Below, piece by piece: positions 1 through 64,000 of a stretch of DNA of 64,000 bases; position 1 is the stretch's first letter; the number at the start of each line of letters is the position of its first letter. Source of the DNA: Candidatus Micrarchaeota archaeon (GTDB lineage Archaea; Iainarchaeota; Iainarchaeia; JAADDC01); contig JALTXX010000016.1 in NCBI GenBank assembly GCA_027046625.1, positions 1-64,000 of the forward strand. Direction: 5' to 3'. A program made the translations under genes and the position numbers. A model generated the notes under the pieces. That model saw only the letters and a list, made by a program, of their open reading frames with translations. It was not told where the DNA came from and did not search any database.

Positions 1-1
1 C

Positions 2-1084
2 TATATAATCTTAGAAAGCAGATTAAGATCTGAAAAAATAGTTTTAAGCGATAGCACAGGTATGTTTGCTAACTATGGGCCTTTTAATCCAGGATCGAAA
101 AATAATATTAGCAGTCTAAAGGATAAGCTGGAGAATTATACACAAGGAGAAGGCTATATAAAAAATGCACGAGAGGCCCCTACAGGTGTATGGAAGCTAT
201 TACCATCACTGGAAAGGCAACCGTACTCTACTTTCACACCAAGCATAGAGTTTATACCAGAAAGGTTGCTAGAAAGAGACGATGTAAAACTGGGGCTACT
301 GCTTTACCCAAGGTATGGTTTAGTAAGAGCCATGGGAGGACACGTGTTTGTATATCTTCAGAGCAAGGTTGATACGGTAGATGTTATGAGCAAACTGCGT
401 GAATTGCAGAATACAAAAGTGGTGTATACAACCATAGTTAGAGAAGTTTTGGAGGTTCTACAGAAGTACCCAGATACTATAAAGACCGAAAAATTGTTAC
501 AATACTCCAAAGGCTTGAATGCCATGATAATATACTTAGGCGAAATGGATAAGGATGCTCAAAAGTATAAAGAAGCCAGATATATATTTACCACCCCGAA
601 ACGTGCAGAGGTGTTGCTAAGATCAATAGGGGATAGAAGACTATATGAGATATTAGACAGTAATCTAAATGTGGGTAAAAATAGGTATGTGAATCTGTTT
701 GAAAGGTTCGTGGAGGGAGATGAACTGTTACCTTATATAGTGGCTCATGTTTATGCTTCAAAAGATAGGGTAAATGAGTATCTTATAAAATATGGAAGCT
801 ATGCAGACATTCTATATTATGATTACAATTGGCGTCCGGTACTAGAGAGGGTAAAGATCCAAGGAGACAGAAATTATAGAGCTCAACTATTTAGAAAGGT
901 TGTTAGATACCCCAAAGAGTTAGTTCTAAATACCTTGTTGAGAGAGATAGCAAAAGAGAATGTTGTCCTAAACAAAGAAAGACTATCATCGTTCTTCTTG
1001 GATATATTATCAGATGAGAAAACGTGGAGACAAAAGGTACTCTATACCTTAGCTATGGGAGGTGAAAAAGATGAAGGGAGATAG
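2..1084 (+). CDS. cas8: Type I-B Cascade large subunit Cas8 (Cst1-like), 5'-truncated by window edge
   Basis: Frame is open from position 2; lies directly upstream of cas7/cas5/cas3. Called mainly from position. Confidence 0.65.
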   Translation, partial: YIILESRLRSEKIVLSDSTGMFANYGPFNPGSKNNISSLKDKLENYTQGEGYIKNAREAPTGVWKLLPSLERQPYSTFTPSIEFIPERLLERDDVKLGLLLYPRYGLVRAMGGHVFVYLQSKVDTVDVMSKLRELQNTKVVYTTIVREVLEVLQKYPDTIKTEKLLQYSKGLNAMIIYLGEMDKDAQKYKEARYIFTTPKRAEVLLRSIGDRRLYEILDSNLNVGKNRYVNLFERFVEGDELLPYIVAHVYASKDRVNEYLIKYGSYADILYYDYNWRPVLERVKIQGDRNYRAQLFRKVVRYPKELVLNTLLREIAKENVVLNKERLSSFFLDILSDEKTWRQKVLYTLAMGGEKDEGR

Positions 1085-1349
1085 GACGATAGAGGAACAT
1101 TTCGTGGATGTGATAGCTAGATCTGGAACAGGGGAAAGATACGTATACCAAATACTGAATATGGCAAGAAGCGGTAATGTAGAACGTTTGGAGAATATTA
1201 TACTTAGAATACTGGCGTCAATAAATGATGAAAAGGAGAAAAGGCAGGCAGTAGAGATATTTATGAGGATAAAAGAAAAATACGGCTATGTAAAAGCAGC
1301 TCATCTCGTAGTTGCAGGCATATTAAAGGGAGGTGAGAGAAATGAGTGA
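1071..1349 (+). CDS. Small helical Cascade subunit (Cas11-like)
   Basis: GGAGGTGA SD upstream of ATG 1071; 92-aa helical protein between cas8 and cas7; YQILNMARSGN resembles the Cst1/Cas8b C-terminal domain. Confidence 0.6.
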   Translation: MKGDRTIEEHFVDVIARSGTGERYVYQILNMARSGNVERLENIILRILASINDEKEKRQAVEIFMRIKEKYGYVKAAHLVVAGILKGGERNE

Positions 1350-2424
1350 GAAGCTGCCAAGATTTATTGTGTTGGATATTGTATTTAGGGGAAGCTCCCT
1401 CAACTACAACGAGGGAAGCGGAAACTATCAGGAATTAAAGAAGATAACCTTAGAAGACGGGAAAACCTACACAATGGTTAGTAGGTATGCACTAAGATAC
1501 AGTATGCTTCAGACCATGAAGAAGCTGGGCTATGGTAATGTCATGGTACCTGGAGACAAGCTAACCAAAGATACTGGCAAAAAGGGAGACAAAAATGTGT
1601 GGCAGCCAGACCCAAACCTATTGGAAGATGGTTCAATACTGTTATACCCAGAAACGGACTTATTCGGGTTCTTGATAACAGCAGAGAAGAATATACAGAT
1701 ACAAAGAGAATCTCCTGTCAAGGTAAGTCACGCAGTATCTTTAACACCATTTGAAGGAGACTACCAGTTTGCTGGTAATCATTCCATTGCTAAAAGGGCG
1801 TTGGAGGCTGGCAAGATAGACAAAATGGATATAAACTTGTTTACAAGGGAAGAACATGAAACTTTGTACAAGTATACGGTAGTAATAGATACGGAAGAGA
1901 TAGGGAAATTGGTGTTCTATACAAAAAATAGGGAAAAGATTAAGGAAGGTGTGCATAACGGAGTTACGGTAAAGGTAGAGGAAGAGATTGAAATTCCAAA
2001 GGCTGGAAAACTCTACAAGGTTGTAATAGAGCTCAGTGAAAATATAAAGAAAGAGCACCTAAAAGCTGTGTTGGAAGCAATATTTAACCTTACAAGAGAG
2101 ATAAAGGGAGAACCCCATGATATCTCCCCTAAGCTTGTAGTAGTTTCTTTGTGGGATGGAAACTACAAAACAGTGTACAACAGAATAAGCCTTGAGAGAC
2201 AGTATACCGAAACTGTAGAGACAGAGGAAAAGGAGGAGAATGGGAAGAAGTTATTGGTAAGGAGAGTGAGAATATCAGAAGAGCCAGTAGTGATAATATC
2301 AGCTCCTGTTGAAGAGAAGGGTGATATAACGAAGGAGCTTGTAGAAAATATACTGAATGGCAACTTAGAGAAAGAAACATTCCTGCTGTACAAGGAAAAA
2401 GATGTTAGAGTAGAGATAAGGTGA
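1342..2424 (+). CDS. cas7: Cas7/Cst2/DevR backbone subunit
   Basis: SSLNYNEGSGNYQELKK, SRYALRY, DLFGF, RESPVKVSHAVSL motifs; SD before ATG 1342. Confidence 0.9.
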   Translation: MSEKLPRFIVLDIVFRGSSLNYNEGSGNYQELKKITLEDGKTYTMVSRYALRYSMLQTMKKLGYGNVMVPGDKLTKDTGKKGDKNVWQPDPNLLEDGSILLYPETDLFGFLITAEKNIQIQRESPVKVSHAVSLTPFEGDYQFAGNHSIAKRALEAGKIDKMDINLFTREEHETLYKYTVVIDTEEIGKLVFYTKNREKIKEGVHNGVTVKVEEEIEIPKAGKLYKVVIELSENIKKEHLKAVLEAIFNLTREIKGEPHDISPKLVVVSLWDGNYKTVYNRISLERQYTETVETEEKEENGKKLLVRRVRISEEPVVIISAPVEEKGDITKELVENILNGNLEKETFLLYKEKDVRVEIR

Positions 2425-3311
2425 GGGTGGAAGCAATGGAGGGAGTGGAAAAAATACTAATGGTCAGAGCCTACCAGCCGCAGGCGTCTTATAGAAACCC
2501 GTATACATTCTTCTTTGCTCAGAGCTATCCACTCCCTCCACCATCCACTATAAGAGGTATGCTAGGCAGAGCCACAGGGAGATATTATTATCCGTTTAAA
2601 GAGGTAAAGATAGGAGTAATGGGTAAATACGGTGGTAAGGGTTGGGAGTACACTCAGATGATAAAACTGCTAAGATCCTATCCCGTTCCAGGAGATATAC
2701 TGGTAGATGTGGATATAGGAGGAGGTAATAAGGACATAGGGTTTTTGTTTAACAAGGAGAAGAGGGTACGGCGGCAGCCAGTATACCGAGAGGTTCTCTA
2801 TGATGTAGAGCTGTTACTAGTTATTGGAGGACCCTCTAATATAGTAGAGGAGATAGGCAAAGCTCTCAGAAGGCCAAGACACTCTTTATATCTGGGAAGA
2901 TCGGACGACATACTGATAATTGAGGATGTAAATGTTTTCAAGGTGAAGATGGAAAGAAGATCCCCTGACGTGTATAAGATCTTACCGTATGCTAGGCAGT
3001 ATCTTGGTGACGATTGGGGTATGTACATTAAAAGAAGGGAGGGGGTAGCTAAACCAAACAGCATACAGTATTATCTACCCGTGAGAATAATCTTTATGAA
3101 CGAAAAGAGTGACAAGGAAATGGTAATAGACAGAAGAGGTATGATAATGGCATTGAGGGATAAACTAGGCCAGAAAATAGAAGCAGTGGAGGCCGAATAT
3201 TTAACATCAGGTATTGTGATAAAAGAGAAAAAAGATCCGTTTACAGAGGATGATGTTGGGTTTGTGTTGGAGGGAGAAGAGTGGGAAGTTCCGGAGAGAA
3301 TGCTGATGTGA
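2421..3311 (+). CDS. cas5: Cas5 (Cas5t)
   Basis: ASYRNP...SYPLPPPSTIRGMLG and LYLGRSDD motifs. Confidence 0.9.
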   Translation: MRVEAMEGVEKILMVRAYQPQASYRNPYTFFFAQSYPLPPPSTIRGMLGRATGRYYYPFKEVKIGVMGKYGGKGWEYTQMIKLLRSYPVPGDILVDVDIGGGNKDIGFLFNKEKRVRRQPVYREVLYDVELLLVIGGPSNIVEEIGKALRRPRHSLYLGRSDDILIIEDVNVFKVKMERRSPDVYKILPYARQYLGDDWGMYIKRREGVAKPNSIQYYLPVRIIFMNEKSDKEMVIDRRGMIMALRDKLGQKIEAVEAEYLTSGIVIKEKKDPFTEDDVGFVLEGEEWEVPERMLM

Positions 3312-5650
3312 AATGCCTGAAGAAAGTCTTAGCTAAGCAGGATCCAGAAATAAGTCTGTACGAACATAGTACTGATGTGGTTAATGAGGTAGAAAAGCTT
3401 GGAGTGGATTGGGAAAAGTTAAGCGAGCTTGTACCAAACATAAAAGAGCTTGTAAGATTCTACGCCGCGTCTCATGATGTGGGAAAGGTATGTAAATCAT
3501 TTCAGGAAAGTATTATGGAAGGTAAAAGAACCGATGGATTACGACACGAAGCAGTAAGTGTTTACTTTATATACAAGTTGTTAGAAAGGAATGGTTATGC
3601 TGACAACTTCTCGTTGTTCTATCTTCTTTCAATACCGGTGGCGCTGCATCACTGGAAAATAGGCAGAAAAGAAACAGATGTAAGTGATATGGTTATAAAG
3701 CACTTGTTAGAGGTTATGCTGAATTGGCAAAGATATCATAGAGTAGAGCCTGCTGCGTCGATAATAAATGCAGGGAGAGAATGTGGAGAAGTGTGTGAGG
3801 AAGAAATATTATCGTTTCTCTCAAAATATTTTCCTGACAAACTTGAAATCAACTTTAATGACGAGTTAATGAGGGAGAAGCTTTTTGTGATGCTTGGATT
3901 GCTGAGACGAGCGGATCATATTGCAAGTGCGAGAGAAAGAGGAGATAGTATTGTAGGAGAGCGACTGCTTACAAGAAGGTGGGAAGATATTAAGAAAACA
4001 CTAAAATTCTTCCCAGAGTGGCAGGAATTGCTCCCAAAAGGAGGCAATATCATTCTGATGGCTCCCACGGGATCTGGAAAGACGGAGGCAGCCCTCAGAA
4101 TAACGGATGGTGCAAAAAAGCTATTTTATGTACTCCCACTTAGGGTGGCGTTAAACGACTTATATAAAAGGTTTACAAGCTACTTTGGAGATGAAGCAAT
4201 ACTATTTCATAGTACTTTCTTTACGGAGTATGATAACTTTCCTTGGAAAACATTTGGAGAAACCCCGAATATTGCAACGAATATTACAATGCTAAGAAAC
4301 TTTCCAGATCCTGTAGTTCTTACCACACCCGACCAAATTCTCTTGTCTGGTGCCCTAATTCCAGGATCGGATATACCTCTTAGCCACTTCCCCTATAGTA
4401 GCATAGTTGTTGATGAGATACAGCTGTATAAACCGGAGATGCTAGTGCTCATAAACATTACTATGAAAGTTGCGAAGCAGCTTGGAGCAAATATTACCAT
4501 TATGAGTGCTACTATTCCGGAGTATATAAGGGGGTATCTAGAAGAAACCCTTTCTCTGAGAACGGTAGACGCCTTTGAGAAAGTGGAACTGAGAAGTAAA
4601 CTCCCTAACTTCTTTAGTAGGCATAGGATAGAGGTAAGGAACTCTGCTATAATAACGGATAGGAAAGAGAAAGAAGTTAATGATGAGGTAGTGAAGATCG
4701 TTAAAGAAGCGGTTTCTGACGGTAAGAAGGTGCTTGTGGTGCTAAATAGTGTAGGAAGGGCCATAATAGTATATAACAGATTAAAAGAGGAGATAGGAGA
4801 TAAGGTACTTCTGATACATGGAAGAATACTTGAAAAGGAAAAGAATAGGAGAGTTGAGAAGTTTAGACACATGAAGGGCGTTGTAATGGTAACTACTCAG
4901 GTGTTAGAAGCGTCCATAGATTTAGACGCAGATCTTATGATAACTGATCCAGCTCCTATGGACTCTCTGATCCAGAGATTTGGCAGGGTATATAGAAAGA
5001 GAGAGTATAAAGGAGAAAAACCCAATATTATAGTCTTCTGGGAAGAAAGCGACAGAGACAGCCTCTTAATATATCTAAGAAGTCATAAGAAGGAAAGAAG
5101 TATGGTATCTGAAGTACTTAAGGAGACAAGAGAGCTGTTAATAAAGGAAAAAGGTATATTAGATCCTAGAAGGGAAAAAGAATTGGTAAATAATGCATAT
5201 GGAGTGGTGAAGAGCAGCTTGATGGAGGTCGTTGAGGAGTATGTTAAAATGGTGTTGAGTCTGAAGGAGTATAGCGAGCTAGAGCATGTGGTTAGACAGC
5301 TGTTTAGAGAGGGGATGGGGATACAAGTGGTATGTCCGGCGTGTGCAGAGGGAGATGAGGTGAGGGATGTGGAGAGATTTTTGGCAGCAGAACGATGGAG
5401 AGAGGTATCAGATACATTGGAGGGCAAATTAAGGGTAAAAAGAACGTTAGTGATGAATTCGTTTAATCTATATTTGAACAATAAATACCACAGGGAATGG
5501 TTAGGATACATAAGGCCTCATCTTGGCTATCTAATTTTGGAGTTGGACGGAATGGAGGATTTGCTTCCAATAATAAAGGAGAAAGGTATAGATGGAACAA
5601 GCGTAGATGTACCGGATATCGTAGATAGCCAACTTGATATCATTGTATGA
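3308..5650 (+). CDS. cas3: Cas3 HD nuclease-helicase
   Basis: LAK..H, HDVGK, RHE, HH, ADH; APTGSGKT, DEIQ, SAT, QRFGR; GTG start overlaps the cas5 stop. Confidence 0.95.
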   Translation: MKCLKKVLAKQDPEISLYEHSTDVVNEVEKLGVDWEKLSELVPNIKELVRFYAASHDVGKVCKSFQESIMEGKRTDGLRHEAVSVYFIYKLLERNGYADNFSLFYLLSIPVALHHWKIGRKETDVSDMVIKHLLEVMLNWQRYHRVEPAASIINAGRECGEVCEEEILSFLSKYFPDKLEINFNDELMREKLFVMLGLLRRADHIASARERGDSIVGERLLTRRWEDIKKTLKFFPEWQELLPKGGNIILMAPTGSGKTEAALRITDGAKKLFYVLPLRVALNDLYKRFTSYFGDEAILFHSTFFTEYDNFPWKTFGETPNIATNITMLRNFPDPVVLTTPDQILLSGALIPGSDIPLSHFPYSSIVVDEIQLYKPEMLVLINITMKVAKQLGANITIMSATIPEYIRGYLEETLSLRTVDAFEKVELRSKLPNFFSRHRIEVRNSAIITDRKEKEVNDEVVKIVKEAVSDGKKVLVVLNSVGRAIIVYNRLKEEIGDKVLLIHGRILEKEKNRRVEKFRHMKGVVMVTTQVLEASIDLDADLMITDPAPMDSLIQRFGRVYRKREYKGEKPNIIVFWEESDRDSLLIYLRSHKKERSMVSEVLKETRELLIKEKGILDPRREKELVNNAYGVVKSSLMEVVEEYVKMVLSLKEYSELEHVVRQLFREGMGIQVVCPACAEGDEVRDVERFLAAERWREVSDTLEGKLRVKRTLVMNSFNLYLNNKYHREWLGYIRPHLGYLILELDGMEDLLPIIKEKGIDGTSVDVPDIVDSQLDIIV

Positions 5651-5903
5651 TGAAGGAGGTATCTCCCTTTTCATATCCCAAGATCAACTTTTTAACCTCC
5701 TTTTTGGTTCGAAACGTATATATGATAATGGAATCCCCATCTTTTATAAGTTGTTTTAAGGTTTCCTTAACCAGCAACAATTGTGATGGGGTTAAATCCC
5801 CCTCAAAAACAGAATTCTGCACCCAATGAAGATGTCTACGAAGAAAATTTCTTACTTTATCTATACGAGATACATCTACATCATAAACGATGATTACATA
5901 CAT
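5640..5903 (-). CDS. cas2: Cas2
   Basis: MYVIIVYDV...VQNSVFEG. Confidence 0.95.
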   Translation of the reverse strand: MYVIIVYDVDVSRIDKVRNFLRRHLHWVQNSVFEGDLTPSQLLLVKETLKQLIKDGDSIIIYTFRTKKEVKKLILGYEKGDTSFIIQ

Positions 5904-5904
5904 A

Positions 5905-6864
5905 CTACCACCATATTACGAGGGGTTGGTACTTCTCCATACCTAATAAATGTTTCACGAGCTTTAAAACCTCCAAGTGAATGAGTTTTCTGTAGCTTAC
6001 GTTCTTCCTTAGCTTTCTATGCCTAATTGTGCTTCTTAGTTTTTCCTCCCAATATCTCAAGAAGATAGCCTTCCCTTCATTGTTAAGTAGCACATTTCCT
6101 ATATCCCCCTCAAAGTGATGCTCTTTTAGTATCTTTTTATTTACCAAGTACAAAATTAGCCTATCCACTATAAACGGTTTAAATATCTCAGCAATGTCCA
6201 ACGCCAAGCTAAACCGCCTTTCATAAGGTTCGTGAAGGTACGAAATGCCGGGGTGAAGGGGAGTTCTTCTGATTTGGTTTAGAACCTCTGAATAGAGAAG
6301 GGAATACCCGAAGCTTAATAATGCATTCCCCATATTAGACGGGGGTCTTCTGCTTCTTTCTCTTATGCGAAACTGTTCAGGTAATATGGAGTCCAAGAGA
6401 GAATAATATTTTCTCTTGTATTCCCCCTCGAACCCCATAAGCTCCCTTACATTATCTATACCTTCTATTCTACCAAGATCAGGTTCAAACTCTATATTGT
6501 ATTGTGAGAGTACCCTTTTCACGTTTAGTAAGGCGCCTTCAACGAATCTTTTAGCGAGATACAATCTTTTTTCTCTGTTAATAAAATGCTCCGATTGTCT
6601 TATTACGAGATCTCCGGACACTCTCTTCTCTCTTGGTAGAAAAGATCCTTCGTAGTTTCCATACATATCAAAGAAGTGTACTTCGATCCCTTTATTTCCC
6701 AATAGCAGCAGTATCTGGGACGATATGGATACTGGGGCTAGTAGGTAAATGCTTTCAATCCTCTCTATAGGAAGAGCACGTTTGTTTCCATCTTTGTCTA
6801 TAAAGTAAAGGGTGTGGTGTTTGCGTACAATCTTTCCGGGCTTGGCTATGTAGAGGTTTGGCAT
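5905..6864 (-). CDS. cas1: Cas1 (type I-B)
   Basis: RRPP..NALLSFGY, YLH, SLALDIAEIFKP; ends in WW. Confidence 0.95.
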   Translation of the reverse strand: MPNLYIAKPGKIVRKHHTLYFIDKDGNKRALPIERIESIYLLAPVSISSQILLLLGNKGIEVHFFDMYGNYEGSFLPREKRVSGDLVIRQSEHFINREKRLYLAKRFVEGALLNVKRVLSQYNIEFEPDLGRIEGIDNVRELMGFEGEYKRKYYSLLDSILPEQFRIRERSRRPPSNMGNALLSFGYSLLYSEVLNQIRRTPLHPGISYLHEPYERRFSLALDIAEIFKPFIVDRLILYLVNKKILKEHHFEGDIGNVLLNNEGKAIFLRYWEEKLRSTIRHRKLRKNVSYRKLIHLEVLKLVKHLLGMEKYQPLVIWW

Positions 6865-6868
6865 ATTG

Positions 6869-7360
6869 TCACCCGAAGCACAGTTCTCTGTAAGCGCACT
6901 TTCTGCAATAAGGCTTCTTAATGGGTTTTGGAGGCTTGTCCTGTGAAAGTATTTTTCTTATATCCTGTAAGATCTGCTGAATGTGTTCAGTATCAGATAC
7001 CTTTACAACTTTCTTTGTTGAGGGATAGTGTATGTAACCAATAGTGTCAATGCCCTTGGAGCGTAGCACATAAAGGTAGTACTTTACCTGTGCTATATCC
7101 GCCTCCTCTAATGCATCCGATTTCTTGGTTTCATGTACTTCTAGTATACCACCTTTTCTTACAAAATCCACCTTTATCCTATCTATTAACAGTTCCTTCT
7201 CCTCACCCTTATATCTAATCTCATGAAGTATTCTTCCCATCCTTACAAGCTCTGACTCCTCTTCCATGGTTATGCCGCGCGAGAACAACCATAGTTTTGT
7301 GGGGCACACAACATAATAGTGTACCATCATCCCTGTTATGAGATCTTTATCAGTTAGCAT
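6869..7360 (-). CDS. cas4: Cas4
   Basis: CPTKLWL, D..E.KKS, Q..YY, C-terminal CRKCAYRELC. Confidence 0.95.
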   Translation of the reverse strand: MLTDKDLITGMMVHYYVVCPTKLWLFSRGITMEEESELVRMGRILHEIRYKGEEKELLIDRIKVDFVRKGGILEVHETKKSDALEEADIAQVKYYLYVLRSKGIDTIGYIHYPSTKKVVKVSDTEHIQQILQDIRKILSQDKPPKPIKKPYCRKCAYRELCFG

Positions 7361-7397
7361 ATATGATGTATCGTTATCTACAATCTAAAAACACTAT

Positions 7398-8624
7398 TTA
7401 GACTAGATCCTTCCAGGTGAGAACGCCACCGTCCTTTGCTAGTTTAAAGTTTGTTGCCCTTAGAAAGCTAACAAGGGACGGATGCACGAAGCAACTCGGA
7501 GGTTCCAGCCTAAACACTCCTTTTTCTACAGGAATAAGTGCATGGTATGTGTTAGAGTATGGGAAAGGTTTTCCGTCGGAGATGACAATGTACGGGCCCT
7601 CCATAGCATGCTTAAACTGGTCAAAGGATCCCATAAGCTTGTAGAGTAAGAAGGCGTACTCCACGATATGATTGGGCACATAAAAACCATCTCCTCTTAA
7701 ACCGATAATACTTTTTGCCCATTCATATCCTACAAGCTTGGTATTCCAGAAATTGTGCAGTATTGATGTATTACCAGTTTTTTGAATGTATAATGCTAAT
7801 GGAATTAGGCAAAGATTACAGTAACCCCCAAAAATCTCTCTAAGTTTCTTCAAAAGGCCGTTATCTGTTGTTATGTTCCCTACAACTCTTCTAAGATGCA
7901 TGTCTCTAATCTTTTCAGGAAGGAAAGGATCCTCTGGATGGGAAAGTGCATATTTCAGAAACGTGTTTTCTTCATTTTCTATTACAAAGTAGAATGTATC
8001 TTTGTCTCTTAGAAGATTTAGTAGAGCTATAGCATGGGGGTGTGGAAGGAACTTTCTGATTACACTTTCGGGATGCTCAGAGTGCCATCTTATTGCCCCT
8101 ATAGCTTCCCAAATATGTTTGATCCTGCCCTTAGGATACCAATGGGTATATATATCGACAGCTCTATCTACATCCTTCTCAAAATATTTCCATAGCCACT
8201 CCATAACATTGTCTGGCACGTATTCCGGTCCTAGATCAAGTGCTATCTCCAGCAATGTATTGGGATCTCCAGAGTACTCCACTCCTTTGTTCAGTATTGT
8301 CATAATTCTCTCCTTTTCTATTATATACATACCATCCTCTGCTGCGGACAACGCTGCAGAGTATATCCTTAGCAGATTCCAGAACTCTTTGTGTTTGTAT
8401 GCACCTTTTTCAAATAGCTCCTCAATAACCCAATATAGCCTGTTGTAAGTAAATAGAAGCTCAGCTAACTCCCTAAATACCCTATCTCTATCAACCTCCC
8501 AAACTTCTACTAAGATTCTTGCTTGTTTGCCCGGAGGCAGACATCTTTCCCACTTATAGTATTCTCCTAGGTCTTTGTTTTCTCTTATCCTCTGTACGAT
8601 ATCTCTTACAGATGGCACTTCCAT
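7398..8624 (-). CDS. Hypothetical helical protein (408 aa)
   Basis: Long ORF with a TATA-like element ~29 nt upstream; no family recognised. Confidence 0.7.
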   Translation of the reverse strand: MEVPSVRDIVQRIRENKDLGEYYKWERCLPPGKQARILVEVWEVDRDRVFRELAELLFTYNRLYWVIEELFEKGAYKHKEFWNLLRIYSAALSAAEDGMYIIEKERIMTILNKGVEYSGDPNTLLEIALDLGPEYVPDNVMEWLWKYFEKDVDRAVDIYTHWYPKGRIKHIWEAIGAIRWHSEHPESVIRKFLPHPHAIALLNLLRDKDTFYFVIENEENTFLKYALSHPEDPFLPEKIRDMHLRRVVGNITTDNGLLKKLREIFGGYCNLCLIPLALYIQKTGNTSILHNFWNTKLVGYEWAKSIIGLRGDGFYVPNHIVEYAFLLYKLMGSFDQFKHAMEGPYIVISDGKPFPYSNTYHALIPVEKGVFRLEPPSCFVHPSLVSFLRATNFKLAKDGGVLTWKDLV

Positions 8625-8655
8625 AGTACTTTTGATGTTTTAAAGGATAAAAACA

Positions 8656-8728
8656 TGCGCCGGCCGGGATTCGAACCCGGGTCGTCGGCGTGGAAGGCCG
8701 ACGTCCTACCAGGCTAGACTACCGGCGC
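8656..8728 (-). tRNA. tRNA-Gly(TCC)
   Basis: GCGCCGG acceptor, anticodon loop CT-TCC-AC, GGTTCGAATCC. Confidence 0.95.
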
Positions 8729-8729
8729 A

Positions 8730-8785
8730 TGTGGCCCCGGCCAGAGACACCGGTTCATGGGTCTCCGGGCGTCGCAACCGGGGCC
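8730..8785 (-). ncRNA. Box H/ACA guide RNA with apical K-loop
   Basis: GGCCCCGGU/GCCGGGGCC stem followed directly by ACA; internal pocket; CCGG-AGA-CCCA-UGAA-CCGG K-loop. Confidence 0.85.
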
Positions 8786-8790
8786 TCCCA

Positions 8791-8865
8791 CGGCCCCGAG
8801 GGGATTTGAACCCCTGACCTTCGGCTCCGCAAGCCGACGCCCTATCCAGGCTGGGCCACGGGGCC
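8791..8865 (-). tRNA. tRNA-Arg(GCG)
   Basis: Cloverleaf, anticodon loop TT-GCG-GA. Confidence 0.95.
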
Positions 8866-8868
8866 CTA

Positions 8869-8942
8869 AGCCCCGGGCGGGATTCGAACCCGCGACCTCC
8901 CGCTTACAAGGCGGGCGCTCCGCCGGGCTGAGCTACCGGGGC
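8869..8942 (-). tRNA. tRNA-Thr(TGT)
   Basis: Cloverleaf, CT-TGT-AA, U73. Confidence 0.95.
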
Positions 8943-8951
8943 ATGTTAGGA

Positions 8952-9026
8952 TGCTCCGGCCGGGATTTGAACCCGGGTCACGGGCTCGAAAGGCCCGCAT
9001 GCTTGACCGGACTACACCACCGGAGC
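8952..9026 (-). tRNA. tRNA-Glu(TTC)
   Basis: Cloverleaf, CT-TTC-GA. Confidence 0.95.
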
Positions 9027-9046
9027 CTGCTAAATTAATGAAATGG

Positions 9047-9059
9047 TTAACTTTTATAG
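9047..9059. promoter_or_regulatory. TATA element between the tRNA operon and proS
   Basis: TTAACTTTTATAG ~25-30 nt from both the tRNA-Glu 5' end and the proS ATG. Confidence 0.5.
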
Positions 9060-9083
9060 TGTTGCTGCACCACTAAATACACC

Positions 9084-10520
9084 ATGTCAGAGGAGTTGGG
9101 GGTTTCCCATCCTAAGAGTTCTTTCTCCCAATGGTACCTTGATGTGGTGAGAAAAGGGGGTTTTATAGACCAGAGAACTCCTGTAAAGGGATGTGATGTG
9201 TTTACACCGTGGGGGTATGGCATATGGGAAAGGATTATGCAGGAAGCTGATAAATTATTCAAGGAAAGAGGCGTCAAAAATGCTTACTTCCCTATGTTTA
9301 TACCAAAATCCCTCTTAGAAAAAGAGTCTGAACATTTTGAAGGGTTTGTACCAGAAGTGGCGTGGGTAACCAGGGGAGGGAATGAGGAGTTGGATGAGTG
9401 GCTTGCCATAAGACCTACGTCTGAGACCATTATGTATTACATGTTTTCTCAATGGATTTCATCGTATAGGGATCTTCCTCTCCGGATAAACCAGTGGGTA
9501 AATATTGTTCGATGGGAAACCAAGGCTACAAAGCCCTTCCTCCGCTCGAGGGAGTTTCTTTGGCAGGAGGGGCACACGGTTCATACCTCCTTGTCTGAGG
9601 CAGATGAAGAGGTAAGGGAGATGATAAAGGTTTATGACAGGGTTGTAAGAGGACTGTGCGCATTGCCCTATCTACTCCTTAGAAGGACAGAATCAGACAA
9701 ATTTGCAGGTGCATATTACACAATAGCCTTTGATACATTTATCCCAGAGGCTGGAAGGATGTTGCAAGTTGCTACTGTACACAATCTGGGTCAAAATTTT
9801 TCCAAAGCGTTTAATATAACCTTCAAAGACAAGGACCAGAGAGTAAAACACCCATATCAAACTTCCTGGGGCTTCTCCACAAGACTTATCGGGGCGGCAA
9901 TTGCTGTGCACGGAGATGATAGGGGTGCCATCCTGCCGCCGGCGATAGCACCTATCCAGGTGGTTATCATCCCCATTATATTTAAGGGGAAGGAGGAGGT
10001 GGTAATGAACCATGCAAAAAAGATTTACAACGAGCTAAAGAAAAGAGGAATCAGGGTTCATGTGGATGACAGAGAGTGGTACACACCCGGGTGGAAGTAT
10101 AACGAGTGGGAACTAAGGGGGGTTCCTCTTAGGATAGAGGTGGGCCCGAAGGATGTAGAGAGGGAAGGATTTACACTTGTAAGGCGAGATACGGGGGAGA
10201 AGATATTTGAGAAAAATATAGATACTATACCTTCTCTTCTTGAGGATGTACAGCGCAATTTATATACGCGCGCAGAGCAGAGATTGCGGGAATCTATTGT
10301 TGAGGCGAAGGATATGGAATCTTTGAAAGAAGCTATTACGTCAAACAGAATAGGTAGAACCTATTGGTGTGGAGAAGAGAGCTGTGAGATAAATATCAAG
10401 GAGGAAACGGGCGGAGAGATAAGGGGATACAATCCAGAAGGGGAAGAAGTAGGGAATAATGTGTGTGTATACTGCGGGAAAAGGGCTAAGTATGTGGTTT
10501 ATGTGGCTAAATCTTGGTAA
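9084..10520 (+). CDS. proS: Proline--tRNA ligase (archaeal/eukaryotic type)
   Basis: RPTSET, RWE, FLRSREFLWQEGHT, QTSWGFSTR. Confidence 0.97.
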   Translation: MSEELGVSHPKSSFSQWYLDVVRKGGFIDQRTPVKGCDVFTPWGYGIWERIMQEADKLFKERGVKNAYFPMFIPKSLLEKESEHFEGFVPEVAWVTRGGNEELDEWLAIRPTSETIMYYMFSQWISSYRDLPLRINQWVNIVRWETKATKPFLRSREFLWQEGHTVHTSLSEADEEVREMIKVYDRVVRGLCALPYLLLRRTESDKFAGAYYTIAFDTFIPEAGRMLQVATVHNLGQNFSKAFNITFKDKDQRVKHPYQTSWGFSTRLIGAAIAVHGDDRGAILPPAIAPIQVVIIPIIFKGKEEVVMNHAKKIYNELKKRGIRVHVDDREWYTPGWKYNEWELRGVPLRIEVGPKDVEREGFTLVRRDTGEKIFEKNIDTIPSLLEDVQRNLYTRAEQRLRESIVEAKDMESLKEAITSNRIGRTYWCGEESCEINIKEETGGEIRGYNPEGEEVGNNVCVYCGKRAKYVVYVAKSW

Positions 10521-10525
10521 ACGGT

Positions 10526-11209
10526 TCAAAGGGATGGGTAATGAAGGAAGAAGTTTAGTATTCTTAGAAATTTTAGCTGATTTTCTACCAATTCTGGATA
10601 AAGATATCCGTGTGGCGGAAGAGGATGTTTGAATACCTTGAGCTTTTTATCTTTGCTCAATGTGTTGTATAAAGGGTCTGAGATCACGTTATCGACCATC
10701 AGTATGTACCCATCGTGTTTGGTGTTGTTTACAATCTTCCTTATGGTGTGAGGGAGCTCCTGTGAGGCGATGTTATAGAACTCCTCTGTTATGAGTTTTG
10801 TATGATCTATGTTGGCCACCTTGCTGGAGGTGGAGCCTCTACTGATAACGATAGACCCTATGGTGGGTGCCTTTGCATAGTAAACTTTTACATTCTTGTT
10901 TTTTGGAACGTTTACCTTTCTCAGAATCAACTCTATTCTTGAGAGATTGTTATCTGGTTCAAAGGGCATGCCCTCCTCTCCATAGGAGTGCACAATGATG
11001 GCAGGCCTCTTATACTTCTTGAGGAGCTTGTTGATGGTGAAATCCTGGGGGTACATATCTCTTATGGCGCTCAGTAGCAACCTGAGGTCTTCAGAGTTTT
11101 TAATGTGGGGGCGAAGCATCTCAATGATGCGTGCAGGCGGTACTTCCTCCACAATGTGGATGTGCTTGGAGGATCCTCTAACCTTCTCAAAGAGAGATCT
11201 TAACACCAT
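10526..11209 (-). CDS. Hypothetical protein
   Basis: ORF only; start uncertain (11209 or 11224). Confidence 0.55.
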   Translation of the reverse strand: MVLRSLFEKVRGSSKHIHIVEEVPPARIIEMLRPHIKNSEDLRLLLSAIRDMYPQDFTINKLLKKYKRPAIIVHSYGEEGMPFEPDNNLSRIELILRKVNVPKNKNVKVYYAKAPTIGSIVISRGSTSSKVANIDHTKLITEEFYNIASQELPHTIRKIVNNTKHDGYILMVDNVISDPLYNTLSKDKKLKVFKHPLPPHGYLYPELVENQLKFLRILNFFLHYPSL

Positions 11210-11239
11210 GTATGTATAATACAAAAGGAGTATTTATTA

Positions 11240-12031
11240 CTACTCCTCATAGAATACAATGGCGGCATAGTCCACCACATTGCTATAATCCCCAGTTTTT
11301 AACCCGGAATGGGAAAAATGAAGCAACTCTGGTGTTAAACCAAGCCTTTTAGCCCAGAGAATGAGAGTAGTAACGGGTCCGTACCCGCAGGGAGAAGCTC
11401 CCAATTCTTTCATCCTCTTTAGAAAGAGCCTTTCATCAAGCTTAAGTATTGCATCTATAAGCTTCATATCCATCTCTCTACCCTTATCTGCAGGTACGTA
11501 GTGGGAAAAGTCAGAGGAAGCAAGCAGTATAACATCCTCTGGGATGACAGCTGAAAGATCCTTTGAGTATTCCAAATCTTGGGCTAACATTACAATGGGC
11601 AAAAAGGAGAAGTTATCCCCAAACTTAAACTGAAGGAACGGCAATTGGACCTCGATTGAGTGTTCCTTTATGTGGGCCTCTACATCAAAGGATGCAAATG
11701 TACTATTTTCCACCACGTATGATGCAAGCTCCTCATCCACCTTTGCATAACCTAGAGGTGTTACCCACTCTCCCCCAGGAAATACAGAAACAAGGGTTCC
11801 TAGACCGGTGTGGTTAGGACCTATGATAACAAATCTATCACCTTCAAGATGTTTATACACATAGGAAGCTGTGAGGCCGGAGTAAACATAACCTGCATGG
11901 GGAACAATAGCCCCTCTGATCCTTTTTCCATTGTAGGAGGGAACCTCTCGAAAGAAACTATCTATCATTGTAATGAGCTCCTCTTTTTTCAGAGGATAAA
12001 AGTAGCCTGCTACCGCAGGATAACGTATCAT
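11240..12031 (-). CDS. MEMO1 / AmmeMemoRadiSam protein B
   Basis: PAVAGYFYP, PHAGY.YSG, GPNH, EHSIEVQLPF, SSDFSHY. Confidence 0.95.
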   Translation of the reverse strand: MIRYPAVAGYFYPLKKEELITMIDSFFREVPSYNGKRIRGAIVPHAGYVYSGLTASYVYKHLEGDRFVIIGPNHTGLGTLVSVFPGGEWVTPLGYAKVDEELASYVVENSTFASFDVEAHIKEHSIEVQLPFLQFKFGDNFSFLPIVMLAQDLEYSKDLSAVIPEDVILLASSDFSHYVPADKGREMDMKLIDAILKLDERLFLKRMKELGASPCGYGPVTTLILWAKRLGLTPELLHFSHSGLKTGDYSNVVDYAAIVFYEE

Positions 12032-12633
12032 GCCTCAAATTCCTCCAACTTTACGGGGAATTTATCTCTATTTTCTATCATCCCTCTGTTTGCCATATAT
12101 TCTCTTGCAAGGATGTAGTATATAAGGGCAAGAGATTTTTTGCCCCTGTTGTTACCTGGTATTGCAAGATCCACATTGGATAGTGTATTTCCACTATTTA
12201 GAATGGCAACAACAGGAATGTTCACCTTTGCTGCCTCTAATACAGCTTCTCTGTCAGCAATAACGTCGGTAACAATCACAAGGGATGGTTCCATATACTC
12301 TTTACCTCCTGGATTGGTGAATGTGCCTGGCACAAACCTGCCGGCAACGTAATTGGCCCCTATAACCTCTGCAAACTTCTTTACTATACCCTGAGCATAC
12401 TTCTTTCTGGCAACGGCCACAATTTCAGAGGCGTCGTATTGAGCTATAAACTTGCCCGCTATTCTTAGCCTTTCATCTATCTTTGCAATATCAAAAATGT
12501 TCAACCTATCGGGCCTTGTTTTGAATATAAACTGCTGCATATCCTTCGTTCGAGAGGTAGTACCGATGTGCACCCCAGCTGAGAGGTATAGCTCTACAGG
12601 CACCAGGAGCTGTCCTCCCTTGCGTTTGGCCAT
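12028..12633 (-). CDS. rps2: 30S ribosomal protein S2
   Basis: YLSAGVHIGT, GRFVPGTFTNP, IPGNNRG. Confidence 0.97.
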   Translation of the reverse strand: MAKRKGGQLLVPVELYLSAGVHIGTTSRTKDMQQFIFKTRPDRLNIFDIAKIDERLRIAGKFIAQYDASEIVAVARKKYAQGIVKKFAEVIGANYVAGRFVPGTFTNPGGKEYMEPSLVIVTDVIADREAVLEAAKVNIPVVAILNSGNTLSNVDLAIPGNNRGKKSLALIYYILAREYMANRGMIENRDKFPVKLEEFEA

Positions 12634-12689
12634 GGTAGATGATTTGGAGGGATAGCCTATTAAAAAGATCACCTGTCTTTCATGTTTCC

Positions 12690-14195
12690 ATGTTTGTAAG
12701 GAAGGAACACATAGAGGCACTCGCATCCCTCAAGGATGGAAGGGTTGTAAGAGGAAACGTTGTAACAGAGTTATACGCTCAGGGCTTGATAGATAGGGAC
12801 AAACACATAACAGAAGCAGGAGAGAAGCTTCTTTCGCTTAGGTTGGGTGATGTGTTTATAGCTAGTGATGTAATAAAGATAGGGGAGTTGTATGAAAAAA
12901 GCAAGTATATTCCAGCCCTGTGGGAGGAGGAACTGGAAAGAAGAGGACTGCAAAAGGAAGTGCTGCCAAAAATACTAGATATATATAGAATATCCAAGCC
13001 AAATCTCATTCTCACACCTCAAATAACCTCCTTCATAGACGAGATTCCTCCGGCGGGAGAATACGACATATTGATCAAGGCAAAAGACGTGTATGGAGAA
13101 GGGATCATAAACCTTATGCAGGCCATGAGATTGTTGTATATTTCCCCTCCTTATGAGAACGGAAGAACCTATGCACTCAGGGTGGGTGCCAGAAAACTCC
13201 AAGGGCTCCTATCTCTGACGGGTACCATAGTATTGGAAGAGCGGGATATGAACGCTTTGAAGAGGGAGGAGCCCACGGAAAAGCTTATAGATTATGGATT
13301 GCAGGATAAGGAAGGAAAAACTACAGAGATGGGTCAGGTAGTAAGGGAGATATACACAGAGGAGGAGTATGTGAGACCGGTATATCTCTTAGAGGATGAA
13401 ATAGAGGCTTTGAAGCGTTTGGAAGAGGGAAAAGAGATTGATAGAGGGACATATCTTATGCTCCAATTTAGGGGTATGTTGGATGAGAATGGAAATCCTA
13501 CTCCCGAAGGGAAAAGACTTGCATCCATGGGGGAGATTACCCCAGAAGGGGCTAGAGCCGTGGTGTATAGCTATGTAGGTGAGTTCCCTCACAAAGAGTG
13601 GCTGGAAGCGGCAAGAAGAGAACGTTTAATAGACTGGTGGATAACCTCAAAGGGTGAACTTATGTTGGAATTCTCAAGGAAAGCTATTTCATTTCCCTAC
13701 CTTACCAAGTATGATGTTGCAATTTTGTTGTTCCTTCCGAGGAATGAAGGTAGGACGGTAGAGGAACTGGAGAAAGAGGTAGCTGATAAAGTGGGGAGGT
13801 TTGAGCGCGCAGTGGGGGAGGCTGAAAGCAAAGGATTCGTGAGAGTTTTGCAGAATGAAAGCGTAATCCTTACACCCTTTGGGGAGAGGATGAAGGAGGT
13901 TGTAGAGTATGCAAACACCACAGAGCTATTATCTAAAACATTTATAGTAACGCCGCACTCATGGAAGGTTATAAGGGCTATAGGAGAGCACCCAGAGGAC
14001 ATAAACAAGCTGTGGAAGAAGGCAGAAGAAAATAAAAGAGATTACTACGAGGAGCTAACTAAATATGTATCCAAGGAAACGAGAATAGAGGAAAAAGAGG
14101 TAGAGAAGATATTAAAACTGCTTAGAATAACCGGATTCCTTGGAAGTAAATCCCTTACTGACGCTGGTAGAAAGCTCTTTAATATCCTTTCTTAA
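12690..14195 (+). CDS. DUF505-like protein with repeated wHTH-like units
   Basis: MFVRKEH start; repeated LT.xG motifs; AESKGFV. Confidence 0.7.
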   Translation: MFVRKEHIEALASLKDGRVVRGNVVTELYAQGLIDRDKHITEAGEKLLSLRLGDVFIASDVIKIGELYEKSKYIPALWEEELERRGLQKEVLPKILDIYRISKPNLILTPQITSFIDEIPPAGEYDILIKAKDVYGEGIINLMQAMRLLYISPPYENGRTYALRVGARKLQGLLSLTGTIVLEERDMNALKREEPTEKLIDYGLQDKEGKTTEMGQVVREIYTEEEYVRPVYLLEDEIEALKRLEEGKEIDRGTYLMLQFRGMLDENGNPTPEGKRLASMGEITPEGARAVVYSYVGEFPHKEWLEAARRERLIDWWITSKGELMLEFSRKAISFPYLTKYDVAILLFLPRNEGRTVEELEKEVADKVGRFERAVGEAESKGFVRVLQNESVILTPFGERMKEVVEYANTTELLSKTFIVTPHSWKVIRAIGEHPEDINKLWKKAEENKRDYYEELTKYVSKETRIEEKEVEKILKLLRITGFLGSKSLTDAGRKLFNILS

Positions 14196-15182
14196 ACTGG
14201 GGTGCACCGCCACAAACCAGTGAATACGGGATTCCTCTGCCCTCTTGAGAGATCTGATGAGGGGTGAAGCTTCTAATAAGCTCCTACCATCCTCTAGGAA
14301 TACATCTGGCCTTGAATAAAAGGCTGGCCTGTGTCCAAGGATAACATTATCCTCTCCGTATCTTTCAGAGAGGGTCTCATAAACCTCTCTTGCCTCCTCC
14401 TCGCTTCCCTTAAATACAAGTTTATATAGTCTTCTGTTTTCTATGTAATCCCACCACTTACTATTTATAGATCTGAGAGCTGAAACAATAGAATACTCAT
14501 CCATAGATTGTATCTCCTTTGCGCTATAGTGGTTCAACAGTTCTCCTACGGCTCTGGCAAACATCATATCTACTATTAGGGTGGTTCTATGAAAGTATAC
14601 GGCATCTCCTAGAATGAATCTTGCAACATAGAGGTGCTCCACATTGGAAAGAATGTCCTCCTTTATGATGATTTTGCCTTTTTCAGCCTCAATATGTCTT
14701 ATGATGCGTTCCCAAGGTATAATACCTACCCTAACACCTGTAAAGTACGAGTCTCTAACTAGATAGTCCAATCTATCTGTTCCCACTCCTCCATCGACTA
14801 GTATATTATCCTTATTACGAAGAATTTCTCGCCAAGAGAATGTACTGTTCTCTAACATCTCCTTTACGAGATGTTCCGTATACTTTTCATGATCAAAGGG
14901 ATACCCGTTCAATGAGAGGGCTATCTCTGTAAGGTGGGAGAAGGGTCCATGCCCTACATCGTGTAGCAACCCATAGACCGATAGTCTTTCGTCTATGTGA
15001 GAGGAGATGTAATACACACCAATTGAATGCTCGAATCTGGTATGATGGGCTGAAGGGTACACCATCCATGCAAGGGAGAGTTGAGATATTCTTCTAAGCC
15101 TCTGAAAGAGAGGATGATCAACAATCTCCTGCACGGGGCTGATGTTAATGTCTCCATGTATAGGATCTCTTATGTGTGCCAT
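14112..15182 (-). CDS. HD-domain phosphohydrolase (SAMHD1/dNTPase-like)
   Basis: DPIHG, FQRLRRI.QL, HTRFEHS, HDVGHGPFSH, DRLDYLVRD. Confidence 0.92.
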   Translation of the reverse strand: MAHIRDPIHGDINISPVQEIVDHPLFQRLRRISQLSLAWMVYPSAHHTRFEHSIGVYYISSHIDERLSVYGLLHDVGHGPFSHLTEIALSLNGYPFDHEKYTEHLVKEMLENSTFSWREILRNKDNILVDGGVGTDRLDYLVRDSYFTGVRVGIIPWERIIRHIEAEKGKIIIKEDILSNVEHLYVARFILGDAVYFHRTTLIVDMMFARAVGELLNHYSAKEIQSMDEYSIVSALRSINSKWWDYIENRRLYKLVFKGSEEEAREVYETLSERYGEDNVILGHRPAFYSRPDVFLEDGRSLLEASPLIRSLKRAEESRIHWFVAVHPSLRKDIKELSTSVSKGFTSKESGYSKQF

Positions 15183-15207
15183 AAAACAATAGGAAAGAAA
15201 ACTTATA

Positions 15208-15280
15208 TAGCCCCGCGGGGATTCGAACCCCGGTCACGGGAGCCAAAGTCCCGCATGCTTGACCACTACACCACGGGGCT
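15208..15280 (-). tRNA. tRNA-Gln(TTG)
   Basis: A1-U72 pair typical of archaeal tRNA-Gln; CT-TTG-GC. Confidence 0.95.
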
Positions 15281-15301
15281 TCCCAAAATATAAAGGGGAA
15301 G

Positions 15302-15511
15302 TTAAGGTATTTCAAACCTGTTGTAAAATGCAATGTCATCTATGAGGATGGTAGAGGATAGCATTACTGTTCTGCAGCAGTACCTTTTTATGTTAAGGTC
15401 CTCAAACACTTTCTTTGGATCCTCTCCTCTTTGGGTTCTCCTCTGAAATTCAAGGAATATTTTCCCTCCTATGGGCTTTCCACATGTGAAGCATCTAACG
15501 GGGGGTAACAT
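15302..15511 (-). CDS. rpoN: RNA polymerase subunit N (Rpo10)
   Basis: PVRCFTCGK...RYCCR. Confidence 0.97.
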   Translation of the reverse strand: MLPPVRCFTCGKPIGGKIFLEFQRRTQRGEDPKKVFEDLNIKRYCCRTVMLSSTILIDDIAFYNRFEIP

Positions 15512-15515
15512 GTTC

Positions 15516-15923
15516 TCACCTGTAGGATGTTTGCTTCTTTGCCCTCGCCTTTCTTCCAAGCGGCTTCTTGGGTTCTACCTGTCTTACATCATCTACTAAG
15601 AGAGTCCTGTCGTACTCCATGAATGTCTTTCTCAGTTTGTCTCCAAACACCTCTACGAGGGCCTTTGCTATGGCTCCTCGGGCTGCAACAGCCTGTCCCA
15701 TAAATCCTCCACCCTTTACGTTAACATAAATGTCCACCTTCTTCCCTAAGTCACCCGCAAGTATGAGCGGTTCTTCTATGAGCATGCGAACGTATTTGTT
15801 GTTTGTGTATGCATCTAGGAGGAATCCGTTTATTCTTATGATACCCTTCCCTGGATAGTACAATACCGCCCTTGCAACGGCGGATTTCTTCTTAGCTTTG
15901 GTGTTTATAACTTTTCCCTTCAT
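15516..15923 (-). CDS. rps9: 30S ribosomal protein S9
   Basis: GGGFMGQA, ARAKKQTSYR. Confidence 0.97.
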   Translation of the reverse strand: MKGKVINTKAKKKSAVARAVLYYPGKGIIRINGFLLDAYTNNKYVRMLIEEPLILAGDLGKKVDIYVNVKGGGFMGQAVAARGAIAKALVEVFGDKLRKTFMEYDRTLLVDDVRQVEPKKPLGRKARAKKQTSYR

Positions 15924-16324
15924 ATCTTGTCACCTAATTCTTTTGCTATATCTTTTAGGTATACGTAACGGGAAGGCACCCTCACGGTTATGCCTATCTT
16001 CTTCCCCTCAACCTTAACATTTCCTCGAAACACCTTTAACCGTTTCAGGAGCTTGCTCCTATCCTTTCTGTTTATCATGCCTGCAACAGCTTTTCTAAAT
16101 ATGCCCTCTACAGTTCTAGGCCAGCGGGGTGTTTGTTTTATGGGGTTACCAAGAGTTCTGAGTTCATATCTGCGCTTGAATTTGGGAAGTACACCCCTCA
16201 ATGTACCGGAAATGATGACATTTTCCACGTTTATAACAGTTACAGGATACCCCCTTCTCAGAAGGGTTGCCACCTCCGATGCCAACCTCCCTAACGGTTT
16301 GTTTGAACCGTCTATTACTATCAT
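15920..16324 (-). CDS. rpl13: 50S ribosomal protein L13
   Basis: IDG..LGRLAS; synteny. Confidence 0.95.
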   Translation of the reverse strand: MIVIDGSNKPLGRLASEVATLLRRGYPVTVINVENVIISGTLRGVLPKFKRRYELRTLGNPIKQTPRWPRTVEGIFRKAVAGMINRKDRSKLLKRLKVFRGNVKVEGKKIGITVRVPSRYVYLKDIAKELGDKI

Positions 16325-16665
16325 GCTACAATCACCACCCCTTTACCCTCCGGAAAGGATTCCAGCATCTCTTCTATGCTTAAAATCCTTCCTCCAGCTT
16401 CCTCTATCCTTTTTCTTGCCTTTGGGGTAACCTTCCATGCAGCTACAGTAATGGCTCTCTCTACTTTTCCATCGCCCAGTAGAACTCCAGGTACTACAAA
16501 TGTGTTTCCTTTTAGCTTGTTCAGCTTGTGCACATTTACAACAATCCTCTTCCTTGTAGGTCTACTGAGCAGCTCTGCCACCCTCTTCCATATGGGTTTC
16601 TTGGTCTTTTCCAAAGATACTATGAGGTTCCTGAGGTGTACATTTGTGGGTCCGGTTCGTTTCAT
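16321..16665 (-). CDS. rpl18e: 50S ribosomal protein L18e
   Basis: TGPTN, VVPG.LLGDG. Confidence 0.95.
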   Translation of the reverse strand: MKRTGPTNVHLRNLIVSLEKTKKPIWKRVAELLSRPTRKRIVVNVHKLNKLKGNTFVVPGVLLGDGKVERAITVAAWKVTPKARKRIEEAGGRILSIEEMLESFPEGKGVVIVA

Positions 16666-17378
16666 GAGAGATCACGCTCCACCTCTTCTAACATCTTTAT
16701 CAATTCATCTGATGCTGCCTCAATAAGGGATTTAAGATCCATATTGCCGTAGGTTTCCACGTACAGAATGAACTGATCGTCGTTTCTCTTTAGTGAAACG
16801 GTATCAGGATCCTCCTCTTGAATATCCTTTAAAAGGTTTAGCATTTCATCTGAAAGGCCAGCACTCGATGTGTTTTCTTCCTCTAAACGCTTCAAATCTA
16901 TATCTACCTTCTTTTTTACCTCTGCTCTGTAGACATATCTGTAGGATGCCAGCCCAGCCTGCCACTTTGCATGCTCTGTGGCCTTCCCCATCTTTACCTT
17001 GGCTTCAAGTCTAATGCGCTGCCCATCCACCAACTTTACAATAATAATCTTTCCATCTACAGGTTTTACGGACGGATCTGTAGATTTTAGTTGTTCTGCA
17101 TACACAACAGAGGGTCCTTCTGCTTCTAGAGAGAAGGTTACTTCGGTGTTTTCATCATACGTTCCGTATTCTGCCTTCAAAGGTATGAGTCCAAGTCTAT
17201 GAGCTATAAATTCATCCCAGAGAGGGGAGGTGTTCTCATATATGTATACATCCTCTATTGCAAGGGTAGGAACTTCTGAGATGACTGCTCTCCTAAATGC
17301 ATTCATCAGTCCCACGTTTGCTCCCTTTACAAGGAATGTAGCACTCTCCTCATCCCTTGAGAGAAGCTCAGCCTTCAT
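16662..17378 (-). CDS. rpoD: RNA polymerase subunit D (Rpo3)
   Basis: [24 protein letters not shown]. Confidence 0.97.
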
Positions 17379-17755
17379 ACTCTTCTACCCCTTCTTCCAC
17401 CTCTTCTCCTTGTTCCATCGTGAGGAATGGGTGTAACATCATGTATCCTCACGATCTTTAATCCCTGCCTTACAAGTTCCTTTATTGCGGCCTGAGCTCC
17501 TGGGCCTGGGGTTCTTGACTTATTACCTCCAGGAGCCCTCACCTTTACAATGACATACTGGAAACCTAACTCCTTTAGCCTTTGGGCTACCTTCTCTGTA
17601 GCCTTCATGGCTGCATAGGGTGTCCTCTTCTTCCTATCTGCATCTACCACCTGCCCACCGGATGATATGGCAATGGTTTCTGCACCTGTTAGATCTGTAG
17701 CATGAACGATGGTGTTATTCTTAGAGGAGAGTATGTGTACAACCGCAACTTTCAA
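17375..17755 (-). CDS. rps11: 30S ribosomal protein S11
   Basis: [18 protein letters not shown]. Confidence 0.97.
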
Positions 17756-18273
17756 GCTTCAGCCACCTCCTGCTGAGACTGTTGAGAAGTAAACTTTACA
17801 TAATCCTCCATGTGGGGATCTACGCGTATGTACTCTTCTTCTCCCCTCTTAACCCAATAAGAGGGGATAGTAACCCTTCTATCACCCACAAACACATGCC
17901 CATGTACTATAAACTGACGTGCTTGCTTTACGGTTCTGGCATAACCCTTCCTCCACACTATGGTTTGGAGCCTCCTTTCAAGGAGGTCTTGAACAGTGAG
18001 GGAAAGCACATCATCTAAAGTTGCATTTTCTGGTAGCAAACCCAGCCTATATAACCTCTTTAGGAGCTCTTTTTCTCTTCTTTCCTTCTCCTCTCCTGAA
18101 AGTGGTAGAAGAGATCGGGCAATTGCTCTTATTCTTCTAAGTTCTGCCTGCACTCTCCACAGCTCTTTTTTGTTTTTTAGCCCGTATAACTTCATAAGTC
18201 TCCTTTCCTCTATAATCCTCTTTTTATCCCATCTTTTGAAGGGTCTTACCCATTTCTTCCTCAATCTCCTCAC
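17752..18273 (-). CDS. rps4: 30S ribosomal protein S4
   Basis: [26 protein letters not shown]. Confidence 0.97.
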
Positions 18274-18277
18274 GTTA

Positions 18278-18736
18278 TCATCTCCTCTTTCTTCCTACCA
18301 CGGATATCTTATTCCTCCTCGGATGGGAGCGGGTTCTTTGTCCTCTGACCTTTAGACCTCTTGCTAGTCTTATACCTCTCCTTGTTCCTATTTCAAGGAG
18401 GTGTTTCTTAACTGTAATGATGTGAGTCTCGAGGTCTGTTCCGATATAGTGGGTATCCTTACCACTTTCTATATCTCTTGGGCTGTTAACAGCCCATCCT
18501 GGAATGCCATACTTTGTAGGATTCCTCACTATATCCTCCAGTGTTTTGTCCGCCTCCGGTGGCAGAAGCCCGAGAGGTTCTGAGGGGCTAATATTGAACT
18601 TTTCCTTTATAATATAGGATAGCATACGGGCTAGATTGTGACCAACTCCTTTAATACCTCTCAGTGCTTGATAAACTGGTTTTGTTCCATCCAGATCGAA
18701 GCCTGCTATGCGGATGATGGTCCTTACCTCCGCCAT
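18278..18736 (-). CDS. rps13: 30S ribosomal protein S13
   Basis: GIKGVG, GLKVRGQRT. Confidence 0.95.
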   Translation of the reverse strand: MAEVRTIIRIAGFDLDGTKPVYQALRGIKGVGHNLARMLSYIIKEKFNISPSEPLGLLPPEADKTLEDIVRNPTKYGIPGWAVNSPRDIESGKDTHYIGTDLETHIITVKKHLLEIGTRRGIRLARGLKVRGQRTRSHPRRNKISVVGRKRR

Positions 18737-18780
18737 AGAACCCCCTGTTGGTATATTGCCGTGGTTAGGGATTAAAAGGG

Positions 18781-19779
18781 TTATGAGGTTTGCTCCCCCC
18801 GACGCTTCCACATGGGAGGATACACACCTTTCTCCATGATTACTCTAAATGTATCGGCGATTACCCCTCTGTCCATTTCTAGCATTTCCTCTGTAGAGTA
18901 AAGGGAGTGTGCAAGCGCCACAAGTTCCCCCTTCTTTGTCATGAGAGCGATAAGAGCGTTAGGCTCTATACCTTCTTCTACTGATACAACTCCTTTTATG
19001 GTAAGATTAGCCCCATTTACGATAGATCCCACAGCGGAATCCCTGATTACAATCTTTGGAAGATGTTTGACGGCAACTTCCACGGGAAGAAGATATCTTC
19101 TTAGGAGCGAATCATCCCCATCCTCTTTCCAAAAGTGATAGGCATCTGTTAGATCTTGTAGTGTAACAGCACCCCACTCATCCAACCCTCCTACCCTTGT
19201 TCTTCTTAGCTCTACCATGTGAGCTCCGGTTCCCAATACAAGGCCCATGTCATGGCAGAGTTTCCTTATGTATGTACCCGCCTCTACTCCACTTCTAAAA
19301 AGGACATAGGTATCCATCTTTTCAAGGATGTTCAACCAGTATATTTCTCTTATTCTTAACCTTCTTTTGACGGAGGATTTCACGGGCGGGCGCTGGTATA
19401 TCTTGCCCTTAAAAAGGGAAGCTACCCGCTTTACCTCCTCAAGGGAGGCATCTCTATGAAGCTTCATCACCCCGACGTACTCTTTCCCTGCATTTAAGAG
19501 TGCATATAATACTTTAGTACCCCTGTTGATGCCTACTGGTAGAACACCCGTAACCCCTGGATCCAGCGTTCCGCTGTGGCCAGTTTTCTTAACGTTCAGG
19601 ATCTTTTTTACCCAGCTTGACACCTCATGAGAGGTGGGGCCTGGTGGTTTGTCCACATTTACAATAGAAGCTTGTAGAAGCTCTTCTACACTTCTCTCCT
19701 CAGGTGGTTTCCCCCAAGGACCCTCTGGCTCCTCAGATAATATATATACCTTTCTTTCCCGCTCCCAGGGAAATTTCAT
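18781..19779 (-). CDS. cbf5: H/ACA pseudouridine synthase Cbf5
   Basis: DKPPGPTSH, GHSGTLDP, GTYIRKLC, C-terminal PUA domain. Confidence 0.97.
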   Translation of the reverse strand: MKFPWERERKVYILSEEPEGPWGKPPEERSVEELLQASIVNVDKPPGPTSHEVSSWVKKILNVKKTGHSGTLDPGVTGVLPVGINRGTKVLYALLNAGKEYVGVMKLHRDASLEEVKRVASLFKGKIYQRPPVKSSVKRRLRIREIYWLNILEKMDTYVLFRSGVEAGTYIRKLCHDMGLVLGTGAHMVELRRTRVGGLDEWGAVTLQDLTDAYHFWKEDGDDSLLRRYLLPVEVAVKHLPKIVIRDSAVGSIVNGANLTIKGVVSVEEGIEPNALIALMTKKGELVALAHSLYSTEEMLEMDRGVIADTFRVIMEKGVYPPMWKRRGEQTS

Positions 19780-19941
19780 TTACTCACCTATGGGAAGGAG
19801 GTGTCTCTTGTTGAACCGCCTCTCCTTTATACCGTCACCCTTTGCCATTACGTAGAGGTCATCAATTACCTTGGTAACTTTTACTCTTTTGCCAGCATGT
19901 CTACCTCTCAGTACAATGCACTCCATCCCTTCCTTTATCAT
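19780..19941 (-). CDS. rpl14e: 50S ribosomal protein L14e (53 aa; absent from ORF track)
   Basis: MIKEGMECIVLRGRHAGKRVKVTKVIDD...RRFNKRHL; synteny. Confidence 0.9.
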   Translation of the reverse strand: MIKEGMECIVLRGRHAGKRVKVTKVIDDLYVMAKGDGIKERRFNKRHLLPIGE

Positions 19942-20279
19942 GCTAACCACCCAATTGCACTCTCTACATAGGGTTTATACCTAATATCTAACTCCTCTAT
20001 TTTCTTTGCACCGCTCTTTACATATACTGCAAGCTCTATAACCTTTCTAGCGCAATTTGAGCAAAGGACGCCTCCAAATACTCTTTCCGGCCTTCTTTCA
20101 CTTTTTGATAGCTTCCTTACCTGGGAAGGCGTTTTTCCATGTGGCACGCCAAATAGCTCATTACCACATATAGCACATTTGTGTTTTGAGGGCTTCTCCC
20201 TTCTAAACCTTATTACTACTCTACCTCCTGGTGTTCTTACCTTAATCTTCTTTAGTCGCCTTTCCCTTGGTGCCGCCAA
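19938..20279 (-). CDS. rpl34e: 50S ribosomal protein L34e
   Basis: VRTPGG, CAIC, RPER.FGG.LC..C; probable TTG start after GGAGGTG. Confidence 0.95.
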   Translation of the reverse strand: MAAPRERRLKKIKVRTPGGRVVIRFRREKPSKHKCAICGNELFGVPHGKTPSQVRKLSKSERRPERVFGGVLCSNCARKVIELAVYVKSGAKKIEELDIRYKPYVESAIGWLA

Positions 20280-20598
20280 GGAGCACACCTCCTATATTTC
20301 CTATGAATATCCAGACTGCCATCCACAGGATTGCGTTCACCTCCCCTAGCGGAGTGGATACCCTTCCTAGTTGAAGGGCCCACCATGCCACCCCTAGGAG
20401 GGGGATCGTTATGAGTAAACGCTTGAGAACTATTTTATTTATTTCAGTGGTTGCTTTCTCCAACTCTTCATACCGTTCCTCCTTTAGCATGTTTATCATC
20501 TCTCTCATCTTCTCCTCTGATCTACTCTTTATGGTGTAAATGCGAAGGAGGAAAGACGTTAGAAAGGAAATGATAGCTATAGTTGCTGCTTCCAGCGT
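20242..20598 (-). CDS. DUF106/EMC3-TMCO1 family membrane protein; start uncertain
   Basis: Conserved position after adk; TM-coil-TM-TM pattern when extended upstream. Confidence 0.65.
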   Translation of the reverse strand, partial: TLEAATIAIISFLTSFLLRIYTIKSRSEEKMREMINMLKEERYEELEKATTEINKIVLKRLLITIPLLGVAWWALQLGRVSTPLGEVNAILWMAVWIFIGNIGGVLLGGTKGKATKED

Positions 20599-21140
20599 AG
20601 TAGCACCTCCCTTAGTTCAGCTTTGGCATCTTCTAATTTACCTTCCCTGTTTTTTATTATGTAAACGGGGCATCCCTTCTTAACCGAGTAGACCATGCTT
20701 ACTATTCTATTGAGGGATTGGTGAAGCTCTACGTCGGATTCTACACCTATTCCTCTCCTTCTGGGATCCCTATCCCTTCGGGATCTAATTTCTTCGGGAT
20801 CTGCCTCCACTATTACTATGAGAGAGATGGGTAATTCCTCCAGCACAAACTCTGGGAACCCTGGCATGAATCCTATTGGAGTTGCAATGGTTGCATGTGT
20901 ATCTAGCAGCATCGGCTTATCCATTTGGAGTACCTCCTTTGAGGCTATTCTATGGAGCTCCAAATAAGATTCTTCATCCAGAATCTCCCTTATCTTGTCT
21001 CTATCTTCTATGTTGTGTAGTTTCTTTGCAAGCTCAAAGAATACATCCCCGTAGTTAACCACATTTATACCTATATCCTTTGCAGCCTCTGCCAAAGAGC
21101 TCTTACCAACGCCAGGAACCCCTAGGAGTAGTGCTATCAT
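20577..21140 (-). CDS. adkA: Archaeal adenylate kinase
   Basis: GVPGVGKS, VNYGD, DTH, PGFP. Confidence 0.95.
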   Translation of the reverse strand: MIALLLGVPGVGKSSLAEAAKDIGINVVNYGDVFFELAKKLHNIEDRDKIREILDEESYLELHRIASKEVLQMDKPMLLDTHATIATPIGFMPGFPEFVLEELPISLIVIVEADPEEIRSRRDRDPRRRGIGVESDVELHQSLNRIVSMVYSVKKGCPVYIIKNREGKLEDAKAELREVLLRWKQQL

Positions 21141-22522
21141 TGTAGCACCTTCTTTAGGGCAGGGTACATCTCCAATACACGCTCTCTCATGATAATCTCA
21201 TAGTAGCGGTAGATGATGTCCACAGCAAGCAATATACCCATCCCACTTTCTAAACCTCTAAATACATCTGTAAACCCTGCAACCAGGCCCACAAAGGCAG
21301 AGCCAAGCACCGCTACCTTTGGAATATACTTTTCTAGGATCTTCTCCAGTACCCTTGGATCTCTTCTAAATCCGGGAATGGACATACCGGAGGAGGCCAG
21401 TTGTTGGGCTATTTGTTGTGGCCCGTGTCCTGATAGTTCTATCCATAGCTTTCCAAAGGCAATGGCAGTAATGGTAAGGAGAAATATGTACACTATAGCA
21501 TGGAACACGTAAAATGGTAGATTCTCTGTGATCACCCCGGTGGAGATAAACTTTACAATCTCATCCATGAGTTGGGTGGGTGGTTGCACAAAGTATGCTA
21601 ACCCTCCCACCAACCTATACGACACACCACCCTCCGTGGTAACTTTCTCATATACACCAAGGATGGGTGAGAGAGGAGTATCCTTTGCAAGGAACGCCCA
21701 GAGCTGGATGTTGGCAAAAAGGGCTACCGCAAAGATTACAGGAATGTTTGAGAGGTAAAGCAGCCTTATGGGATACCTTCCTCCTATCCCTCTACCTATT
21801 GACATGGCAATGGGGATGTCTATCCTTATCCCTTCTGCGTATATGATTATGAGAAATACGAGGAATGTTACGATGTATGGAATTAGGGCTGTCCACCACA
21901 CGGGAGATCCTACACTTATGGAGTTAAGGAGCGTCATAAGCTGGCTTTCGGGATGTATGCCAAATCCTCTCCAGAACAGGGATTTGGTAACATTTGCAGC
22001 TATGAAGAGGGAGATACCACTTCCTATACCCCACTTTGTAACAACTTCATCCAGGTAGATGAGTATAATAGAACCAAGTGCTATCTGAAGGATAAGAATC
22101 AGTTCCATGCCAGGATATGCGGTGAGGAACCCCGTCGAGGTGAAGATCCACGCCTCAAAGAAGGAGAAGAATACGGCAAGCAGCTTTTGTAGTCCCATAA
22201 AGGTTCTCCTGCCTTCCTCTGTGCGTATGTTTATATTTAGCATGCCGGACCCCACAAGAAGCTGGAGTATAATGGAAGCCACAACGATGGGCCCTATACC
22301 TATCGCAAGGATGGATCCAAGATTGGAGGCGAGTATTACCTGAAAGGCCTCGGGAGCTTGACCACGTATTGATTGTAAACCATAAGGAGGTATATGAGAG
22401 AGGATGTAGAAGAGGATGAGCACACCCAAGGTCCAAAGAAGACGGGTTTTAAAGGGAGGCGGTATCTTTGGGGTCTCTACCTCTGGAAGAGATCTCCAAA
22501 TGGGTTCAAGCCTTTCTATCAT
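21137..22522 (-). CDS. secY: Preprotein translocase SecY
   Basis: GIGPIV, KWGIGSGISLFI, SNIP, IPGFRRD. Confidence 0.98.
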   Translation of the reverse strand: MIERLEPIWRSLPEVETPKIPPPFKTRLLWTLGVLILFYILSHIPPYGLQSIRGQAPEAFQVILASNLGSILAIGIGPIVVASIILQLLVGSGMLNINIRTEEGRRTFMGLQKLLAVFFSFFEAWIFTSTGFLTAYPGMELILILQIALGSIILIYLDEVVTKWGIGSGISLFIAANVTKSLFWRGFGIHPESQLMTLLNSISVGSPVWWTALIPYIVTFLVFLIIIYAEGIRIDIPIAMSIGRGIGGRYPIRLLYLSNIPVIFAVALFANIQLWAFLAKDTPLSPILGVYEKVTTEGGVSYRLVGGLAYFVQPPTQLMDEIVKFISTGVITENLPFYVFHAIVYIFLLTITAIAFGKLWIELSGHGPQQIAQQLASSGMSIPGFRRDPRVLEKILEKYIPKVAVLGSAFVGLVAGFTDVFRGLESGMGILLAVDIIYRYYEIIMRERVLEMYPALKKVLQ

Positions 22523-22899
22523 GCCTTTATCACCGCTTTACCTCCAGCCTTCTCAATCTTTTCCTTTGCCTTCTCTGAGAATTGAGGAGCTATAACCGTG
22601 AGGGGTGTGGAGATGGTGCCTCTGCCCAATACCTTATCATACCCTAATTTGGTTAAGTCTATTTCGTTGCCCTCTGCTATCCTTTCCAACTCCCCTACAT
22701 TTATGGTTCTGAGGCTCTTCTTCTTTGGAGGTCTGAAACCCTTTCTTTCAATGGATAGTGAAAGGTGCTTCTTATGATCCCATGCACCTGCCCTTCCTCT
22801 GCCTCCCTTTATACCCTTTCCTCTTCTATTCTTTGTATCTCCATGATAACTCCTATTTCCAAGCTTTTTCCTATACTTTGAACGTCTCCTTACTACCAT
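22519..22899 (-). CDS. rpl15: 50S ribosomal protein L15
   Basis: GGRGRAG, KVLGRG, AKEKIEKAGG. Confidence 0.95.
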   Translation of the reverse strand: MVVRRRSKYRKKLGNRSYHGDTKNRRGKGIKGGRGRAGAWDHKKHLSLSIERKGFRPPKKKSLRTINVGELERIAEGNEIDLTKLGYDKVLGRGTISTPLTVIAPQFSEKAKEKIEKAGGKAVIKA

Positions 22900-23348
22900 T
22901 ACATCATCCTCCTGAGTAGGGCATTGATCTCTTTTCCTCTATATCCAAGGTCTCCACCCACCCTGAAGGGTAGTTTTATGGATTTGTAGCCCTTTCTAGG
23001 TGGGTGGAGCCTGAAGGGATCAATATAGTCATGCAGTTTTAGCTTATTCTGGATAGCATTCTCTACAATATCATCAAATTTCATTTGGAAAAGAGATTCT
23101 AACTCTTCTTTTGAGAGCTTTCTGTTCCCTTTTTCTGCTCTTTTGAGCAGCAGGTCGGAAAGAGTATCCCTTTCTACTTCACCCCATGTAATGTAATCCT
23201 TTGATTTTTGGAGCATTCCTTTGTATACATCGGTTTCTGGTATTACAACAGCGTGGTTTATCCTAGTAAGTTTTAATCTTCTTAGAGTCTCCTTTATATC
23301 CCTCCTTACGCCGGTTCTACCCCTTATTCTAACCACTGCATATGCCAT
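22899..23348 (-). CDS. rpl30: 50S ribosomal protein L30
   Basis: AVVRIRG, ITWGE, FRLHPPRKG. Confidence 0.96.
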   Translation of the reverse strand: MAYAVVRIRGRTGVRRDIKETLRRLKLTRINHAVVIPETDVYKGMLQKSKDYITWGEVERDTLSDLLLKRAEKGNRKLSKEELESLFQMKFDDIVENAIQNKLKLHDYIDPFRLHPPRKGYKSIKLPFRVGGDLGYRGKEINALLRRMM

Positions 23349-23977
23349 TACCAATCCACCCCTACCTTGAGGAGATCTTCCTTCCTTAGTCGTGTGGAAT
23401 AGGTCTTTTTGAGAGCATCTATGGTTGCAAGAGCAAAGTTAATGGTGGTGCGCGTGTTTCCGAACCCTTTACCCCACACATCCTTTATACCTGCGAGCTG
23501 TAGTACGGGTTTGATGGCATCTGCAACAGCCAGTCCTATACCTCTAGGAGCGGGCTTCAGCACCACTCTAACAGAGCCAGACTTGCCTTCTACCTGGAAG
23601 GGAATAGAGTGTGAGAGATTACATCCACACTCCCAGGATCCACACCCTCTTCTAACCCTTATGATATTTAGCTTTGCATCGTTTATGGCCTTCTCAAGTG
23701 CTATCCTCCTTTCTGACGCCTTCCCTATGCCTACACCTACATATCCATTCTCATTACCCACCACTACTGCTACCTGAAATGCCCTTCTCCTTCCGGAGTC
23801 TGTCACTCTTACGGTTACCTTTGTATCGAGTATTACCCTCTTAAGGTTGGGAAGAAGAGTATCCACAATTTGCGGCTCTAGGAGCGGGAGATTTGTGGCT
23901 AGAGCTTCTTCCATGGAGTTTATCTGTCCGGATGCAACCATCTTACCTAGTTTAGTTTTTGGAACCCAGTCGCTCAT
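23348..23977 (-). CDS. rps5: 30S ribosomal protein S5
   Basis: WVPKTKLG, RGCGSWEC, PAPRGIG. Confidence 0.97.
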   Translation of the reverse strand: MSDWVPKTKLGKMVASGQINSMEEALATNLPLLEPQIVDTLLPNLKRVILDTKVTVRVTDSGRRRAFQVAVVVGNENGYVGVGIGKASERRIALEKAINDAKLNIIRVRRGCGSWECGCNLSHSIPFQVEGKSGSVRVVLKPAPRGIGLAVADAIKPVLQLAGIKDVWGKGFGNTRTTINFALATIDALKKTYSTRLRKEDLLKVGVDW

Positions 23978-24549
23978 CCTATCACCTTCTTCATCTCCTC
24001 TACATGTTTGGGTAGATCCTCGGGTTTCAGTCCCCTCTTAAGGTAGGAAGAGAACTGCTTTTCATACCTTTCGCTTCCTTGGAGGGAGGCAGCATACTCT
24101 GCAATATGCTTTCCTAATATCCTTTCCTCTGAGGGCAGCGCTTCCTCAGAGTGAGGGACATCCAAACCACCATCCAGAGCTCCCTTTAGCACAGCAAACA
24201 CAGTGGACCCGTGAACGGGGGTGTGGCTGCCAATGTCTAGCACTGCCTTCTTCACACCCTTTTCTTTTGCCTTCTTTGCTATGAGAAGACCGAGTAAATA
24301 GCCAGCGGGTGTGTTTGCAGGGTGTCCCTTCCATCCCATCTTTATGAGCTCCCTGCTGTTAGTTTGGGCAATTATCCTGTCCCCTGTGGGAGAAAATTCT
24401 ACGAGCTGGACGATGATAGAATTGTTAAATACCCTTACAACTAGTCGAGGCTTACCACTCTTTATAAGGGCAATTCTTTTCCAATATCGAGTCTTCCCCT
24501 CTCTAATTCTTCTTAGCCCCACTCTATAGTGTGCTCCGCTTCCCATCAT
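23974..24549 (-). CDS. rpl18: 50S ribosomal protein L18
   Basis: REGKT.Y..R, RLVVR, NTPAGYL. Confidence 0.96.
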   Translation of the reverse strand: MMGSGAHYRVGLRRIREGKTRYWKRIALIKSGKPRLVVRVFNNSIIVQLVEFSPTGDRIIAQTNSRELIKMGWKGHPANTPAGYLLGLLIAKKAKEKGVKKAVLDIGSHTPVHGSTVFAVLKGALDGGLDVPHSEEALPSEERILGKHIAEYAASLQGSERYEKQFSSYLKRGLKPEDLPKHVEEMKKVIG

Positions 24550-24980
24550 CTCTCCTCCAACAGTTCTGCAAGGTGGGCTTTGCTCCTAATGAATCCACCC
24601 TTTGCCTGTCTGTAGAGTCTTCTATAGAGGGAGCGTGATATTATACCCTTTGCTCTTAGAGTTTTAAGAGCCCTCCTTATGGCTCTTATCCTCCTCATCC
24701 AGTACTCTTTTCTGTCCATTCTAGCTGACGGCTTCCCTTTTCTAGACCCTGGACCCCTCCTTCTACCTTTTCTCTTCTTTTCTCTCCTCTCCCTTCTCCT
24801 GTGGCCCGCTTGACCCTCCTTTTGGAGTATCTTGATCACTCCCCTCTCTACCAATTTTCTCAGATCATCCTTTGTAAGGGCAGATTCTACCTCTTCTATC
24901 TTTGTAGGATCTATCCAAACTCTCTTCTTGCCTACTTCATATATTTGGGCCACTAACTCCCTTGCTCTCTCCACCTTCAT
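24546..24980 (-). CDS. rpl19e: 50S ribosomal protein L19e
   Basis: RVWIDP, GPGSRKG, YRQAKGG. Confidence 0.96.
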   Translation of the reverse strand: MKVERARELVAQIYEVGKKRVWIDPTKIEEVESALTKDDLRKLVERGVIKILQKEGQAGHRRRERREKKRKGRRRGPGSRKGKPSARMDRKEYWMRRIRAIRRALKTLRAKGIISRSLYRRLYRQAKGGFIRSKAHLAELLEER

Positions 24981-25306
24981 GGATTGATCACCCTTAAACC
25001 AAGTTCCTCAGCCCTCTTTAATATGAGTTCCCTTTTTCTTTTTCCTACTGTGCTACCAATCCTTACAACAACATTCTTTAACCCCTCAAGTTCCGAGGGG
25101 TTATATACTATCACTTCGGGCATGCCAGAGGGATGCAAATATCTTAGATCTTTCCTGTTCCTGTAACCGATCTTTACTATTCTTCCTTTCTCCTTTCTTT
25201 CTACTCTCTTAGGAGAGTCTATACCCCTTGGTTTGCGCCAGCTCATCTTGAGCCTTCTCTTTCCAGGTGTTCTCTGCCTTATGAATCGAAACCTTCTTCT
25301 CTTCAT
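24977..25306 (-). CDS. rpl32e: 50S ribosomal protein L32e
   Basis: WRKPRGIDS, HPSG. Confidence 0.95.
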   Translation of the reverse strand: MKRRRFRFIRQRTPGKRRLKMSWRKPRGIDSPKRVERKEKGRIVKIGYRNRKDLRYLHPSGMPEVIVYNPSELEGLKNVVVRIGSTVGKRKRELILKRAEELGLRVINP

Positions 25307-25845
25307 CCCCAAACCCCCTTCTCGTAGATATATATACCATCCTGGAACTTTCTTGGATCGAAGGACGGAGGAAGCTTGGTAGCTATTTCCAATCTGCCAG
25401 CCATCATGCCAGCAGCTTCCTTATCTATAGACTCTACAACAATGTCCTTACCTTTTATCTCTACCTTCACATTGGGGGGAACTTCTACCTCTATAGGTGT
25501 TTTTGCTCCTCTAAGGTTGGTTATTATTACTTTATTGCCTTTCACTTCAACTTTCATGGGGAAGTGAGCGTACACAACTTTCAGTATATATTTCCACGGC
25601 TTCTGTACACCCATTATCATATTCTTTATATGTGATGCCACAGCTCCTGCAGTAGCTCTCACCTTTCTCCTATTGGATACCGCTCTTATCTTTATGATAT
25701 TGTTCTCTACTGTGATGTCAACACCCTTCATCTTGGAGAAATCCCTCTTTAGAGTTCCGAGAGGTCCGCTAACCTCTACTTCTGGATAATTAACCCTTAC
25801 GGATATCCCCTCGGGCACCTCTATGCTCCATTCCCTCCTGAACAT
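25303..25845 (-). CDS. rpl6: 50S ribosomal protein L6
   Basis: YAHFP, DPRKFQDGIY. Confidence 0.96.
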   Translation of the reverse strand: MFRREWSIEVPEGISVRVNYPEVEVSGPLGTLKRDFSKMKGVDITVENNIIKIRAVSNRRKVRATAGAVASHIKNMIMGVQKPWKYILKVVYAHFPMKVEVKGNKVIITNLRGAKTPIEVEVPPNVKVEIKGKDIVVESIDKEAAGMMAGRLEIATKLPPSFDPRKFQDGIYIYEKGVWG

Positions 25846-25853
25846 CTTATCAC

Positions 25854-26246
25854 CTAATACACATAGGCTATGAGCCTGCCCCCTATGCCTTCCCTCTTCG
25901 CATCCTCATTTGTCATAAGTCCCTTAGGGGTGGACACTATAAGCATGCCGATGCCCCTTGCAGGGAGGAACCTCTGCTCCCATTTGGTCCACTCATCCTT
26001 TTTTACGGGGAACCTTGGCTTTATGGCTCCTGTGTCTACAATCTTTCCCGCAAGGGATACCTTAACGAGTCCCTCTCTACCATCATCTATAAACTCATAG
26101 GAGTTTATGTATCCGTGATTCCTTAGGATTTCAAGTACATTTAGAAGTAGTTTTGAGGCTGGATACACTACAATCTCTCTCTTCCCTACTCTTTCCGCAT
26201 TCTTTATCGCGTTTAGGGCATCTGCTAGGGGATCGAGCCGGCTCAT
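25854..26246 (-). CDS. rps8: 30S ribosomal protein S8
   Basis: DPLADAL, IKPRFPV, STPKG, GG.LIAYVY. Confidence 0.97.
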   Translation of the reverse strand: MSRLDPLADALNAIKNAERVGKREIVVYPASKLLLNVLEILRNHGYINSYEFIDDGREGLVKVSLAGKIVDTGAIKPRFPVKKDEWTKWEQRFLPARGIGMLIVSTPKGLMTNEDAKREGIGGRLIAYVY

Positions 26247-26255
26247 TCCATCACC

Positions 26256-26411
26256 TCAGTAGTAGTTCTTGAAGCCAAGCTCCTCTGCTACCAGTTTGAA
26301 GCATTGTCTACACAGCATAAGATTATATTTTCTAATTACTGCCTGAGCCCTTCCGCATCTCCTGCATTTGACGTTTTTTCCATGTCTTGCACGGGGTCTT
26401 CTCTTACCCAT
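26256..26411 (-). CDS. rps14: 30S ribosomal protein S14 (51 aa; absent from ORF track)
   Basis: CRRCG...IRKYNLMLCRQCF...GF. Confidence 0.95.
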   Translation of the reverse strand: MGKRRPRARHGKNVKCRRCGRAQAVIRKYNLMLCRQCFKLVAEELGFKNYY

Positions 26412-26412
26412 A

Positions 26413-26934
26413 CTACACTACCTCCACACCGTAGGTTTCTTTAACGAATTGGATAGCTTCATCCCGGGTGATGAGATGATGCTTACCTATCCTAGAGGGA
26501 AGCCTCTTCCTTCTTTTAACTCTGTATCCAGGTCTTTCCAGAGTTACAGATACATCCATTCCAAAGATACCGATCTTAGGGTCATACTTCATGCCAGGAA
26601 TCTGAATGTACTCCTCTATGCCAAAGGAGAAATTGCCTGTATTGTCAAAATTCCTTTCGCGGAGTTTGTTGTTAACTGCTGAGAGAAGGAGCTTGAGCAA
26701 TTCTTCTGCCTTTTCCCCTCTTACTGTTACCTTTACTCCTATAGGGAGGCCGGGTCTTATACCCCAGCGTTGTACCCTTTTCTTGGCCTTTGTTCTAACA
26801 GGCTTCTTATCATAGTTAACAAGGGAGAGTATCCTCTTCAATACCTCCTCTGCTTTCTCTAATCGCTCTCCAGGTTCTCCCACACCTATGTTGAGGGTAA
26901 CCTTTTCCACCCTTATGGTCCTCATGGGGTTCAT
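26413..26934 (-). CDS. rpl5: 50S ribosomal protein L5
   Basis: NPMR, GNFSFGI, YDPKIGIFGMD. Confidence 0.97.
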   Translation of the reverse strand: MNPMRTIRVEKVTLNIGVGEPGERLEKAEEVLKRILSLVNYDKKPVRTKAKKRVQRWGIRPGLPIGVKVTVRGEKAEELLKLLLSAVNNKLRERNFDNTGNFSFGIEEYIQIPGMKYDPKIGIFGMDVSVTLERPGYRVKRRKRLPSRIGKHHLITRDEAIQFVKETYGVEVV

Positions 26935-26943
26935 TTTAACACC

Positions 26944-27669
26944 TCACAGTGTTATTGCGGGGGCCTTCTCCCCTACCACGAACACGTTCTTCTGCGCAGT
27001 TTCTATAGTTGTGCCTTCAACTTCCACCTTTACAAGCTTTGGCCTGAGCATGTCACCCTCTTCTACCTCTTTTATGGTACCTACTGTGCCTGCATGCCTG
27101 CCGGAGAGTATGTATACCAGATTCCCTGGAGAAAGTCTGTATATCTCCTCAATATCCTGAGAGGGTATCCTTATCTTTAGTACATCACCTGGTTTGGCGT
27201 CACTCTCTTTTACCCTGAAGGTTCTGCCATCGTTTGTGGTTAATTGAATGAGTCCGCCTCTTATCATCATCTTCTTTTCCACCCTAACAAGCTTATAATC
27301 CTTCTCCTCCTCGGATATCTCCTTCAAATCCAACCTTCCCTTTGGATCAAGCACTACTCTGTAAGATTTTCCTATCTTTGGTATAAAGACTGTATCAAAC
27401 AATCCTACGGGGAATTTAGGGTCTTTAACAACTCTTCCATCTATGAGAATCTCGCCTCTTTTTATAATCTTATCTGCCTCTCTTCCTGTGGTTGCGAAAC
27501 CGAGATAGTCCCTTACTAACACCCTGAGAGGAATAGCCTCCTCTATGGAATGGGGGCCGGGAGAAGGTTTTGTAATCCATACCCCGTATCTTCTCTTTCT
27601 TCTAATAAACCAAGATGCTGGAGCTGCAATGCGCTTCAGATGCCTTCTGCCTCCGCCTACTAGCGCCAT
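26944..27669 (-). CDS. rps4e: 30S ribosomal protein S4e
   Basis: HLKR.AAP..W, PGPH, FPVGLFD. Confidence 0.96.
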   Translation of the reverse strand: MALVGGGRRHLKRIAAPASWFIRRKRRYGVWITKPSPGPHSIEEAIPLRVLVRDYLGFATTGREADKIIKRGEILIDGRVVKDPKFPVGLFDTVFIPKIGKSYRVVLDPKGRLDLKEISEEEKDYKLVRVEKKMMIRGGLIQLTTNDGRTFRVKESDAKPGDVLKIRIPSQDIEEIYRLSPGNLVYILSGRHAGTVGTIKEVEEGDMLRPKLVKVEVEGTTIETAQKNVFVVGEKAPAITL

Positions 27670-27670
27670 G

Positions 27671-28003
27671 CTATAACCTCCTGCTATCTCCTCTCTCAAT
27701 ATCTATGATCATTACCTTGGATGGATGGATAGGCACCATTACCTCTCTTCCATCGCTTCTTTTTTGAGTAACACCCTCTACATATACCCTAAATCTTTTG
27801 AGGGATACCCTTGCAACCGTTCCCTCTCTTCCTCTGAACTTCCCCCTGAGTATTATTACTCTGTCCCCCTTTCTTACAGGGAGAGATCTTACGCCAAGCT
27901 CCTTTCTCAACTCTTTGGATAGAGGAGCAGATACCATCTTCTGCCTTCTGTGTAGAGGAGCGTTAAAGTGCCTTTTCCTTTGTTTTCTTGGCTGAGAGCT
28001 CAT
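27671..28003 (-). CDS. rpl24: 50S ribosomal protein L24
   Basis: [18 protein letters not shown]. Confidence 0.97.
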
Positions 28004-28398
28004 ACTATCACCGCCGCAATACGAGCCACCTTAGGATACCTCTCTCCAACCTCCCTTGCTATAGGACCCTTTATCTCTGTACCTCTAGGCTCTCCCTTTT
28101 CGTTAACTATAACAGCTGCGTTGTCCTCAAATCTTACTCTTGTGCCGTCAGGTCTTCTAAACTCCTTTCTCTGACGTACCACAACAGCTCTGAATACCTT
28201 TCCCTTCATATCAGGCTTCCCCTTTGTAACAGACACGATGATCATGTCTGCGATACCAGCCGAAGGCCTTTGCCTTTTCCTTCCCTTATACCCTATTACG
28301 CCAATCATCTTCAGCTCCTTCGCTCCAGTGTTGTCCGCGCACACTAAGAAGGTACCCACTTGTATACCCTTTGTAACGGAGGTACCTATGGCCTTCAC
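28000..28398 (-). CDS. rpl14: 50S ribosomal protein L14
   Basis: ADNTGAK, FEDNAAV. Confidence 0.97.
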
Positions 28399-28739
28399 TG
28401 GGCATCACCCCTCTTTGTTACCTGAAGCACTACAAAGGCTACTGTTTTTGCAAGCTTTCTGGTTTCTCCTATGATGACCTCATCTCCCTCTTTTGCGTTT
28501 ATACAGGGGGGATTGTGGGCGTGAATCTTGTATCTAACCCTCTTGTAACGTTCATATTTTGGAACGTAAACTACACCTTCAATCATGACGGTTACTGTGC
28601 GCTGCATTCTGTCAGAAACCACTCTACCTTTTAATACTTGCCCCCTTACTCTCACAGATCCGTGATAGGGGCATTTTTTGTCGTTGCAGTCGGTTGACGG
28701 TGGTTCAAATGCCCTTCCAGCAATGGTAAATCCACTCAT
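28395..28739 (-). CDS. rps17: 30S ribosomal protein S17
   Basis: C.D.KCPYHG, KYERY, AHNPPC. Confidence 0.96.
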
Positions 28740-28790
28740 ATTTTCCTCCCGGGGAGTCTGACCCCCACCATATGGAGCAAAGATACCTTT

Positions 28791-29138
28791 TTATTGCTTC
28801 TGTAAATAGCGTTTCATACAATCTTCCCAATCCTTGAATGTTAGAGGGCGCCTTCTAAGGTACCTTTTGTAGCCCCTTTTAGTTCTTTCGTGGGGTCTGA
28901 GGAATATTTCATCACCCCTTACGATGGTCCATCTCCTTCCCTCTATGTGGAAGCAAAAAGTTCCATTTTTCTTGGAAACAACTTTTACACCATCTTTAGT
29001 TAGGACGTGGATCGTCTTAAGGGTTTCGTTTACAACGATACCCCTTATTCCTATTAGAGTGGGGTCTGTGTGGTTTATAACCACCACTTCTCTTCCAATA
29101 AGCTCGTGTATGATGATGTTCTTTGGATTCGGAGGCAT
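28791..29138 (-). CDS. rnp1: RNase P protein Rpp29/Pop4
   Basis: HELIG, G.VVNET, RPHER; synteny. Confidence 0.93.
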   Translation of the reverse strand: MPPNPKNIIIHELIGREVVVINHTDPTLIGIRGIVVNETLKTIHVLTKDGVKVVSKKNGTFCFHIEGRRWTIVRGDEIFLRPHERTKRGYKRYLRRRPLTFKDWEDCMKRYLQKQ

Positions 29139-29140
29139 GA

Positions 29141-29449
29141 TTATAATACCTCGATGTTTTCTTCCTTGAAACCTTCTTCCAGAAGAAATTCCTTTACCTT
29201 CCTCCTGTGATCCCCTTGTAGCTCTATGGTATTGTCGTATGCAGTTCCTCCACAGCCTAGCTTTTTCTTTAGCCTTTTTGCCAATCCTTTTATGTCTATG
29301 GAGTCATCAAAACCTGTTATTATGGTTACAAGTCTGCCAAACTTCCGCTTATCAACCCTTATCTTTAATTTTAATTGCTCTCGAGAAAATGCTTCCGCAT
29401 CTACCAAATCTTCAGGAAGCCCGATAACGTCCTTCAGATCCTTTGCCAC
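29141..29449 (-). CDS. sui1: Translation initiation factor SUI1/aIF1
   Basis: LKKKLGCGGT, IELQGDHR. Confidence 0.95.
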   Translation of the reverse strand: MAKDLKDVIGLPEDLVDAEAFSREQLKLKIRVDKRKFGRLVTIITGFDDSIDIKGLAKRLKKKLGCGGTAYDNTIELQGDHRRKVKEFLLEEGFKEENIEVL

Positions 29450-29490
29450 CGCCGATGACCACCCCTTAACTAATTAGCCATCCGGCATTT

Positions 29491-29685
29491 TTATTGGTTG
29501 CCCTCCCTTAGGATGGTAAGTATACGGGCAATATCCCTCCTTAACTGTCTTATCTTCCCTGGATTCTCCGGTCTGGTACCAGCCTCTACTTGGGCCCTCA
29601 GCTTCGAGAGCTCAGCTCTAAGACTGTTTAGCAGATTCCTCAGTTCCTCCTTGGACTTCTGCCTTAGTTCTTTCGTCTTCAACAT
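29491..29685 (-). CDS. rpl29: 50S ribosomal protein L29
   Basis: ENPGKIR..RRDIARILT. Confidence 0.95.
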   Translation of the reverse strand: MLKTKELRQKSKEELRNLLNSLRAELSKLRAQVEAGTRPENPGKIRQLRRDIARILTILREGNQ

Positions 29686-30283
29686 TACCCACCTCCGGTA
29701 TAACTACCTGATCAGGGAATTTTACATCAGGTTTCACAATCGCAACCTTAACACCCACGATGCCCCACTTTGTATACGCTTCTGCAAACCCCTCGTCCAC
29801 CAGCTTTGCTGGATCGCCAACCTTCTTCATATAACCCTCGTATACCCTTCCCTTCTGGGCTCTTGCGTTTCTAGCACCTAGCTTACCCTTCACTATGATT
29901 TCCGCTCCTCTTGCTCCCGCATCCATAATCCTTCTGAGAGTGGTGTTAAGAAGAGGTCTCCAAGCGGTACCCCTTTCTATGGCGAGAGCAATGCGCTCTG
30001 CCTGAACCTGGGCATCAAGAACAGGATTTTCTACGGGAATTACCTCTATCTGGGGGTTGTTTACCTGAAACATCTCCTTTATCTTCTCCGTTACCTCCCT
30101 TATCTTTGTACCCTTCTTCCCTATGATGAGTCCGGGTTTAGCGGCATATATAACGATACGCGTTAATATAGGAGTTTTAACAACATCTATTTTTGATATG
30201 AGAGCTTCCCTAAGCTCTTTTCTCAAATACTCTTTTATGAAAAGGATGGTTTTTGCATCTGAAATAATCTCTCTCTCTATCAT
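29618..30283 (-). CDS. rps3: 30S ribosomal protein S3
   Basis: PGLIIGKKG, GARGAEI..GKL. Confidence 0.96.
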   Translation of the reverse strand: MIEREIISDAKTILFIKEYLRKELREALISKIDVVKTPILTRIVIYAAKPGLIIGKKGTKIREVTEKIKEMFQVNNPQIEVIPVENPVLDAQVQAERIALAIERGTAWRPLLNTTLRRIMDAGARGAEIIVKGKLGARNARAQKGRVYEGYMKKVGDPAKLVDEGFAEAYTKWGIVGVKVAIVKPDVKFPDQVVIPEVGNVEDERTKAEVQGGTEESAKQS

Positions 30284-30723
30284 TGTACTATCACCTCTAT
30301 GTGCGTTGATTTGCTTCTCCTAAGCCTCCACCTTCCTTTAGGCTGCCTTCTTATGCGTCTAAATCCCTTTCCAATCCATATATGGACGATGCGCACCTTG
30401 TCTATATCTAAGCCTTGTTGTTCTGCGTTTGCCTCCACGTTTCTGAGAAGTTTTAAGAAATATTTAACTGTTTTATCCAGATATCTTCCCTGTTTTATAC
30501 CCTCTCGCGTACCTCTTCTGTGCCCTACTTTTTTATTATACCTTTTCAGGGGAATCCATTCCTTGTGTTCCAACACTCTCTGGAGGAGTGCAATAGCATC
30601 CCTCAATCTTCTACCCTTTATGTATCTTCCCACCTCTCTGGCCCACTTTGTGGAGACGGGAGCCTCCTTTATCATGGCCTTTGCGTGGGGCCCGTTAACG
30701 GTTGTGGCGTAGCTTTTCTTCAT
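30280..30723 (-). CDS. rpl22: 50S ribosomal protein L22
   Basis: VSTK, GRY, NAE..GLD; synteny. Confidence 0.93.
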   Translation of the reverse strand: MKKSYATTVNGPHAKAMIKEAPVSTKWAREVGRYIKGRRLRDAIALLQRVLEHKEWIPLKRYNKKVGHRRGTREGIKQGRYLDKTVKYFLKLLRNVEANAEQQGLDIDKVRIVHIWIGKGFRRIRRQPKGRWRLRRSKSTHIEVIVQ

Positions 30724-30733
30724 ACTTTCACCC

Positions 30734-31147
30734 TTACTTCTTAGGCGCTGCCTTGGATCTAGATGCTCCTACACCGGGAGCACCGTGCTGTACCATCTTC
30801 CTTGTAAGCACGAACTCTCCCAGATAATACCCTACCATCTCAGGCTTTATCCTTACAGGAACATACTCTTTTCCGTTATAAACCTCGATGGTAAGTCCTA
30901 TCATCTCGGGAATAACGGGAAAATCTCTACAGTGAGTCCTTATCCTTGGTTGTTTCTTGCCCTCCTTTATAAGTTTTTTAGCCTCTCTAATCTTTTCTAG
31001 GAGTCTGATCTCCTCCCTTTCCTGCCTCTTACCCTCCAATAACCTTTTTAGGCTTCTCCTTATTCTGGCTGGTGCAATGTCTATAAACTCCTTTATTGAT
31101 AGATTTCCCAACTCTGAGAGAGGGATACCTCTGTAACTCTTCATCAT
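30734..31147 (-). CDS. rps19: 30S ribosomal protein S19
   Basis: RTH.RD, YNGK, MVG.YLGEF. Confidence 0.96.
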
Positions 31148-31857
31148 CTCTTCCTCCTGCCAGTTCTTCTGGCAGCAATATGACCTACCTTCCTGCCGGG
31201 GGGTGTGTTTCTAGCCACCGTGGTGGGGCCAGGTGGGTGGTGTTCCTTACCTCCGTGGGGGTGGTCCACCACGTTCATGGCCACACCCCTTACCTTGGGC
31301 CACATCCTGTTCATGGCTCTCATCCAATGGTACTTCTTTCCAGCCTTTACGAAGGGTTTTTCTTTCCTTCCCCCACCCGCAACATTTCCAATAGTAGCTC
31401 TACACTTTGCATCGAACACCTTTACCTTCCCGGAGGGCAGCTTTACCAATACCTTATCCCCTACCTTGGTTTGTACTATGGCATAGGATCCGGAGCTCCT
31501 GACATACTTTCCTCCATCTCCCGGGCTGCCCTCGATGTTGAAAACAGGGGTACCCTCATCTAGTTCTCCTAAGGGAAGGATGTTGCCCACCGCAAGGGCG
31601 GCCCCTTCCCCTACTTCTATCCAATCATTTAGCATGACCCCTTCTGCAGCGGGGATGTAGTACTTCTCCCCACTTAGAGAAGTAAGTTCTACAACAGGGT
31701 ACGTTCTCCCCACATCATGGAAAATATCCGTAATCTGATACTTTTCTTTTTTGTTTAGAGGAGGATAGGAAAGCTTCTCTACCTTTCTTCTATGGTCCGG
31801 TCTTCTAAAGGAGGGGCTTCCCCTTCCCAGTCTTTGTACCCTTATTCTCTTCCCCAT
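31144..31857 (-). CDS. rpl2: 50S ribosomal protein L2
   Basis: [21 protein letters not shown]. Confidence 0.97.
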
Positions 31858-32108
31858 TATATCACACCCAACTTGGTTGCTAGCTCTGTGGCATCATATC
31901 CTTCTTCTAATCTTACATATGCCTTCTTTCTACCATCAGGAGTGACGAGGGTGTTCACTTTTTTAACCTTGACATTGTATAGCTCTTCCACCTCTCTCTT
32001 TATTTGGCTTTTGGTGGCACCAGGCTGGACAATAAACACTATGGTATTCTGGGTATTGATGAGGTGAACAGCCTTTTCTGATATGAGAGGGTATAGTATA
32101 ACCGTCAT
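31857..32108 (-). CDS. rpl23: 50S ribosomal protein L23
   Basis: SEKA, KVNTL, KKAYV. Confidence 0.96.
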
Positions 32109-32908
32109 GCCATATCACCCATCTTTTCTATGGCTGATTTGCTCCATATTACCAGCCTTCCAGGGTGAGCGCCAGGCGCGAGATCCTCCGCATTGAGGTT
32201 TCTTATCTCCTTTACATCCACTCCCGGAAGATTCCTTGCAGCTCTGTAAACAGGAGAAGGTTCCGCTACCACGATAAGGACACTCTTTGGAACCTTCTTG
32301 GCTCTTCCTCTTCGCTTTCCCTTTCCTGCCCTTCTTCTTGTCCCCTCCATGGCTCTTTCCACATCTTTCCATACCCCAAGCTTTTGAAATACTTCCTTTA
32401 ACTCCTTGGTGGTTTTAACATCCTCTATTCCATCTACGATGAGCGGAATGTGTTTAACATCTTCTATTCTATGGCCTCTTAGTTCTACGTATTCCTTTAT
32501 TGCGGTAGCAGCTATTGCACTAAGAAGTGCTTTTTTCTTCTCCTTTTTGTTTATCTTCTGCCTCCATACCTTTTCTACCTTTGGCGGATGAGCCCTAGGA
32601 CCTCCAACAGCCTGGGGTACATTAGCAACCCTTCCAAACAGAATCTCTCCCCTTTCCTTGGTTCTTGGAAGTCTAGCCCTCCCCACATTTATGGTTCTTC
32701 TAAACTCCGGCAGCCTTCGCATACCTATATACTCTGCTGTAAACAACCTTCCAGCCATCTCCATACTTCCGTATGGTTGTCTTCTGGCTGATTGTATGGC
32801 AAATACAGCCCTTTTAATGAGATCCTCCCTGACCTTTTCCGTGAAGGGTGATGGGAGCTCTATCTCCCCTACTATAATACCATCCGTGGAGTAGACAGGT
32901 GCCTTCAT
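32105..32908 (-). CDS. rpl4: 50S ribosomal protein L4
   Basis: AHPPK, INKKE, RNLPGVD, LAPG.HPGRL. Confidence 0.96.
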
Positions 32909-33870
32909 GCCAGCTCACCCACCTTTACGCCACCAACCGATAGTGTAGTTCTGGGTGGTCTAATGGCCTTTCTAAGGGCTATGATCCTCTTTGAAGGGCC
33001 AGGAATGGAACCTTTCACTACAATATAATCAGAGGTTACAATGCCATAGTGTTTAAAGCCTGACTTGGGGGTAATAGGCTGCTCTTTTCCATTACCTATG
33101 AGAAAGATATACTTGTTATACTCAGTTCTTGTGTGGAAGCCCATCTGCCCTGGTCTTGGAACGGTCCACATTACCTTTGCAGGGTGCCATGGACCTATAG
33201 AGCCCACACCTCTCTTTGTTTTCTCTTTTTTATGCCCAAACTCAAACACGCCAAACCTTTTTACAACACCTTGGAACCCCTTACCCTTTGTAACCGCCTT
33301 TACGTCTATGTACTCTCCTGCAGAGAATACTGAAGAGATGGGAATCTCTTTGCCCAGCACCTCTTTCCCGTACTCTATAGCCCTTTCTACAGGGCCACCT
33401 ATTGCTATTTCTCCTATATCAGGGGTCTTCTTAAGCCCTATTAGCCAAGGCTGTGTGGATATGAGCAATCTAACCGCCTTTATACCATTCAGGCTTTCCG
33501 GCCATGTGTGATCTACTTTTTCTGGTGGTGTGATCCTTCTTTCCATATATTTTGGAAGCTTCTCCGCCCAGATCTCTGTGATAGTGTATAACCTCCCTCC
33601 ATTGTCTCCATAGAATCTTACACCATAAACAAAGAGGGGCGGCGTTTCTATTACTGTGGCGGCAGAGAAGACCTCTTTTCCAGAGGTTGGGGTCCTCTTC
33701 CTAGCATCTGTATAGAAAAGGTGTATCATGCCAGCTTTATAACCATAAAAGCCTAACGGCCTTGTTTCATTGGAAGAAGGCCAGCTTCTAAACCTTGGAA
33801 CGATTCTCTTTGCTCTCTTTCTTGGATAAAATGCAAGGGACCCCCTTCTGGGAGCTGTCCTTCTAGGCAT
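32905..33870 (-). CDS. rpl3: 50S ribosomal protein L3
   Basis: PRRGSL, YKAGM, TKGKGFQG, GQMG. Confidence 0.97.
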   Translation of the reverse strand: MPRRTAPRRGSLAFYPRKRAKRIVPRFRSWPSSNETRPLGFYGYKAGMIHLFYTDARKRTPTSGKEVFSAATVIETPPLFVYGVRFYGDNGGRLYTITEIWAEKLPKYMERRITPPEKVDHTWPESLNGIKAVRLLISTQPWLIGLKKTPDIGEIAIGGPVERAIEYGKEVLGKEIPISSVFSAGEYIDVKAVTKGKGFQGVVKRFGVFEFGHKKEKTKRGVGSIGPWHPAKVMWTVPRPGQMGFHTRTEYNKYIFLIGNGKEQPITPKSGFKHYGIVTSDYIVVKGSIPGPSKRIIALRKAIRPPRTTLSVGGVKVGELA

Positions 33871-33940
33871 AGAGTATCACCTGCCGGGTGATATGAGAGA
33901 ACAGGAGGGGTTATAAACCTTAAAGACCCTTCCATATAGC

Positions 33941-34585
33941 ATGCTGGAGGATGTGTTGATATGGCTTCAGCAGGCTCTCATGCTGGGAGGGTTAGCACTT
34001 ATCATTACAGCCATAGGTTATGCAGTAGCTATTTTTGTGGAAGGTCTGGTGGGAAGGGCTTACAGATATTTGGGAATAAAGGAGTACATGGAGGCATCCG
34101 GATTTGAGAGAGCTATTGCCGGGATAGAATTTGAGCTTGTCATTAAGGAGTTAATAAAGTGGTGGGTATTCCTAGTATTCATCATACAGGCGGCTTCCAC
34201 TCTTGGTTTGATGGAAATAGTAAGATTCTTTTCTATTATAATGGGAGGCTATACATCTCTAACCCTGGCCATTATATACCTCTCGGGTGGTGCAATTCTA
34301 GCCCATTACCTTTACAGAAGGCTTGAGGAGGCCGGTGTGGTTGGAGGTAGACTTACCGCAAGGGTGGTAAAGTGGGTGGTCATATACATCTCCCTTGTTA
34401 CAGCATTCAGACTTGTGGGATTCAGCGGTATAGAATTCCTTAACAGGATAGTGGAACTCCTCATTACAGCCTTTGTGATAGCCTTTGGACTGGGGATGGG
34501 TATTGCCTTTGGATTGGGAGGTCAGGATACCGCTAAAAAGCTTATTGAAAAGTATAAATCCTCCCTTGAGAAGGTATTAGAATGA
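33941..34585 (+). CDS. Conserved TM-helix-repeat membrane protein (MscS N-terminal-like)
   Basis: Five or six TM segments; AFGLGMGIAFGLGGQD motif. Confidence 0.8.
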   Translation: MLEDVLIWLQQALMLGGLALIITAIGYAVAIFVEGLVGRAYRYLGIKEYMEASGFERAIAGIEFELVIKELIKWWVFLVFIIQAASTLGLMEIVRFFSIIMGGYTSLTLAIIYLSGGAILAHYLYRRLEEAGVVGGRLTARVVKWVVIYISLVTAFRLVGFSGIEFLNRIVELLITAFVIAFGLGMGIAFGLGGQDTAKKLIEKYKSSLEKVLE

Positions 34586-35037
34586 TCCTAGACGCCTCTT
34601 TCTTCATAAATGGAAGATACTCCCTTGTAAAAGGGGTTACCACTTCTAAAGTGGTGGAGGAGTTGAAAACTTCATCCTATGAGATATTCCTGTCCTCTGA
34701 TGTGAGAATAGAGGAACCATCACCCTGTTATGTATCCCTTGTCAGGAAAAAACTGAGAGAAATAGGGGAAAGGAAGCTTTCGGAGGCCGATATATCGGTA
34801 CTTGCGCTTTCTCTCCAGAGGAAAGAGCCCCTTGTAACGGATGACTATAATCTGCAGAATGTAGCCTTATTATTGGGCATAGAGGTTTACGACACTGGTA
34901 TGGGGAGAGTGAGGAGTATCAGGGTATATGAAAGGAAATGCCCAGTTTGTGGAAAGAGAACAGAGAAAGAAATATGTACATCCTGTGGAACAAAAACAAA
35001 AGTTAATGCTATTCCAGCTGGGAAAGGTGGGAAATAA
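34582..35037 (+). CDS. nob1: Nob1 PIN endonuclease
   Basis: ILDAS, LSEAD, TDDYNLQNVA, C-terminal Zn ribbon. Confidence 0.9.
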   Translation: MILDASFFINGRYSLVKGVTTSKVVEELKTSSYEIFLSSDVRIEEPSPCYVSLVRKKLREIGERKLSEADISVLALSLQRKEPLVTDDYNLQNVALLLGIEVYDTGMGRVRSIRVYERKCPVCGKRTEKEICTSCGTKTKVNAIPAGKGGK

Positions 35038-35686
35038 TCTTTACAATAAGGTTTTTTATCCTCTCTCTGAAGAAGTACAGTGCCAGCAATACAAGGAATA
35101 AGGCAATCCATTCCATCTGGAAGGATAGCATGTACTTTGAGATGGAAGGAACTGTATAAAGTTGGGGGTAGCGATATACCAACCTAAAAGGCTCCCCTGA
35201 TTGTAGGGGACCCCTCCATACAATATAATTCTCTCCCATCTCTTGAGGCTCGGGGGAAACACTCTCTATGTAACCTTTGGGAACTTCTATCTTGATGGAC
35301 ATCTTTCCGGGAAGTACTATTAGACCTCCTGATAGTGGAAGCTTAAAGCTATCAAAAAGGAAGGTTTTCCACAATATCTCATTCCTTATTTCTCTTGCAT
35401 TGCAGGTATAGTTTACAACGATGGATGGGGCGATCTCCCTCACGATGGACAGGGAAACCCTTTTTGCTTCGCATAGGAAGGTATCGAGCATTTCTATTTC
35501 ATACTTCCACAGGGAATACCTAAAGCCTATCTCAGAGGCTATTCTTCCAAGATTCTGCTCTAAATCCGAGGAAAAGTAGTAGGTTTGTTGCACCTTTAGG
35601 ATAGGACCCTCTGCAACTGCATAAACATCTATCTGAAGTGGTTGTATGGCTCCGTATGCAAGGGGGATGAGGAGGAGCCAAAGCAT
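35009..35686 (-). CDS. Secreted, membrane-anchored hypothetical protein
   Basis: N-terminal signal peptide and C-terminal TM. Confidence 0.7.
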   Translation of the reverse strand: MLWLLLIPLAYGAIQPLQIDVYAVAEGPILKVQQTYYFSSDLEQNLGRIASEIGFRYSLWKYEIEMLDTFLCEAKRVSLSIVREIAPSIVVNYTCNAREIRNEILWKTFLFDSFKLPLSGGLIVLPGKMSIKIEVPKGYIESVSPEPQEMGENYIVWRGPLQSGEPFRLVYRYPQLYTVPSISKYMLSFQMEWIALFLVLLALYFFRERIKNLIVKIISHLSQLE

Positions 35687-35708
35687 GTATAACTATAGAT
35701 CTGGTAAC

Positions 35709-36593
35709 TTATAACTCTACGGTCATAAGATCTTCCGCCACCTCTACATAAGGGAAAACTTCTTTCGCCTCCTCTAGGAGAGGAGTGGGATCTCTGTAAC
35801 GAGGAGAGATATGATAAAGGAATAGTTTCTTTGCACCTATCTTTTTTGCCACCTCGGCAGCCTGTCTTGCGGTGGAATGTTTTACCTCCTCTGCTTTTTC
35901 CCTTTCTCCTTCCCCAAAGGCACTATCATGGATGAGATAGTCTACAGGAGGTATATAGGTGGGTGCGGTATCCACGAAATAGCCTATAGATCTACCCTTT
36001 ACAAGGGTAGTATACTCCTCGGGAGAGAGCTCTATACCATTCCAGGTGACTGTCTCTCCAGCCTTTAACCTTCTGTATATTCTCCAATCATTTACACCTA
36101 CCTTTTCTAGCTTATCTTTTAGCAGCTTCCTCCTGTCTTTCTCCCTGAATATATATCCAAAGGTCTCTGTTGTATGGTCAAGCCTCACGGCTTCTATGTG
36201 GAACTCCCTCCCCTCAAATATGGTGCCTTCCCTTACAGGGATCCACGCAATGGGGAAAAGGGGAAAGAGGGGGATTGCATGTACTAACCATCTCACCCTT
36301 CTAAGGGCTGTTGGGGGGAGAAAAATGTAGAGAGGTTTCCTTCGGTTGTTTAACAACATGGTGTTTATAATGCCAGGCAGCCCAAATACATGATCTCCAT
36401 GGAGATGGGTAATGAATATGGCGTCTATGGAGGTGGGAGATATGCCTGCAAGTGTTAGCTGCCTCTGTGTGCCCTCTCCACAATCAAACAAAATACTATA
36501 CCCGTTGTAGGATATGTGGACGGCTGGGAGACCCCTTTCCTTGGTAGGTACAGATGCAGATGTCCCAAGGAAGGTTAGCCTTATGGGCTGCAT
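35709..36593 (-). CDS. rnz: Ribonuclease Z
   Basis: LGTSASVP, DCGEGTQ, THLHGDH, HST, HISPRY. Confidence 0.96.
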   Translation of the reverse strand: MQPIRLTFLGTSASVPTKERGLPAVHISYNGYSILFDCGEGTQRQLTLAGISPTSIDAIFITHLHGDHVFGLPGIINTMLLNNRRKPLYIFLPPTALRRVRWLVHAIPLFPLFPIAWIPVREGTIFEGREFHIEAVRLDHTTETFGYIFREKDRRKLLKDKLEKVGVNDWRIYRRLKAGETVTWNGIELSPEEYTTLVKGRSIGYFVDTAPTYIPPVDYLIHDSAFGEGEREKAEEVKHSTARQAAEVAKKIGAKKLFLYHISPRYRDPTPLLEEAKEVFPYVEVAEDLMTVEL

Positions 36594-37492
36594 AGAAATA
36601 CCCACCTCGTAAGGGAAGAGTGTACCCTTCTCCTTAACTGTTTAACGATGGTAAATCCACTCTTCTCAATGAGGGCAGATCCATCAAAGGGAAGCACAAT
36701 AACAAGGGATTTTCTCACTATGTTGTGGGCCCTCTTCAGGAATCTATAGTAAAGATCCCTCCCCCTTAGGGTGGAGGATCTGCCGTAGGGAGGGTCTGTA
36801 ACTATGATGTCAACCTCTTCCTCCACCTTTAGGGCATCCCCTCTATAAACATCGCCCCTTATCCTGTAGTATTCCAAATTTCTCTTACACCCCTCCACCA
36901 TATCCTCCCTTATGTCAACTCCTATAACCTTTGCCCTTATCAGTCCAGCCTCTATCAGTATGCCACCAGCTCCACAGAAGGGGTCTAATACCGTATCTCC
37001 TCTCATTACCCCTGCTGCATTTACTAACAGTCTAGCATCTCTCGCATTCATAGATGAGGGATGGAAGAATGGCCTGTTTCTTGCATCTCGAGAGGAGAAA
37101 TCTTTACCCTTTATTATCTTTGCATGAGAGAGTACGTGGTATTTATCCCCCTTGTGTACGTATATGACGTTTTTAGGATGTTCTAGGTCAACCTTTCCAT
37201 CTAACCACCAGCCTACCTTCTCAGTAATGACCCCTCTAACTGCAAACGGACTCTTTAACACCCATCTCCTGAGACTCACTATCTTCTCTGGTATTTCTCC
37301 TTCTCTTCTAAAGGAGAACTCATATCTTCCCACAACCTTTGCAAAGGCAAGCTGATAGAACCTATCGTGGTAACGGGAGACGTAGAGATTTTTATCCAAT
37401 CTTTTGAACTTAGCTCCCAGTGCTCTTGAAATGCCCGTTATCTCCATAAGAAGCTCCCCTTTTAGTCCCCCGTCTACAATGCCTACCTTCAC
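36581..37492 (-). CDS. trm11: tRNA m2G10 methyltransferase Trm11/TrmG10
   Basis: RPFFHPSS, LDPFCGAGG, DPPYG, VHSSLTR; GTG start 28 nt from a TATA box. Confidence 0.88.
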   Translation of the reverse strand: MKVGIVDGGLKGELLMEITGISRALGAKFKRLDKNLYVSRYHDRFYQLAFAKVVGRYEFSFRREGEIPEKIVSLRRWVLKSPFAVRGVITEKVGWWLDGKVDLEHPKNVIYVHKGDKYHVLSHAKIIKGKDFSSRDARNRPFFHPSSMNARDARLLVNAAGVMRGDTVLDPFCGAGGILIEAGLIRAKVIGVDIREDMVEGCKRNLEYYRIRGDVYRGDALKVEEEVDIIVTDPPYGRSSTLRGRDLYYRFLKRAHNIVRKSLVIVLPFDGSALIEKSGFTIVKQLRRRVHSSLTRWVFLCSP

Positions 37493-37525
37493 GTTTTTAA
37501 CAGCATTGTAACAACTTAAACACGT

Positions 37526-39400
37526 ATGGATTTCCGTACCACAGAAGAGATACCTGTACCTGAAAGGCTTATAGACCAGGTTATAGGACAGGAAAGGGCT
37601 GTATCTACTGTAAAACGTGCGGTTAAGCAGAGAAGGCATGTTATGTTGGTTGGTCCCCCCGGCACAGGTAAGTCTATGCTTGCCAGAGCGGTGGCAGAAC
37701 TCCTGCCGGCTAAGGATCTGGAAGATATTCTTGTGTACCCCAACTTCAAGGATGAAAATACTCCACTCATAAGAACCGTTCCTGCAGGGCAGGGAAAGCT
37801 CATTGTGGAAAGGGAACGTATGGAGGCAATAAGAAGAGCTCAGCGAACTGCTTTGTTGTTTCTAATTCTTCCGCTACTGTTTGGTACATTTTTAACCTAT
37901 TTGTGGTACACAAAGGCCATCTCAGATATTGTGTATGTAGGATTTCTGGTTACTATTACTATACTTACTGGTATTTCCATGTTTGCCATGAATACAAGGT
38001 TTAATCCAGAGAATGAGGTACCAAAGCTCCTGGTAGACAATAGTGAGAGAAAAACAGCACCTTTCATAGATGCCACAGGCGCGAGGGCTGGTGCCATGTT
38101 GGGAGACGTAAGACATGACCCTTTCCAGAGTGGTGGTTTAGGAACCCCTGCGCATTTGAGGGTGGAGCCAGGAGCTATTCACAGAGCTCATAAGGGTGTT
38201 TTGTTCATAGATGAGATAGGAACGTTACCATATTACATCCAGCAAGAACTACTTACAGCCATACAGGAGAAAAAATATCCTATAAAAGGGCAAAGTGAAC
38301 GCTCTGCAGGCGCTATGGTAAAAACAGAGCCTGTACCATGTGATTTTGTGCTTATAGTGGCGGGAAACGTAGAAGATATAAGGAGGATGCACCCCGCTCT
38401 TAGATCAAGAATAAAGGGGTATGGATATGAAGTTTACCTCAACGAATATATGGATGACAATGAGGAAAATAGATACAAACTAGCTCAGTTTGTGGCCCAA
38501 GAGGTAAAAAAGGATGGCAAAATCCCCCACTTTACCAGGGAGGCCGTTGAAATAATCATTAGAGAGGCAAGACGCATGTCCGGTAAGAAGGGAAAGCTAA
38601 CCCTTAGATTGAGGGAATTGGGAGGCATTGTGAGAGCTGCAGGGGATATAGCCAAGGAGAAAGGTCATAAGTATGTACTACCCGAGGATGTGGAGGAAGC
38701 CATATCCATTGCAAAACCTTTGGAGGATCAGATTGCAGAGCGTATAGCGGAGAATCAGAGGGAATATTCCGTAATACTAACGGAAGGCTATGTGGTGGGG
38801 AGAGTAAACGGACTTGCAGTTTTGGGTAACTCTAACAAGGGAGTAGTTATACCCATAGAGGCGGAGGTGGCACCGGCCCAATCCAGAGAGGGCGGTAGAA
38901 TTATTGCAACAGGGGGCCTTATGAGAATAGCAAAGGAAGCTGTTTCCAACGTATCAGCCATTGTAAAGAAGGTAACCAGCAAGGATCTGAAGGATTATGA
39001 CATACATGTGCAATTTTTACAGACATACCACGGAGTGGAGGGAGACTCTGCGTCCGTTTCCGTGGCAACCGCTATCATATCAGCCCTCGAAGGAATTCCC
39101 GTAGATCAGTCAGTAGCAATGACAGGATCCCTCTCTGTGAGGGGCGAAGTGCTACCTGTAGGAGGTGTATCTGCAAAAATAATGGCCGCATACGAGGCAG
39201 GCATAAGGAAAGTAATAGTGCCCTATGCAAATAGGGGAGATATAAACCTCCCGGAAGAGGTGAGAGACAGAGTGGAGATTATATACGTCAAGAGAATAGA
39301 CGAGGTACTCAGGTATGCATTGAAGAGGGATAATAGGCTGGAAAAGATACTTGATGCTCTATCCTCACTCTTTACCTCTGTTGCACCTTCTCCGGGCTGA
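37526..39400 (+). CDS. lonB: Archaeal membrane Lon protease LonB
   Basis: GPPGTGKS, two TMs, DEI, GDSAS, catalytic Lys. Confidence 0.97.
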   Translation: MDFRTTEEIPVPERLIDQVIGQERAVSTVKRAVKQRRHVMLVGPPGTGKSMLARAVAELLPAKDLEDILVYPNFKDENTPLIRTVPAGQGKLIVERERMEAIRRAQRTALLFLILPLLFGTFLTYLWYTKAISDIVYVGFLVTITILTGISMFAMNTRFNPENEVPKLLVDNSERKTAPFIDATGARAGAMLGDVRHDPFQSGGLGTPAHLRVEPGAIHRAHKGVLFIDEIGTLPYYIQQELLTAIQEKKYPIKGQSERSAGAMVKTEPVPCDFVLIVAGNVEDIRRMHPALRSRIKGYGYEVYLNEYMDDNEENRYKLAQFVAQEVKKDGKIPHFTREAVEIIIREARRMSGKKGKLTLRLRELGGIVRAAGDIAKEKGHKYVLPEDVEEAISIAKPLEDQIAERIAENQREYSVILTEGYVVGRVNGLAVLGNSNKGVVIPIEAEVAPAQSREGGRIIATGGLMRIAKEAVSNVSAIVKKVTSKDLKDYDIHVQFLQTYHGVEGDSASVSVATAIISALEGIPVDQSVAMTGSLSVRGEVLPVGGVSAKIMAAYEAGIRKVIVPYANRGDINLPEEVRDRVEIIYVKRIDEVLRYALKRDNRLEKILDALSSLFTSVAPSPG

Positions 39401-40505
39401 TGATGAAACCAATGGGGGACTGGGGTTTTAGGAGCTCCCTAAGGTATGAGGTGGCATACGTGCCGGCCGGCAAGAAAAAAGAAACGGTGTTGCCCTCTAC
39501 CCTTAGGTGTTTGGGGTACTCTATAGTGTTTCTCTCTTCCCCATAGGTGGAAAATCGTTTCCATCGTTTGAAGTGCTCCTTTGTGATGCCATCCTCATCC
39601 AGTAGCTCCTTTTCCACCCCAGAAGGAAACACCTTGTAGCCAGGGACGATAAGGGTATCCTCGTTTGAGATGGAAAGAGCCTTGTTGAATATATAGGATT
39701 GGTATGCGTGAATAAAGAGGGAAATAAGATTAGGAGGGAGGGATAGAAGAGCAGACTTGAAATCCTTGCCCTTTGAAAGTTCAGACAGTATGCTTCTCTC
39801 CTTTCTCAGATTATGAGGAAAGTACCGGAGAGCCTCCTTAATATTCCACTCTTTCTCCAACCTCCTTCTGGCTTCCTGGGTTTCTGGTGGCTCCCATGGG
39901 GATGTGGCTGTTAGATACACCCTTACCGCCTCCTCAAAGTCCTCAAGGAGGATATACTTTCCAACTCTGTGGGACACAAACCTATAAGAGCCAAACCTCT
40001 GATGGCCAAAGTAGTTTAGAAACTTTTCGGGTACCCACTCAAGATTGCATCCGTATATTCTTACCCTAAACCAGTTTCCCTTTAGCTGACCTCTTCTAAG
40101 CTTTCTTCTCATATAAATGGGTGTGTGGAAAGCCACATCCTTAATATTCAAAGATCTGATATCCCCCCATTTTACCTTCCAGAGGCTTATCCATTGAGCG
40201 GTGAGTGCAAATTTATCCTTTGTTCCCGCAAAGGATATTCTGCTCCGAGAAATATGAAGTTCTCTTGCGATCTTCCTTATAATATCGTTGGTGTCCCAGT
40301 CCCTTTTTTCCATTACCACATAAAGATACTCCCCTTCTCCCTCTGGCTTCATGGGAGCTTTCTGATTGTTTAAGATGCGTATGGAAGCCTTTCCCAAAGG
40401 ACCTTCTTCTTCTACCACAAAATCCTCAGGCTCTCTTCTTGTATAGCCCCTACATTCTTCCCTGTAGAGATACCGTTCTATACCTATCTCTCTTTCCCAC
40501 TCCAT
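39372..40505 (-). CDS. truD: tRNA pseudouridine(13) synthase TruD
   Basis: EDFVVEE, AGTKD, GN.F, NYFG.QRFG, GTYAT. Confidence 0.95.
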   Translation of the reverse strand: MEWEREIGIERYLYREECRGYTRREPEDFVVEEEGPLGKASIRILNNQKAPMKPEGEGEYLYVVMEKRDWDTNDIIRKIARELHISRSRISFAGTKDKFALTAQWISLWKVKWGDIRSLNIKDVAFHTPIYMRRKLRRGQLKGNWFRVRIYGCNLEWVPEKFLNYFGHQRFGSYRFVSHRVGKYILLEDFEEAVRVYLTATSPWEPPETQEARRRLEKEWNIKEALRYFPHNLRKERSILSELSKGKDFKSALLSLPPNLISLFIHAYQSYIFNKALSISNEDTLIVPGYKVFPSGVEKELLDEDGITKEHFKRWKRFSTYGEERNTIEYPKHLRVEGNTVSFFLPAGTYATSYLRELLKPQSPIGFIISPEKVQQR

Positions 40506-42043
40506 ACTCTCACCAGATACACACCCACACCCATTGCAAGTAGTATGAGGAAGATGGAGAGTGGTTGTAGAAGGATGGTGGTGCCTATACTTGCCCATAG
40601 GGAGAGAATAAGGACTAAAATGAGAAGGGATAGAAGAGCAGACTTGTAGGAAGTGTCTTTGTATTTCATGTATCGCATTCTGAACTCAAGAAATCTTGAG
40701 ATGCGCTCTCTTATTTCGAGTAGTAGTTTTGATATAGGGTAAAGAAGTAGCACAAGCATTATGAGGGAAAGTACCTTGTTATCCTTCTCTATTGACCAGA
40801 AGAATAGGTAGATGATGGCTATAAGAGCCAATATATATGGTATTGTGCTCTTTCCCTCCCTTGGGATATATAAGGGCACATAGGGAGTGTCTGGAAGAGG
40901 AAGATACTTTCTGAACACCTTTACAACGGTGACTTCTTTCTTCCACAAGATGTTTGAAAGGATGTTTGTAATTACAATAGCCACAAACACAGCTCCCATG
41001 ATCTCCTCAGAACGAGGAATGCCTACACTTGCTGCAACTGCTGCAAAGAACAGCGAAAACTCACCTAGGGGAAGATCTAACATAAAGAAGCGAGCAGCAG
41101 ACCTAATGGAATTACCCAGAAGCGGCATTACCGAAGAGGCAGAAAGTACAGCAACTAGCTGAGCTATAGACAGTAATAAACCCAGTAGGATACTTTCAAA
41201 GGTGAAAAGTGGGGAATATAGAAAGCCTATAGATGTGAAGAACACTATTACAAAGAGTCGTTTGAGGGGTTCTAAGTCTCTCTCTATACGGGGAACAGCT
41301 GTAAGCTCTGATATGGACATGCCTGCAAAAAACGCACCAAGGGTTGGTGGTATCCCAAGGAGAGAGAATCCATAGGAAAACACTACCAATGCCCCCACGG
41401 AGAATACTACTAATGTCTCTGGCTTAATATACCTGCCAGCAAGATGAAATAACAGGCGGGATATGTATATACCCACTGTAAGGAGGAGAATTAACACCAT
41501 TGATGTATGGAGTACCGCTGTAAGGATATCCTCACCTCTGCTGAGTAACAGGGTAATAAAGATAACGGAGAAAATGTCCTCCAATATAAGCATTGATAGC
41601 GCAGTTCTAGCCTCCACAGAGTGCTGCATACGCCTCTCTAGGATGGTGTTCGAGATGATTCCTGTGGAACTCACGGCTGTGGCCGCCCCTGCAACTATGG
41701 ATGTTTCCATAGGAAACCCAAGAAGGGTAGCTCCTATAAACCCAAGAAGAAAACCCACACCACTTTTTATAGGTGATAATACAATAGCTTGTACACCAAA
41801 TTGAAGGAATTTTCTGACATTAAACTCCATACCTATGTAAAATAGCAACATTGCGATGCCAAGTTCTGCAAACAGGGATATAAGTTCCCTCCCCTCCGGA
41901 TACATCATGCCCAGGAAGTACCCTGCGGATGCGTATCCCAATACACCTGGCAGCCCCACTCTCTCAAAAAGAGATCCTAAGATTACCGCAACAAATACCA
42001 CTATACCCAGCTGGAGTAGTAACGTATTTTCTGGAGTAGCCAC
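40484..42043 (-). CDS. Cation:proton antiporter (CPA2/Kef-like)
   Basis: SST, LILED, GAFFAG, GEFS. Confidence 0.9.
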   Translation of the reverse strand: MATPENTLLLQLGIVVFVAVILGSLFERVGLPGVLGYASAGYFLGMMYPEGRELISLFAELGIAMLLFYIGMEFNVRKFLQFGVQAIVLSPIKSGVGFLLGFIGATLLGFPMETSIVAGAATAVSSTGIISNTILERRMQHSVEARTALSMLILEDIFSVIFITLLLSRGEDILTAVLHTSMVLILLLTVGIYISRLLFHLAGRYIKPETLVVFSVGALVVFSYGFSLLGIPPTLGAFFAGMSISELTAVPRIERDLEPLKRLFVIVFFTSIGFLYSPLFTFESILLGLLLSIAQLVAVLSASSVMPLLGNSIRSAARFFMLDLPLGEFSLFFAAVAASVGIPRSEEIMGAVFVAIVITNILSNILWKKEVTVVKVFRKYLPLPDTPYVPLYIPREGKSTIPYILALIAIIYLFFWSIEKDNKVLSLIMLVLLLYPISKLLLEIRERISRFLEFRMRYMKYKDTSYKSALLSLLILVLILSLWASIGTTILLQPLSIFLILLAMGVGVYLVRVWSGKER

Positions 42044-42633
42044 TATATGATGGGATTTAGAGACTTTAAGAGGTTTTCATAGAAGCGTTGAAGCCTTTGC
42101 TGATTTTTTACCATTTTCCAATTAGCGATGTTTACCATCTTTGAAAGAGTGGCATCCTCCAGAACTCTTTCCCCCTCCCAAACTACAGGAACCGCCATGT
42201 ATTCTATGTTTCTAAGCTCTATGTGGTAAATGCCCTCTCTGAAACTCTGAACACCAGCCACCTTAATTCCCGACTCTCGTGCAATGGAGAGAATGCGCTT
42301 GGCAGATTCGAGATCCTTTGAAGCTAGATGAAGGATGAAGGGTTCGACCTTAAACCACAAAAACATACCCTCGAAGGAGGATACCTTATCCAAGACCTCC
42401 TCTACCATTACGGGTCTGTGCCACTTCCCCACAAATGAGGACGGCTCTTTTCTCTCATACAAGTCGGTAGCTAGTAATACTACCCTTCCTGAGCAAGAAG
42501 AGGTGGTAACAAACTCTTCTTTGTTGTTTATAACATTTAAAACAGGTATAATAGGTACGTCTACAGCCTCTTCCTTCAAAGCCTCTTCCAGTTTTCTCAA
42601 ATGCTTTCTCCGATAGGTTTTCCAAATATCCAT
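42043..42633 (-). CDS. taw3: Wyosine methyltransferase Taw3/TYW3
   Basis: VD..I, TTSSCSGR, KWH, ILH. Confidence 0.92.
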   Translation of the reverse strand: MDIWKTYRRKHLRKLEEALKEEAVDVPIIPVLNVINNKEEFVTTSSCSGRVVLLATDLYERKEPSSFVGKWHRPVMVEEVLDKVSSFEGMFLWFKVEPFILHLASKDLESAKRILSIARESGIKVAGVQSFREGIYHIELRNIEYMAVPVVWEGERVLEDATLSKMVNIANWKMVKNQQRLQRFYENLLKSLNPII

Positions 42634-42682
42634 GAAAGAAGAGGCTCCATGCATTTTAAATCTTCGTGTATCATTTTTTCCC

Positions 42683-42982
42683 ATGGGAAAGGTTACCTAT
42701 GTAACGTGCATATACTGTGGAAGGAGGGTTCCCCGAGATTCTGCTGTACCTGTTTACAAAACCCCATCCTGGTTGTCAGCTCTTGACAACACCCAAGAGA
42801 TCACCTTTGTGGGTTGGGGAGCGGAGAAGGTCTATGTTTGTATTTCCTGTGCCAAACATAGAGGAATATCATTTGAGGGATGGAGGGTAAAGATAGTAAG
42901 GGAGGACAGAAAGGTTAGAGAGCAGAAAAGAAAGAAGGCTTTGGGAAAGAAAAAGAAATCAGCTAACTCTGTAAAGAATTAG
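42683..42982 (+). CDS. rps26e: 30S ribosomal protein S26e (eS26)
   Basis: VTCIYCGRRVPRDSA...YVCISCAKHRGI. Confidence 0.85.
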   Translation: MGKVTYVTCIYCGRRVPRDSAVPVYKTPSWLSALDNTQEITFVGWGAEKVYVCISCAKHRGISFEGWRVKIVREDRKVREQKRKKALGKKKKSANSVKN

Positions 42983-45319
42983 ATAACCAGTAGGAGACAC
43001 ATACACAGGTTTCACTCTTTCGTTCCCTCCCTTCCATAGAAGGAACATAAAGCTCCGATTCATCTTTTCTGTGACCAATACTAGCCTGTCCTCTATTTTG
43101 TATACGCCGTATCCCTTGAATTTGGGCAGCTCCTCAAAGGGTAGGGGTGCAAGAAATACAGAGGGAGCCCTTTCTATAATGTTTTTCTCCACAAAAATGG
43201 GGTTGATAGGATCGCCGCAGTTGTAGTAGTTATCATACAAGCCTGTGACGGGTTTGCAGGGCTGTGTTATGTAGAAGAGATAGTCGGGCGCAAGCTGGGA
43301 AGCAGCCCTAAATCCATAGGCATAGAGAAGGAATGCGTTGTATCCATAGATGTAATCTCTACTCCAAAGTATATAGTCATAGTTCTTTTCCTGTACCCTC
43401 CTTATCCCCTCCTCCCATGGGGACAAGAAAGTTTCTGCAACATACTGGTTAGCCTTGAACACGACATTTGTGTTATCTGTTGCAAGGTATCTCTCTGTGA
43501 AGAAGGCCAGCCAGTGCCCTAAACCCCACCAGTTAAATATGGCAGCATTCTTTTCTGTGTTCTTCTCTATAAACTCAAAGGTAGCCAAATAGTCAGGCCC
43601 CCTCATCCAGAACGTGTCTGAAGTGATAGGTGCAATAGTGAGGGCCTCTGCAGCCTCCTCCGGATAAAGGAGGGTAGGAACTCTACCAACTGTGTGGAAT
43701 ATGCCTGTTGCAAGGAGTGCAAACACTATTATAATATAAATAGTAAGGATCCATTCCTTCTTTCCTCTGTTCCAGAGATCTGCCAGCACAAGACCGGCTA
43801 CCAATCCCAGAGGAGCGCCAAAATAGTAGTTTGTCTTTAGTTTTATCCATGCAAGGTAGAGAGTGAGTCCGAATACGGCCAGAATAATAAGATATTCTGG
43901 TCTCCTTTTGTATATAAGGAAGGGAACAGCAAAGAGGGTAAATACTGCCAGAATAGAAAACTTAGGGGACCAGAAGAAGTACCCATATCTTTCCTCCACT
44001 ACTGTTGCACCAATAACGCCATACCTTTGCTCTAATAGGGGTACATTTCCTCCAAGGAAGTCTTCTATCCAGTTGTAACCGTTGTAGAAGACGGACAGTA
44101 ACCCCACCAAAAGCACAAGAACCGTTCCCCCGAGGAGATAGATCCACTCTCTTCTATCGTACCTTTTTGGAACCACAGTTGTTGCGGCGAATGATCCAAT
44201 CACCTGTGCAACAAATACCACAATTATACTGCCGAATATCATCTGATAAAGATCTACACCTGGGATGTTTCCTCCTACCTCTTTATACGCCTCTCCATAT
44301 CCAATTATCCTTTCCCTTCCATCCTCCAGTGTTACTGTCATTTTGAACCCAGCGGTTGCACTTACCATGTAAAAGGGTATGGCAAGGAGGAGAGATGCCA
44401 AAGAGAAGTAAAACCACTTCTTTTCCTTTGTTATAAGGTGTAGTGTCAAAAAGTATGCCATGAGACCCATCAGTACAGGAATGAGGGGATGGGTTCCCAG
44501 TACAAGGAGGGTGGCAGCTCCCACGCTATTTATATCTGTTGATAAGGTACCCACACTCTCAAGAGTGTTCACCGCTGTTCCTATGGCTAGTGAACGGAAT
44601 AGTAGCCACACAACAATGGCTCCTATCGCTGTAAGGATAGCCCCTATGGTGGGTGTGATGGGAAATCTACTACCTATCTGAAGCGCTATCTCTCTTGCAA
44701 TGAATAGACCTATTGAGAGTAGAAGGGTATAGACTACTAGTTCGTAGGCCTTCCAGGCCACTGCAACCCCTAACCACGATATGGAAGACAGTAGAAGGAA
44801 CTTCCAATCTCTTCTCCTGACACCTTCCACAAATAGGAACACTCCAAGTAAAAATAGAGCCAATCCTACTGCATCATCCTCATAAAAGCCCGCCATACTT
44901 CTATACACATACCCCGGGTTTGTGGCAGCCAACGTCCCGGAGAGTATACCTGCAAGGGGTCCACCAACGTAGAATGCAAGCAAAGCCATGGACAAGCTTC
45001 CGATTACACCAAAGAAGGTGGATAAATCCTTCAGCGCGATAAACCACTGTTCCCTATTGTACTCTTCACCAAATCGTATCTTGTAATACCATGCTGGTAG
45101 GTAGAAGGATAACTCCTTTGGAATAGGAGGGTGTTCAAAATTGTAAGAGTATAAAGGATCCCTTTCTGGTAATTCTCCATTGAGTAGCACATACTTTCCA
45201 TGGCGTGCAAACCAATAGGAATCTATACCAAAGATATTTTCCCAGTGATACAGAAAGGCTCTTGCACCTATTGCCATAAGGGATACCACTAGGACGAGGA
45301 TAACAAGGTCCCTCTTCAC
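42959..45319 (-). CDS. aglB: Oligosaccharyltransferase AglB/STT3 family
   Basis: DSYW, RSMAGFYEDD, TVVEE, NWWGLGHW (WWDxG variant), DN; multiple TMs. Confidence 0.85.
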   Translation of the reverse strand: MKRDLVILVLVVSLMAIGARAFLYHWENIFGIDSYWFARHGKYVLLNGELPERDPLYSYNFEHPPIPKELSFYLPAWYYKIRFGEEYNREQWFIALKDLSTFFGVIGSLSMALLAFYVGGPLAGILSGTLAATNPGYVYRSMAGFYEDDAVGLALFLLGVFLFVEGVRRRDWKFLLLSSISWLGVAVAWKAYELVVYTLLLSIGLFIAREIALQIGSRFPITPTIGAILTAIGAIVVWLLFRSLAIGTAVNTLESVGTLSTDINSVGAATLLVLGTHPLIPVLMGLMAYFLTLHLITKEKKWFYFSLASLLLAIPFYMVSATAGFKMTVTLEDGRERIIGYGEAYKEVGGNIPGVDLYQMIFGSIIVVFVAQVIGSFAATTVVPKRYDRREWIYLLGGTVLVLLVGLLSVFYNGYNWIEDFLGGNVPLLEQRYGVIGATVVEERYGYFFWSPKFSILAVFTLFAVPFLIYKRRPEYLIILAVFGLTLYLAWIKLKTNYYFGAPLGLVAGLVLADLWNRGKKEWILTIYIIIVFALLATGIFHTVGRVPTLLYPEEAAEALTIAPITSDTFWMRGPDYLATFEFIEKNTEKNAAIFNWWGLGHWLAFFTERYLATDNTNVVFKANQYVAETFLSPWEEGIRRVQEKNYDYILWSRDYIYGYNAFLLYAYGFRAASQLAPDYLFYITQPCKPVTGLYDNYYNCGDPINPIFVEKNIIERAPSVFLAPLPFEELPKFKGYGVYKIEDRLVLVTEKMNRSFMFLLWKGGNERVKPVYVSPTGYLILYRVS

Positions 45320-45364
45320 CTCAATATTAGGCTTGGGATGATGTTAAAAGGGTTGTGTAGTGAA

Positions 45365-45439
<75 letters not shown>

Positions 45440-45506
45440 TCCATATGGGGGTTTAGACTCTATCACCCCATGCTGGTGGGACCTTTTGATCCCTATCTAC
45501 CATATG
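45440..45506 (-). ncRNA. Candidate structured RNA or long leader 5' of tRNA-Val
   Basis: Hairpins GGGAUC/GGUCCC and AUGGGG/CCCCAU; flanked by CCATATG repeats; lies between a TATA box and the tRNA. Confidence 0.4.
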
Positions 45507-45546
45507 CTGAAGGTAAGGTTAAAAAGTAGGCCTCCCAATTTATGAG

Positions 45547-46140
45547 GTGTTTATCGTAATAGAGGGAATAGACGGCTCCGGTAAAACCACACAGGCCCAG
45601 CTTCTTTATGCCTATCTTCTTAAAAAGGGCTATAAGGTTCACCTGACAGCAGAGCCCAGCCCCCACGTTACTGGAAATGCACTAAAACTTCTTTTAAGAA
45701 GCAAAGAAAAACTGCCAAAAGGAGTTTTGCTCCTTTCCTTCTTGGCAGACAGAATAACTCACACGGAGAATACCATTAAGCCCCTTTTGAAGGAAGGATA
45801 CATTGTAATATCGGATAGATACCATCCATCTACCCTTGCGTACCAACGGGTAGAGGGATTTGAAGAGAGAGATATAAACACAGTACTAAAGGTGCTAGGC
45901 GCATCCCTTCCCATTCCGGATGTGGTGATTTACATAGATGTATCCCCTGAAGTGGCCATGGAGAGGATGCGAAGAAGGAGTAGCAGGGCAATATATGAGG
46001 AACTAGAATTCCTTAGACAGGTTAGGGAGCGATACCTTTCTATGAAGGATATAGTGGTAGTTAATGGAGAAAGAGACCCTATAACTATCCATAAGGAAGT
46101 GGTAAGCATCGTAGAGAAGTTGTTATCCTCCGATAGGTGA
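45547..46140 (+). CDS. tmk: Thymidylate kinase
   Basis: EGIDGSGKTT, DRY, STLAYQ. Confidence 0.95.
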   Translation: MFIVIEGIDGSGKTTQAQLLYAYLLKKGYKVHLTAEPSPHVTGNALKLLLRSKEKLPKGVLLLSFLADRITHTENTIKPLLKEGYIVISDRYHPSTLAYQRVEGFEERDINTVLKVLGASLPIPDVVIYIDVSPEVAMERMRRRSSRAIYEELEFLRQVRERYLSMKDIVVVNGERDPITIHKEVVSIVEKLLSSDR

Positions 46141-46647
46141 AACCCTTACCTTGTAGTGACCCGGCATCTTCATGGCGGCCCTTCGCATAGCCTCTCTCAC
46201 AACATTCTCATACCTTTTATAACTTACTACCTCAAACATGATCTTCCCTGGGTAAACCTGTGCTGCCCTCCCTATAGGTTTTCCAAAGGCCATTCTCATA
46301 CCTTTCTGTAATCTATCAGCTCCAGCACCCGTTATTTGCTTGTTCTCTCTTAGAACATGGTGAGGATATGCCCTCACCCTTATGAAGAAGTTTTTGGGTA
46401 TCTTTTTCTCCAAATATTTAATTATGGATAACCTTGCAGCCTCTATGGCATTATCCCTTACCTGAACAGCATCCTGGGCTATGAGAGTATAGACAGTGTC
46501 AAAATCCTCCTTCATCTCCCCTTGCACGAACTTTCTTATCTTTGGAACAGGATTTGCACCAATGTAATTCTTCTCTGGCACTTTTACTGCTACTCTTGTA
46601 TAGGGTCTCTCTATCTCTCTGTAGCATCGCGCAGGTCTCAGTCCCAT
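46123..46647 (-). CDS. rpl10e: 50S ribosomal protein L10e/uL16
   Basis: RPARCYR, YPHHVLRENK, GADRLQKGM..AFGKP. Confidence 0.97.
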   Translation of the reverse strand: MGLRPARCYREIERPYTRVAVKVPEKNYIGANPVPKIRKFVQGEMKEDFDTVYTLIAQDAVQVRDNAIEAARLSIIKYLEKKIPKNFFIRVRAYPHHVLRENKQITGAGADRLQKGMRMAFGKPIGRAAQVYPGKIMFEVVSYKRYENVVREAMRRAAMKMPGHYKVRVSPIGG

Positions 46648-46727
46648 GCCACTATGATGGAATGTGAGATTTAAAAAGTGCTCGGCCTTAGCAACGCTTA
46701 AATATGCAGAGTACCTAACTCAACATA

Positions 46728-48020
46728 ATGAGAGCCATCCTTCTGCTCCTTCTTTTGCCCTTCGCCTTTTCCAAGGTTGGTATATATGCAAAAGATTTTT
46801 CCGTAACTTGTTATAGATATAGCGACGATGTAAGATCTCTAAATCCAGAAACGCCGAATATTTTGGTGTCCTATCTGAGAGATGGAGGATTTGATGTGGA
46901 GCTCTTCTACTCTACGGAGGATATTGGAAAGTATGACGGAATAATAGTACTTGGATGTACATCTATGGATCCAAAGGATGTAGAGAGATTTCTATCCTTT
47001 GAAGGAAGGTTGGTGGTGGATGCTAGGGATGACAATCCTCTTTCTTCTGCGCTAGGTGTAAAGAGGAAGAGTTATCCCCTTGAGGGGACGGATACAAGCT
47101 CCTTCAGAGACGTATATGTGAACATTACAAATGGGATCCTTCTAAAGCACGTTATAAAGGGAGGCCCGCTTGTAGGGTATGAAAGGATGTATTATGTTGG
47201 CAATCCCATATTCCTTCCTTCAAGATTTAAAAGCGGGTTCTTGACCCCAACGGGAGAGGATGTGTTAGGAATAGACGATAACGTGGTGGTGACAGGATGT
47301 TTTTACTGTTCAGACCCGCTTCTGCTATATAACTTGGTGGACTGGGTAGAGGACGGGAAGATAGACTTCCCCAGCTTTTACATTGAGAGGGAGATAACCC
47401 CCTCCTTGGTGAGGGTAGGGGGTACCTTTGTGGACATTGTAAGGGTTAGGTCTCCCAAGGAGATGGAAGTGAGGGGAGAATACATATACGGTGAGGGCGG
47501 CGGGCAGTTCTGCAACTTTACACCCATAAATACAGAGTTTTCCGGTCCGGAAATAACAGGAAGAGAGTACGAAGTAGAAGCAAGGTTTATTTACAGGCCG
47601 GAAGAGCCCGTGTACTGCTATCTTCCTCCTGTAGTACTTGATCTTCTATGGAAAGCTTATAAGAGAACCGTAATACTTGATGCTATACCTGTAACAGTAT
47701 CTTCTACTACTGTAGCGTTACCAGAAAGACCCCTAGACTGGATATACGTTTTGATTCCTCTAATTCTACTTATACTACTCTCTCCCTTCCTCTATAAACA
47801 GCTAAAAATAAGGAGGCTAAAGAAGCGATGGATTCAGTTAAAGAGGCTTATAGACAAGACAAACCAGCGTTATATGGCAAGGAAGATATCTAAAGAGGTG
47901 TATGAAGAGCTTATAACGGAGTATACGAAGGAGCTTCAGCTTGTTGAAGGAGCGCTCACCGAGCTTGGCGTAGATATAACCACCCTAGAACGATCACACC
48001 GCCCACAAGGAGAACGATAA
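46728..48020 (+). CDS. Secreted protein with C-terminal TM and cytoplasmic helical tail
   Basis: Signal peptide, alpha/beta domain, Ig-like segment, TM. Confidence 0.7.
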   Translation: MRAILLLLLLPFAFSKVGIYAKDFSVTCYRYSDDVRSLNPETPNILVSYLRDGGFDVELFYSTEDIGKYDGIIVLGCTSMDPKDVERFLSFEGRLVVDARDDNPLSSALGVKRKSYPLEGTDTSSFRDVYVNITNGILLKHVIKGGPLVGYERMYYVGNPIFLPSRFKSGFLTPTGEDVLGIDDNVVVTGCFYCSDPLLLYNLVDWVEDGKIDFPSFYIEREITPSLVRVGGTFVDIVRVRSPKEMEVRGEYIYGEGGGQFCNFTPINTEFSGPEITGREYEVEARFIYRPEEPVYCYLPPVVLDLLWKAYKRTVILDAIPVTVSSTTVALPERPLDWIYVLIPLILLILLSPFLYKQLKIRRLKKRWIQLKRLIDKTNQRYMARKISKEVYEELITEYTKELQLVEGALTELGVDITTLERSHRPQGER

Positions 48021-48846
48021 AGTATAGCGGGATACCCTCTTCACTTCCATATACTGTGGTGCTTGATTTTGTAGAACACTCCCCAGATCTTACCTCTACT
48101 GTGATCTCCACAGGGAAGGATTCCACCCTTGATATTATTTCAAACAGTTTGGAATCCTTGGTGTATCGCACCTCCACGTTGTTACCATTTAGTGTAGCCA
48201 CAACGTTGGAGGGGACGACCCTTTTACCATCTAGGAGCACCTCAAAGGTGTGTATTATGTATGTATCTCCTCCTTCCCTTAGCTGCTTGGTGGAAAGGTG
48301 GTTGATCTCCAGATTGCAGGATGAGAGTTTTACTATGGGAGAAGAGAGGGATGGGGAGCCCCTTCTTACCCTATAGCTGAGATAACCTCTCCCGTCCTTT
48401 ACAGTAACAAACCATGCAACGGTAGGATCAAACTCCAATACCATTTTATCCTCCGAGAGTATCTCGTCCGCATCCTCTACCATCTCCTTGGGAAACTCCT
48501 CTATCACAAGGTAATTTCCATCCTCCCCCTCTATAGTAATGGATACGCTTTTTCCATTGATTGTCTTTGACCAGTTATTCCCCTTGATGACATCGTAATC
48601 TACTGTTACAAGCTTGTTATCCAGGGAAGTAAACACAACCCTAAGCTTATCTCCTGCATCAATATCTGCACAACACACATACTTCCCATTTTTGTATTCA
48701 CAGGTTGCCAGTGCGGTGCTATCATCTGACATGAAAGTGGCGTAATTCTTTACATTTGGGAGTCTATCTACGCAGATTGTGTTTGCGAATGATGTGGTAG
48801 ACAGTACGAGCAGGAACACCAGTGGATAAAGCAATGGACGCCACAT
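47956..48846 (-). CDS. Secreted, C-terminally anchored hypothetical protein
   Basis: Signal peptide, paired Cys, C-terminal TM; start uncertain. Confidence 0.65.
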   Translation of the reverse strand: MWRPLLYPLVFLLVLSTTSFANTICVDRLPNVKNYATFMSDDSTALATCEYKNGKYVCCADIDAGDKLRVVFTSLDNKLVTVDYDVIKGNNWSKTINGKSVSITIEGEDGNYLVIEEFPKEMVEDADEILSEDKMVLEFDPTVAWFVTVKDGRGYLSYRVRRGSPSLSSPIVKLSSCNLEINHLSTKQLREGGDTYIIHTFEVLLDGKRVVPSNVVATLNGNNVEVRYTKDSKLFEIISRVESFPVEITVEVRSGECSTKSSTTVYGSEEGIPLYFIVLLVGGVIVLGWLYLRQAR

Positions 48847-49138
48847 CTTCTCCAGAAACATATTTGTGCAGGATGATTTTAATGGTTTCCTCAGAATGCT
48901 TTGGAGGTCTTCCCCTCCCCCTCCCGCTCTCCACCACCCTGATGCCCACACTTTCCAAAGCCCTTATTACGGAGGGATCGGATATATGTTTAATACTCTT
49001 TGGAACTACTATGCGCTTTAAGGAGGGCATGCGAAGCAGTATGTTTGTTACAAGCTTTTTGGAAAGCCGAATGGATATGTAAACACTATCATCGTCCTTT
49101 AATTTTTCCACATCACTTATTCTTCTCACTTTTTGCAT
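48764..49138 (-). CDS. DUF1699-like protein with C-terminal HTH
   Basis: P.LK.I..PKS, GRGRPPK, HTH VPARTVYH. Confidence 0.7.
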   Translation of the reverse strand: MQKVRRISDVEKLKDDDSVYISIRLSKKLVTNILLRMPSLKRIVVPKSIKHISDPSVIRALESVGIRVVESGRGRGRPPKHSEETIKIILHKYVSGEDVASIALSTGVPARTVYHIIRKHNLRR

Positions 49139-50120
49139 TTTTCAATGCCTCCAAGAACCTTTCAGCTTTGCTCCCCCCTTTACACATATCCTTCAAGAGG
49201 GAGTGTGCAAGATCCCTTGTGTATAGAGAACGTCCCAATCCCTCAATCTTTTTTAACGTGCTTAGGATACGTTCTCTTTTGCATTCATCATCCCTAATAT
49301 AGGATTCTATCTGGTCTACTGATGTGACACCTCTCAAGGGCCTTTTTGGATAGTAGGGAGGGAAGTACGTGAAGTATTTAACAAGAAACCGGGATATTTC
49401 CCTAGCTACCCTATCTGATAGAATATGGTACGCCCTGAACCTCTTGCTCCTAACCTCCTTTAGTACGGCGGGATCTATTTCTCCCTCCTTTGTAAGAAAT
49501 CCTTCCTCCTCTAACCTTTGTAAAAGCATCCACATGATTTCTTCGTTTCTATATATGTTGTCAATGCCAAAGGAGAGTACAATGTTTACGTATCTCTGGG
49601 CCCTCTCCGATAACGTGGGTAGCTTAACCTCTTCAAGGGACTTTGCCAGACCTATATATGTAACTATGAGGTGAGTTGATCTAGGTAGCTTCTTTTTGTG
49701 CATAAAATCTGTAAACACCATGAAAGCGGCACCATTCTTTACAACCTTCATATAGGAGCCATCGTAGGGCAGAAATGGGATGTAATCCGTTAATATGTTA
49801 TCTTCTAGGGAGTATAGAGCCAGTTTGTTGGCATGATAAGCTACTGTAGCCCTCTCGAGGGTCCACTTCTTGATATTTATAGAGTATATATATCTTTTCA
49901 ACGCATTTATAGCCTCGAAGAGTTCCTCATCTTCCAGTTCTTCCATACCAGGAAGGAGCTTCCTAAGAGAAAGAGCAGGTGTGCGAAAGCCTTGCCTATG
50001 CATCTCTGATATGAACTCTTTGAGCCTTTTTACCCTTTTTCTTAGCGTGTTTACATCCCTTGTCTCATCATAGGCATCAAGCTCTTCATTTACCTGTGCT
50101 ACAAGTTCTCCCACGTCCAC
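49113..50120 (-). CDS. DUF530-like protein
   Basis: ELVAQVN..LD, GF.TP, LPYDGSY; adjacent to topo VI. Confidence 0.65.
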   Translation of the reverse strand: MDVGELVAQVNEELDAYDETRDVNTLRKRVKRLKEFISEMHRQGFRTPALSLRKLLPGMEELEDEELFEAINALKRYIYSINIKKWTLERATVAYHANKLALYSLEDNILTDYIPFLPYDGSYMKVVKNGAAFMVFTDFMHKKKLPRSTHLIVTYIGLAKSLEEVKLPTLSERAQRYVNIVLSFGIDNIYRNEEIMWMLLQRLEEEGFLTKEGEIDPAVLKEVRSKRFRAYHILSDRVAREISRFLVKYFTYFPPYYPKRPLRGVTSVDQIESYIRDDECKRERILSTLKKIEGLGRSLYTRDLAHSLLKDMCKGGSKAERFLEALKNAKSEKNK

Positions 50121-50163
50121 ATTACTATGGTACTACGCTGCTAATATAAGCATATCTGAAAAA

Positions 50164-51312
50164 TTATGGCAAAAAGGCCTTGGCCTCCAGCTTGGCAGGC
50201 ACATAATCCTTTGATATGAATCTCCAGTGTTTTGAGGCAGCAGCCTCAATTTCCATCTTGAACTGCTCTTTCTCTAGTAGTTCAAACTCTCTTTGCCATT
50301 CCTTCTTCTTAAACCATGGATAATTTTTCAGCTCGTTAACCCTCTTTATATCCCACTCCTTTAGTTTTATCTTCACTGTGGGCGGAAACTTGAACTCGTG
50401 GTAATCTGAGATGGTTAGACCCAGGAACCTGGCTGCAGGGGTTGCGAGTTGGGGAGAAAGGTAAGATAGGTTTATGGAGCCCTGTTTGTATACGGAATAT
50501 ATGTACCACCCAGCAGGATCTGCATCTGTGAGTACATACACAGGCAACTTAAATTCGTAGTGCAGTCTGTGAACTAACCTTCTTGTGGCCCTGTCTGCCT
50601 GGCCTCCGCCTGTTATAATGATGGCATTGTACTCATCCCAGAACCTATCCTCATGGAATCTTACCCAAGACGCAAACTTCTCAATAACTAGCACAAACTC
50701 TGCCTCTACCTTTTTTATGTGGACCCTTTCTGGCTCTACAATGGGAGGTATGGCCCAGCCCCCCATACCTAACATGGTTCCATCCACCTCTGTGACCCTA
50801 TGTTTTCCATCGGGGGACGGGACCCTCTCTTCTATCTCTATGGGGCCTGCTAGATGCCCCTTCCCTCCCTGGGACATGATGTGAAACTCCTCTCTTATGA
50901 CGTTTAGCATGGTTTCAAGGTCTTCTATAGCCTTGTCACTTTCCCTCTGCTCATCTACGAGGTTCTCCCTTGTGCCTGGAATAGTAAACTTTACTGTGTA
51001 GTAGAGATCTCTCAAGCTTGATGTAATACCCTCCTCTACAAGTTCCTTTATTCTGCTTGCCACCCATACAGTTTGGAGGAAGCGCTTTGCATGTGCTATA
51101 TTCAAGAAGTATCTTCTAGAAAGCTTTTCTCCCATAAGGATTACACCCTTTTCCTCGTCCCATATAACATTTGAGAGTGTTCTTGTTGGTAGCTCTATGT
51201 AAAGATCCTTCTCTTTCTCTGCTTTTTCTAGTATAGACTCTGCCCACTCCTTTAATCGCTTCAAAACCTCCTTATCCTTCCTTCTAATCTCCTCAATAAT
51301 CTTCTCGTTCAT
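50164..51312 (-). CDS. top6A: DNA topoisomerase VI subunit A
   Basis: SLRDLYY, IEK, GQADRATR, DADP.G. Confidence 0.96.
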   Translation of the reverse strand: MNEKIIEEIRRKDKEVLKRLKEWAESILEKAEKEKDLYIELPTRTLSNVIWDEEKGVILMGEKLSRRYFLNIAHAKRFLQTVWVASRIKELVEEGITSSLRDLYYTVKFTIPGTRENLVDEQRESDKAIEDLETMLNVIREEFHIMSQGGKGHLAGPIEIEERVPSPDGKHRVTEVDGTMLGMGGWAIPPIVEPERVHIKKVEAEFVLVIEKFASWVRFHEDRFWDEYNAIIITGGGQADRATRRLVHRLHYEFKLPVYVLTDADPAGWYIYSVYKQGSINLSYLSPQLATPAARFLGLTISDYHEFKFPPTVKIKLKEWDIKRVNELKNYPWFKKKEWQREFELLEKEQFKMEIEAAASKHWRFISKDYVPAKLEAKAFLP

Positions 51313-52988
51313 GCACTCTCAACCTCCAGTTTCTTCATAAGCTCCTCTAGTCTCTTGTATCTCTCTTCTAGGAGGGATTTTAGAGTACTTTCTACCACTT
51401 TTTCATCCTTTCCTGTTAGGGTAGCCAGACCTTTGGATAAAAATGGTAGATAATGTTCTAAGATCTTCTTCTTTTGCATAAGCTCATTGATGCTGTGTAC
51501 TTTTGATGTATACTCCTTTAGCTTTCTTCCAGCCTCCATAAGGGCCTGCCTTATCTCGTTGTACACCTCCGGTACATCTGCTATGGCCTGTTTTCCTGCT
51601 GTGGTATAAGGTATGTGGGTTGATGAGATGTTTACCATGATAACTACAGGGGCATTGAAGACATCCACGCCGTATCTGTTCCAATCAATACTTTTTACCG
51701 CTTCTGTAATGGCACACCCCCCGCTATCAAATAGGAGCGGCACCCTGTTGGCAAACCTCATAAGTTCAAAGTTTTCAATCTTTCCTCCAACTGCTATTCC
51801 AACCTCTACCTGGAAGGGGATACCTCCGTAGTATACTTTTGGCTTTCTCTCTACCACAGACACAAACGATGGTTTTAGGTTTGCCTTTAGGGAAGTTTTG
51901 ATGCGTTCCTTCCCAATGGGTATGAGTACATCTGTGCTAGGACCTCTTATTTTTACCTCTTTTAGAATATTAAGTAGATTCTTAGCCTTCTCTTCATCTA
52001 TCTCCTTACCTAAAACCTTTTTGAGCATTTCAATACCTTCTTTTTCATCAAAATCTCTCTTCTTTTCTGCCATTGTTCTTAGCAGCCTAAAGAGCATTAC
52101 GATCCTTTCTGCCTCCTCCCATGTTAGTTCTTGAGGAGGTTTGTTTAGCTCTCTAGGGAGAATATGCAACATAGATATGATAGCTTTGCTACCTATGCCG
52201 TGAAGATGAGAGGTGATCATGCGAGCTACTGTTTTGCTCTTTGCTATCCTGCTAAGGGAGAAAATGTCATCTGTTGTGATACCAAATGGATGAGGCTTTG
52301 CCTCTATACCTATCTTTACAGGTTCGAAGGTACTTCTCTCAAAGGTGGTAATCTTTCCGTCGGGCTCTGTAAATCTTATAGTGACATGGGGGTTGGCCAA
52401 AGCTGTCCTTCTGAGATACTCATATACGGAGTATTTTCCTCTGTTGTATTCCACCTCCTTTAGCTCTACGATTACCTCTGTACCTCTGAAATCCCCTGGA
52501 TAGTGCCTTTTAGACTTTACATCAGGCTCGTTCTTTGTTACATCTACCATTACCTCCATTTCCCATACCGTTCCATCCCCTGTAGAGGTGATAATCTTCA
52601 CTGGCTTACCTGTGGTAATCTGGGAAAATAGTGTTACACCTGCAGCCCCGATACCTTGTTGACCCCTAGTCTGTATCATTCTATGGAACTTTGTGCCGGC
52701 GAGAAGTTTTCCAAACACCCTTGGAGCTATGTGGGGAGGAATACCAGGGCCATTATCCTTTACCGTTAGCCTATAATGCTCATCTCCCAACCTTTCCAGC
52801 GAAACAGATATATCCGGCAGTATACCAACCTCTTCACATGCATCCAATGAGTTGGTTACAAGTTCATGAACTGCGGTAGTAAGTGATCGTACCTTTCCTG
52901 AGTAGCCTAGCATGTGTTTGTTTTTCTTGAAAAACTCTGCCACAGAGTGCTCCTTAAACTCTTTGAATATGTCTGTGCCCTCAGGCAT
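51309..52988 (-). CDS. top6B: DNA topoisomerase VI subunit B
   Basis: ELVTNSLDA, DNGPG, RGQQGIG, RFANRVPL. Confidence 0.97.
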   Translation of the reverse strand: MPEGTDIFKEFKEHSVAEFFKKNKHMLGYSGKVRSLTTAVHELVTNSLDACEEVGILPDISVSLERLGDEHYRLTVKDNGPGIPPHIAPRVFGKLLAGTKFHRMIQTRGQQGIGAAGVTLFSQITTGKPVKIITSTGDGTVWEMEVMVDVTKNEPDVKSKRHYPGDFRGTEVIVELKEVEYNRGKYSVYEYLRRTALANPHVTIRFTEPDGKITTFERSTFEPVKIGIEAKPHPFGITTDDIFSLSRIAKSKTVARMITSHLHGIGSKAIISMLHILPRELNKPPQELTWEEAERIVMLFRLLRTMAEKKRDFDEKEGIEMLKKVLGKEIDEEKAKNLLNILKEVKIRGPSTDVLIPIGKERIKTSLKANLKPSFVSVVERKPKVYYGGIPFQVEVGIAVGGKIENFELMRFANRVPLLFDSGGCAITEAVKSIDWNRYGVDVFNAPVVIMVNISSTHIPYTTAGKQAIADVPEVYNEIRQALMEAGRKLKEYTSKVHSINELMQKKKILEHYLPFLSKGLATLTGKDEKVVESTLKSLLEERYKRLEELMKKLEVESA

Positions 52989-53018
52989 GGATCATCTCTC
53001 TTATTTGAAGAGAAATTA

Positions 53019-53630
53019 TTAAATATCCCCTCTCTCTTCCTTTTCCCATATGCCAAACTTGCTATATATTTTTTCCATGGTTTCTCTCCTCTTTTCATTC
53101 TCCAACTCCCTGAATACCACCGTATGAGGACTCCCATCAACTATCAGCCTATTTATAGCTCTCTTTGCAAGCTCTATAGCTTCAAAGGTGCCTATGATAG
53201 ATACTGTGTTACCATATATCCTTATGTTTGTATCTGTAAGCTCCTCTAACCTCTTTCTTGCCGAGCCCTTGCTACCTATGAGACGGGCTCTCTGCCGGGG
53301 GATGGCATGCCTCCCCAGCACCTCCTTCAGGTTGATAATCTCAAGGTATACATCGTCCCTGAAGAGGTTGAGGGCCGTGTCTGGGTCAAAGCCTCTGCCT
53401 ATTGCCTTCACAACCCTAACAGCGTTCAGAAAATTTATAGGATCGGTTCCTTTCCCGCCCTTTACTGTTACTTCCCCACTCTTGGAATCTATCCGTATTC
53501 TTACATCTGCAAGATTCTCTATTCTTTTCTTAACCTTCCCTTTTTTACCTATTAATACTCCTATTCTTTCCCTTGGAATTCTCACAGATTCTTCCATTCC
53601 CTCTTCTCCATACATGAAGTCTTCCTCCAC
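53019..53630 (-). CDS. KH-domain rRNA-processing protein (Dim2/PNO1-like)
   Basis: RIGVLIGKKG, AIGRGF, RLIGSKG. Confidence 0.93.
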   Translation of the reverse strand: MEEDFMYGEEGMEESVRIPRERIGVLIGKKGKVKKRIENLADVRIRIDSKSGEVTVKGGKGTDPINFLNAVRVVKAIGRGFDPDTALNLFRDDVYLEIINLKEVLGRHAIPRQRARLIGSKGSARKRLEELTDTNIRIYGNTVSIIGTFEAIELAKRAINRLIVDGSPHTVVFRELENEKRRETMEKIYSKFGIWEKEERGDI

Positions 53631-53683
53631 AAACTATCCAATGTATGCATCACTTTTTTAACCCACCCATCCCTATTACATTC

Positions 53684-55984
53684 ATGTCCTATTCCATTAT
53701 TTCACCCCTCCTCATTATCCTCATCGTAGTAGCCTCCTCCCTCTTCCTCTACAACACCGTCATCTCCTCTCTCCAACCCATCCAGTCCACTCCTTCCTTC
53801 GTTCCACTAATCATCGAAGAATACAAACAGGAGGGCAACCTTCTCACCCTCTACATCAGAAACCCCTCAAACACCTCAGCCTCCCTCCCCTACATCCTCG
53901 TCAAAACAGAAGAAGGGATAACAAAGATTGACCTCAACGCCACCATCCCCCCAAACTCCTCCCAGCCCATCACGGTAGAGCTCCCCTCCACTACATCCCA
54001 AGAGATAGAGGTATCCCTTGGAGGAAGCACCTCCTACCAGGTCCAGATAGAGCCTACAACTTCACTGTCAGCTCTATTCTGCCCTATCCTACCTCCAGAC
54101 TGCACAGACCCCAACTCTCCCTGTGCAGGCACCGGCTGTTTAGCCTCGTATCCAAAGATCTTAGGAACTTATACATTTCCTACTAATGTTGCGCACGATA
54201 TGGCTCTTCATCCAGAAAGAAACCTGGCCTTCGTAGTCAACGGATATTCAGGCCTCCTCACCATCAACTACACAAATCCTTCCTCCCCAACATTAGAAGG
54301 AAACTATGACACCCCAGGCTATGCCCAGAGTGTAGCCCTTGATACCCAGAAGAACTTGGCCTTTGTAGCAGATAGATCATCAGGCCTCCTCATAATAAAT
54401 TACGCTATTCCATCTTCTCTTACCTTAGAAGGTAATTACAATACTTCTGGCGACGCTCTAGGAGTAGCCCTCCTCCCAGAAAAGAACCTCGCCTTCGTAG
54501 CCGACGGACTTTCAGGCCTCCTCATCATAAATTATACCAACCCCGCTAACCCTGTATTAGAAGGCAACTACAACACTCCAGGAACAGCTATCTCTGTGGC
54601 TCTCGATCCCGAAAAAAACCTTGCCTTTGTAATCGATGGCAATTTACAAATTGTTGACTACACCAACCCATCATCTCCAACCCTGGTAGGAAGCTATGCC
54701 ACCCCAGATAATGCATTTTCGGCTGCCTTACTTCCCGGGATGAATATAGCTTTTGTGGTGGTTGGTTACTCCGGTATTCTTATTATCGATTACACAGACC
54801 CCACAAACCCCACTTTAATTTCTGAGCATAACACTTTAAGCCCAGCGATTGATGTGGTTCTATCTCCAGAGAGTAACACCGCGTTTGTAGGCACCTACGA
54901 CTCTGTCATTGTTATAGATTATACAGATCCGGCAAATCCTGTAGTAGAGAAGAATTTCTTTATTAGTATAAATTACTCCATAGCCTTTTCTTCAGACAGG
55001 AACCTTTTATTTACGGGCTCATTCCATCAGATTAACATCATTGATTACTCGCAGCCTGACACTGCCCCATCGCTCCTTACTAACTACCCTATAAGCATAA
55101 TAACAAGGGGTACGGCAGTAGGAGTCATCCTCCTATCAGAGAAAAACCTTGCCTTTGTAGCCGACAGGGACTCAAACTATGTCCTCATCATAAACTACAC
55201 CGATCCTACAACCCCTATTTTAGAAGGCAACTACAACACTCCAGGAACAGCTATCTCTGTGGCTCTCGATCCCGAAAAAAACCTCGCCTTTGTAATCGAT
55301 GGCAATTTACAAATTGTTGACTACACCAACCCATCATCTCCAACCCTGGTAGGAAGCTATGCCACCCCAGGATATGCCCAGAGTGTAGCCCTTGATACCC
55401 AGAAGAACTTGGCCTTCGTGGCGGATAGTACCGCAGGTCTTCTAATAATCAGCTATACAGATCCTACCAGCCCTACTCTGGTAGGAAGCTATAGCGTACC
55501 ATACTATGCTGCTGGTGTTGCTCTCCTCCCAGAAAAGAACTTGGCCTTCGTAGCCGACGGACCTTCAGGCCTCCTCATCATAAATTATACCAACCCCGCT
55601 AACCCTGTATTAGAAGGCAACTACAACACTCCAGGATATGCTGAAGACGTAGCCATAGATATAGAAAGAAATCTGGCCTTTGTAGCAGACAATGAAGCAG
55701 GTGTTCAAATAATAGACTATACTATCTCCTCCTCCCCAGTAATAGCAGGATCCTACGACACCCCGGGCTACGTATTCAATGTAGCCCTCCTCCCAGAAAA
55801 GAACTTGGCCTTCGTAGCCGACGGACCTTCAGGCCTCCTCATCATCAACTACACTAACCCATCATCTCCAACCCTAGTAGCAAGATCGTATCCAGCGTCA
55901 ACAGATGTAGCATTGGATGGAAACCTGTTGTTTGTTGCTGGAGGAAACCTTTACGTTCTAAACATCTGCAACTGTTTGACTTAA
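53684..55984 (+). CDS. Membrane-anchored LVIVD-repeat surface protein with pilin-like N-terminus
   Basis: ~14 repeats of about 44 aa (LAFVADG.SGLLIINYTNP..P.LEG.Y.TPG); N-terminal TM. Confidence 0.85.
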   Translation: MSYSIISPLLIILIVVASSLFLYNTVISSLQPIQSTPSFVPLIIEEYKQEGNLLTLYIRNPSNTSASLPYILVKTEEGITKIDLNATIPPNSSQPITVELPSTTSQEIEVSLGGSTSYQVQIEPTTSLSALFCPILPPDCTDPNSPCAGTGCLASYPKILGTYTFPTNVAHDMALHPERNLAFVVNGYSGLLTINYTNPSSPTLEGNYDTPGYAQSVALDTQKNLAFVADRSSGLLIINYAIPSSLTLEGNYNTSGDALGVALLPEKNLAFVADGLSGLLIINYTNPANPVLEGNYNTPGTAISVALDPEKNLAFVIDGNLQIVDYTNPSSPTLVGSYATPDNAFSAALLPGMNIAFVVVGYSGILIIDYTDPTNPTLISEHNTLSPAIDVVLSPESNTAFVGTYDSVIVIDYTDPANPVVEKNFFISINYSIAFSSDRNLLFTGSFHQINIIDYSQPDTAPSLLTNYPISIITRGTAVGVILLSEKNLAFVADRDSNYVLIINYTDPTTPILEGNYNTPGTAISVALDPEKNLAFVIDGNLQIVDYTNPSSPTLVGSYATPGYAQSVALDTQKNLAFVADSTAGLLIISYTDPTSPTLVGSYSVPYYAAGVALLPEKNLAFVADGPSGLLIINYTNPANPVLEGNYNTPGYAEDVAIDIERNLAFVADNEAGVQIIDYTISSSPVIAGSYDTPGYVFNVALLPEKNLAFVADGPSGLLIINYTNPSSPTLVARSYPASTDVALDGNLLFVAGGNLYVLNICNCLT
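54557..55370 (+). repeat. 151-bp direct repeat, 54557-54707 and 55220-55370 (1 mismatch)
   Basis: Direct base comparison. Confidence 0.9.
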
Positions 55985-56931
55985 TGCTTTTTTAGCTTTA
56001 GGATGAGGGAGTGGTATTTGTATGTTTTGTCCAGCATTTCAAGGTATCTTTGAAGAATCGCTGCCATGGCCCTTCTCTTCGTGTTTTTGTCCCTTATCTT
56101 TTCAAGAGTGGATTCCATAAACTCTGAGAGAGCTGGGGTGGAGAAAAGATGCCATAAAATCTCAACCTTATCCTCAATGTTTTTATCAGGCCTGAATCTG
56201 CCCTCAATAGTGTCTTTAACAGCCTTCTTCAGCTCCTCCTCTATGGATTCCCTGTATTTGTGTGGAGTGTAGGGAGCTTCCTCGCAGCGACCTTCCTCTC
56301 TGCACTCCTTTATCATGCGTTCAAATTCCTCTCTCCCCTCAAAGAAGGCTAGAGGTTTGTTCTTTGGTGCTACCTGGGGCAGCATGTAGCCCTCCTCCTT
56401 AGTGAGGGGCATGTAATTCCACACCACCTCTATGGGGGTGTTGTACTTCTCTTCTATTTCTCTGACGATGCGGGCCACCTTTTCAGAATCCTTTAGGTTG
56501 TCCACCACAATGAGCAGATCAAGATCATCTACCATGCCTATATCAGGAACGTCTCTCATTTTCACGGGAACCCCATACATATTCATGGTAAGGGTACCCC
56601 CTCTAACTGCAAATACCTTTAGATTCTTTCCCAACGCCTTTTTTACTTTGTTGTAAACCTCTATGGCAGTTTTTAGATGTTTCTTGTAAAGATCTGCGTA
56701 CACGGTAGCCCCTTCCTTTACAATATCCCCTTTCAGATTCTTCATGACGGCGTCTTTCTTTGCAGCCGTTCTAATGGGGTATCCCTTCCTGAGCTCCTGC
56801 TCTCCTTTCTTATTTATGTAGTAATATCCATGACCTATATTTTCTAGTTCTTTCCAGAATTCCTCAAATATGAAGGGTTTACCTCTTTCTCTCAATCTTT
56901 TGGCAGCCTTCTCCCACGGATGTATCTCCAT
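55981..56931 (-). CDS. Hypothetical protein with nucleotidyltransferase-like motif
   Basis: AVRGGTL...DDLDLLIVVD resembles the Pol-beta hG[GS]..DxD motif. Confidence 0.55.
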   Translation of the reverse strand: MEIHPWEKAAKRLRERGKPFIFEEFWKELENIGHGYYYINKKGEQELRKGYPIRTAAKKDAVMKNLKGDIVKEGATVYADLYKKHLKTAIEVYNKVKKALGKNLKVFAVRGGTLTMNMYGVPVKMRDVPDIGMVDDLDLLIVVDNLKDSEKVARIVREIEEKYNTPIEVVWNYMPLTKEEGYMLPQVAPKNKPLAFFEGREEFERMIKECREEGRCEEAPYTPHKYRESIEEELKKAVKDTIEGRFRPDKNIEDKVEILWHLFSTPALSEFMESTLEKIRDKNTKRRAMAAILQRYLEMLDKTYKYHSLILKLKKH

Positions 56932-56980
56932 GTTTCTACAATGTCATGGATCTTTAAATGCTCTTGCCATAACTTTCTTT

Positions 56981-57064
56981 GCCGGGGTGGCCGAGCGGTC
57001 CAAGGCGCCGGACTCGAGATCCGGTGGGATCACTCCCGCGCGGGTTCAAATCCCGCCCCCGGCG
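56981..57064 (+). tRNA. tRNA-Ser(CGA)
   Basis: Long variable arm, CT-CGA-GA, G73; TTTAAATG TATA about 28 nt upstream. Confidence 0.95.
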
Positions 57065-57067
57065 CTG

Positions 57068-57130
57068 TTAAGCTTCCACAGTATCACATACTCTTATCCC
57101 CTTCCCTATAAGACAGATCTTCATCTCCAA
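57068..57130 (-). pseudogene. C-terminal remnant of a third lectin-pilin paralogue
   Basis: LEMKICLIGKGIRVCDTVEA* matches VRVCLVGKGLRVCDTTAT* and LKICLIGEGVNVCDTVKV*. Confidence 0.8.
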
Positions 57131-57335
57131 CGCTTCGCTCTTTGATTTTTTCCCACTTCAGGGTATTTACTCTACCAGATAGGACCTCTCTTAGGCGCTC
57201 CTCGAGTTCTTTCCCACGGGTTTCTTCCTCTTTCTCAAATAGCAGGTCTACAAAAGTGTTGAATATTTCTTCCAAGTTAGTAATTCGTGTCTCCAGTTAC
57301 TCGATCCTCTTCTCTAACGTGGTAGCCTTCTCCAT
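57084..57335 (-). pseudogene. Small antitoxin-like ORF with in-frame TAA
   Basis: MEKATTLEKRIE*LETRITNLEEIF...; stop at 57297-57299 interrupts a heptad pattern; TATA upstream. Confidence 0.55.
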
Positions 57336-57401
57336 GTTAAGAACTTACCCTATTCTACATTTAAACCTCTTCTATCACAGCCGAAATCTTGGTGGAGAAT
57401 G

Positions 57402-58268
57402 TCAAGTGGCAGTAGTATCACAAACTCTTAGCCCCTTCCCTACAAGACACACCCTAACATCAATGAACTGAAAACCTGTTTTGGAGGGAATCGCCTGAAG
57501 TGTACAACTTGCACTCCCGCCTGGGGAAACAGGAAGGATAGTATCGCATTTTACAACCGGTATGTAGAGGGACCGTACAGTACCTCCTATGTTTACATCA
57601 ACCCTGATTGGTTCTCCAATCCTCTTTGAGGCAACTGTATAACCAGATAATGTCTCTATCCTAAGCGTTAAACTTCCAAGGATCAAATTCCTTGTAGAAG
57701 AATGATTAGACACAGTAAACCCAATTCCGATCTTCTCACATATGAAGGGAAGAGGTACGGACCCATTTCTATCATCCCATCCCGTGGATGTTATGACGGC
57801 AACATCCTCCCCGTTAGCATCATCTGGCTTGCCACCCATCCAAAAATCACCCACTATAGGATCTCCCGTAATGTACTTCCACCCACCATCTGGCTCTGAA
57901 GATTCAGGGGATTGGTACACCCCTATGTATGCTGCACTCCACCCCTTAGAGCTAACAATATTTTTCAGCACATTGTTTTGACCATCCGTTCTGGGAGTGG
58001 CAAGAAACATACCCCTCTCTTTACAGTAATTAAATGCATCTACCCAGTTCATGGGGGTAGAAACAGGCAGGTAATAGTGCAAATAATAGCTAGCAATTCC
58101 TGGTGGACCTACCTCTTTATAGGCTTCAAGCGACACCCCTATGGGAGAGGTATCCTCAGCTGTAGTCTGCTCAGAAAGTTTTGCCACACCCATGTATATG
58201 ATTATCCCAAGTGCCAGTACTGTAGCTATGAGGAGGAGTGTTGCCACAATGGGTGAGATGCCTCTCAT
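57402..58268 (-). CDS. Archaeal type IV pilin with C-type lectin domain
   Basis: Class III signal MRG/ISPIVATLLLI; CTLD W..A...C, YIG, W..GKPDD, WDD, FICE. Confidence 0.88.
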   Translation of the reverse strand: MRGISPIVATLLLIATVLALGIIIYMGVAKLSEQTTAEDTSPIGVSLEAYKEVGPPGIASYYLHYYLPVSTPMNWVDAFNYCKERGMFLATPRTDGQNNVLKNIVSSKGWSAAYIGVYQSPESSEPDGGWKYITGDPIVGDFWMGGKPDDANGEDVAVITSTGWDDRNGSVPLPFICEKIGIGFTVSNHSSTRNLILGSLTLRIETLSGYTVASKRIGEPIRVDVNIGGTVRSLYIPVVKCDTILPVSPGGSASCTLQAIPSKTGFQFIDVRVCLVGKGLRVCDTTAT

Positions 58269-58360
58269 CCTAACGAAAAAAAAACGATGAATAAATACCT
58301 TTCGGCCAGAGGTCGTTATGTATAATAACCCCTTATATACATCCCCTCCCATTTAATAGC

Positions 58361-58684
58361 ATGGAACCCCTTTCCACCATTAAGCGAATAATAGAGGAGG
58401 AAGCCTCCCGCCTCAACATAAAAATAGAGAGGATTATCCTCTTTGGAAGCAGAGCAAAGGGAACAGAGAGAAAGGATAGTGACTATGACATTCTAGTAAT
58501 TACTCAGCATCCTGTAAGCAGACACCTTATGTATAAATTCCACTCTAACATTAGAATAAGGTTGTACAAACTTCTGGGGAGAGAGGTGGATATTATCGTT
58601 GTAGATAGGGACTGGTTTAAGCGGAGGAGTAGATTATGGGGAAGCGTGGAATACGCAGCGGCAAGGGAAGGAATGGTGGTGTGA
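58361..58684 (+). CDS. MNT minimal nucleotidyltransferase (antitoxin)
   Basis: LFGSRAKG....DSDYDILV...VDIIV. Confidence 0.92.
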   Translation: MEPLSTIKRIIEEEASRLNIKIERIILFGSRAKGTERKDSDYDILVITQHPVSRHLMYKFHSNIRIRLYKLLGREVDIIVVDRDWFKRRSRLWGSVEYAAAREGMVV

Positions 58685-59064
58685 GTATTGTATGTGAGTG
58701 GTTGGAAAGAGCTAATAGAGACCTGAAAGCGTCTAAGTTACTCCTAGAGGAAGGATTATACGAGGAGTCAACCTTTCATTCCCAACAGGCTGTAGAAAAA
58801 GCCCTGAAGGCACTCCTTTTGGCTGTAAGGATCTTACCGCCAAGGACCCATAGCATAGAGCGGTTGTTGAGTATGCTAGAGGAGAAGATTGATGTTTCTT
58901 GGGCGTATGAGATGCACTTGCCAGCACTAACCTACTATGCCATAGAGGTGAGATACCCGTCCCCTCCTGTATCTGAGGAGGAGGCAATAGATATGCTAGA
59001 TATAGCAAGAAAAGCGATTGAAAGGGTGAAACTAATCTTGAAAGAGAAGAAAATACAATGCTAG
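58681..59064 (+). CDS. HEPN-domain protein (MNT partner)
   Basis: W.ERA..DL, FHSQQAVEKALKA, PRTHS, RYP; GTGA overlap with MNT. Confidence 0.92.
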   Translation: MSIVCEWLERANRDLKASKLLLEEGLYEESTFHSQQAVEKALKALLLAVRILPPRTHSIERLLSMLEEKIDVSWAYEMHLPALTYYAIEVRYPSPPVSEEEAIDMLDIARKAIERVKLILKEKKIQC

Positions 59065-59066
59065 AT

Positions 59067-59948
59067 CTATACCTTCACCGTATCACACACATTTACCCCT
59101 TCTCCAATAAGGCAAATCTTCAACTTGGATACCTCATAATCTACCTCCTTTAGAGGAAACGCCCAGAGAGAGCACGAGGCACTTACATTGGGTGGCACAT
59201 CCCATCTATCACATTTTAGGCGGGGAACGCTAACCCCTCCTACTCTTGTATTATTTATGTCCACAGAAAACCAGCTGAGGGAGTCTGTCTTCACCGCTGC
59301 TAGCAGTCTATTGTTTAGTGCGTCATACACATGAACACTTACATTGGTGAGATTCAGAATGCCTTCAGAGGATACATTGGTAACCGTGAATCCAATCATA
59401 ATCTTTTCACACACAAAGGGAAATAACTCCGCTCCGCTATAGTCATGAAGACCATCTGACCTTATAGCCGCCACATCTTCAGCTGTGTTATCATCTGGCT
59501 GCCCACTTGCCCAGAATCCTTCCCCTATCAATCCCATTGCATCCCCCGTAACATAGTACCATCCCTTGTCTGGCTCAGAAGACCCAGGACTCTGGAATAC
59601 ACCCACCCATGCGGCTGTCCACCCCTTGGCTGCAAGGATATGCTTTATCTTATCGAGCTGCAGAAGGGACTTTGGAGCTGCAAGAAACATCCCCCTCTCC
59701 TTACAATAGTTAAACGCTCCTATCCAGTTCATTCCCGTAGAAACAGGCACATAGTACCTGAAGTAGCCAATGGATGCCCCTCGTGGTGGATAATCTAGGT
59801 ATGCCTCCATCACAACAGAGTATATCTGCCCCTGCTGGCCAGAGGTACCCTCCACCATCTGAGAAACACCCATATAGAGCAATGCTCCAATAGCAACAAC
59901 GATAGCAATCAACAGCACCGTTGCCACGATGGGTGAGATACCTCTCAT
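59067..59948 (-). CDS. Archaeal type IV pilin with C-type lectin domain
   Basis: MRG/ISPIVATVLLI; CTLD with WVG, WASGQPDD, FVCE. Confidence 0.88.
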   Translation of the reverse strand: MRGISPIVATVLLIAIVVAIGALLYMGVSQMVEGTSGQQGQIYSVVMEAYLDYPPRGASIGYFRYYVPVSTGMNWIGAFNYCKERGMFLAAPKSLLQLDKIKHILAAKGWTAAWVGVFQSPGSSEPDKGWYYVTGDAMGLIGEGFWASGQPDDNTAEDVAAIRSDGLHDYSGAELFPFVCEKIMIGFTVTNVSSEGILNLTNVSVHVYDALNNRLLAAVKTDSLSWFSVDINNTRVGGVSVPRLKCDRWDVPPNVSASCSLWAFPLKEVDYEVSKLKICLIGEGVNVCDTVKV

Positions 59949-60009
59949 CCTAACGAAAAAAAAACGATGAATAAATACCTTTCGGTTGGGAATTGTTATG
60001 TATAATTAT

Positions 60010-60762
60010 CTATCTTAGGGCTTCCCAGAGGATTTCGTCGTGAGAATACACCTGTATTCCCTTTTCCGTAATAGCTAGAGGATGCACTCTGTTTGAATGT
60101 CTTGTACCTCTCATCTTTCGTATAAAGATTGCCCTGTGGGGCGGTATAAAGTATAGCCTTATCACACCATCTGCTACAAACTCCTCCACTCCAAAGGTGG
60201 AGAACTTCATCCTATCATCCGGAGCTCCTGCTGTAAGAACGGTGGTTACTCCCAACTCCTTTAGCTTATCCAGCAGATAGTACAAGTAAAAATCTACGGA
60301 AGAGGGATCATATGCCCATATACCCTTTGTACTATCTCCTGCAAGTGGAACAGCCCCCAAATATTTTACCAACGCAGTCAGAGAGTCTATGGCAACTCTA
60401 AAGGCTTCAATCTTTGTTACCAGACTTACAATTTCATCCACTTCTTTTCTCCAGTTTTCTCTAAACTGGCGAGGGGAGGATACCCTTACTCTGAAGATCT
60501 TCATGGCATTGGCAACAGAAGTATAATCCCACTTGAAGTTCTGCAGGTTCCACGTGATGTTGGAGGCTGGCTCCTCCAGCGTTATAAACACACCGGGCTC
60601 TTGATAGAGGGACGCTCCTGCGTAGATATATTGCAGTGCAAAGATAGTTTTACCTGTACCCGGACCGCCAACCACCAGAATATTGGAGTTGCGGGGGAAC
60701 CCCCCAGATATGAGGTCATCCAAACCTGGGATGCCTGTCTGTACTCTCTCCACGCTATCCAT
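60010..60762 (-). CDS. KaiC/RAD55-like ATPase (single domain)
   Basis: TGIPGLD, GGPGTGKT, LEE, IDS, KMRGT.H. Confidence 0.92.
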   Translation of the reverse strand: MDSVERVQTGIPGLDDLISGGFPRNSNILVVGGPGTGKTIFALQYIYAGASLYQEPGVFITLEEPASNITWNLQNFKWDYTSVANAMKIFRVRVSSPRQFRENWRKEVDEIVSLVTKIEAFRVAIDSLTALVKYLGAVPLAGDSTKGIWAYDPSSVDFYLYYLLDKLKELGVTTVLTAGAPDDRMKFSTFGVEEFVADGVIRLYFIPPHRAIFIRKMRGTRHSNRVHPLAITEKGIQVYSHDEILWEALR

Positions 60763-60804
60763 TATAGGGAGGAGGTTTATATAGGTTGGTGTAATTAGTC
60801 TTGA

Positions 60805-61461
60805 GTGGAAGAGGGTAAAATTGTGGAACTGGTAAGGGTGCCAGAGTGGAAGAGTATGTTGTATGAATTGGTGGATAAAGGGGAAATTGACCCCTGGAAT
60901 GTAGACATTGTAAGGCTAACAAGCATATTCATAGAGGAAATCAGACAAATGAAGTCAAAAGATCTTTATATACCCGCTAATGTGGTACTAGCAGCTTCCA
61001 TCCTCTTATACCTTAAGTCCTCCATACTGAGGGAAGAAAAAGAGGAGAGAGATACGGAGGTAGTGGAAGATATAGTGCTTCCAGAACCAGAAGATGTACC
61101 CCCTCCGACAGAGGAGGTGGTGGCTCCCCTGAGGCTAACGAGGCGAAAGGTATCCCTGGAGGAGCTCATGAATGTTATGGAGAAACTCATGAAGAAAACT
61201 CCCAAAAAGGAGCCCTATAAACCCCCTGAGGTGGAGGAGGTATTTGCCCTACCTGATGAGGGCGAGGAGGTAGATCTTTACATAGAAGAAGTTTATAGGA
61301 AGGTAAGGAACGCAGAAGTTGTGTATCTGAGAGAGTTATACAATGATACAGAGGAGTTTGTGAGGGTACTATTGGCATTGCTCTACCTTGCGACGGAGGG
61401 AAAGGTAGAACTCATCCAGGAGGAGATTTTTGGGGAGGTACTGGTAAAGGTGGTATCATGA
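60805..61461 (+). CDS. scpA: Kleisin ScpA
   Basis: IDPWNVDI, ASILLYLKS, LLYLA..G.V.L.QEE.FG. Confidence 0.92.
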   Translation: MEEGKIVELVRVPEWKSMLYELVDKGEIDPWNVDIVRLTSIFIEEIRQMKSKDLYIPANVVLAASILLYLKSSILREEKEERDTEVVEDIVLPEPEDVPPPTEEVVAPLRLTRRKVSLEELMNVMEKLMKKTPKKEPYKPPEVEEVFALPDEGEEVDLYIEEVYRKVRNAEVVYLRELYNDTEEFVRVLLALLYLATEGKVELIQEEIFGEVLVKVVS

Positions 61462-61886
61462 TAAATGAGCTGGAAGCTATCCTATTTATCTCTCCTCGTC
61501 CCTTAACCATAAAGGAGCTATCTCAGATGTTAGACACCACCCCACACGAGATAGAAGAACTCTTAAAGGAGTTGGAAAAGAGGTATGCCCCTACTTCCAT
61601 AGAGATAAAGAAATATGGTGATGGTATAAGGATGGAGCTAAAGAAGGAGTACGCACACTTTGTAAACAAATTCAACCTCCTCCCCGAGTTCAGCAAGGGA
61701 GAGCTGAAGGCTATCGCGCTTCTCATGAAGGAAGGAGAAGTATCCATGTCTAAGCTGAGGAAAGTATACAAAAATGCAAAGGAGTTGGTGGAAAAGCTTA
61801 GAAATTATGGGTTTGTGGTGATGAAAAGGGAAGGGAGGTATATAAAGATCCGTAAAACGAAAATCATGGACACCTACTTCAAATGA
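61458..61886 (+). CDS. scpB: ScpB
   Basis: LEAILF..P.PL; tandem wHTH; follows scpA. Confidence 0.85.
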   Translation: MINELEAILFISPRPLTIKELSQMLDTTPHEIEELLKELEKRYAPTSIEIKKYGDGIRMELKKEYAHFVNKFNLLPEFSKGELKAIALLMKEGEVSMSKLRKVYKNAKELVEKLRNYGFVVMKREGRYIKIRKTKIMDTYFK

Positions 61887-62278
61887 ATGTGCTGCTCTCC
61901 CTGCCCTTCACCTTTCTTTAGAACGATTTCCAATATTCCATTCCTCTCTTCTACACTCTCCGGTGATGGAAGAACAGTGGATGGTAGCTTGATATATCTC
62001 TCCCCCTTTGGAGTTTCTACAAGAATGTGATCCGTTCTTATGGAAATTTTGCCTTTCTTAATGTTTCTCCTGTCCACCGTTACCACAATCTCATTTCCAG
62101 CATCCACAACCTCGTATGGTACATATATCTTTCTCTTCCTTGGTTTTATGGGGTCAATATGCACATTCCCCTCGGGATCTATGCTGATCTTTACTCCTAC
62201 AGCTCCAGAACTGAAGGCGCTCATCATCCTGTTAAACACGCTGTAGAAGTACTTTTCCAGATCTTCATCCCTGTCCAT
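61874..62278 (-). CDS. Small heat-shock protein (Hsp20-like, divergent)
   Basis: IKLP....P.....RNGILEIVLKK. Confidence 0.75.
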   Translation of the reverse strand: MDRDEDLEKYFYSVFNRMMSAFSSGAVGVKISIDPEGNVHIDPIKPRKRKIYVPYEVVDAGNEIVVTVDRRNIKKGKISIRTDHILVETPKGERYIKLPSTVLPSPESVEERNGILEIVLKKGEGQGEQHIHLK

Positions 62279-62311
62279 CGATACTAAATAGAACGAAGCA
62301 TTTAAAACCAT

Positions 62312-62953
62312 CTATGGGAGAAAGTCCTCAAGGGAGGACTGGGAAAGCTTTTTATTTATTGTTCTAATTGTTTTCCAGCTTCTTCTCACAAAGGTAGGCA
62401 CCCTCCCCATATCCTTTATCCACCGCTCCACGAAGGAAACTGTTTCACTATCGTGAGGGTAGCCGGATCCCACCCTTCCGTATACAGCCTCGATTCCCCT
62501 GATAATCCTGTCTCTTACCACCTTTGCTACTATAGAAGCAGCTGACACCACCGGATATATCCTATCAGCCCTGTGGGACGCTACAACATTCTTTCCGGTT
62601 TTCTCCCTTAGCATCTTTTCGAACCTGTTCGTATCCACATCGGGTGCGTCTACGTATATAATATCCGCTTTCGAGCGGGAGATAAGCCCAGACATAACCT
62701 CCATTTCAAGCCTATTTAAACCTCTAACACTTACGTATTCATCTATTACAAAGGGTTCTACCCTTTCCACTAACACTCTCTTCGAAATGTCAAGAATTTG
62801 GTTGTAAAGCTCCTCTCTCTCCTTGTGATCTAAAAGCTTAGAGTCTTTTACCCCGATCTCCTTCAAAAGATTTTCATCCTCCACCTCAACTAGCGCCACA
62901 ACGAGAGGCCCTACGAGGGGTCCTCTTCCAGCCTCATCTACCCCTGCAATCAC
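62312..62953 (-). CDS. rnhB: Ribonuclease HII
   Basis: GVDEAGRG, DSK, AASIVAKV.RD, GSGYP. Confidence 0.96.
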   Translation of the reverse strand: MIAGVDEAGRGPLVGPLVVALVEVEDENLLKEIGVKDSKLLDHKEREELYNQILDISKRVLVERVEPFVIDEYVSVRGLNRLEMEVMSGLISRSKADIIYVDAPDVDTNRFEKMLREKTGKNVVASHRADRIYPVVSAASIVAKVVRDRIIRGIEAVYGRVGSGYPHDSETVSFVERWIKDMGRVPTFVRRSWKTIRTINKKLSQSSLEDFLP

Positions 62954-63006
62954 ATAGGAATAATGGAGCATGTATTTTAAACAACAATACATACTCTTTT
63001 CTATAC

Positions 63007-63459
63007 ATGGAAAACATCCCACACTTTTGCCTAAAGGGCATAGACGAAGAGGGAAGAGAAATAGAGCTATGTGACAAGGATCTAAAGGGGTGGAGCGTAA
63101 TATACTTTTACCCCAAGGACAATACACAGGGATGCACCATAGAGGCAAAGGAGTTTTCTTCCCTGAGGGAAGAGTTTGACAGATTAGGAGTTAGAATTAT
63201 AGGAATAAGCAAGGATAGTGTGGAAAGCCACAAAAAATTCAGGGAAAAGCATAATCTTAGAATTGTGCTGCTGTCCGATCCCTCTACGGAAGTTATAAGA
63301 AAGTTTGGAGCATGGGGTAAGAGGTTTGGAAGAGAGACTACCATCCGTTCCACCTTTATTGTGGATCCAGAGGGTAACATTAGGTGGAAGAAGATTGGCG
63401 TAAAAGCAAAAGGACACGCAAAGGAGGTACTGGACATTCTAAGGGAGTTGATAAGATGA
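63007..63459 (+). CDS. bcp: Peroxiredoxin (BCP/PrxQ)
   Basis: YFYPKDNTQGCTIEA, RSTF. Confidence 0.93.
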   Translation: MENIPHFCLKGIDEEGREIELCDKDLKGWSVIYFYPKDNTQGCTIEAKEFSSLREEFDRLGVRIIGISKDSVESHKKFREKHNLRIVLLSDPSTEVIRKFGAWGKRFGRETTIRSTFIVDPEGNIRWKKIGVKAKGHAKEVLDILRELIR

Positions 63460-63573
63460 TACTCCACTGCAGGAAGTGTGGACTACATTATAGAAGCATC
63501 TTGTGGACCATTCTTTGCAACGTGTGGTGCACTTTCCACACTAGCTGCAACCTTAAAATAATACAACACTCAA

Positions 63574-63819
63574 TTGAATACAGTGAAAAAGGTCCCAATC
63601 ATTGGAGGATTGGGTAGCACAGCTTTTGGGACGATAACAGCCTTATCTCCATCGTTTTGCTGCAATCCCATAGTTTTATCTCTGTTAGGAGCTAATGCAA
63701 TCACGCTAGCCTCTATTCTAAAACCTTTGGTGCCATTTTGGCCAACATTTGTTTTGTTAGGTGTTCTTTTGGTGGGATATGGGATCTGGAAGGGAAGAGA
63801 GAAGAAGTGTAAGTGCTAA
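63574..63819 (+). CDS. Small membrane protein with CC motif (MerT/MerC-like), possibly 5'-truncated
   Basis: SFCCNP.VL.LLG...L.PL.PF TM pattern; TTG start is weak. Confidence 0.5.
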   Translation: MNTVKKVPIIGGLGSTAFGTITALSPSFCCNPIVLSLLGANAITLASILKPLVPFWPTFVLLGVLLVGYGIWKGREKKCKC

Positions 63820-63854
63820 TACCTTTTAGAACCTTATGGGGAACAACTCTCAAC

Positions 63855-64000
63855 ATGAGAGGTGTGGTGGTATCCTACAGGAGGGGCAGACACACAACGA
63901 GAACCAACCAAGTAATCATTGAGATACCCGGTGTGAAGAATAGAAAGGAAGCCTCCAAATTTATAGGAAAGAAGGTAGAGTGGGTAACACCTGGTGGCAG
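63855..64000 (+). CDS. rpl35Ae: 50S ribosomal protein L35Ae, 3'-truncated by window edge
   Basis: MRGVVVSYRRGRHT..TNQVII...REA..IGKKVEW.TPGG-type sequence. Confidence 0.92.
   Translation, partial: MRGVVVSYRRGRHTTRTNQVIIEIPGVKNRKEASKFIGKKVEWVTPGG

Follow-up and report, generated by a model that had tools for sequence, protein, structure and literature searches.

A very likely H/ACA guide RNA for the U2457 position of 23S rRNA, encoded between tRNA genes in a 652-kb archaeal genome

What is encoded by the 56 bases that separate two tRNA genes in the genome of this Candidatus Micrarchaeota archaeon? In the window, by which we mean the whole 64,000-nt stretch of DNA that was analysed, the minus strand carries a tRNA cluster in the order Glu-Thr-Arg-[hairpin]-Gly (ARAGORN, Rfam), in which tRNA-Arg(GCG), at 8791-8865, and tRNA-Gly(UCC) flank a 56-base hairpin at 8785-8730. 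Rfam at gathering thresholds detects seven tRNAs only in the window and leaves the hairpin spacer unannotated. This had been anticipated in an earlier note, made from the sequence alone, which took the hairpin to be a box H/ACA guide RNA lying between two tRNAs, now identified as those for Arg and Gly. Our results suggest that it is very likely that 8730-8785 (minus strand) is a single-hairpin archaeal box H/ACA guide for LSU U3241, made from a tRNA unit. The hairpin is very probably an RNA of an ordinary kind in an unusual gene arrangement.

The minus-strand sequence from 8785 to 8730 was read back identical to that in the earlier note, and the parts named there (a 9-bp lower stem, a pocket, an upper stem with a GA/UGA K-loop and an ACA box) are all present. 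It reads GGCCCCGGU-U-GCGAC-GCCCGG-A-GA-CCCA-UGA-A-CCGGUGU-CUCUG-GCCGGGGCC-ACA and can be divided as follows.

8777..8785, minus strand: lower stem, 5' strand GGCCCCGGU (from the sequence and from pairing across orthologues)
8771..8775, minus strand: 5' guide strand GCGAC, pairing with 23S GUCGC 3' of the target U-G
8765..8770, minus strand: upper stem (H2), 5' strand GCCCGG, paired across orthologues
8754..8764, minus strand: K-loop A-GA-CCCA-UGA-A, with the tandem sheared G.A signature
8747..8753, minus strand: upper stem, 3' strand CCGGUGU, with one bulged U (structural parse of orthologues)
8742..8746, minus strand: 3' guide strand CUCUG, pairing with 23S CAGAG 5' of the target U
8733..8741, minus strand: lower stem, 3' strand GCCGGGGCC (structural parse of orthologues)
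8730..8732, minus strand: ACA box, 14 nt 3' of the pocket-closing pair

The lower stem (GGCCCCGGU/GCCGGGGCC) has 9 bp with the ACA immediately 3', in keeping with the 7-9 bp closed 3' by an ACA (ANA) box that is the rule for H/ACA RNAs (PMC4652768). The ACA box is expected 14-16 nt from the pocket-closing pair, and at 14-15 nt in P. abyssi (PMC2377435, PMC4652768); here the 5-nt 3' guide and the 9-nt lower-stem strand add up to 14 nt, the distance that had been claimed from the sequence, and this spacing recurs in 10/10 orthologues. For the upper part, the corresponding rules call for 5-6 bp in H2, no more than one bulge and a GA stem of 8-11 (PMC2377435, PMC4652768), and the window copy has 6 bp in H2, a single bulged U and a GA stem of 9. 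The apical GA...UGA of a K-loop is present at the sequence level, and 8754..8764 is a predicted binding site for L7Ae.

The H/ACA architecture by itself is within chance expectation. A strict descriptor of this architecture has the 8730-8785 hairpin as its sole match in the real genome, and it returned 0, 0, 1, 0, 1, 0, 0, 1, 0 and 1 matches in 10 block-shuffled genomes; a single match in 4 of 10 shuffled genomes means that the one real match is not significant. The 63-nt stretch folds with -33.2 kcal/mol (z = -2.65), and 1 of 200 shuffles was as stable. The minimum-energy fold of the free RNA partly closes the pocket in 10/10 orthologues, the closed-pocket fold being favoured over the open-pocket fold by 1.7 to 13.1 kcal/mol; hence, invariance of the pocket strands could partly reflect intramolecular pairing. 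The strict descriptor also missed a second real H/ACA hairpin (guide 2, C7:24269-24324). A relaxed descriptor gave 7 matches in the genome versus 1, 3 and 4 in shuffled genomes, and those other than C7:24269-24324 look like noise.

The pocket strands point to a specific target. At LSU position 3241 (contig C11:21580), the organism's own 23S rRNA holds CAGAG-U-G-GUCGC. Alignment of the guides to this rRNA, which the earlier note had proposed as a check, gives perfect pairing with CUCUG and GCGAC, that is, 5+5 Watson-Crick pairs around an unpaired U-G; U8776 and U8777 can contribute two G.U pairs, extending the duplex to 5+7. The earlier note had given the site as CAGAG-U-C-GUCGC. Both paired arms and the unpaired U were as given there, but the neighbour of the target U is a G and not a C, in this organism and in the five relatives in which the site was located. 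Since this neighbour is unpaired, the difference leaves the target prediction standing. Alignment to E. coli K-12 rrlB places LSU U3241 at E. coli U2457, the equivalence that had been put forward. The target could be located in 6 of 14 family genomes, all of which share the same 19-nt sequence.

The expectation for 5+5 Watson-Crick pairing around an unpaired U-N is 1.2e-3 in the 5214 nt of the organism's own rRNAs, and the 23S site is the only all-Watson-Crick match on both strands of the 652-kb genome. Seven other genomic 5+5 matches need 1-5 G.U pairs, the best of them (C18:21985) needing one. Among the 16S, the 23S and 44 tRNAs, the 23S site is the only match with contiguous pairing and at most two G.U pairs, and a fixed 5+5 scan of these RNAs found no second site even with one mismatch. 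When the 3' guide was cut to 4 bp, two weak 23S sites appeared, each with a mismatch and a G.U pair.

Of 13 relatives within the family, 9 carry an orthologue of the hairpin, spread over two genera; the relatives' records go under Candidatus Iainarchaeum or Candidatus Micrarchaeota. There are 11 orthologous copies in total, and the conservation counts are based on the 10 full-length copies. CUCUG, GCGAC, GA, UGA and ACA are unchanged in 10/10 of these copies, so that the ACA box and the GA/UGA of the K-loop, the conservation of which had been proposed as a further check, are kept throughout; the interior of the K-loop is different in all 10. In an explicit parse anchored on the ACA and the invariant strands, with the alignment fitted to the structure, pairing holds in 87 of 90 cells of the lower stem, where three pair positions have both-sided changes, and in 59 of 60 cells of the upper stem, where the relatives G005 and G001 have C-G turned into G-C at two positions. 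Both-sided changes are thus present at five pair positions in total and, as the sequences come from two genera only, these amount to few independent compensatory events, about four. A tool-made alignment (A3) has 82% of cells paired and one both-sided pair change, with a covariation score reached by 13 of 500 shuffles. However, both a MAFFT alignment (A1) and the model-fitted A3 shift the lower stem of the second genus by one base and misplace the upper-stem bulge, which makes the A3 covariation count weak. Counting a terminal G.U pair, H2 in G005 and G001 has 7 bp, slightly outside the Pyrococcus rule; an H2 of 7 bp was non-functional in Pyrococcus tests (PMC2377435).

How such an RNA might be produced is suggested by its surroundings, which comprise the following elements.

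9051..9058, minus strand: TATA-box-like element TATAAAAG, ~25-32 nt upstream of tRNA-Glu
8952..9026, minus strand: tRNA-Glu(UUC), the first gene (ARAGORN; Rfam tRNA, 64.1 bits)
8869..8942, minus strand: tRNA-Thr(UGU) (ARAGORN, Rfam)
8791..8865, minus strand: tRNA-Arg(GCG) (ARAGORN, Rfam)
8786..8790, minus strand: 5-nt spacer UGGGA between tRNA-Arg and the hairpin (sequence)
about 8655..8729, minus strand: tRNA-Gly(UCC) (ARAGORN, Rfam; 8656-8728 in Rfam)
8649..8653, minus strand: T5 run directly after tRNA-Gly (sequence)

The spacers of the unit are 9, 3, 5 and 1 nt, the hairpin beginning 5 nt after tRNA-Arg and its ACA ending 1 nt before tRNA-Gly. On the minus strand between 9070 and 8640, AT-rich 8-mers are found only at 9060-9030 and 8656-8646, and the T5 at 8649..8653 is the only run of four or more T. 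Inside the unit, from 9030 to 8656, a search for promoter or terminator signals found no AT-rich 8-mer or T-run. The element at 9051..9058 is a putative promoter of the whole tRNA/guide unit and the T5 run its putative archaeal terminator. The genes for tRNA-Glu, -Thr, -Arg and -Gly are each the sole gene for their anticodon in the assembly; as all four are single-copy, the unit must be expressed and read-through of the hairpin is unavoidable. Without a promoter of its own and with spacers of 5 nt and 1 nt, the hairpin is probably released by tRNA-processing enzymes.

We propose that tRNA-Glu, tRNA-Thr, tRNA-Arg, the guide and tRNA-Gly would be made as one transcript in which the guide has no promoter of its own. 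RNase Z, cutting at the 3' end of tRNA-Arg, would create the 5' end of the guide, while RNase P, cutting at the 5' end of tRNA-Gly, would create its 3' end (ACA plus U8729), and both cuts would release an RNA of ~62 nt (8790-8729). Cbf5 (via its PUA domain) and Nop10 would grip the lower stem and the ACA, L7Ae would sit on the K-loop and Gar1 would complete the particle. In this particle the pocket strands would base-pair with the 23S rRNA on both flanks of the unpaired U-G and so bring LSU U3241, which as the equivalent of E. coli U2457 adjoins the peptidyl-transferase centre, into the active site of Cbf5, where it would be converted to pseudouridine. Cbf5 (with PUA), Nop10, Gar1 and L7Ae are all encoded in the genome, all above Pfam cut-offs, and an RNase P RNA scores 128.9 bits, over gathering. 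Two of the genes concerned lie in the window, including the cbf5 that had been noted there.

18781..19779, minus strand: cbf5, H/ACA pseudouridine synthase, 332 aa, with DKCLD, TruB_N, TruB_C_2 and PUA domains
35715..36578, minus strand (profile-match coordinates): RNase Z gene (TIGR02651, 298.1 bits; curated cut-off 292.95)

Expression of the guide, its processing sites, assembly of the RNP and modification of the U are predictions from the DNA. A search for sequencing runs listed six RNA runs, each with at most 0.04 of the sampled words; reads from three RNA runs and one DNA run gave contigs over tRNA pieces only, mostly those of other organisms, with a depth of 0 over 8736-8786.

The setting of the guide differs among relatives. 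In G005 the guide lies between tRNAs for Gln and Pro, and in G001 between those for Gln and Arg-CCG, while 7 of the 11 orthologous copies have no tRNA in their ~1.5-kb flanks; in copies lacking a tRNA neighbour, an A/T-rich element lies ~25-30 nt upstream. Within one genus, therefore, the guide is found between Arg/Gly, Gln/Pro and Gln/Arg tRNAs, and in the sister genus it lies 3' of a protein gene. These differing tRNA hosts and the protein-gene host suggest that the guide moves between transcription units while its pocket stays fixed. We lean towards a promoterless H/ACA guide within a tRNA operon, with its ends cut by RNase Z and RNase P and a capacity for host-switching, in a genome that may rely on very few single-hairpin guides (two found) for pseudouridylating its rRNA. 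Covariance model R1 detected no paralogue in the organism's own genome; BLAST searches of that genome with seven paralogous hairpins of relatives recovered guide 2 on C7 alone, and the relatives' two other H/ACA families were not found in it (94% complete). A target search with guide 2 gave no clean target, the best, imperfect candidate being 16S U516. Elsewhere in the genome, a 66-nt spacer between tRNA-Ser and tRNA-Ala on C9 is AT-rich and lies between convergent genes; on inspection it held no guide-like element.

A real H/ACA guide for the U2457 site could also be made from a start of its own, in or after tRNA-Arg, or by other nucleases, with no role for its position among tRNAs. The seven copies without flanking tRNAs, together with A/T-rich elements upstream, indicate that the guide can be expressed alone, and the single H/ACA sRNA of N. 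equitans is a stand-alone gene with its own promoter and terminator (PMC3491384). In the window, however, the 5-nt and 1-nt spacers and the stretch free of AT-rich 8-mers and T-runs from 9030 to 8656 argue against such a start, as do unavoidable read-through from single-copy flanking tRNAs and the equally tight embedding seen in G005 and G001, next to different tRNAs. We consider an independent origin of the transcript, or release by other nucleases, unlikely.

The hairpin might instead be a structural spacer of the tRNA operon, either a processing or stability element or a regulatory K-loop bound by L7Ae, with the match to rRNA being coincidental. The preference of the free RNA for a closed pocket would fit such a role, as would an architecture that on its own is not significant against shuffled genomes. 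Nevertheless, the hairpin is conserved in seven copies outside any tRNA context, and its pocket strands and ACA are invariant while its stems co-vary and its loop drifts; moreover, its genome-unique match falls on a site that is H/ACA-guided in two archaeal lineages (PMC2377435, PMC11077068), and the 652-kb genome retains the full set of H/ACA proteins. A mere spacer is thus highly unlikely. Finally, the RNA may be an H/ACA guide with its main or an additional substrate elsewhere, in an mRNA, a tRNA or another rRNA site. Known archaeal guides can act on as many as four sites or more (PMC2377435, PMC11077068), and the seven more genomic 5+5 sites with 1-5 G.U pairs, the best at C18:21985, would be candidates; but there was no second site in 16S, 23S and 44 tRNAs under contiguous pairing with at most two G.U pairs, and the relaxed 4-bp 3' guide gave just the two weak 23S sites with a mismatch and a G.U pair each. 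We regard a substrate of this sort as most unlikely, and a single-hairpin guide for LSU U3241 is the reading that we prefer.

The hairpin alone was also searched against Rfam. The two best families are Pyrococcus H/ACA sRNAs, each aligning with the hairpin over its whole length: hairpin 1 of snoR9 (RF00065; model positions 1-59) at 33.1 bits (E 7e-7; gathering 90) and the whole model of Pab160 (RF02796) at 19.6 bits (E 0.16; gathering 47.4). Homology to HgcF (RF00058)/Pab35 was considered and rejected, as the alignment, across the tRNA-hairpin region, scored 13.1 bits of 70 (E 1.1) and was not significant. As the snoR9, Pab160 and HgcF scores are all below gathering, the hairpin falls into the H/ACA class but into no curated H/ACA family. 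snoR9 and Pab160 resemble it in the lower stem, the GA...UGA K-loop and the ACA, which are in register with the hairpin; their guide strands are different, however, and hence their targets differ. snoR9 also has a second half (model length 128) which is absent in the hairpin.

If this assignment is correct, a DPANN lineage gains an H/ACA guide validated by comparison, together with covariance model R1. In such DPANN genomes nothing is picked up by curated Rfam families, and consequently their annotation has H/ACA proteins but no guides. It would also mean that a 652-kb genome retains RNA-guided modification at the U2457 position by the peptidyl-transferase centre. As E. coli modifies this site with a protein enzyme whereas Pyrococcus, Sulfolobus and yeast use H/ACA guides, such retention would point to the site's functional importance. 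The tRNA/guide/tRNA layout would, in addition, be a simple case in which both ends of a guide stem from cuts by RNase Z and RNase P. In the literature searched, prokaryotic tRNA-linked guides are of the box C/D type only (PMC3491384), a 2021 review (PMC7991803) has no occurrence of 'tRNA gene' or 'co-transcribed', and a full-text search for work on H/ACA pseudouridines in DPANN archaea gave a single, unrelated preprint.

The ribosomal position is shared with E. coli RluE, which makes psi2457 in 23S rRNA but is a protein-only synthase. In yeast, psi2826 is guided by snR34. In S. islandicus, sR435 guides 23S-U2597, a position whose annotated counterparts are psi2826 of yeast and psi2457 of E. 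coli (PMC11077068). sR435 is a 'classic' Cbf5-associated H/ACA RNA that shares its ribosomal site with the hairpin RNA described here, and it differs in having at least eight substrates listed, among 16S, 23S, a tRNA and crRNAs (PMC11077068). In P. abyssi, Pab35 makes pseudouridines at the positions for which E. coli uses RluE, RluB and RluC, and its motif 2 guides 23S psi2549 (PMC2377435); this would correspond to 2457 + 92, an offset that also maps 2672 and 2697 to 2580 and 2605. Pab35 (Pf6; HgcF, RF00058) is likewise an archaeal box H/ACA RNA with a K-turn/K-loop and an ACA, but it has several hairpins and several sites, whereas the window RNA has a single hairpin and one predicted site; the available part of PMC2377435 gives no description of Pab35 as embedded between tRNAs. 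The U2457 site is, therefore, already H/ACA-guided in Pyrococcus (Pab35) and Sulfolobus (sR435), and the gene layout is the less ordinary part. For this layout the likenesses are plant tRNA-Gly-snoR43 and N. equitans tRNA-Val-sRNA8, in which a promoterless guide lies directly 3' of a tRNA and the RNase Z cut at the tRNA 3' end makes the 5' end of the guide (PMC3491384). Both snoR43 and sRNA8 are box C/D RNAs, whereas the window guide is of the H/ACA type and has a tRNA on both sides, so that RNase P would define its 3' end too.

The hairpin between two tRNA genes is very probably a genuine, canonical box H/ACA guide RNA, and its sequence predicts a function at the U2457-equivalent of 23S rRNA. 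The source organism is a DPANN-type archaeon with a small genome (G000; 652 kb, 18 contigs, 94% complete), and the window lies on contig C16. Minus strand 8785-8730 reads GGCCCCGGU U GCGAC GCCCGG A GA CCCA UGA A CCGGUGU CUCUG GCCGGGGCC ACA, exactly as the earlier note had it. The hairpin fills the 61-nt gap from tRNA-Arg(GCG) to tRNA-Gly(UCC) in a tight minus-strand cluster (tRNA-Glu, tRNA-Thr, tRNA-Arg, hairpin, tRNA-Gly; spacers of 9, 3, 5 and 1 nt). The features concerned are as follows.

9058-9051, minus: TATA-like box TATAAAAG, about 25-32 nt upstream of tRNA-Glu
8791-8865, minus: tRNA-Arg(GCG)
8785-8730, minus: predicted H/ACA hairpin
8655-8729 (ARAGORN) or 8656-8728 (Rfam), minus: tRNA-Gly(UCC)
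8653-8649, minus: T5 run after tRNA-Gly
18781-19779, minus: Cbf5 (DKCLD, TruB_N, TruB_C_2 and PUA domains)
35715-36578, minus: RNase Z gene, which shares the window with cbf5 and the tRNA/guide unit

Architecture by itself is insufficient evidence. A strict descriptor (lower stem of 7 bp or more; K-loop N-GA-N3-10-UGA-N flanked by 4 bp or more; ACA, 13-17 nt from the pocket) had the hairpin as its only match in the real genome, and one match in 4 of 10 block-shuffled genomes; the weight falls on the target match, conservation and the pattern of variation. Among the archaeal rules, the available part of one source (PMC4652768) gives a lower stem of 7-9 bp, 14-16 nt from pocket-closing pair to ACA and a "GA stem" of 8-11, while excerpts of another (PMC2377435) give an ACA-to-target distance of 14-15 nt, an H2 that is 5-6 bp long and has no more than one bulge, and the duplex with the 3' guide as most important. 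The hairpin has a 9-bp lower stem, within the published range, and its ACA lies 14 nt from the pocket-closing pair, in line with both distance rules. The "GA stem" is 9 here and 10 in the relatives G005 and G001, all within range; H2 is 6 bp with one bulged U, as the rule allows, and 7 bp in G005 and G001 counting a terminal G.U, one pair over. The 3' guide duplex has five Watson-Crick pairs, three of them G-C. Searched alone against Rfam, the hairpin matched two Pyrococcus H/ACA families end to end, best snoR9 hairpin 1 (33.1 bits, E 7e-7) and then Pab160 (19.6 bits, E 0.16); both scores are far below gathering, so it belongs to no curated Rfam family, and the guide is not annotated by current libraries.

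The target match is specific. The organism's own 23S gene (C11:18340-22052) holds CAGAG-U-G-GUCGC, its target U being LSU 3241, and this is the only pocket match in 16S plus 23S even with one mismatch allowed (expectation 1.2e-3). On both strands of the whole genome it is the only all-Watson-Crick match, seven others requiring one to five G.U pairs, and no competing target was found among the 44 tRNA genes. The guide-23S duplex extends to 5+7 bp with flanking G.U pairs. When the region is aligned to rrlB of E. coli K-12 (2904 nt), the unpaired U falls on U2457, within GGC-U-GAU, as the earlier note had proposed. That note had the target U right but gave its neighbor as C where the gene has G; the prediction is intact because that base stays unpaired. 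The 19-nt target GTAACAGAGTGGTCGCGGG was found in 6 of 14 family genomes, with no difference among them; the remaining eight, in which the 23S is probably unassembled, gave no match. The 23S gene is itself 3,713 nt long, due to a low-GC (43-49%) insertion on C11 (3600-4150 of the extracted 23S region L001; LSU about 2100-2650). A 178-aa ORF within it contains a LAGLIDADG_1 domain (E 5e-17), and because of that ORF we read the insertion as a probable rRNA intron that encodes a homing endonuclease.

A BLAST search with the 71-nt region detected orthologues in nine of the 13 relatives within the family (G001, G002, G004, G005, G006, G007, G008, G011 with two copies, and G013) and none in 27 genomes from 15 other families. 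A covariance model (R1) gave strong matches (75-80 bits) in eight of these nine, missing the G004 copy, which is cut by a contig end, and matched nothing in 137 genomes drawn from 28 families elsewhere in the class. Across 185,579 species genomes, a pattern scan returned nine stretches, all within this group. The records of relatives with the element are named Candidatus Iainarchaeum or Candidatus Micrarchaeota, except for one case of Methanobacteriota MAGs. Conservation of the ACA and K-loop had been set as a check: GA, UGA and ACA, with both guides (5' GCGAC, 3' CUCUG), are identical in all ten full-length copies, and the K-loop interior differs in all ten (4 to 8 nt). On an alignment fitted to the structure, 87 of 90 lower-stem and 59 of 60 upper-stem cells are paired. 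Both sides change at five pair positions: lower-stem pairs 1 (G-C to U-A), 7 (C-G/G-C) and 8 (G-C to A-U, in G013) and upper-stem pairs 4 and 5 (C-G to G-C, in G005 and G001). A machine alignment, which has the sister genus one base out of register, gave weaker covariation (82% paired, one double-change pair; 13 of 500 shuffles reached the score), and independent events are few because only two genera were sampled.

The hairpin region folds at -33.2 kcal/mol (z = -2.65; equalled by 1 of 200 shuffles). The minimum-energy fold of the free RNA partly closes the pocket in 10 of 10 orthologues, by 1.7-13.1 kcal/mol. Such partial closure is common among guide RNAs, and the closing pairs are also drawn in Rfam's snoR9 consensus; pocket invariance could partly reflect intramolecular pairing. 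Of the two copies in G011 (loci L006 and L015), the second differs in its flanks, and its upper stem contains a C/C mismatch; the pair could stem from mixed strains in the bin (3% contamination) or from decay of a duplicate.

The stretch from the TATA-like box to the T5 run is free of further T-runs and AT-rich 8-mers. Among the 44 tRNA genes, none of the four in the unit shares its anticodon with another, so the unit must be transcribed, and the hairpin with it. Cut after the tRNA-Arg discriminator and again at tRNA-Gly +1, the transcript would yield UGGGA-hairpin-ACA-U, 62 nt; RNase Z and the RNA of RNase P are both encoded. The RNase P RNA (C3:22945-23176, minus) matches the full archaeal model (1-288) in 232 nt and may be a shortened form. 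Cbf5 is present as first reported, and Nop10 (C3), Gar1 (C8) and L7Ae (C2) are encoded, all over cut-offs. The guide lies between tRNA-Gln and tRNA-Pro in G005, while in G001 its neighbors are tRNA-Gln and tRNA-Arg(CCG); the spacers in these arrangements are 1-2 nt and 7 nt. For G002 and all seven sister-genus copies, the flanks of about 1.5 kb are free of tRNAs, and an A/T-rich element lies about 25-30 nt upstream instead. In four sister-genus genomes (L005, L007, L008, L011) the hairpin follows a conserved ORF (C-terminus about ...KIEEIFEPED), beginning 1-2 nt past its stop codon, and there the guide may be a 3'-UTR-derived or ORF-internal-promoter sRNA.

Other H/ACA-type hairpins were also observed. 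One, outside the window (C7:24269-24324, plus), is a GC-rich single hairpin with a 10-bp lower stem, a K-loop and ACA 14 nt from the pocket; its orthologue in G003 (C77) has the same pocket strands. No clean rRNA or tRNA target was found for it in G000, the best candidate, 16S U480 (E. coli U516 by alignment), being one where the duplex with the 3' guide contains an A.C mismatch. Relatives in the family hold at least two more guide families (loci L043 in G006:C26, L045, L046 and L047; L041, L044, L048 and L049), one a paralogous double-hairpin RNA, directly after tRNA-His in G006, the other with lower stem GGCCCGGG; model and BLAST searches of G000 recovered neither.

A full-text literature search on DPANN H/ACA pseudouridine guides returned one unrelated preprint, and no H/ACA guide seems to have been described earlier in this lineage. 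H/ACA guidance of the U2457-equivalent is itself already known. Excerpts of PMC2377435 have P. abyssi Pab35 making the positions modified in E. coli by RluE, RluB and RluC, its motif 2 guiding psi2549, and the available part of PMC11077068 has S. islandicus sR435 guiding 23S-U2597 (psi2457 in E. coli, psi2826 in yeast). Compared by description, the hairpin may be homologous to these and to the N. equitans H/ACA RNA, or convergent on the site. The noteworthy feature of the guide is its arrangement within a tRNA operon. "tRNA gene" and "co-transcribed" are absent from the text of a 2021 H/ACA review (PMC7991803), and the prokaryotic precedent found for tRNA-linked guides, in the available part of PMC3491384, is for box C/D RNAs only. 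There, N. equitans tRNA-Val-sRNA8 is a substrate of RNase Z, and that organism's sole H/ACA sRNA is a stand-alone gene, whereas the guide in G000 lies inside a tRNA operon.
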